From NCBI RefSeq assembly GCF_001194135.2, contig NC_069004.1, positions 9,356,890 through 9,420,889 of the forward strand: DNA of 64,000 bases. Direction: 5' to 3'. The DNA is from Octopus bimaculoides. Lineage: Eukaryota. The translations under genes and the position numbers were made by a program. Under the pieces are notes generated by a model. The model was not told the origin of the DNA and made no database searches. It saw nothing but the letters and a program-made list of their open reading frames with translations. Positions within the stretch are counted from its first letter, which is position 1; every line of letters begins with the position of its first letter. Shown one piece after another: positions 1-64,000 of the stretch.

Positions 1-26120: not shown

Positions 26121-28063
26121 AGTAGATTTGTACATGTGTGTCTTTAAGTATGTCTGTATTTTTGCATATATGGAGCTATAAGTATTCATTCTTCTATCTC
26201 GTGGCGTGCATGCAATGAATTTCTTTGCCCCGCCCCCTGGCGATTTTTCGTATTCCTCCGATTTACAGATGGGAGATTCTGAATATGCAATCACCCCCAG
26301 TATGACCTAGAATAAGCAGGGAATAAAAAAAAATGGCTCTGTAGAGATGAGCCTGAAATAAGTGTATTGTTTGTATTTATCTCTCTTCGAAACGTCAGTA
26401 CTTTCCCATCCTCGCTCTCACTTAAGAATGTCTAAAAATCATAAGTGAAATGGAATAAAGATGAAATTGGATTCTGTTAATATTTTTGCATATTCGGAAT
26501 CTCTGTTAAAGGTAGGAATCCGAAAAATTTTTTCACAAAAATTCGTTTTTCAAAGGGGTGCGATTCTGCATTAGCCTCTATACCTATTGGTTCAGCTGAA
26601 TCAATTTGAAATGATTTAATAAAGAGAACACATTTAGTTACATTATATGGCCATGGTTTTAGATAGTTACGCTCTTGAAGACAAGTCAGGTGCTTTATCA
26701 TGCTACTTGTTAATTCCGGGAAAATTATTGATACTCAAGCAGACTGTTCTGAGACTTACTGAACTCCGTATATTAAAAGACTACGTCTCACGCACACACA
26801 TTGAAAATACACGCATATACATGAATACACACACAATGAAAGACAGCGAAAAGTCAACATTGTAAAAAAACCCACCCCCAAAACTGTTGTGGCAGAAGTC
26901 AACATCTCTGAGATTGAAACAAGACACTTATTTACGGCTGTAAATAGACTACATCCAGTAGCACAGAAAGGAAAACCTATGTAGGTTAGGTTTGACGAAG
27001 AAGTCGAACCATTTCTCCTACGAAACAATACTGATGTAAGACGGTCGAACCTTACGTTATAACAAACACTAACCAAAACCTGCAATATATACCCATTAAT
27101 ATATTATTTTATTTTTTTGGCTATTCTTCGTTTTAATGTCCTAAAATGTTATTTACCTCATTTATAAATTTATTCAGTTCAACGATCTTTCTGGGCAAAT
27201 ATATCTATCATATTTTCATAGAAATCTTCTCTTTTCATCAATTGTTGTAATAAATCTTTTTCAATTGACATTAGTGCTGACCCAGACAGTCTTCTTTCTC
27301 CTGTTGCATTTCTTTGGTATCTTTTGATTCTACTTTATTTCATTACAATTTGCCATAGGGGCAGAACACAGAGTAGCTGCGGGCTGGACAAACACATTAA
27401 TGAGATGAAATGAATTATAAATATGATGATATAAATGGGAGAAGACAAAAGCCGCCCGCCGAACTTTGCTTCTCTAAAACACTGTCCTTTTATAAATCAG
27501 AAAAATTTACAAATTGAGGCGGCTACGAACCTCGTACATAAAACACCAAATTATTAAGGCACTTGCTTCTTATAATATTTCAGAAATGGATCGCTCTACA
27601 GAAGTAGTGGTAGACGGAATTGTCAAAATCAACTTGCACAGATTAAAGAAACAAAACACTTATATATTTGTTTTCAGAACACTCCAAAAATATAATAAGG
27701 CAAACAGATGTTTTGGATAAAGAAAAATTCAAACTTACCGCCAAGTTCTTCCACCATGTCAGCTGTCTAACTGAGGAATTATGGGATTGCTGTTAGCAAC
27801 AATTATATACTAACAAAAAGACAGAGAGGGGGTGTCTGTCACGTGGGTCTTCTCAAAGCAGACGTACAAGTCACTCAGAGAGGGGGAGGGGAGGCAGAAT
27901 ATTTCGAAAACACCTGGACAGATTTTCTTTGGAACAAAGCAACTATTTTATGTAATTTTCCGATGATATGGATTAAAAATCATAGAGCATGCAGTGCATA
28001 TCTTGCATATTTGAGAGTGCACGCCCCTGATATATATATATATATATAAAGATATCTATCTAG

Positions 28064-28120
<57 letters not shown>

Positions 28121-28205
28121 TATTAGTAGATTTGTACATGTGTGTCTTTAAGTATGTCTGTGTATTTTTGCATATATGGAGCTATAAGTATTCATTCTTC
28201 TATCT
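26117..28205. repeat. 83/85-bp direct repeat pair (26117-26199 and 28121-28205) flanking the hAT element
   Basis: TATTAGTAGATTTGTACATG...TATTCATTCTTCTATCT is identical in both copies apart from one TG indel. Confidence 0.95.
26199..28029 (-). mobile_element. Internally deleted hAT (Tip100/ZMYM1-like) DNA transposon
   Basis: The 5' end reads CAGGGGCGTGCAC (28029-28017) and the opposite end is imperfect, TCGTGGCGTGCA (26199-26210). Minus-strand dimerisation-domain fragments: LCKLILTIPSTTTSVERSIS (27641-27582) and IKRYQRNATGERRLSGSALMSIEKDLL...IDIFAQKDR*TE*IYK* (27328-27158). These are split by a 233-bp insert flanked by TGAAATA repeats. Possible short first exon ATGGTGGAAGAACTTGGCG|GTAAGT (27757-27739). 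Confidence 0.8.
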
Positions 28206-28355
28206 GTGTATGCATATCTGTAATTGTGCATTTATGATTGCATTTGTATGTGTGTATGTGAGTTGACTTGTGTATGTGCAGATGTGTGTGTTAATACTTG
28301 TGTGTGTATATGTGTATGTCAACTTGTGTATATGAAGCTGTGTGTGTTAGTCTAT

Positions 28356-29234
28356 NNNNNNNNNNNNNNNNNNNNNNNNNNNNNNNNNNNNNNNNNNNNN
28401 NNNNNNNNNNNNNNNNNNNNNNNNNNNNNNNNNNNNNNNNNNNNNNNNNNNNNNNNNNNNNNNNNNNNNNNNNNNNNNNNNNNNNNNNNNNNNNNNNNNN
28501 NNNNNNNNNNNNNNNNNNNNNNNNNNNNNNNNNNNNNNNNNNNNNNNNNNNNNNNNNNNNNNNNNNNNNNNNNNNNNNNNNNNNNNNNNNNNNNNNNNNN
28601 NNNNNNNNNNNNNNNNNNNNNNNNNNNNNNNNNNNNNNNNNNNNNNNNNNNNNNNNNNNNNNNNNNNNNNNNNNNNNNNNNNNNNNNNNNNNNNNNNNNN
28701 NNNNNNNNNNNNNNNNNNNNNNNNNNNNNNNNNNNNNNNNNNNNNNNNNNNNNNNNNNNNNNNNNNNNNNNNNNNNNNNNNNNNNNNNNNNNNNNNNNNN
28801 NNNNNNNNNNNNNNNNNNNNNNNNNNNNNNNNNNNNNNNNNNNNNNNNNNNNNNNNNNNNNNNNNNNNNNNNNNNNNNNNNNNNNNNNNNNNNNNNNNNN
28901 NNNNNNNNNNNNNNNNNNNNNNNNNNNNNNNNNNNNNNNNNNNNNNNNNNNNNNNNNNNNNNNNNNNNNNNNNNNNNNNNNNNNNNNNNNNNNNNNNNNN
29001 NNNNNNNNNNNNNNNNNNNNNNNNNNNNNNNNNNNNNNNNNNNNNNNNNNNNNNNNNNNNNNNNNNNNNNNNNNNNNNNNNNNNNNNNNNNNNNNNNNNN
29101 NNNNNNNNNNNNNNNNNNNNNNNNNNNNNNNNNNNNNNNNNNNNNNNNNNNNNNNNNNNNNNNNNNNNNNNNNNNNNNNNNNNNNNNNNNNNNNNNNNNN
29201 NNNNNNNNNNNNNNNNNNNNNNNNNNNNNNNNNN
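28356..29234. other. Assembly gap (largest in the window)
   Basis: N-run. Other gaps: 8517-8526, 10009-10411, 11230-11547, 20443-20781, 37113-37836, 38562-38790, 43028-43037, 54900-54909. Confidence 1.
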
Positions 29235-29261
29235 TATATATATATATATATATATACATAC

Positions 29262-29296
<35 letters not shown>

Positions 29297-29355
29297 TAAA
29301 CATACATAGATACACACACACATATATATATATATACATAAATATATACATACAT

Positions 29356-29400
<45 letters not shown>

Positions 29401-29726
29401 TCTGTATCATAGCACATACAAGCCTGTACATACCTTGGTGTAGCAGTGTATATTTTCAATGTGATATATACATCATGTGCAGGAGACATGCACATAATAT
29501 ATCTTGTGTACCAATGGATGGAAAGTATTTATTTATCAGAGAATACTTTAAACGTAATCCATTCTTTTCACCTTTTGTTCACTTTTTCTGTCTCATCCAC
29601 TTTACTGTCTTTGTCGTATATGTCCTCACTTTCTCATTTGTACATACACATGTTTATATGTATCTAGATTTATATATATTCATATATATATAGATATACA
29701 TACACACACGCGCGTGTGTGTGTGTG

Positions 29727-29775
<49 letters not shown>

Positions 29776-29923
29776 ATACATATATGTATGCATACACACA
29801 CACACACACATATATATATATGACACACATATGTATATATATATATATAAATATATATACATCTGTATATTTTTACATATATATATGTATACATATAACA
29901 CATATATATTTTTTGTATGTGTC

Positions 29924-29927
<4 letters not shown>

Positions 29928-30006
<79 letters not shown>
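29928..30006. repeat. (TA)n microsatellite, representative of dozens of TA/CA/ATC/AAT/CTA tracts
   Basis: Long uninterrupted TA run; similar runs occur throughout, many next to N-gaps. Confidence 0.95.
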
Positions 30007-30011
<5 letters not shown>

Positions 30012-30634
30012 AATGAGTCATGCCCACTAACATTGCTGCCATGTAACAACTCACATCAATCCATCGCCATGCAGATACACACACACGCACGCACACACAC
30101 ACATGTGCATGCACACTCCGCTATGCACACCCATTCTGCTCTCACTTCTACTAATCCGCTTTCTTCTCAACAACAGCTTCTTACTGTTGTTACCAATGAT
30201 GAAGGCTCTGTGTTGTTTCGAGACTTGTGTAGAACGGAAGGCCTATGACACAGTCATGACAATGAGGGAAGCCTGTTTGTCTGCCTGTCTGTTTTTTGGA
30301 TGTTATTTAGTGTATCTGTGTGCGTGTACGTGTGTGTGTGTGTGAGTGTATTTGTGTGGTGTATTTGTATGCTCACATTTTTGCGGATGCTTGTATGAGC
30401 AAGTGTACTCGTGCCATGCAGTTTGCCCGAGGGTGTTTATACATCCATACCTCTTAACGGTTATTTTTAATACTTTTCTCGCTGGATTGTGCAATCATTT
30501 CTCTTTTTGTCATCTGTGATTTTATTTTTGATCTTCTATATAAATGAAGATATTTCCTCCATCTGCCTGCTTTTCTCTCTACAAAACAGAAAGTTACATT
30601 GTGGAACAGTAATTTTAATAAGTTGTATTTATCT

Positions 30635-30740
30635 ATCACCCGATGAGATACATCTGCACCACCGGATGCTCCTGAACCAGTGGCTGAGTATCCCACCCAA
30701 GAGGAATCGATGCTAAATGTGTCGAAACAATTGTCGTGAT
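30635..30740 (+). ncRNA. Type-I hammerhead ribozyme fold of Penelope-like-element style, core variant CCGAUGA
   Basis: Stem I ATCAC (30635-39) pairs with GTGAT (30736-40). Core CCGATGA at 30640-46. Stem II GATACAT (30647-53) pairs with ATGTGTC (30717-23). GAAA at 30724-27, palindromic stem III ACAATTGT, and GUC cleavage triplet ending at 30735. Confidence 0.65.
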
Positions 30741-30784
30741 TAATAATAAATTCTCATATATTCCATCTTCTGTCTTTCATTTGC

Positions 30785-30821
<37 letters not shown>

Positions 30822-32033
30822 TTTTAAAATTTTTTTTAATTATTTATGCGCCCTTTCAAAACCTAGCCAGGCTCATGGGCCCAGTTTCCATGGCATATGT
30901 GTTCCCCCCAGCTGGACGGGATGCCAGTCCATCGCAGCGTTACTCAGGAAACAGGAAGAAAGAGTGAGAGAAAGTTGGGGCAAAAGAGTACAGCAGGGTT
31001 CACCACCATCCCCTGCTGGAGCCTCATGGAGCTTATTCATATATGTGATGGTATAAACACACATACACGCTTTTACATGTGTCTGTGCGATTGCACATGA
31101 GTTTGTGCGTGTGTGTGTGTGCGTGCGTGCATGTGTAATGTATAGTGCTGCATACATCCGATATAGACAGGAATGTAAGGCTATCTTCTGGACATGGCAG
31201 GTGTATTTAATGAACAATTTAGAACTATTTACAGTTCAGTGATATCAGAGAGAAAAAAAATATGAGCTGTGGAGTAAACTGTGTAGTTTAGATATTTTCT
31301 TGAAGTAAACTGTGTTTTACTTCAAGAAGCAAAAAAACCAAAAAAAAACCACCACTGTACACAACTATTCACAAGTTATGACTGCGTGGTTAAGAAGCTC
31401 ACTTTGCAGCCACAGTTTTGGTTTCAATCCCACTGCATGGCACCTAGACCCAAGCCAAGCAATGTCTGGTGAGTGAATTTAGTAGGCAAAAACTGTGTGT
31501 GAGTTCAAATTCTTTGGGGATCGACTTTGCCCTTCATCCTTTTGAGATCGATGAAATAAGTACCAGTTATGCACTGAGGTCGATGTAATTGACTAACCGC
31601 CTCCCCCAAAGTTTAGTAGAAGAAGCTATGTGTTTGTGTATGTGTCCTTGTCTCCCCACCCCACCTGACTGTTGGTGTTGGTTTGTTCGTGTACCTGTAA
31701 CTCAGTGGTTTGACAAAAGAGACTGATAGAATAAGTATTAGACTAAAATATATAAGAACTAGGGCAGCACCCCCAACATAGTCACATTCCAAATAAAGAT
31801 GAATGATACTTTTCTATGCTATGCTGTGACACCACCCTGAAGGGTTTAGTTAATTAAATTTTCTATTATAAACATATAAACTAATCTGACAGTCCTCAGT
31901 CAAACCATCCAACCCATGCCAGCATGGAAAGCGAATGTTAAAAGATGATGATGATGATATAGATAGATATATACATGTATACATACGCATATACATATAA
32001 ACATATAAAGCATACATAGATGTTTGTGTGTAC

Positions 32034-32065
<32 letters not shown>

Positions 32066-32272
32066 GGAGGAGACTTTGTAGCAGTCTCTTTTGTAAGAAT
32101 GAGAGTTGAAACATCTGACCATCTTCAGGAAAAAACAAACTGAATGTATTTAATCTGTTTGAAGTATTGAGTTCTTTTTTATTGTTGATTACTATGAGTA
32201 TTCATTTAGCATTCCTCTCTCCATCCATCTGTGTGGTCTACCTGCATCCCCCTCCTGTTTCAGTGTGTGCAC

Positions 32273-32327
<55 letters not shown>

Positions 32328-33598
32328 TATCTCTCTGTATCTAAATGTTCTATGTATATATGTATAAATAATATAAGACTAGCTATCTGTCTATCTGCAT
32401 ATACACGTGCTTCACACATCCATATATATATATATATATATATGCATACACATACAAAGAGAGACATATGTATCTATATAGAGAGGGAGGAAGTAAAATG
32501 TGTCTTCTTTTACATATGCGCACACACACGTGTGTGTGTATATATATATATACATATATACTATAAACTATTTTACCTCAATATATACATACACATAACA
32601 TCCAATTTAACTAACATTATTCCATTTATCTAAACACACCTGACCCAACTGAGAACTTCTGACAAAATAGCCTCCAGTGCCCCTTAGATGATTGGAAAAG
32701 GAAAAAGAATAATACTAACAAATAAATAAGATAACATAAAATATGAATAAAAAAAATGTAATAAAACAGTAAAAAGAAAGAAAGCATGTTAGTTGGCTTT
32801 CAACCAAGAAGCTAGTTAAATGAATCCATACCCCCATGGGTTTACTAAACCATTTCAAATTCATTGCCGATATATAATAGATAATAGCTGGTCTCAGGTG
32901 ATGCTAAGTTCATAAAGCTAGAAGAAAATGTTTGATATGAAGATATGTTGGTGTTGTAAGGGGCAGGAACGAGAAGGTGAGGTGTTATATCTGAGAGATT
33001 AATAACTCCATTGCTGTCATCATCATAATCGTCATCACCATCATCTCTATCATAATCATAGCTCCTGCCATTGATTAGCGAAGATTTTGTGACGTCAGTA
33101 GTTGAGGGCACAGGTGTGTTGAACTGTCGGTTAATAGTGATGATTTAATACTCCTCACCGTCGTTCTATGAAAACTTTTTGGAAAGTGTCTGAAGCGACC
33201 AGGTGTGAAGATCTGCCATCATCACACTTGTTTATTAATTTTGTGCATTTACTTATCATCATTAACATCACTATTTACATAGTGTATATATGCATACACA
33301 TTTATACATATGTGTGTGTGTGTGTGTGTATACATACATATAAATACATATACATTTATATATATATATATAGTAAAGTCTATTTGCCAACACAATGTGG
33401 AAGTCCTACACAATATGATGTTACTACTTTTTAACCCCAGGAAAACATCTCTTCCAGCTGGCTACTGACACATAGTCTGCATCCATATATATATATTAAT
33501 GTATATGCATTTATACCTATGTACACACACACACGCATGTGTACACATATGCATTTATATATCTGTGTGTGTGTGTATACATCTTTCTCTCTACACAT

Positions 33599-33648
<50 letters not shown>

Positions 33649-34645
33649 AGACAACTCAACATGTGTAGAAATATAAACATGCATTGCCCCATTACATACA
33701 ATTGTTAGATCATCTGTTATGGGTCAATGATTACCAACATTCTACAAAACTCAGGTAAGACTCACAATAGAGTATCAACCATAATTAATTAGAGATACAA
33801 AGCTGACGAACTGGCAGAATTGTTAACATGTCAGACAAAATGCTTAACAGAATTTCTTCTGGTTCTTTACATGCTGAGCTCAACTTAGCCTTTCATCTTT
33901 TCAGTGTAAGACAAAGTACCAGTCAGATACTGGGGATCTATGTAATCAACTATCCCCTCTCCTCAGAATTCCTGGCCTTGTGCCCAAATAAAAAAGAATT
34001 AATTAGAGATATGACCAGGAAAGTGTAAAACTTTGCATCCGTATATCTTATTGAAATCTTTAAGCTTTCTTATTTCACTGTAATACTTTTGGCAAATGGA
34101 TGAACCCCACCACTTCTTTTCCTTCCACAATATGGCAACATTATTGCAAGTGTCAATCAAGGAGATAGCAAAGTCAATAGTCTTATATTCCTCTTGTACA
34201 AAACATGTTTAATTTCATTAAATGAAATGCATTATGGAAATATCACCTGACATACATGCAAGATATTGCATGTGACTTGTGCACAATAACAGCAGCTAAA
34301 TAGTGTCAGCTAGTGCCAGGGGCAATAGGTTGGCTGTCACATGTGCACCAGTTCTAAAATGCAATGATCTGTTTTAATAAGAACTTGGAGTAGAATTCTT
34401 CAATAGAATACAATCATTTATCAATGATCCAGATTTTTTTAAAATTTCATTTCAACCTCATTTTATTTGCAGTGATATTGGCTGCTGTTGTGGCTGTTGT
34501 AATGGTGATAGTAATAGCTGATACAGTGGTGGTGGTCGTGGTAGTTGTTGTACTTGCTGGCATGGTTGCAGTAGTAGATATTGGCCTTATGGTAGTTAGT
34601 TGTTATGACACACGCACACACATGTACATTACATATATATATATA

Positions 34646-35036
34646 TATACTCTTTTACTTGTTTCAGTCATTTGACTGTGGCCATGCTGGAGCACCGCCT
34701 TTAGTCGAGCAAATCGACCCCAGGACTTATTCTTTGGAAGCCTAGTACTTATTCTATCGGTCTCTTTTGCCGAACCGCTAAGTTACGGGGATGTAAACAC
34801 ACCAGCATCGGTTGTCAAGCGATGTTGGGGGGACAAACACAGACACATATACACACACACATTTATATATATACATATATACGACAGGCTTCTTTCAGTT
34901 TCCGTCTACCAAATCCACTCACAAGGCTTTAGTCGGCCCGAGGCTATAGTAGAAGACACTTGCCCAAGGTGCCACGCAGTGGGACTGAACCCAGAACCAT
35001 GTGGTTGGTAGGCAAGCTACTTACCACACAGCCACT
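34646..35036 (-). mobile_element. SINE family A, full-length copy
   Basis: Nearly collinear with 1955-2355. Confidence 0.85.
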
Positions 35037-35174
35037 CACACAAGTGTACCTACATACAAACACATTGTATATGCATACACACACACACATTCCCAAACAT
35101 ATTATATACTGTAAGTACATACACACATATTCTGGGGTTTTGAGATTCTGACCTTCTGCAAATGTTATGCCTCA

Positions 35175-35210
<36 letters not shown>

Positions 35211-35689
35211 TAAATACCAAAATAAGCCAACTTTCATTTATATTAAATATTTCATCCGAGAATGTTGGAAACATGCTAGACTGCAGTCACGCAATGATCG
35301 AGAAAATTTATGAGAACAAAGTGAAAGTAATAATGCATTACAGATAAAAGCTACAGCAATTGTTAAGCAATGCCCTGGTTTAATGACTGAAGCGTAAAGG
35401 CTATTGGTAATTTAATTAAAGGATCAAAATCAGTGTGATATGTCCATTAGTCTTGGTTTAGTGAAGAAAACCAAAAAGCTCAGATCCTTTTCAGTGGATT
35501 AAAACTTGGACAAGTAGCAAGCAAAGGTGATAATGGGGAAGAATTTGGTTCAATCATTCTAACCCTTTTCATACCAATCTATCCGAGACTTCTCTGAATT
35601 ATGTGATACAAACTTCTGACTTTAAAGTGGTCTGAATTAAAACTTCCCATCGCAATTTTATGTTGATATAGGTTTCAAACACCAGCTTA

Positions 35690-36140
35690 TCATCATCATC
35701 ATCATCGTTTATCGTCTGCTTTCCATGCTAGCATGAGTTGGACGATTTGACTGAGGACTGGTGATCCAGATGGCTACACCAGGCTCCAATCTGATTTGGC
35801 AGAGTTTCTACAGCTGGATGCCCTTCCTAACGCCAACCATTCCGAGAGTGTAGTGGGTGCTTTTACGTGCCACCAGCACGAAGGCCAGTCAGGCGGTACC
35901 GGTAACGGCCACACTCAAAATGGTGTTTTTTACGTGTCACCTGCACAGGAGCCAGTCCAAGGGCACTGGCAACGACCTCGCTCGAATGACTTTTCACGTG
36001 CCAGGAATGCAAAGCTGTGACACAAGTGCCTGGAAGGCTATGCTGGTAACAATCATGCTCGAAAGGTGGTGCCATCACGATTTCGCTTTCGCTTGCCCCA
36101 ACAGGTCTTTGCAAGCAGAGTTTAGTGTCCAATGCAGGAG
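35690..36140 (-). mobile_element. SINE family C, (GAT)n-tailed
   Basis: Shares AGGAAGGGCATCCAGCTGTAGAAAC...CATGCTAGCATGGAAAGC.GACG.TAAACGATGATG with copies at about 9325-9525, 10797-11150, 21950-22090 and 24055-24260. Confidence 0.8.
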
Positions 36141-38429
36141 ACAAAGCTCCTTCCTGAGTCACATACACTCATAGGGCTTGATCCTCTAGCATATATATAC
36201 GACCCCTGGATGGGATGCCAGTCTGCTGCAGGAATACTCACTTTTTGCCAGCGGAGTGGACTGGAGCAACATGAAACAAAGTGTGTTGCTCAAGAACACA
36301 ACACAGCACTCAATCAAGCAGTGACAGGGGGAAAACGCAGATATATACCTATATATACACGACAGGCTTCTTTCAGTTTCTGTCTACCAAATCCACTCAC
36401 AAGGTTTTGGTCAGCATAATGTTATAGTAGAAGACATTTGTCCAAGGTGCCACACAGTGGGATTGAACCCAGAACCATGTGATTGGGAAACAAGTTTCTT
36501 ACCACACAGCCATGCCTGTACCTATATATATCTTTATCTTTTATCTCTTACTTGTTTCTGTCATTAGACTGTGGCCAAGCTGAGGTACCATTTAGAAGAG
36601 TTTAAGTCAAACAAATCAACTCCACTACTTATACTATCAGTCTCTTTTACTGAATCTTAAGGTATGGGGACAAAAACAAACCAGCACCGGTTGTCAAGCA
36701 GTAGGAAAACAAACACACTCACACACACACACATATATATTTACATATGCATGATGAGATTCTACAGTTTTCTGTCTACCAAATTTACTCACAAGGCATT
36801 GGTGGGTCTGGGGCTATAGCAGAATACATCTGCCCAAAAGTGTTACACAGGGGCCTGAAGTCAGAACCACGTGGTTGCAAAGCAAAATTCTTAACCATAC
36901 AACCTTGTCCACACCTGTGACAGACAGACAGACAGACAGAGTTTGATTTTAAAAACCTTAAAAATAATGACGAAAATTATAAAGCAAGAAAAAGAGATAA
37001 AAAAAAAAAAACCAAAGTAAAACACCCAAAGCATAGTTTATTGACACTGATATCATCATCATCATCATCATCATCATCACTGCCATTGTCGTTATCATCA
37101 TCATCATCATCANNNNNNNNNNNNNNNNNNNNNNNNNNNNNNNNNNNNNNNNNNNNNNNNNNNNNNNNNNNNNNNNNNNNNNNNNNNNNNNNNNNNNNNN
37201 NNNNNNNNNNNNNNNNNNNNNNNNNNNNNNNNNNNNNNNNNNNNNNNNNNNNNNNNNNNNNNNNNNNNNNNNNNNNNNNNNNNNNNNNNNNNNNNNNNNN
37301 NNNNNNNNNNNNNNNNNNNNNNNNNNNNNNNNNNNNNNNNNNNNNNNNNNNNNNNNNNNNNNNNNNNNNNNNNNNNNNNNNNNNNNNNNNNNNNNNNNNN
37401 NNNNNNNNNNNNNNNNNNNNNNNNNNNNNNNNNNNNNNNNNNNNNNNNNNNNNNNNNNNNNNNNNNNNNNNNNNNNNNNNNNNNNNNNNNNNNNNNNNNN
37501 NNNNNNNNNNNNNNNNNNNNNNNNNNNNNNNNNNNNNNNNNNNNNNNNNNNNNNNNNNNNNNNNNNNNNNNNNNNNNNNNNNNNNNNNNNNNNNNNNNNN
37601 NNNNNNNNNNNNNNNNNNNNNNNNNNNNNNNNNNNNNNNNNNNNNNNNNNNNNNNNNNNNNNNNNNNNNNNNNNNNNNNNNNNNNNNNNNNNNNNNNNNN
37701 NNNNNNNNNNNNNNNNNNNNNNNNNNNNNNNNNNNNNNNNNNNNNNNNNNNNNNNNNNNNNNNNNNNNNNNNNNNNNNNNNNNNNNNNNNNNNNNNNNNN
37801 NNNNNNNNNNNNNNNNNNNNNNNNNNNNNNNNNNNNGACAGACAAAATACTGCCAAGCATTTAGCCCAGATGCTAAGAATTCTGCAAGCTTGCTGCCTTA
37901 GGAGAATTGATAATAATAATAATAATATTAATAATAATAACAATAATACTAATAATAATAATAATTATGGTTTCACATTTTGACACAAGGCCAGCAATTT
38001 TGAGGAAGAGGTAAGTCAATTACTCCTATATGGACCCCAATGTTCAACTGGTACTTATTTTATCAAATCCTCAAGGATGAAAGGCAAAGTCAACCTTGGC
38101 AGAATTTGAACTCAGAACGTAAAGGCAGACAAAATACCGCCAAGCATTTTAGCCCAGCGTGCTAATAGTTCCTTCCGCTCGCTCACTGCCTTAGGAGAAT
38201 TTGATGATAATAAGATTAATAATAATAATCCTTTCTATTTATAGGTTGAAGGTCTGGAATTTGTGGGGAGGGGATAGTTGATTTCATTGACCCCCTCGCC
38301 CCGACCCCAGTACTTGACTGGTACTTAATTTATCGACCCTCAAAGGATGAAAGGCAACAATGGACTAAATGCAGCTAAGCATTTTGCTCAGTGCTAACAA
38401 TTCTGCCAGCTCACTGCCTCAGGAGAATC

Positions 38430-38468
<39 letters not shown>

Positions 38469-38790
38469 TATCATTATTATTATAATATAATAATAATTAT
38501 TATTATCATTATTACCATAATTATCAACAAAGGAGTTTCATCGTTTACTTTACGCATTCCCNNNNNNNNNNNNNNNNNNNNNNNNNNNNNNNNNNNNNNN
38601 NNNNNNNNNNNNNNNNNNNNNNNNNNNNNNNNNNNNNNNNNNNNNNNNNNNNNNNNNNNNNNNNNNNNNNNNNNNNNNNNNNNNNNNNNNNNNNNNNNNN
38701 NNNNNNNNNNNNNNNNNNNNNNNNNNNNNNNNNNNNNNNNNNNNNNNNNNNNNNNNNNNNNNNNNNNNNNNNNNNNNNNNNNNNNNNNNN

Positions 38791-38847
<57 letters not shown>

Positions 38848-38856
38848 GCATGTATA

Positions 38857-38888
<32 letters not shown>

Positions 38889-39103
38889 CATATATATATG
38901 TACATATTTTGATGTGGGTGTGAATATACATTGCATATATATATATGTGCGTGTTAGTATGTATATATGTATGCAAATTTATAAATATATCTCTATATGC
39001 CTGTGTATGTAAGTGTGCGTGTGTGTATGTATACATACATACATACAGACAGAACGATGTGTTTCTTGTTTGGCCTGTTGTCACATCCACCAAAATGGCT
39101 GTG

Positions 39104-39297
39104 CTACCTTCTTTTCTCTCCTTTCTGGGTACGTTTCTTCTCGTTTTCCTTCCTCTCTTGGCGTTTGTTTTTCTGTGCTTCGCGGTCCTGTTTGTCCTTC
39201 TCCTTCTTCTTCTCGTTCTCCTGCTTCATCTTCTCCCGCATCTCTTTCTCCTGCCTCTGAATGCTGTCCCGGTTCATGTTAGCCAGCAGAGGCATCG
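39104..39297 (-). CDS. CCDC43: CCDC43 exon 5, C-terminal coiled coil
   Basis: Acceptor tttgaaag|CG (phase 1). (A)MPLLANMNRDSIQRQEKEMREKMKQENEKKKEKDKQDREAQKNKRQERKENEKKRTQKGEKRR* matches the CCDC43 C-terminus KQERKEKEKKRTQRGERKR. TAG at 39104-39106. Assembled protein is 229 aa. Confidence 0.93.
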
Positions 39298-40384
39298 CTT
39301 TCAAACAGTTAAGGAGTCCAAGACCGAAAAGAAATAGCAACCGGACACACGTGACCAGCGAGGGGTAGGGAGAAAGAGTAGCAGAGGTAGAAGAAGGGGA
39401 GGAAGTAAAATATAAGTTAGCAACGAGAGGTAGAGAGGGAATGGTCTGTGTATTACAGCATACGTAAGTGTTAAAGCATACCTACGCGTGAGGTCGCATG
39501 GCCCAGCGGTTAATGTGTTGCACTAACAATCATGAAATTGTGGTTTCAATTTCAGGACCAAGTGGAGTGTTGTGTTCTTGAGCAAAACACTTTGACACCC
39601 AGCATGTGGTACACTGTGCATCTGTTCAGGCAACGTCGATTTGATGGAGGAAGTGAGAGAATGTACTGCACATGCATTTGATGACTATAAATAAATCATT
39701 TATACAGCTTGTTTAGCAAAAAACTGCAGAACCATCTTTCTCAGATGAGAGCCTACGATCACATTACAGCTGAGTTCTACACAATTGTGTTAACTTTATT
39801 TCTATTTCTAACAAGAATACATTCTATTTTTTGTGCCAGGTAACCAGCAAACTTGAGTCAAGCAGAGTAATGTACCTTATACAATGTGTGTGTGTATACA
39901 GACGTCTCCATACCTTCTGCTTGTTTCAGTCACCAGACGGTAGCCCTGAAGGGTTTTAGTTGAACAAATCAGCCCCATAAAGTGACAGTATGATGTCAAC
40001 TTAATGTGACAGTCCCATATATGTTATGTGTGCATGTTTGCATTTTGCCAGTGCATGACAATCGTAAACAAATGTCACCGTCATACAACCAGTCATTTGT
40101 TTCCAATCTTCCATGAAAATATGTCAGGCCATAAGAAAAATTTACCTTGCTTGGAAACTGGTGAGGGTTAGCAACAGGAAGGGCACCCAACTATAGAAAT
40201 CTGGTTTATGTAAGTATAGGAAAGAGGACATTAAAATGATGCTGAGAATCATGTTTGGAGGATGTGGAAATGGTAAATGGCTGAAAGTAACAAAAGAATT
40301 TATTAGAAAAAAGGATACATGTAACTGGGTTCAAATTGTTGCTACCGGCAGCAGAAGCTGCAGGGATCAGGTTTGCTATGTTAC

Positions 40385-40443
40385 CTGGGACAGAAGTATT
40401 GGCTCCTGACTGAATGGGTTCCGGTTCTGATAGTTCAATTCCC
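40385..40443 (-). CDS. CCDC43: CCDC43 exon 4 (59 nt)
   Basis: Preceded by the U12 branch site TTTCCTTGAC and tatccctcag|. Reads (Q)GIELSEPEPIQSGANTSVP. Donor CCAG|GTAACA. Phases 2 in and 1 out join exons 3 and 5 in frame. Confidence 0.88.
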
Positions 40444-40490
40444 CTGAGGGATAGTCAAGGAAACAATTAAAAAAAAAACGAAAAAAAAAA

Positions 40491-40532
<42 letters not shown>

Positions 40533-41159
40533 TGCACATATATATATATATGCATGTATGCACATACAACAAGGAAAGAAAAGAGTCATAAAAAAAAAAT
40601 TCAAAAACAAGTGGGGATATTAACATTTGTTTTTTTTTTGTTTAAATAACTATTTTTAACATAAGCAGAAGAAACTGGTTCCTTATTTTACCAAGCAAAG
40701 AAGGATGAAAAGCAGAGCTGACCTTAACCTGGATTGAACCATTCATCTAACAAACTGTAGGAAAACGCCTGCCTGTTCGTCCATCCATCCTTTCTTTCCT
40801 TCCTCACCACTCACTATTCCTAGGAGGGCCACAGAGGTAGAATGCTCAGGTATCTCTGCACAAAAGCCCCATCAGAAGCAACTGCCATGGCACTTTCCTG
40901 CTGGATTTCCAAACATGACTGACACTATGGATATTATCCAACCGCATTGCTTTTGGTTCACCCCAAGGTCTCCTGCTGGTTGGCCCTGGTTTGAAGAATC
41001 TGTTTTGCAATCCTTTCCTGCAGCATTCTAACCCCATATCTGTAATATTGTGGCATCCATTGTTCAAATTAGCAAATATTGGTAGCTCGATACATTTCTA
41101 AATAAATATATATATATATATATATCATTTAACGTCCGCTTTCCATGCTAGCATGGGTT

Positions 41160-41195
<36 letters not shown>

Positions 41196-41633
41196 GTATG
41201 TATGTGTGTATTCTTTTACTTGTTTCAGTCAGAATTGAAATATGAATGGGTTGGCTATGTATGCAATTCTGTCTTACATGCAGGTCATAGGTGGAGAAAA
41301 CTGGGATGAATAAACTACAGTAACAACAAAAGCAATTCTGAACACTTGTCTGAGATTAGCGAACAGAAAGGTAGCAGCGTGCTTATGTATGGTGAGTCAT
41401 CTAACCATCAAATATCGACTTCAGTCAAATATGAATTGCTTCCCTTGATCATTTGTTTTTTTTTCTATTCGATTCGTATGTGTGCGAGTGTGTAAACACA
41501 CATACACAAACAAACACATACTCACACATCCATACACACATCATGACCCTCTTAATACAAATATCTCCACTACCACACACTCACTCAGACACACACACAC
41601 AAAAAAGCCTCTAATACCAATTACTAAGGATAC
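40444..41633 (-). other. CCDC43: U12-type (minor spliceosome) GT-AG intron, CCDC43 intron 3
   Basis: 5' site GTATCCTT (41633-41626) matches RTATCCTT. Branch site TTTCCTTGAC (40463-40454) lies 10 nt before the 3' splice junction, with no long polypyrimidine tract. Confidence 0.9.
40800..41045 (-). mobile_element. 3' end of an RTE-like LINE, in CCDC43 intron 3
   Basis: Frameshifted minus-strand translation RMLQERIAKQILQ..., RRPWGEPKAMRLDNI..., ...AVASDGAFVQRYLSILPL resembles RTE C-termini (RMxxERxxKQxL...RPxGRPRxRWLD). Confidence 0.6.
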
Positions 41634-41799
41634 TGGTCAGCTTCATCACAGACTGTAGAGTACTGCACCAATATGGCACGTTTCTGGGCCAATTCCTCTT
41701 CACTGAGTTGTTTGGCTTTCTTCTCAGTACAACTGGTCACAACATGTGTATTAGTGAGCATTTTGGACAGCCGTTCATCCAGGGGTGTCTTGTTGGGTT
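41634..41799 (-). CDS. CCDC43: CCDC43 exon 3 (166 nt)
   Basis: Acceptor gtatctttcag|AA (phase 1). EPNKTPLDERLSKMLTNTHVVTSCTEKKAKQLSEEELAQKRAILVQYSTVCDEAD resembles SEEEKQRKAALLAQYADV. Ends at a phase-2 U12-type donor CA|GTATCCTTAG. Confidence 0.92.
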
Positions 41800-42534
41800 C
41801 TGAAAGATACATAATGCACATGTATAGAGAGAGAAACAAGCTAACAGGAGGAATGAGAATAGAGAAATAGATAGATCAATATGGTAATAGTGGGGTACAT
41901 GGATGAGGTACTGGTGGGGTACATTGGTATAGAGAAATCAGTCAGTGATGTACCAGTAGGGTACATCATCATCATTTAATGTCCCTTTATCCACGACAGC
42001 ATAGGTCAGATAGAATACATTGAGACAGATTTTCTAGGGCCAGATGTCCTTCCTATTGCCAAACCTCAGCCATTTCCAAGCAAGATAATATTTCCCTATG
42101 ACCAGACATGTTTTGCACAAAGGATTGGAGATGAACAACAACCTTGTTTGTACGAGAACGATGCTTATTTATAACCATCATGAGATGTCTAGACAAGGCT
42201 ACACATGCACACAAAACTGAAAAAGCCCACAGTATATATATATATATAATTAAGGCTATAGAAGAGACAATATGGTCTCTTCTATGCCCTTAATTATAAT
42301 TGTATTTTATACTATCCTAAATCTCTATGCAGATGCTACTTTTGTGGTAGAAAAGGTTAAAAGAGGTGAGACTATATCTTTGGATGAGGAGTAGGAATGT
42401 GTTAACGAGTGACTTTTAAGGCAATTAATACGGTGGTCTTTCTTTGGATGTGACTTACGATGTTGGGACGAAATTGTAGAAGGGGGACAACTTAGTTTCA
42501 CGTGAAACCCGTATACATATTACACACATATATA

Positions 42535-43280
42535 TTGTGTTGAGCCAAATGATTTTGCAATATTTGGTAACTTATTTGTATAATTCGTCGAGTTACAAAC
42601 AAAAGCAGCCTCACATTTAAAGCAGAGGCCATCGTGTTGCACCGCCTGAAGCCACCTTTCTTTGATCCCACGTTGATACCAGTTCTTGTCTCCCGAGGTG
42701 AAGAACTCCTTCACTGAATCTTCCACCTTTTTCTTTTTGTTGGTGAAGTGTTACAGGCGCAGGAAATAAACCATGGATTGAAACAAGTAATAATCCGAGA
42801 GAAATAAGTTCAGACTATATGCTGGGTGTGACATCAGTTCAATTCCCTCAAGCTCCTGCAGTTTATTCTGGGCAATTATGCAGTATGGGGTCGTGCTGCA
42901 GAAGAGCTCCCTTTCTTATTTCTTTATTGTCCACAAGGGGCTTAAACATAGAGGGGACAAACAAGGACAGACAAAGGGATTAAGTCGATTACACCGACCC
43001 CAGTGCGTAACTGGTACTTAATTTATCNNNNNNNNNNCCGACCCCAGTGCGTAACTGGTACTTAATTTATCGACTCCGAAAGGATGAAAGGCAAAGTTGA
43101 CCTCAGCGGAATTTGAACTCAGAACGTAATGGCGGACGAAATACCGCTCAGCATTTCGCCTGGTGTGCTAATGCTTCTGCCAGCTCGCCGCCTTTGAAAG
43201 TGAGAAGAGCTCACTTTCTATTAACCAATGTCAGGTATTTTTGTCATACAATGGCATACATTGACTCTAGCTGTAAGGAG
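42535..43280 (-). mobile_element. Decayed mariner transposon (C-terminal half and one TIR) in CCDC43 intron 2, interrupted by a SINE
   Basis: Minus-strand fragments LQLESMYAIV*QKYLTLVNRK*ALL, LLQHD, KLQELEGIELMSHPAYS...SDYYLFQSM and VEDSVKEFFTSGDKNWYQRGIKERWLQAVQHDG. The end TTGTGTTGAGCCAAATG follows a TA. Confidence 0.85.
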
Positions 43281-43479
43281 TAACAAGCTGGCATCAATAG
43301 CTCAACCATCGAAATGAACTCATAGTGAATTATCCCCTCAAAATTTCCACCAGATGCAGAGCATCACCTTGTGTTTGAAATGCCCAGGTTTAGAGACAAG
43401 TTCCTGAAGCTGGTACTTGCTTAACCACTGTTTATGCACGTTAGGAAAGCAGAAAAATATTTTCCTTGGATATTACTTG

Positions 43480-43590
43480 CTCTGATCTATGGCTCCTGTC
43501 ACTTCAACCAAGAGAAGGGGAAAGCTTCAGTGAAGGAGTCCTTCGCCTTCAAGGGCAAAAACTGGTATCAGTGTGGGATCGAAGAAGCAC
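43480..43590 (+). mobile_element. Second mariner transposase fragment, same family, opposite strand
   Basis: ASVKESFAFKGKNWYQCGIEE parallels SVKEFFTSGDKNWYQRGIKE of the neighbouring copy. Confidence 0.65.
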
Positions 43591-43715
43591 ACAACAGCAA
43601 GGGGGTGGGTATTAAAATTGGCAACAGATTAAGTCTAACACTTTTGGTGCTTACCTGGAAAAAAATTTAGCTTTTAATAAGAAAATGGAAAAAAAAAATC
43701 CTGAAAGTTGCTTAC

Positions 43716-43800
43716 CCTTTTTGTTTTCTTTGGAATCTACATTACACATCTCATCCCATTTCTTTATCACTTCATCACAGATTTCTTCTTTAGAGTCTTC
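43716..43800 (-). CDS. CCDC43: CCDC43 exon 2 (85 nt)
   Basis: Acceptor tttgtttgtttcaatttcag|GAA. EDSKEEICDEVIKKWDEMCNVDSKENKK resembles EDSLLNICKEIVERW of vertebrate CCDC43. Phase-1 donor G|GTAAGC. Confidence 0.92.
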
Positions 43801-46086
43801 CTGAAATTGAAACAAACAAACTGGTTTAAGAACAACAATGAAATGGAAATGTTCTGTGATTGTTAAACGGATCTGTCAATGGACTGACTCCAAGACTATT
43901 CCTTCTCCAAGCTATTGCAAAAGTATAATGCCTCTGGTCACATGTGATACACAGACAGGACCCTCCTACACCAACAAAGCAGAATCTACAGACATACAGA
44001 AGCAGAGACAGACTCATAGCTAGATGAATGTATCACCATTATGTCATCTATTCTTCAGACATTGCTACATAACCACTCCAATGCTGTTTAAATCTCCTAA
44101 AAAAATCTCAACTGGCAAAAATGAACTGTACCTGTATTTCAAAGGGTTGGCCTTGTCACATTCTATGTCATGCTGAATCTCCCCAAGAACTACATTAAGG
44201 GTATGTGTGTTTGTGGATTGTTCAGCCACTTGCGTGTTAATTTCACAAGCTGGCTGTTCCATTGATCAGATCAACTGGAACACTAGTCGTCATAACCAAT
44301 AGAGTACCAGTTCATGCTGCACTACATTCACCTCATTAGTGCATGTCAGAGTGTGACACAGTGTAAATGAGAAAAATGTTGCTTGGCTGACTACCTGCAT
44401 ACCATAGGGCTGCTCAACCAATGCTGAGCTGGTGGAAGGTACATCCTAAAAATAGTCTACAATTATGGTCCAGACAAACATAAAACTGACACAAACAACA
44501 GCATCAATAAGAACTACAGCTATTATATCCTCATTGTATCTATCTTGCTAGTCTTAGCTGTGGCCATCGTCTAATGCACCATTGCATGTCAGGGTGTCCA
44601 ATATGGTTCTTACCTAGGCTTGTGGCGTGGTATATTTGAACTGAGAAATTTGTTGTCCATGCAAAGTTGTTCAGTTAACTTTACCTCTTTCCAGTAGATC
44701 TACACATTTTCAAACACTATAGTTTATCTTGTTATCAAAGACTGACGTTACACAAATAACAACAGGTAAACAGTGATAATAGACAGGCAGAGTGGAGAAA
44801 TAACACCAGGCTTCCATCACTGCACACGTTATATGGAATACTGGATGCAGAATGTACTCTTGTGTTGAGCGTTATAAACAGGAGAAAAGCCATAAGAAAC
44901 GGTGCCATTGTGGTAACATTTCATTTTTACTTCAACCAACTACCGAGTTTCAAAGTGTCACCTTGGGGTACTTACTCTAGTCCTACGAAGATTTGAACCA
45001 GGTAACTACGGGTAAACGAAACATTTAGTCAATTATTTAATGTCTCCTCTATTTCAGTGAAGTACACCGACCTATGATATATTCTATTTGAACATGGTAT
45101 GGATCCGAAGAGTGAGCGACCAGCTGAAGAAAACATACAGACAATTGCATATCTTCGAAGCTCATAACTCTATCACCATATGGTACGGATTTATTTCCGG
45201 TCATGTGAAGATATAAATACAACTCCGCGAGATAACAACACCTTGGACAGTTTGTATATTATCGTTATCGTCAATGATTTCCACCTATCTAATCAAAAAG
45301 TCGGTGACTTTTGTCATGAAAGAAAAACATTGGTTAAATATTTTGTTTATGTTTGGGGAAGGTGTTTCACGCTTGAGTCCTGAGTAAAAGACTACACTCG
45401 ATTGGTTCTTCAACGCTACATTCTCACTCACTGCCTCCCCTAACCCACTTCGTTTTCACCTGAGAATCATATAAGTAAACACGAGGATAGCAAGAGAGAT
45501 TCTTTATGGTTGCTCGACTTGCTAAAAATAGCAGCCAAATCGACTACCCCTCCTTACTCAAATTACATCCCATCGTCTTAAAAAAAGGTGGGGGCACATT
45601 GGATAATATGGTCTTAAAACAATGGATAGTCTCAGCTGCAAGCCTTCGATCCGAGCTCACCTGAGGGCTAAACAAAAATTAACAAGACCGTTTAATTAAA
45701 CAGAGAAAAGAAAAGAGATAAAGAGAGTCTGAAGGACCAAGAATTTGTGTGGATTTGAAAAAGAATAAACTGATAATTTGACAAAAATAAGGCGATGAGG
45801 GTTTGTTTCGAAGTCTCTCAGAAAAATAGCATTCCGTCCAGTAAGACGGAATGCCTTTTCTTGCTATCTCATATAAAGAATAGAATCGTACAAGAATGGA
45901 AGATAACCAAATTAGCAAAGAATTTTAAGGTAAGATTTAAAGAGAGAAACCTACACAGAATAAAACAATGTTTTCTTTTACTAAAATGCGTCATAAGCAT
46001 TAGGGTAAATACAATTTAAGAGCGTATATTTATGTATATATGTGTGTGTGTGCGTATAATGTAATATGAATAAGATAAGTTGTATG

Positions 46087-46175
<89 letters not shown>

Positions 46176-46420
46176 AATATGTTACGTTGTTTAGCCTTAA
46201 CATAGACCTATGTACAAAGGTGTTCCAGTAGTGACCATCCGTCTTAGAGTGTAATTCCACTGTCCGATTGTATTCTTTTTTTTAAGACAAAAAGGAGTGA
46301 TTTGAGGGCGGTTTAGTAGCTATTTCTGTTAGGTTGTGCGACCAAGAAGGGGAAAGTTCTTGGCTTATACCTACGTGATGATATATTATAAGATGTGTAT
46401 CTGTGTGTGAAATACCGTAC

Positions 46421-46606
46421 CGCTATTTCCCCGACGATGTCCAACAGGGAGTCCTTCTTCTCATCATATCCGCTGTACGACTCGAGGATGCCATTGATGT
46501 ACGTGACAAACACACCGGCATCAAGATCGTCATTTAATTGCAGCAGTCTCGTCTCCAGCCATCGTGTAAAGCCATCAGAGTCATTACACATGGATACAGC
46601 CGCCAT
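46421..46606 (-). CDS. CCDC43: CCDC43 exon 1 (62 codons)
   Basis: ATG at 46606 (ttcagcATGG). MAAVSMCNDSDGFTRWLETRLLQLNDDLDAGVFVTYINGILESYSGYDEKKDSLLDIVGEIA resembles the CCDC43 N-terminus (FxxWLxxRL...vyxxYIxGIL). Phase-0 donor GCG|GTACGG. Confidence 0.92.
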
Positions 46607-46630
46607 GCTGAACTCTTGCCACCGGAAGTT
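46600..46630 (-). promoter_or_regulatory. Putative CCDC43 core promoter: ETS-type and YY1-like motifs
   Basis: CCGGAAGT at 46622-46629 (ACTTCCGG on the minus strand), 16 nt upstream of the ATG. GCCGCCATG at the start codon resembles the YY1 motif. Both are typical of housekeeping TSSs. Motif evidence only. Confidence 0.45.
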
Positions 46631-49600
46631 GCTCTCACGCACTCGCACTTACACTCACAGGTACAGACACATGCATAGTTACACTCACACAATCAGTCAC
46701 CTAAATTCACACACACACACACATATTTATTTACACTCTGATACAAACATACATTAACAACTTTACAGTCACACTCATTTAAACTAACATATGCACATAC
46801 ACATGTACGGTCACACTCACACAGGCAGTCGCTTACACTCACGCACACATCTATTTAAAACTCTTGCACAGAAACACGTACAACTACACATTTACGGTTA
46901 CACATACACACACAAAGAAACGAACATAGGACCACGCACATATTTACACTCTCGTAGAAACGCGTAAAATGACACCTACATAGTCACACTTACACTCAGA
47001 AATACTCAAACACACACATAGTTACATACACTTTCACACAGAAATACATACGTTGACACATTTATAGTTACACACACTTACAGAAATACTGTCTCATAGT
47101 TACACATTAACAAATTCATGGGTGTTTTGCATATACCTATACATAGATACAGATATGTCCATATAAGACGGGACATACAAGGTGAATTCTTATATATACA
47201 TACACAAGAATTTATTTTTAGCTCTTATGATTTCGTTTCGGCACCTCATTCCAGGGTTTGTTTTCATTATACCTTTACTAATTTGGAAATGACAAGCAAC
47301 GGATGGCCGCTGTGCTTGAAATAGTTGCAAAATATTCCTCAAGTCACAAAGTCTCAATACAAGAAGTTTATTACATTTAACAATGTAATTCTGAATATAC
47401 AGAAAGGGTGCGATGGTCGTCATTTGAATATCTTTGATCAGAGTTGACAAAAAGGAACAACAGCTAGACAAACTTCTGATAACTTCGATTCGTCAATATT
47501 CAGGTTCGATTCGCAGCAGAAGCTACTTCGTTTTAGTTACTCACCTTATGTTCTTGAGAAAGGCATGAATATTAATTTTATCCTTATTTTATTCCTCTCT
47601 GAAATATTAACATTGTGGATAAAAAAAAAAAAATGACTAATTTTATTGTAATTAAAGAAAGTGTTTTTATTTTCCTAAATATTGAGAAGAGGGAGAGGAC
47701 TAGAGTTCGGAGCGATGAGCTTTGTCTTTCATCAGATTGCGGCCATGCTGGGGCACCGCCTTAAAGAAGTTTTAGTCGAATGAATCGACCCTAGTACTTT
47801 TTTTTTTAAGCTTGGAACTTATTCTATTTGTTTCTTTTGCCGAACTGCCAAGTTACGAAGACAAACACATCAACACCAGTTGTCAAGCGGTGATGGGACA
47901 CACACACACACACACACACATAAATATACGGCGGGCTTCTTTCAGTTTATGTCCACCAAATCCACTCACAAGGCTTTGGTCGACCTGATGCCATAATAGA
48001 AGACACTTGCCTGCAGTGCGACTGAGTCCGGATCTATGTGGTTGGGATGGAAACTTCTTACCACATAGTCACATGCTGATATGGATGTCTGCAGGAGAAA
48101 TTGGATGAAAGGAACCTCTACATGGTCACTTAACCTGCTAAAATCTGCCTCAAATTACACCTGCCATCTTTAAACAAAAGTCACACAGCGCCCGAAAGAA
48201 ACAAACAAATTACACTCATACAGAGAAAGAGCAGGTTGAGCTATCCACGCTGAGGCCCCTTCATTAGCTCACAGAATTCAGGGCTACAGTTCGCAACATT
48301 CTTTCGTTTCAGTCAATGGACTGCGGCTATGCGGGGGCACCGCCTTGGGAGTATAGTCGAATAAATCGACCCCAGTAATGTTTTGAGTTTGTTGCTTCTT
48401 TAACCGGTCTCTATCGCCGAACTGCTAATTCGAGGGGCATAAAAAAACTAACACCAGTTGTCAAGTGGAAAGTGGGGACAAACACACGCATAGAAGGATC
48501 AGTTAATTATGATTTTATTCAGCCTATTTCCCTCTCAGATTCACACACTTATTGCAGCGGTCAGTCAGTTTTTCTGATCCCTGTAAAAGAACTCGGAAAG
48601 TTGAGCCTCCAACCAAGCCTTTCGCGGTACCCTTAAAGCCAGAAACTTTTCAACACTTATCGTATACGTATACACGAAATGCTTCCACACAGTTTCCGTC
48701 TGCCAAATCCACTCGTGTGGCTTTGGTCTCTTCTGGGCTATAGTAGAAGTGAGACTGCAACCGAAACCATGCGGTTGCTAAGCGAGCTTCTTCTGGTTGT
48801 TTTTGTATTTACGCAACTACATTGTCGAATGTGTTCTTCGGCAGAATTCTAGTTTTAGCACCCCATATAACCACCTCATAACTTGGGGGGGGGGGGGTGA
48901 TTTTCAGAAAATTTTTGCGAATTTGTGTTCGACATATTGGTCGGTCCGGAGCCATAGTTTCAGTCATCATACTGCCGCCATAACTTAATTACAGAGGCTT
49001 TCCCTCTGTGTGTTGTGTATCAAACCGTATCATATTTGCCCATTATGACGGAATCGATGAACGTAGCTTGAAGTTAAGTTTCTTCTCAAAGAACAAAAAT
49101 AAATTAAAGGAGACAATAAGACTTCGTTTTTAAAAAATTTAGACCTGGGTTTGCACTCCTTAAGCATATTTCGTTTCTGAGCCAGAGCGAATAGCATTTA
49201 AATCCTTCCCTAATAGCAGACGTTTCTACATTAAAATGAATAGTGTGTATGCAACTAACGCAGTTACCTCCCTTACACCGCACTACCTCATGGTCGAACA
49301 ATGAATGTGAAACCATCGTAATTATTTCTTCGGATAATTTCAGAAAAAAGAAACCAATATCTTAATTGTCATAGGTAATTATTTAAATTAATTATGTACA
49401 CAACTGGTTGACAGACTCTGTGTGTATGCATATATATACATATATATATACACACACACACGTCTTATGTTGAGCCCGTTCTTGTAACAAAGTCAATATC
49501 TAACAGTGTATGTGTATTTAAATATATAATATGAATCTACCTCAGCTATATCATGTACATGTAGTCTGTTAGGAATGCTTGAAAGGGATATTTCTTTTAG

Positions 49601-51988
49601 AGGTAAGGATCTGTGAGAATTAGGAGATTAGTAATGTATCTGGGTTGTTTGAAGGTGATTGTAAACACGTGTAAATGCATAAGCGATTGTTTTGAAGGTG
49701 AATTGACTGTTATTAGTAGCAGATCGTAGCGGTTTCCTCGATTGTCTGATATATTTCTCCGTCTTCCTTGGAAGGACGACAAGCACTTATTTATCCACCG
49801 GTCAGCTCTGATCAAGCAGTGGTATTCCAGTCACAGCTGTCCCATTTTTCTCAGCCTATATATTGAACATGTAATTTTTTTTAAAGACACTAAGAGGTGG
49901 TTTGAGATAGACATAGCTGCATATTTTGCCAATCAGTTTGACTAGATCCTTAATATTCAGTCAAATCAAACGATTAATTAAGTCCCTCGCTTGTTTTGAG
50001 AGAAATTCCAAGAGCGTCGGACAATATTCTTAATTATATCTCGGCTTCCTTCTACTTTTGTGTACTTGTTAAATTTCTTGTATATTTCTTATTTCTCTGC
50101 CATTCGTTTAACCCATGAATTTTAGTTTCTTTACGATGAATTATTTATGTTAATATTTAATGTTAAACAATATTTCATCCAAAACCCTTTTTAATTATAA
50201 TAGTAGTGGTTGAAGAAATCCTTTGTTTTTAGTCTTTTCTTGTTTGTGATACAATCATTCTAAATTAATAAAACTTCAAAATCAAATTAGGTTAACATGT
50301 TGTCGATTTCAATAGTTTAATAAAAGACAGATTGTGAAAATTGCCTTCCAGTTTCAAACATTGCCGTATTTGATGATATATAAGACTCACTATTGCCCAC
50401 CAAAATTCACTCCTGGTCCTATAGACAGTGTTAGGAATCCTATAAGCTAATTTTGTCCTGAATATATGCTGACGAAATTTTGGTTGGTCTAATATGCTCA
50501 TGCGTCTTTTATGCCATCAAATACGGTATATTTGTTTGGATTTTCGTTTAGCTCTTACATAATATAAATTTCCAACGTAAGCTCAAGGTCACACATTTCG
50601 TAAAAGGGAGCAACGGAGTGCAGGACTTGACTGATTCTTATTCTACCGACATCGTAAATATGAAAGACAAAGTCGATTCCAGTTCGATTTAAACATTGGG
50701 AAGGAATGTTGAAATTATCGAGTCAACCAATATTATGAATGACATCTCCACTCACACTAATCTTCAGTTTACACCGCCGGTGTAGACCGAATAACTGTAC
50801 TCTTGTTTTGATAAACATCCTTGGAGGCAAAAACATAAACTGTGTAGGAATTTACATGGAATAAAAATGGGAAATAATAATAGTCATTAATCTCTTAACA
50901 ACTCCGTCTGTTTCGTCTCAAATTAACCCTAAATAAACAGATCTTAGGATCGAATGGTACAGATTTGATTATGGAGTTAAAGAATTCGCTTCGAACTGCA
51001 CGGTTCCGCGTTCAATCCTTCTGTGCGGTACCAAGGGTGTTTTCTGCCATAACTTCGGGTTGATTAGTACCTTCTGGGAAGAATGTGGTAGTCAGGAACT
51101 ATGGTACCTCATCATGTCGTGTACTTTATGTATGCATATATCATTTGCTGATGTATGTCGGCGAAAGATGTTGACACCAGCAAGATAAACCGGTGTTTTG
51201 GAAACCATGTCCCGCCGTAACGAAAACAAAAACATGTCTAGCGGCGACTATCTCGTTTATTCAATTTCATTACTACTGGAATTACACATCCAATAAGTAC
51301 GTCCCTTTTTAAGATGGTAGAGTATGATGTGAAGGAGATTTAGCTGCTAAGAATCTCCTTTGCTAGCTCGATTTAGCTATGCCCACAAGTAGGTATAATT
51401 CATAGTTCACCATTGTGAGCTGTGACATTATAAAGGTGAAGCGAATTCATTATCTTGCAGAGTTGAGCTCAAATTCCTTTGATAGGAAAATTCGTATGTC
51501 TTCCACAGAAGACTTGGAAATGAATGACATCACTTGTATGCTGATGACACTCGCTTACAACTATTATGTGATGACAAGACAACACACACACACACACACG
51601 CACATACACACATGCACACACTCACACACATTCAATAGGTTTCTTTTAGTTTCTGTCTTTAATATCTACTTGCAAGTGGATTAGTTGGCCCAGGGCTAGA
51701 GTTGAAGACATTTACCCAAGGTGCTGCACAGTGGGACCGAACCTGAAACCACATGGTTGAGAAGCAAACATCTTAAACACACAGCTATGCCTATCGCCAC
51801 CACCACCTCCACCACCATCATCATCATCATCATCATCTTCATCATTTAACCTCCACCCTCCAATGTAGATGTAAAAGCAAAAGGTGATGATAGGAATATT
51901 TATTTTGATTTTGGTTTTATTTTTCAGTTCTGTGAGTCTGCGATATTCCATACCATTTTTTGGCAATGTGTGACGTTCAGTTGCTACA

Positions 51989-52531
51989 ATGTCGTTCTGT
52001 TTACCATACCTCAGGCTTTACCGCCATCTCTCAGCATTCACAGCTCTGTGTCAAAGACATTTTCAACTGGGACAGATTCATTCGCTCAAAGTGACCCCTG
52101 CCCTTCCTCTGGTCAGAACGGCTGCAACAAAAGCTGCAAAGCATGAAGTAATAGTTTCACAATCAACGTGTATCTTTGAAAACCTTTCTCTGGAAGAATG
52201 GCTATTCGAAAACACAGACTTGGAAAATACATCTTATCTGTTGATCTGGCGAAACACTGAAACGGTTGTGATTGGGCGGCACCAGAATGCTTGGATTGAA
52301 GCCAATGTGCCACTGCTGGAACAGAAAGGTGTCAGCATTGCACGCAGGAACAGTGGCGGAGGAACCGTTTACCATGATCTTGGCAACATCAACTTCTGTT
52401 TCCTAACATCGCGTGAACGATACGACAGAAAGTGGAACCTGAATCTTGTGACCGAGGCTGTTAACGATCAGTGGATGTTAAATCTCAGTGTGAATGCCCG
52501 AGATAACATCATGTGGAATGACATGTTTAAG
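51989..52531 (+). CDS. LIPT1: Lipoyltransferase 1 (mitochondrial), first coding exon
   Basis: The Arg/Leu/Ser-rich, acid-free N-terminus looks like a mitochondrial presequence. LplA-family motifs: ENLSLEEWL, LLIWRNTETVVIGRHQNAW, IARRNSGGGTVYHDLGNINFCFLT. Phase-0 donor AAG|GTGAGT. A 5'UTR acceptor ttttatttttcag| lies at 51927. Confidence 0.95.
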
Positions 52532-53460
52532 GTGAGTAACCAAGAATGTTATTTTGGTTCTTTATTAGTCAGTATGTCATAGACATTGTGACCTTGTCAC
52601 CATAAATGATACCTTTGTACAAACATACCAACCACTTGAGGCTTGTTGCAGTTGTCCACGCTTTCAGGTATTTGCGACAGAAGTCAAGCGACAAATGTAC
52701 ATTACATGTCATTTATATGATTTCAAGTATGTTTTTTTGTAAATCTTTGTAACCATGTTACGAGTGAAATACATTGCCTTTCCTTTATGAAAGACAAATT
52801 TGATTCCTGTTCAATTTAAACTCTGACCATTAGGAAACAATGTTGAAATTATTGTGTCAACCAATATTATGAATGACATGTCCACCGACACTCATGTTCA
52901 GTCAACACTACCAGTGTTGACTGAACGACTGTACTGTTGGACAAAATGCTTCGTGGCATTTCATCTGTCTTTACATTCTGAGTTCAAATGCTGCCAAGGT
53001 CAATGTTGCCTTTCATCCTTTCAGTGGTTGATAAAATAAGTACCCATTGAACCCTGAGGTCAAAGTAATTGTCTTCTCACCTTCACTGAAATTACTGGCC
53101 TTGTGCCAAAATTTGAAACAGTCATTAAGGTGGTGAGGCAGCAGAATCATTAGCTTGTTGGACAAAAGGCTTAGTAGCATTTTGTCCAGTTTTACATTCT
53201 GAGTTCAAATCCCACCAAGGTCAGCTTTGTCTTTCATCTGTTGAGGCTATTACAATATCATAGAGAGTTAAGCTAGGTTACTAGGCTACATCTACGTGAC
53301 CTCTGATGTATAATTTTGGCCAGCAGTTGTGAGTTTTGAGCCTACATTGAGTGCATTGGATGCAGGGGGATTTTTAAACCCATTTTTGGGTAAAAAAAGG
53401 TGTGTCTTACAGGCCATCAAATATGGATGTTTTGCGTCCTTGTCCCATTTTGTATTATTT

Positions 53461-53496
<36 letters not shown>

Positions 53497-53536
53497 GAAA
53501 CTCTGAAATGATTTTGGTGTTTGTTGATTTTGACAG

Positions 53537-53644
53537 GTCTCTGGAACTGCTGCAAGGTTGAAATCCAAACGTGCCTATCATCATTTTACTCTGCTTCTTG
53601 ATGTCAATCTGAATAACCTACAATCCTTTCTCCAGAGCCCTCTG
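53537..53644 (+). CDS. LIPT1: LIPT1 coding exon 2 (36 codons)
   Basis: ttgacag|GTC...CTG|gtgagt. VSGTAARLKSKRAYHHFTLLLDVNLNNLQSFLQSPL completes the K(I/V)SGTA and AYHHxTLL motifs. Confidence 0.95.
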
Positions 53645-53980
53645 GTGAGTGACTTTTATCTTTCACATTTATCATAACACAGAAATCATCTGCAAGCAGC
53701 TACAGCAGCAGCATCACCACTACCACTACCTCCATCATCACCACCACCACCACTATTACCACTATCATCCACCACCTCCTCCTCATTGTTATCATCATCA
53801 TCGTCATCATCACTACAACTATCACCACTTTCACCACCATCAGTTGTAGTAGTGGTAGTAATAACAGTTCTTGTTTTCCTTTATTGACATCACCGTATAT
53901 ATCTTACCTAATTCTTCACCCGCATTGCTCAAAAGTCCCTTGAAACATTTAATTTTTGTTTTTGTTTTTTTTCCCCTTAG

Positions 53981-54118
53981 CTTGGAGCAAGTAGTCGTGC
54001 CACAGCCAGCATCCCTTCCTCTGTCATCAACCTTGTTGATGTGGAACCGCAGTTGACATACGACAATGTCATCCAGTGTGTTGCTCAGCGATTTCTTAGT
54101 TTCAATCAGAACTCACAG
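53981..54118 (+). CDS. LIPT1: LIPT1 coding exon 3 (46 codons)
   Basis: ttttttccccttag|CTT...CAG|gtaatt. LGASSRATASIPSSVINLVDVEPQLTYDNVIQCVAQRFLSFNQNSQ contains the SxATxSxPSxVxNL motif. Confidence 0.95.
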
Positions 54119-55989
54119 GTAATTAAAAGACAGCTGTTTCCTTGGTGTTCCATCAATCCTTATTAGATATTTTTGGCTTAATTAACTAATTAACCCCTTT
54201 GTTTCCATATTTCTGTTGAAATTCCCTTCCATTCTTTCAATTAATTTTGAAAATAATGAAGAATTTGGTAAAAATAATCCTGTCATTATCTTTTGTTTTT
54301 ACTTGTTTCAGTCACTAGACTGTGGCCATGCTGGGGCAATGCCTTGAAGAGTTTTTAGTCAAATGAATTGACCCTGGTGCTTCTTTATTTTATTGGTCTC
54401 TTATACCGAACTGCTAAGTTACAAGGACATAAACAAACCAAGACTGGTTGTCAAGTGGTGGGAGGGGACACACACACACATATATATATGACAGACTTCT
54501 TTCAGTTTCTGTCTACCAAATCCACTCACAATGATTTGGTCGGCCTGAGGCTATAGTAGAAGACACTTACCCAAGGTGCCACCCAGTGAGACTGAACCCA
54601 GGACCATGTTGTTGGGAAGCAAGTTTCTTACCACACAGCCACTCCTGTGCCTTTAAAGATGTTTGCTGAGCAGTCACCCATCTAAGTACTAACCAGGCTC
54701 CTTATTGCTTAACTTCAGTGACCGGACAAGAAACCCTTTTGTTACCAAATTTCTGTTGAAATGCACTACCACTGGAACATATACAACCCCAGTGAGAGTT
54801 GAACTTGGTATGTAAATGGACTAAGCTAAATACAGCAGACCAGACTATTTAGTCTCATATTTTACCATTCCTGCTTCTTTTAATGCCCTTTAACAATATN
54901 NNNNNNNNNGATTTCGATTCCCAAACCCGGCGTTGTGAGTGTTTATCGAGCGAAAACACCTAAAGCTCCATGAGGCTCCGGCAGGGGATGGTGGCGAACC
55001 CTGCTGTACTCTTTCACCACAACTTTCTCTCACTCTTACTTCCTGTTTCTGTTGTACCTGTAATTCAAAGGGCCAGCCTTGTCACACTGTGTCACGCTGA
55101 ATCTCCCCGAGAACTACGTTAAGGGTACACGTGTCTGTGGAGTGCTCAGCCACTTGCACATTAATTTCACGAACAGGCTGTTCCGTTGATCTGATCAACT
55201 GGAACCCTCGACGTCGTAAGCGACTGAGTGCCAACAACAACAACAACAATATCCTCAATCATTCCTTTTGTTTAACAACCAACTGTTTTAGTAGAATACT
55301 ACAATTAATTACTTTTCAGAATGTTATTTGTCACCCTATTTTACTGCCGCAGAAATTTGCAACCATGATCAGCTTTGGTTGAAGTTCCTATACCCCTGAA
55401 TAAGCTTGAATTTGTGTGCCTCACTTAGGTCAATAACCTTAAAAAAATATGTAGTATGGAGAAGAGAAATAACTCTAGTTGCTTAAGCTGTTATAATTAT
55501 AAAGAGTTACGTCCCTAGAAATATTAGCTTGCATATTTCTCTAATTCTTTCACGCTCACTAATTCCATTCACCACCATCCACGTCCAACGTTTGAAGAAT
55601 ATTGCTTGTTGTTGTGTAGTTGTTAAGCTTTAATCGACAAGACCTAAGATTAAAGTCATTTAAACGTGATCATTTCTTTTTTGCATTATATGTCCAGGAC
55701 GCCAATATCGAACGCGTCTTTTCTTTTTTTTAATGGCGGCAAGGCGTAATTTGAGGGAAATACGACCGATATTTTCGGCAGGTCGGATGACCACGTAGGC
55801 ACTTCTTCATTGCGTCTTTCCTTATTTCTTTGGTTGAAGGATCAGGGCGGCGGCGAGGCAGTGGGTAACTAACTTTCGAAGAAGCTATGAAATAAATCTC
55901 AGCGAATTTCTTAGGGGATGCAGATTCTGTCTGTCTGTCTCCTGTACGTATATGTATATACATTGTGTGTGTATATATATATATATAGT

Positions 55990-56150
55990 TAAAAAAAACA
56001 ATAACAAAAAAACACAAAAACACAACAAAGTGAGGACGTGATATGGATAGTATTATTGGACGCTCAGGAAAGGAAAGAGAGAGTGTATGAGGTTTCGGGC
56101 GTAGCCCTTCGTCGGAAAGATGGAAAGTTCGGAGAATGGAAGAACGGAAT
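55990..56150 (-). mobile_element. Penelope-like terminal-repeat fragment with a degenerate minimal hammerhead
   Basis: The minus strand at 56115-56089 reads CCGACGA-A-GGGC-TAC-GCCC-GAAAC-CTC. Core and stem II are intact; stems I and III are degenerate. Confidence 0.45.
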
Positions 56151-56347
56151 ATATATATATATATATGCACAGGCATCGCTGTGTGGTTAAGAAGCTTACT
56201 TTGAATCACGTGCAGCACCTTGGCCAAGCGTCTTCTACTATTGCCTTGTGCTGATCAATGTCCTGTGAGTGAATCTGGTAGACGGAAACTGTGCGGAAAC
56301 CCGCCGCGTGTGTGTTATATATATATAAGCAAATGAATAATAATAAT

Positions 56348-56669
56348 AGACGTTGGATAAATGTCAATTCATTACGGCTGTTTCTTACTCATTTTATTAG
56401 ATGAATGTGTACATTACATCACAGCAAAAACCGTATTCATCAGACGATACATATAATTTTAAAACAATAGACGAACACTCCATGAACACGAAGTTGACCC
56501 GGCGGGCCAATAGGCGTGTCCCCACTGCGTTCATGGAGTGTTCGTCTATTGTTTTGAAATTATATGTATCATCTGATGAATACGGTTTTTTGCAGTGATG
56601 TAATGTACACATTCATCTAATAAAATGAGTAAGAAACAGCCGTAATGAACTGACATTTATCTATCGTCT
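56348..56669. repeat. Foldback/MITE-like long inverted repeat in LIPT1 intron 3
   Basis: Arms 56348-56487 and 56529-56669 differ by 6 substitutions and 1 indel over 140 bp; the spacer is 41 bp. Confidence 0.95.
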
Positions 56670-56789
56670 GTTTTTATCCATTTACTTACAATACACCAAA
56701 GGGAATCATGACGAGTCGGACATCCTAGAGTATACCAAGCTACGTATGATCAACACAACGTATGCTTTGGGCCTATCATTATTTTTATT

Positions 56790-57235
56790 AAGGTGGCGAG
56801 CTGGCAGAAACGTTAGCACGCCGGGCGAAATGCTTAGCGGTATTTCGTCTGCCGTTACGTTCTGAGTTCAAATTCCGCCGATGTCGACTTTTCCTTTCAT
56901 CCTTTCAGGGTCGATAAATTAAGTACCAGTTACACACTGGGTCGATGTAATCGACTTAATCCCTTTGTCTGTCCTTGTTTGTCCCCTCTATCTTTAGCCC
57001 CTTGTGGGCAATAAAGAAATAAGAAACGTTAGCACGCCGGGCGAAATGCTTAGCGGTATTTCGTCTGCAGCTACGTTCTGAGTTCAAATTTTGCCGAGGT
57101 CGACTTCGTCTTTTACCCTTTCGCGGTCGATGAGATAAGTACCAGTTACGCACTGGGGTCGATATAATCAACCCCCTTCCCTCAAAATTTTCAAGGCCTT
57201 GTGCCAAGAGTAGAAATAATAATAATAATAATAAT
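56790..57235 (+). mobile_element. tRNA-derived SINE family B (Nin/Deu-like central domain), dimer
   Basis: GGCGAGCTGGCAGAAACGTTAGCACGCCGGGCGAAATGCTTAGCGG...GAGTTCAAATTCCGCC...CTTTCATCCTTTCAGGGTCGATAAATTAAGTACCAG. The head is repeated at 57023. Other copies at about 4430-4640, 13135-13450, 17815-18805, 21630-21845, 37836-38430, 42912-43195, 52940-53240 and 60725-60840. Confidence 0.85.
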
Positions 57236-57574
57236 AATAATTACTACTACTACTACTACTACTATATATAGTTGTTTGGCAACTGGAGATGTGAAACTTC
57301 AATTTGAACGAAATTTGAACTTTCGGCGCAATGAATATATTGTGATACTCTACAGCCTGTGTGGAGTGCTTTATTTTGTTTTTATCTTCTTATTTACATT
57401 GACGCTTTCGCATTTAAATGTTCACACAACAACAAACACGAATACATACACTCAAACACGCACACTCCCCCCTCTCCTCCTTCCTCTCTCTCTCACACAC
57501 ACATACACACATGCACACACACACACACACACCTTTAACTACATTCCTCCTCTTCTTTTTTTTTTCTAATCCAG

Positions 57575-57991
57575 CCAACATCCATTGAATTCCTCGACCT
57601 TAAGAAAGACCGGAGCCGTTTTCCTGGTTTAGATAAAATCTTAGAAAATCGCTTGGACTGGAAATGGATTTTTGGCAAGACTCCAACTTTTACTTTGGAT
57701 CGTCATTTCATCACACACTGCTACCAATCCAGAGAGACTTGCTTAAGGATCCACTGTAAAATTCAAGATGGCTGCATTAACACGTTAGATATCCAGTTAT
57801 CTCCCTTAGACCAAAAACTTGATAGACTCGCTTCCTCAACAAAAAATGCTTTACTGACAGAAAGACTTAGCGGAAAACATTTACAACCAGTTTTTGAAAG
57901 ACTGCGTCAGAATTTTTCTGAAGTCAAGGAAATATCACCACATCTTTTAGATTGGTTTTTAAATAGCTTATGGGTGACTTTTTTTGGTTGA
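57575..57991 (+). CDS. LIPT1: LIPT1 terminal coding exon
   Basis: Acceptor (t)n-ctaatccag|CCA. PTSIEFLDLKKDRSRFPGLDKILENRLDWKWIFGKTPTF... contains the FPG and W.W..GKTP.F motifs. TGA at 57989-57991. Assembled protein is 401 aa. Confidence 0.93.
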   Translation, partial: PTSIEFLDLKKDRSRFPGLDKILENRLDWKWIFGKTPTFTLDRHFITHCYQSRETCLRIHCKIQDGCINTLDIQLSPLDQKLDRLASSTKNALLTERLSGKHLQPVFERLRQNFSEVKEISPHLLDWFLNSLWVTFFG

Positions 57992-58519
57992 AATTCTCGT
58001 TATTGTTGACATAATGATGCGGCAAACTTCCTCGACGAGTTGGATAAACAAAATTTGTTTGCACAGTTAACACTGCCATGTGCCGGTTTCCGTGTGTCTC
58101 CAACGTTCACACTGTGTTAAACGATGTGTGTGTGTTGTGTGGAGACGTGGGTTGTTGATAGAAAGGCTATAAAATCATTAAAATCGGAAGTGTGAAAAAG
58201 TAGACGTTGAAAATATGATAATATAACGATATGGTGTGCTGTATGATTATATTTTTCGAACCTTCTGTTTTTCATTGTGGACCAGCATTGATGAGCTGAT
58301 TGACTGTAGTTCTATGATACAGGAAGTAATGGCTGCATGCTGTGTATCACTGCAGGGCACCTCGTGCAAGCTCTCTTGCGCTGTACCCCACCCCTCCTCC
58401 CCTGCAGACCAGAGACTCCACAATGGATTATGGTAGACAGAAGCTGAAAGAAGTCTGTAATGTGAGGGCGTTTGTGCTTCATTGTCTTGACATTGCTTGG
58501 CAGTGCCCCCCCTCTCCCC

Positions 58520-58574
58520 ACTAAATCTTTAATGGTCTCTCAGGGGTCATGTGGACCCCAGTTGAGAACCACTG
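58520..58574. mobile_element. Charlie-type hAT terminal sequence
   Basis: GGACCCCAGTTGAGAACCACTG (reverse complement CAGTGGTTCTCAAC) followed by CTTTAGAG, which resembles a Charlie target site. No partner end was found. Confidence 0.55.
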
Positions 58575-61500
58575 CTTTAGAGAGAAATAAAACAACAAAT
58601 TTCAAAACATCCTAATAAAGAAAATATAAATATTACTTCACAGCTTTATATTTGTCTCTTACAAATATTGTGTGTGTGTGTGTGGATTTACATTTTACTG
58701 GTTCCAATAATTGGATCCTGACCATACTGGATCATCATCACCTTGAAGGTTTTTAATTGATTACTACAACCCCTGTAATTGTTGTAAATCTGATTCTTAT
58801 TTTTATTGACCCATATATATCAAACACAACAGAACATAAAGGTACAACACAATATAAACACAACATCATGATTTAAAAAATATTTATTTAGTCAGGAGGG
58901 GAGGCATTTCCCAGAATTCTTTGCAGCAGAATAGGTGTCTGGTGGATATCCTCAAACTGGAGACTTGGCTTGAATGGCCTGAATGCTTATAATAGTGTGG
59001 CCTCCACTGAAGACAATGATGGTGTCAGGTGGGAGTGTTAAACTGTGATGGATGGAATCTACCATATTTGGATTTGAACTTAGAATGCATAGAGCCAGAA
59101 GAAATATATCACAGCATCCACTACATTGTGTATATTAATATGTACCATCATCATCATCATTTAGTATCTGTTGTCCATGCTTGGATGGTTTGACCAAGGT
59201 TGCACCAGACCACAATCTGATTGTGTGTGTGTGTGTGTGTGTATGTGTATTGGATTACCAGATAAATTACTTCATTTTTTTCTTACTTTATTCCTTTCTG
59301 ATATTATTTGAATTAATATGGAAAGTATTTTTATTGCAGAGCAAGAACAGGGCTAGAAATAAGCATAAAACACTCCAACTTTTTAAAATCGTTTTTGAAT
59401 AAATTTTATCTGCTTTCAGAGATATGATGATGATGGGAGTGCCAAGTAGAAAAAAAATGACTGAATTTGTTTGACAACACAGTGTGTGTGTATTAGTGTA
59501 TAAGAGAATGACCTTTTATATAATAAAAACTAAATCAAACCTTTCAATAAACAGATCAATAAGATAAGTTCCGAACTAAACTTGTAAGTTCAATGTCATT
59601 GACTAAAACCTCTTTAAGACAGTGTCTCCTCAATTTGTTGCTACTGTTTTTGTCGACAGGTCGTATCCTTGGCTGAGACCCTAAACTGTTAATGGCCCAG
59701 TTCACTTGGTTGTAAATAGATAACCATTGCATAATGTATTATCTAGTTCAATGCTCTGTCCTTATTTAAAACACTCAACTGATAGCAGCCTATATACTTT
59801 ATTGTAAGTAGATGGTACATTGTAGTAGATAGTTTACTGGCTTAGATTTTTGTTATGATGCTTAATTGTACTTAGAGTTGTGAGTGGATGCCATGATGTA
59901 GTGTAGAGTTCAGTGTTTTGTCCTTGACTAAGACACTTACACTTAACCAATAACAACTCACTTCACCCTGTGCACTTAGTTGCATGTACCACTGAATGGT
60001 TTAGTTCACTGTATTATAGTGTAGTACATAGTACACTGTGAATGTATGTGGCTTAGTGGTTAGGGTATTTGGCTTAAGGTTGTAGGGTCATGAGTTCAAC
60101 TCCTGGTGGTGCATTGTGTCCTTGAGCAAGACACTTTATTTCACGTTGCTCCAATTCACTCAGCTGGCAAAAATGAGTAGTACTTGTAATTCAAAGGGCC
60201 AGCCTTGTCACGTTTTGTGTCGCACTGAATTTCCCTGGGAATTACATTAAAGATATATGTATCTGTGGAGTGCTCAGCCACTTGGATGTTAATTTCATAA
60301 GCAGGCTGTTCCATTGATCGGATCAGCTGGAACCCTTGTCATCGTAACTGACAGAGTGCCAGTTAAAGTACACTGACACAGGGCCTTAACTGCTACCAAC
60401 TCTGTTCCCTAGCTCAGAGTCTTCATTATTAACTGCTCAGTCCACTAAGTTGTAAGTAGGTGCTACAATATGGTATAATTCATACTTTTATGTCCATGGC
60501 CAGCACACTTAGCTCAGTCCACCTATCTGTATACAGGTACCCTTTTACAATACAGTTGTATATTTTACCTTATTACCTATTAGAATAGTTTTATCCTAAT
60601 AGTTGTAAACACACCCTGTATGTAGGTACCCCATAACGATCTAGTTAGTTCTTTATACTGATTCCATGGCCAATACACTTAACTCAGATAACTGAACCCA
60701 TCTATTGGTAATTATATATCACATTTAAGGCAGCAAGCTGGGCAAAATGCTTAGTGGTATTTCGTCTGTCTTTACGTTCTGAGTTCAAATTCTGCCGAGG
60801 TTGACTTTGTCTTTCATCCTTTCGGGGTCGATGAGATAAGCACATATATATATGACAGGCTTCTTTCAGTTTCCATCTACCAAATTCACTCACAAGGCTT
60901 TGGTCAGCCCGAGACTATAGTAGAAGACACACACCCAAGGTGCCACACAGTGGGACTGAACCCGGAACCATATGGCTGGTAGGCAAGCTACTTACCACAC
61001 AGCCACTCCTGGCATATATATATATATATATGTATATTCATTCAACTTATGATTCACTCCTTTACTTCTGAGAGTCTCTTAATGTTTCTTACTCTGTGAT
61101 CATCATTTAGCCAACAAAGAGATAAAAAGCTTCTACTTAAAAAAGAAAAAAGAGAGAGTTTTTGTTGTTAATAAAGAAAAACCTTGAGAAAAGTCACACC
61201 TAAACATGTAACACTCCTGGCTTTTGAAATTTGCCTATAAAAATATAAATAGATAAATTTTTAGCAACTATAGGGAGTGGTGTGAGATATTTTGGCTTGA
61301 AATCCAGTCAAAAACGCCCTTTTTTTTTTTTCAGTCACATCCTTCTCATCTGTGAACAATCATTATCGTGGCATTTTCCAGCTAAACGTTGACCAATAAC
61401 TTTGTATAAAACCACTTTTTGTTATTCACCTTCAAAGCCAAAAAAAAAAAAAGAAAAAGAAACCAAAACCAATCACAAAAAGACCTAACCAACCTGAACT

Positions 61501-61744
61501 GCGTCCTACTTTTCCATAATAGATATTTTATGGGATTGTCAAAAAGTATTAGATTACAATTAGAGAACAGAGATATCACATGCAACAATGAGGTTTACCA
61601 TGACAAAAGTTGTGTAATACTATGAGCAATTAGTTAAGGAAGAAGAAAAAGAGAAAGACGTTTATATTCGTGAATCTGTTGTACATGAAATGCTGGTAAC
61701 TAGAATAGCAATAGAAAGTGGATTCATGATCGTTCACACATATA

Positions 61745-61974
61745 TTGGGTTGGTGCATAATAATTGTGACTTTTTTTTCAACAAATTTTGTTCAACAAAT
61801 ACAATAACAACATGTAACAAAAACATCTTTAAATGATTATTCCGGAGCATATTCACCATCTACTTCAATTACTGCTTCCCATTTGCTTGGCAGACGTTCA
61901 GACCGTCATTTAAAGATGCTTTTGTTGAATAAAATTTGTTGAAAAAAAGCCGCAATAATTATGCACCAACCCAA
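61745..61974 (-). mobile_element. Mariner-derived MITE with TA target duplication
   Basis: TIRs TTGGGTTGGTGCATAATAATTG and its complement (Hsmar1/MADE1-like) flanked by TA. The internal minus strand encodes ERLPSKWEAVIEVDGEYAPE*, a mariner C-terminus. A partial second copy of one end lies at 62052-62182. Confidence 0.85.
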
Positions 61975-63256
61975 TATATCTCGTGAACCCATAACATTCA
62001 ATAATAAACCAATATTGACAGTTGTCAGTTTTATTGTAATCAAAGAAAGTGTCAATTACTGCTTCCCATTTGCTTGGCAGACGTTTAGACCGTCATTTAA
62101 ATATGTTTTTGTTAAATATTATTGTTTACGTTGAATAAAATTTGTTGAAAAAAAAAGCTGCTATAATTATGCACCAACCCAATATATAGTGAGTTACATA
62201 TGTAAAACTGGCTTCTAAACTGGCTATATCTGACCAAAATATTTTGCCCGTTTTATGTTCAAACTGGCCTTGTCTAGCCTCTCACATCTGCTCAACAAGA
62301 TCATTCTTATAATAAAGAATCACATCATTGAAATCTGAAAGCCACAAGATAATGCATGATTAATTCAAAACAATATGAATGAATAAACATTACATTTGAA
62401 AGACAAATCTGAATGTTGAAGGGTTAAAAAATATGTTGTGCTATTATGTGATTTTGTATCTTGTACATCTCTTCTTCTTTATGGCCCTGAGCCAACCAAG
62501 GCTTCCTGAGGGGATTTGGTAAACAAAAACTGAAAGAAACTAGTGTGTGTGTTTCTGTCTCCTCTTCACATGCATGCACAATATACTGACAGGCTTGTGT
62601 GGTTCAGGAGTTTGGTTTCCTACAGGTTCAATTCCACAGCATGGTATGACACCTTTGGCAGGTGTCTTCTACCATAGTCTCAGGTTAACTAAAATCTTGT
62701 GAGATTTGGTTGACAGAAACTGAAAGAAGCCTTACATGTTTGTGTCTCCCTGTCTTGATGTCGCATGGAACTTGTAAATGAATTTCACTATCATTCAGAC
62801 CGAGTCAGTCATTTCCAATCTTCCAAAAATTCCTGTCTGGCCAAGGGGAAATTTTACCTTGCTTGGAGTCAATTCATGGCAATGGTTGATGGTCAGAAGG
62901 GCATCCGTCTGCAGAAAATCTACCTCAATGAATTCTATGTCCAACCATTGCAAGCATGGGAAAGTAGATTCTGTGATCATTTCATCATCTGACATGTGGC
63001 ACGCGATGCACCTGTACTGATAACATCGATTTGATGGAGGGAGTCAGCTTATGTGAACACAAACACTTGATCACTATAAACAAACCAGTTGTGTGGTTGT
63101 TCGCCAAGAAATTGCTGAACTTTCATACGTCGTCTAACAACGCCCGGTCTGGGATTCGAAACCGCAATCCTATGACCACGAGTCCGCTGCCCTAACCACT
63201 GGGCCATTGCGCCTCCACTCATAATGTACAATCTGTGCATAAACACACAGTTCACT

Positions 63257-63388
63257 CGCTTCATACCTGAAGCAATGTCTCAGCTCCGTTTTCATGCAGC
63301 TTGAAACGCTGTCTTTGGAAGCACACATCTGTGCGAGCAGCTGTTCTCTGTGATGAAGATGAATAAAACAACACATAGGAGTCGTATA
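63257..63388 (+). mobile_element. hAT (Charlie/SPIN/GTF2IRD2-like) transposase dimerisation-domain fragment
   Basis: RFIPEAMSQLRFHAA*NAVFGSTHLCEQLFSVMKMNKTTHRSRI matches the FGSTYLCEQLFSxMKxNKxxxRSRL motif. Confidence 0.85.
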
Positions 63389-63389
63389 A

Positions 63390-63700
63390 GAGAACAAAAC
63401 GAATATCCTACCCCTGCCCTACCCATACCTACTACCCTGCCATTCCTCTCACCCCACCCCAATATCCTTCTCACCTTCACAACAACTTTACCTGAAGAAG
63501 TTTCCCATTTGGTACCGCCACTCTTATCATAACATTGTCCAGCCTCCAAGACCAACTGACCTTATAACCCGTCTGACCACTTTCACTTTACACTGTCCTT
63601 GTAATGTTGGTTCATCCGAACAAACCCAACACCCCGCCCCATGTAATAAACCCCGCCCCGTGTAATAACCTCCCCCTCTCCCCCACCTTCACTCACACTG
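63390..63700 (+). mobile_element. Possible decayed Penelope-like element, RT to GIY-YIG linker
   Basis: C-rich decayed coding-like sequence with pieces such as PFLSPHPNILL and PAPCNKPR, similar to the PLE linker (PLVLTFHP...FPCNxxRC). Heavily degenerate. Confidence 0.35.
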
Positions 63701-63760
63701 TTGGCTGTACTCAGGCCAAACAATAGATTGATTGACCGTTACCATTTCAGAAGCTGATTG

Positions 63761-63762
<2 letters not shown>

Positions 63763-63809
<47 letters not shown>

Positions 63810-63840
63810 TCACCACTACTACTACTACTACTATTACTAC
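63763..63840. repeat. (CTA)n microsatellite
   Basis: Direct reading of the sequence. Confidence 0.95.
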
Positions 63841-64000
63841 GACCGTACCACTCTACCTTAATCACACTTTTGGGCTATCACATGCACTTTGCTATTTCCT
63901 CCCCCTCCTGAACACCCACGTGCACACGCACGCGCACACACACACTTTTCTACCCCCTACTCGACTTAACCAACCCTGTTGTAAACAGTATAAAAAAATA

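What the first reader, a model, noticed from the sequence alone, without database searches (positions are those of the whole stretch)
39298..39315. Second U12-type branch site before the last CCDC43 exon: a possible minor-spliceosome exon-skipping switch
Seen: intron 4 starts with a U2-type donor (CAG|GTAACA). Its 3' end reads ...GGACTCCTTAACTGTTTGAAAG|: TCCTTAAC followed by exactly 10 nt to the junction, the same geometry as the true U12 acceptor of intron 3 (TTTCCTTGAC plus 10 nt). A pyrimidine tract lies upstream of the branch site rather than next to the AG. Established: TCCTTRAC close to the 3' splice site is the U12 signature, and U12 donors normally pair only with U12 acceptors. Inference: the exon-3 U12 donor has two compatible acceptors. 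Skipping the 59-nt exon 4 would give ...CDEAD-HDASAG*, a 151-aa protein lacking the coiled coil, with its stop in the last exon and so not an EJC-dependent NMD target. This would be a hybrid U2/U12 acceptor that lets minor-spliceosome activity control the isoform.
Basis: partly seen in the sequence, partly recalled or inferred. Interest (0 to 1): 0.75.

Follow-up and report, generated by a model that had tools for sequence, protein, structure and literature searches.

The report
Second conserved U12 intron of CCDC43
The TCCTTAAC motif is the ordinary branch site of a second minor-spliceosome (U12) intron in the octopus CCDC43 gene; this pair of adjacent U12 introns is shared with scallop, sea slug, starfish and human, so the feature is real but already understood.

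Summary
The sequence is as described. On the minus strand, TCCTTAAC (39315-39308) lies 10 nt before the AG at 39299-39298 that precedes the last CCDC43 exon. "Intron 4" does not start at CAG|GTAACA (40384). That site lies inside coding exon 4 (Pro-Gly-Asn codons). The real donor is a perfect U12 5' splice site, GTATCCTTTT, at 40318, 66 nt downstream and in frame. With it, the five-exon model translates to a 251-aa protein identical to the annotated Octopus bimaculoides CCDC43 (XP_014789563.1).

So exon 4 is 125 nt and is flanked by two ordinary U12-type GT-AG introns. There is no hybrid U2/U12 acceptor. The same tandem pair is found in O. sinensis, O. vulgaris, Argonauta, Pecten, Aplysia and the starfish Patiria. 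The literature reports it in human CCDC43.

Joining the intron-3 donor to the intron-4 acceptor is annotated as O. sinensis isoform X3 and as the O. vulgaris model. In human it is the "AT-AG hybrid intron" of NM_001099225.1. No such product is on record for O. bimaculoides, and the frameshifted tail is not conserved between octopus species.

Verdict: a real feature and an ordinary ortholog of a known arrangement. Low interest.

The parts
39308..39315 (-). Branch site TCCTTAAC of CCDC43 intron 4 (U12-type). The presumed branch adenosine is 39309, with 11 nt between it and the splice junction.
   Evidence: A TCCTTRAC-like motif sits 9-16 nt before the AG of the orthologous intron in O. sinensis, O. 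vulgaris, Argonauta, Pecten, Aplysia and Patiria and in human (TCCCTTAAC).
39298..39307 (-). 10-nt spacer tgtttgaaag ending in the 3' splice-site AG (39299-39298). There is no pyrimidine tract here.
   Evidence: 50% pyrimidine. The module TCCTTAAC(C)TGTTT(TC)GAAAG is shared with O. sinensis and O. vulgaris.
40309..40318 (-). The true 5' splice site of intron 4, AT|GTATCCTTTT. It is a perfect U12-type GT-subtype donor.
   Evidence: The same donor ends exon 4 in O. sinensis, O. vulgaris, Argonauta, Pecten, Aplysia and Patiria.
39298..40318 (-). CCDC43 intron 4: 1021 nt, U12-type GT-AG, phase 1.
   Evidence: Spliced mapping. The resulting protein is identical to XP_014789563.1.
40319..40443 (-). 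CCDC43 exon 4: 125 nt, encoding (Q)GIELSEPEPIQSGANTSVPGNIANLIPAASAAGSNNLNPVT(S). It is flanked on both sides by U12 introns.
   Evidence: The exon is 125 nt in all three Octopus species.
40379..40387 (-). It lies inside exon 4 (codons CCA GGT AAC).
   Evidence: it matches 7 of 9 consensus positions and is conserved in three Octopus species as coding sequence. No protein using it is on record.
40444..41633 (-). CCDC43 intron 3: 1190 nt, U12-type GT-AG, phase 2. Donor GTATCCTTAG is at 41633-41624. Branch site TTTCCTTGAC is at 40463-40454, with branch A at 40455.
   Evidence: The orthologous intron is U12-type in all eight species examined. It is AT-AC in Patiria and in human.
41634..41799 (-). 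CCDC43 exon 3 (166 nt).
39104..39297 (-). Coding part of CCDC43 exon 5: the C-terminal coiled-coil region, with stop TAG at 39106-39104. The stop used after exon-4 skipping is TAA at 39281-39279.
43716..43800 (-). CCDC43 exon 2 (85 nt, flanked by U2-type introns).
46421..46606 (-). Coding part of CCDC43 exon 1 (ATG at 46606).

Best explanation
The window is Octopus bimaculoides DNA, and the gene on the minus strand is CCDC43. The motif at 39315-39308 is the branch site of intron 4. Intron 4 is an ordinary U12-type (minor-spliceosome) GT-AG intron running from the donor GTATCCTTTT at 40318 to the AG at 39298.

Inferred from the established mechanism of minor splicing:
- U11 snRNA pairs with the donor.
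- U12 snRNA pairs with UCCUUAAC and bulges the adenosine at 39309.
- The AG 11-12 nt downstream is chosen by distance, so no pyrimidine tract is needed.

Intron 3 (41633-40444) is a second U12-type intron. The 125-nt exon 4 is therefore flanked by U12 signals on both sides. This tandem pair is ancestral: it is present in molluscs, an echinoderm and human.

Because the intron-3 donor and the intron-4 acceptor are both U12-type, they can be joined directly. That skips exon 4, shifts the frame and removes the C-terminal coiled-coil domain. The junction is annotated in two sister octopus species and in human.

In O. bimaculoides I consider skipping a likely low-level by-product of the architecture rather than a tuned switch. 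This last point is inference.
For: 1. Donor and branch site match the U12 consensus exactly and sit at the right distance from the AG.
2. The five-exon model using the donor at 40318 gives a 251-aa protein identical to XP_014789563.1, CCDC43 of O. bimaculoides. O. sinensis isoforms X1 and X2 contain the same 22-aa stretch.
3. I mapped annotated proteins onto genomic loci. GTATCCTT donors and TCCTTRAC-like branch sites are present at both intron 3 and intron 4 in O. sinensis, Argonauta hians and Pecten maximus, O. vulgaris, Aplysia and Patiria miniata, where intron 3 is AT-AC.
4. A decapod RNA-derived contig (L008, 957 nt) carries the uninterrupted open reading frame, including the homologous exon-4 segment.
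5. Human CCDC43 has an AT-AC intron (branch site TTCCTTAAC). [quoted passage not shown] See 10.1101/2020.08.06.239418, figure legend and supplementary tables; published as PMC8280824.
6. Skipping models: O. sinensis X3 (P0005) and O. vulgaris P0004 map as exon 3 joined directly to exon 5. The O. vulgaris annotation used Iso-Seq and RNA-seq (PMC10700109).
Against: - No RNA-seq reads could be examined, so use of the junctions in O. bimaculoides rests on the RefSeq model and on orthology.
- Neither the skipped 151-aa product nor any transcript contig of this species is in the collection.
- Excision by the minor spliceosome is inferred from sequence signals, not shown.
- I did not check the evidence behind the O. 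sinensis X3 and O. vulgaris models. They could in principle be annotation artefacts, although they come from two independent pipelines.
- Mouse Ccdc43 shows an alternative-splicing event that rises when U11 is lost (10.1101/2020.05.18.101246). The text read does not say which event it is. Some minor-spliceosome-dependent regulation of this gene therefore cannot be excluded.
Confidence: 0.93

Rival explanations
1. Intron 4 begins at the U2-type donor CAG|GTAACA (40384) and ends at a hybrid acceptor that serves both U2 splicing (from 40384) and U12 splicing (from the intron-3 donor). Minor-spliceosome activity then sets the isoform ratio.
For: CAGGTAACA matches 7 of 9 positions of the U2 5' splice-site consensus. 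It is in frame with exon 5 and is present in three Octopus species. O. bimaculoides has a pyrimidine-rich stretch and a CTAAC upstream of the branch site, and no AG between them and the acceptor. These could in principle serve the major spliceosome.
Against: - The site lies in coding sequence that is kept in the annotated O. bimaculoides protein and in O. sinensis X1 and X2.
- The 229-aa product is absent from the collection, and no similar isoform appeared among the homologs.
- A perfect U12 donor lies 66 nt downstream and is conserved as far as starfish.
- The upstream pyrimidine/CTAAC stretch is missing in O. sinensis and O. vulgaris.
- Conservation of GGTAAC in Octopus is explained by the Gly-Asn codons.
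Confidence: 0.03
2. Exon-4 skipping by pairing the intron-3 U12 donor with the intron-4 U12 acceptor is a regulated, functionally selected event. It would produce a CCDC43 protein with only the N-terminal domain, conserved from molluscs to human.
For: The skip junction is annotated in O. sinensis, O. vulgaris and human. Exon 4 length is 2 mod 3 in every species mapped end to end (125, 134, 80, 47 and 38 nt), so skipping always removes the coiled coil. In O. bimaculoides the new stop lies in the last exon. The tandem arrangement has been kept for a very long time.
Against: - The frameshifted tail is not conserved: 6 residues in O. bimaculoides and about 70 unrelated residues in O. sinensis.
- The constant length class follows simply from conserved intron phases.
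- Oyster converted intron 4 to a U2-type intron, which abolishes the option.
- There are no expression data.
- The Turunen review states that the functional significance of the few reported U12 exon-skipping events is not known (PMC3584512).
Confidence: 0.1
3. The TCCTTAAC is a chance 8-mer, or an ordinary U2 branch point (CTTAAC fits yUnAy) of a U2-type intron.
For: The 8-mer frequency in the window is near the composition expectation. CTTAAC fits the loose U2 branch consensus.
Against: - It is paired with a perfect, in-frame GTATCCTTTT donor.
- Its distance to the AG is typical of U12 introns.
- There is no pyrimidine tract after it.
- The motif is retained at the orthologous intron in seven other species, while the flanking intron sequence diverges.
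Confidence: 0.02

Closest known systems
Human CCDC43 tandem minor introns and the AT-AG 'hybrid' U12 intron of NM_001099225.1 (de Wolf et al. 2021, EMBO J, PMC8280824; preprint 10.1101/2020.08.06.239418)
   Same: It is the orthologous gene. Two adjacent U12-type introns flank a short exon just before the last exon. The downstream acceptor carries a TCC(C)TTAAC branch site close to its AG. Exon skipping arises by joining the upstream U12 donor to the downstream U12 acceptor.
   Different: In human and in the starfish the upstream intron is the AT-AC subtype, so the skip intron is AT-AG. In octopus and the other molluscs both introns are GT-AG, so the skip intron is an unremarkable GT-AG. The skipped isoform is RefSeq-annotated in human but not in O. 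bimaculoides.
JNK/MAPK8-10 mutually exclusive exons, with a U12 5' splice site facing a U2-type branch site and 3' splice site (described in Turunen et al. 2013, PMC3584512)
   Same: Splice-site class compatibility (U12 with U12, U2 with U2) dictates which exons can be joined.
   Different: JNK has a true mixed U12/U2 arrangement that gives mutually exclusive exons. Here both introns are purely U12-type, and the outcome is simple inclusion or skipping.
Genes with two U12-type introns (about 50 in human, e.g. voltage-gated ion channels; PMC3584512)
   Same: More than one minor intron in a single gene.
   Different: In CCDC43 the two are directly adjacent. This is what makes U12-to-U12 exon skipping possible. 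The review notes that such skipping has been reported in only a few instances.

Membership tests
U12-type (minor spliceosome) intron, GT-AG subtype | 5' splice site matching /RTATCCTT | tested here: met
   GTATCCTTTT at 40318-40309. It is in frame with exons 4 and 5.
U12-type (minor spliceosome) intron, GT-AG subtype | Branch site matching TCCTTRAC | tested here: met
   TCCTTAAC at 39315-39308, 8 of 8 positions.
U12-type (minor spliceosome) intron, GT-AG subtype | Short branch-site-to-3'-splice-site distance (roughly 10-20 nt; range quoted from my own knowledge of the field) with no pyrimidine tract in between | tested here: met
   11 nt separate branch A 39309 from the junction. The 8 spacer bases before the AG are 50% pyrimidine.
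U12-type (minor spliceosome) intron, GT-AG subtype | The intron at the orthologous position is U12-type in other lineages | tested here: met
   O. sinensis, O. vulgaris, Argonauta, Pecten, Aplysia and Patiria. Human from the literature. Exception: Crassostrea virginica intron 4 is U2-type.
U12-type (minor spliceosome) intron, GT-AG subtype | The junction is actually used in mRNA | tested here: inconclusive
   The junction reproduces the RefSeq protein XP_014789563.1 exactly. A decapod transcript contig carries the homologous continuous open reading frame. No O. bimaculoides reads were available.
U12-type (minor spliceosome) intron, GT-AG subtype | Excision depends on U11, U12, U4atac and U6atac snRNPs | not testable with these tools
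   This needs knock-down or inhibition experiments.
   The proposed donor (40384) lies inside the annotated coding exon. The 229-aa product is not in the collection, and no isoform of that type appears among the homologs.
Exon skipping between tandem U12 introns (human CCDC43 AT-AG type) | Two directly adjacent U12-type introns flank the skipped exon | tested here: met
   Introns 41633-40444 and 40318-39298 flank the 125-nt exon 4.
Exon skipping between tandem U12 introns (human CCDC43 AT-AG type) | The skip junction (upstream U12 donor to downstream U12 acceptor) is observed in transcripts | tested here: inconclusive
   It is annotated in O. sinensis X3 and in the O. vulgaris model and in human NM_001099225.1. 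The O. bimaculoides 151-aa product is not on record. No reads were examined.

The most novel reading that the evidence does not exclude
The tandem U12 intron pair of CCDC43 has been kept since the bilaterian ancestor because U12-to-U12 exon skipping is a regulated way to make a truncated, coiled-coil-less CCDC43. In O. bimaculoides this would be the NMD-exempt 151-aa form ending HDASAG. The inclusion/skipping ratio would be set by how exon 4 is defined between two minor-spliceosome sites.
Probability: 0.08. Interest if true: 0.5.

Novelty: already known. Interest (0 to 1): 0.15.

Why it matters
Mainly as a correction. The striking 'second U12 branch site' is not a new kind of hybrid acceptor.

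The modest biological point is that CCDC43 carries two directly adjacent minor introns from molluscs to human. Along the way the upstream intron switched subtype (AT-AC versus GT-AG), and the downstream intron converted to U2-type in oyster. This architecture permits U12-to-U12 exon skipping, an event the literature calls rare. That makes CCDC43 a convenient natural test case for exon definition by the minor spliceosome, but the arrangement and the skipped isoform are already documented in human.

Tried and rejected
- Chance explanation. Motif counts in the window are close to the composition expectation, so the 8-mer alone proves nothing. I rejected chance only after finding the partner donor and the conservation.
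Rejected by the exact look-up and the ortholog alignment.
- A distant U2 branch point (CTAAC near 39420) plus the long pyrimidine stretch and AG-free zone in O. bimaculoides. I considered these as a possible major-spliceosome route. That roughly 105-nt stretch is absent in O. sinensis and O. vulgaris, so it is not a conserved signal.
- The genomic locus of the cuttlefish protein P0007 was not on record, so no decapod genomic intron could be read.
- My exact-match splice mapper failed on Aplysia. tblastn plus a motif search recovered the structure.
- The local Pfam scan gave no hit for the CCDC43 protein, although precomputed annotations list PF26091 and PF27916. This was not pursued.
- Other U12-like motifs in the window have no partner signal or lie in the wrong context. 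These are GTATCCTT at 59663 (+) and 20981 (-), and TCCTTRAC at 61640, 57930 and 7475 (-) and at 5242 and 59921 (+). They are treated as chance.

Full report
**1. The observation**

- TCCTTAAC occupies 39315-39308 and is followed by tgtttgaaag, 10 nt ending in AG at 39299-39298. The last coding exon starts at 39297.
- The preceding intron has the U12-type donor GTATCCTTAG at 41633. Its branch site TTTCCTTGAC (40463-40454) is also 10 nt from its AG.
- The spacer between TCCTTAAC and the AG is only 50% pyrimidine, against 70-78% further upstream.
- Joining 41634 directly to 39297 gives ...CDEAD-HDASAG*, 151 aa, with the stop TAA at 39281-39279.

The 8-mer by itself is not statistically unusual. 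TCCTTRAC occurs 7 times on the two strands against about 3.8 expected from composition, and RTATCCTT occurs 6 times against about 6.5 expected.

**2.

The same motif scan showed a third minus-strand RTATCCTT at 40318. This is AT|GTATCCTTTT, a perfect U12 donor.
- The 66 nt are an open frame in phase with exon 4, encoding GNIANLIPAASAAGSNNLNPVT.
- Splicing from 40319 to 39297 stays in frame.
- The resulting five-exon model is 46606-46421, 43800-43716, 41799-41634, 40443-40319 and 39297-39104.
- It encodes 251 aa. An exact-sequence look-up shows this is identical to XP_014789563.1, coiled-coil domain-containing protein 43 of Octopus bimaculoides.

So exon 4 is 125 nt, and the GTAACA site lies inside it (codons CCA GGT AAC). 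Intron 4 (40318-39298, 1021 nt) has a consensus U12 donor, a consensus U12 branch site, a short branch-to-AG distance and no pyrimidine tract after the branch site.

**3. Related sequences**

A homology search and alignment show that O. sinensis isoforms X1 and X2, Argonauta and decapod sequences all carry the segment encoded by the long exon 4. I fetched genomic loci and mapped the annotated proteins onto them. "+N" is the number of nt between the end of the branch-site motif and the exon.

| Species | Intron 3 | Exon 4 | Intron 4 |
|---|---|---|---|
| O. sinensis, O. vulgaris | GTATCCTTAA ... TTTCCTTGAC+10 | 125 nt | GTATCCTTTT ... TTTCCTTAAC+13 |
| Argonauta hians | GTATCCTTGT ... ATCCTTAAC+15 | 134 nt | GTATCCTTTA ... 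GTCTTAAC+10 |
| Pecten maximus | GTATCCTTTC ... ATCCTTAAC+9 | 80 nt | GTATCCTTAA ... TTCCTTGAT+10 |
| Aplysia californica | GTATCCTTGA ... GTCCTTAAC+10 | about 85 nt | GTATCCTTTT ... TATCCTTACA, about 12 nt from the AG |
| Patiria miniata (starfish) | ATATCCTTTG ... TTTCCTTAAC+11, ending in AC | 47 nt | GTATCCTTAA ... TTTCCTGAAG, about 10 nt from the AG |
| Crassostrea virginica | U12-type | 38 nt | U2-type (GTAAGA...) |

Between Octopus species the intron sequence upstream of the branch site is not alignable. The module TCCTTAAC(C)TGTTT(TC)GAAAG is kept. A 957-nt RNA-derived contig from a decapod (L008) carries the uninterrupted open reading frame with the homologous segment.

**4. Exon skipping**

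- O. sinensis isoform X3 (P0005) and the O. vulgaris model (P0004) read ...CDE(P/A)D-H(S)ASAGQHEPGQ.... Both map as exon 3 joined directly to exon 5.
- The O. vulgaris genome nevertheless has an intact exon 4 with both U12 signals. Its annotation pipeline used Iso-Seq and RNA-seq (PMC10700109).
- The frameshifted tail differs between species. It stops after six residues in O. bimaculoides and runs for about 70 unrelated residues past the normal stop in O. sinensis. Nothing suggests selection on it.
- Both inclusion and skipping require the minor spliceosome, so overall minor-spliceosome activity is not an obvious switch between them.

**5. Comparison with what is known**

- Human CCDC43 is a documented gene with minor introns. 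The supplementary tables of de Wolf et al. (10.1101/2020.08.06.239418; published as PMC8280824) list two U12 introns for it.
  - An AT-AC intron, chr17:44680644-44682002, NM_144609.2, branch site TTCCTTAAC.
  - An AT-AG intron, chr17:44679044-44682002, NM_001099225.1, branch site TCCCTTAAC.
[quoted passage not shown] That is the same exon-skipping event, already a RefSeq transcript.
- Olthof et al. report a mouse Ccdc43 alternative-splicing event that rises on U11 loss (10.1101/2020.05.18.101246).
- Turunen et al. (PMC3584512) note that about 50 human genes have two U12 introns. They also note that exon skipping involving U12 introns has been reported in only a few instances, of unknown significance.

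The octopus locus is therefore an ortholog of a known arrangement. The differences are evolutionary details of known kinds: the GT-AG rather than AT-AC subtype of intron 3 in molluscs, and the U12-to-U2 conversion of intron 4 in oyster.

**6. Mechanism**

Shown here:
- The sequence signals and their geometry.
- The reading frame.
- Identity to the annotated protein.
- Conservation at the orthologous position.

Inferred from the established mechanism of minor splicing:
- The U11/U12 di-snRNP recognises GTATCCTTTT and UCCUUAAC together.
- The adenosine at 39309 is the branch point.
- The AG is selected by distance.

Also inferred: occasional pairing of the intron-3 donor with the intron-4 branch site yields the skipped mRNA. 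In O. bimaculoides its stop codon lies in the last exon. By the vertebrate exon-junction rule it would escape nonsense-mediated decay. Whether that rule holds in molluscs is unknown to me.

**7. Verdict**

The 'hybrid U2/U12 acceptor' reading is wrong because the exon-4 donor was mis-placed. The exon-skipping idea is plausible but already known for this gene in human and annotated in sister octopuses. This is an ordinary, already-explained feature of low interest.

Noticed in passing
window 51989-52582 (+) and 57653-57991 (+): A lipoyltransferase/lipoate-ligase-like gene (Pfam LplA-B_cat, E = 2e-30) lies head-to-head with CCDC43, about 5.4 kb from its start codon. In Pecten (L004) and Aplysia (L007), a gene with the same domain also lies upstream of CCDC43 on the opposite strand. 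The divergent gene pair therefore appears conserved across molluscs.
   Followed up: partly
L001 24075-24083 (O. sinensis) versus window 39299-39292: O. sinensis and O. vulgaris have a tandem acceptor, gaaAG|cAG|, at the intron-4 3' end. It gives isoforms X1 and X2, which differ by one residue. The O. vulgaris skip model uses the second AG. O. bimaculoides reads gaaAG|CGA and lacks the second AG.
   Followed up: partly
window about 39316-39425 (-): O. bimaculoides has about 105 extra nt of pyrimidine-rich sequence, including a CTAAC, between the conserved block TAATACACARACCATT and the U12 branch site. The stretch is absent in O. sinensis and O. vulgaris. The whole stretch is free of AG dinucleotides. 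Its origin (insertion or local duplication) was not determined.
   Followed up: partly
L006 (Crassostrea virginica) 3197-3442; L005 (Patiria miniata) 3301-3939: Evolutionary changes at the two orthologous introns. Oyster intron 4 is U2-type (GTAAGA donor, no U12 branch site), while its intron 3 remains U12-type. Starfish intron 3 is AT-AC, as in human, whereas all molluscs examined have GT-AG.
   Followed up: partly
P0007 (Acanthosepion pharaonis model), alignment A1 columns about 155-225: The cuttlefish gene model departs from all relatives around the exon 3/4/5 junctions. It has unrelated residues after ...CDETDL and a truncated C-terminus. This looks like mis-annotation around the two U12 introns. 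Its genomic locus was not on record.
   Followed up: no
window 61641-61620 (-); 20981 (-); 59663 (+): Other isolated U12-like motifs were seen. TTCCTTAAC sits 13 nt before an AG at about 61620 on the minus strand, with no partner donor in the window. GTATCCTTTT sits at 20981 (minus), about 200 nt from an assembly gap. GTATCCTTGG sits at 59663 (plus). None has a matching partner or coding context, and their number fits chance.
   Followed up: partly
window 8517-8526, 10009-10411, 11230-11547, 20443-20781, 28356-29234, 37113-37836, 38562-38790, 43028-43037, 54900-54909: There are nine runs of N (assembly gaps, 2922 bases in all). One (43028-43037) lies inside CCDC43 intron 2. TA and TG microsatellites are abundant, including inside intron 3.
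   Followed up: no
P0040 (window CCDC43 protein): The local Pfam copy gave no hit at E <= 0.001 for the 251-aa protein. The precomputed annotations for its cluster representative list PF26091 (PWI_CCDC43) and PF27916 (CCDC43_C). This is probably a library-version difference.
   Followed up: no
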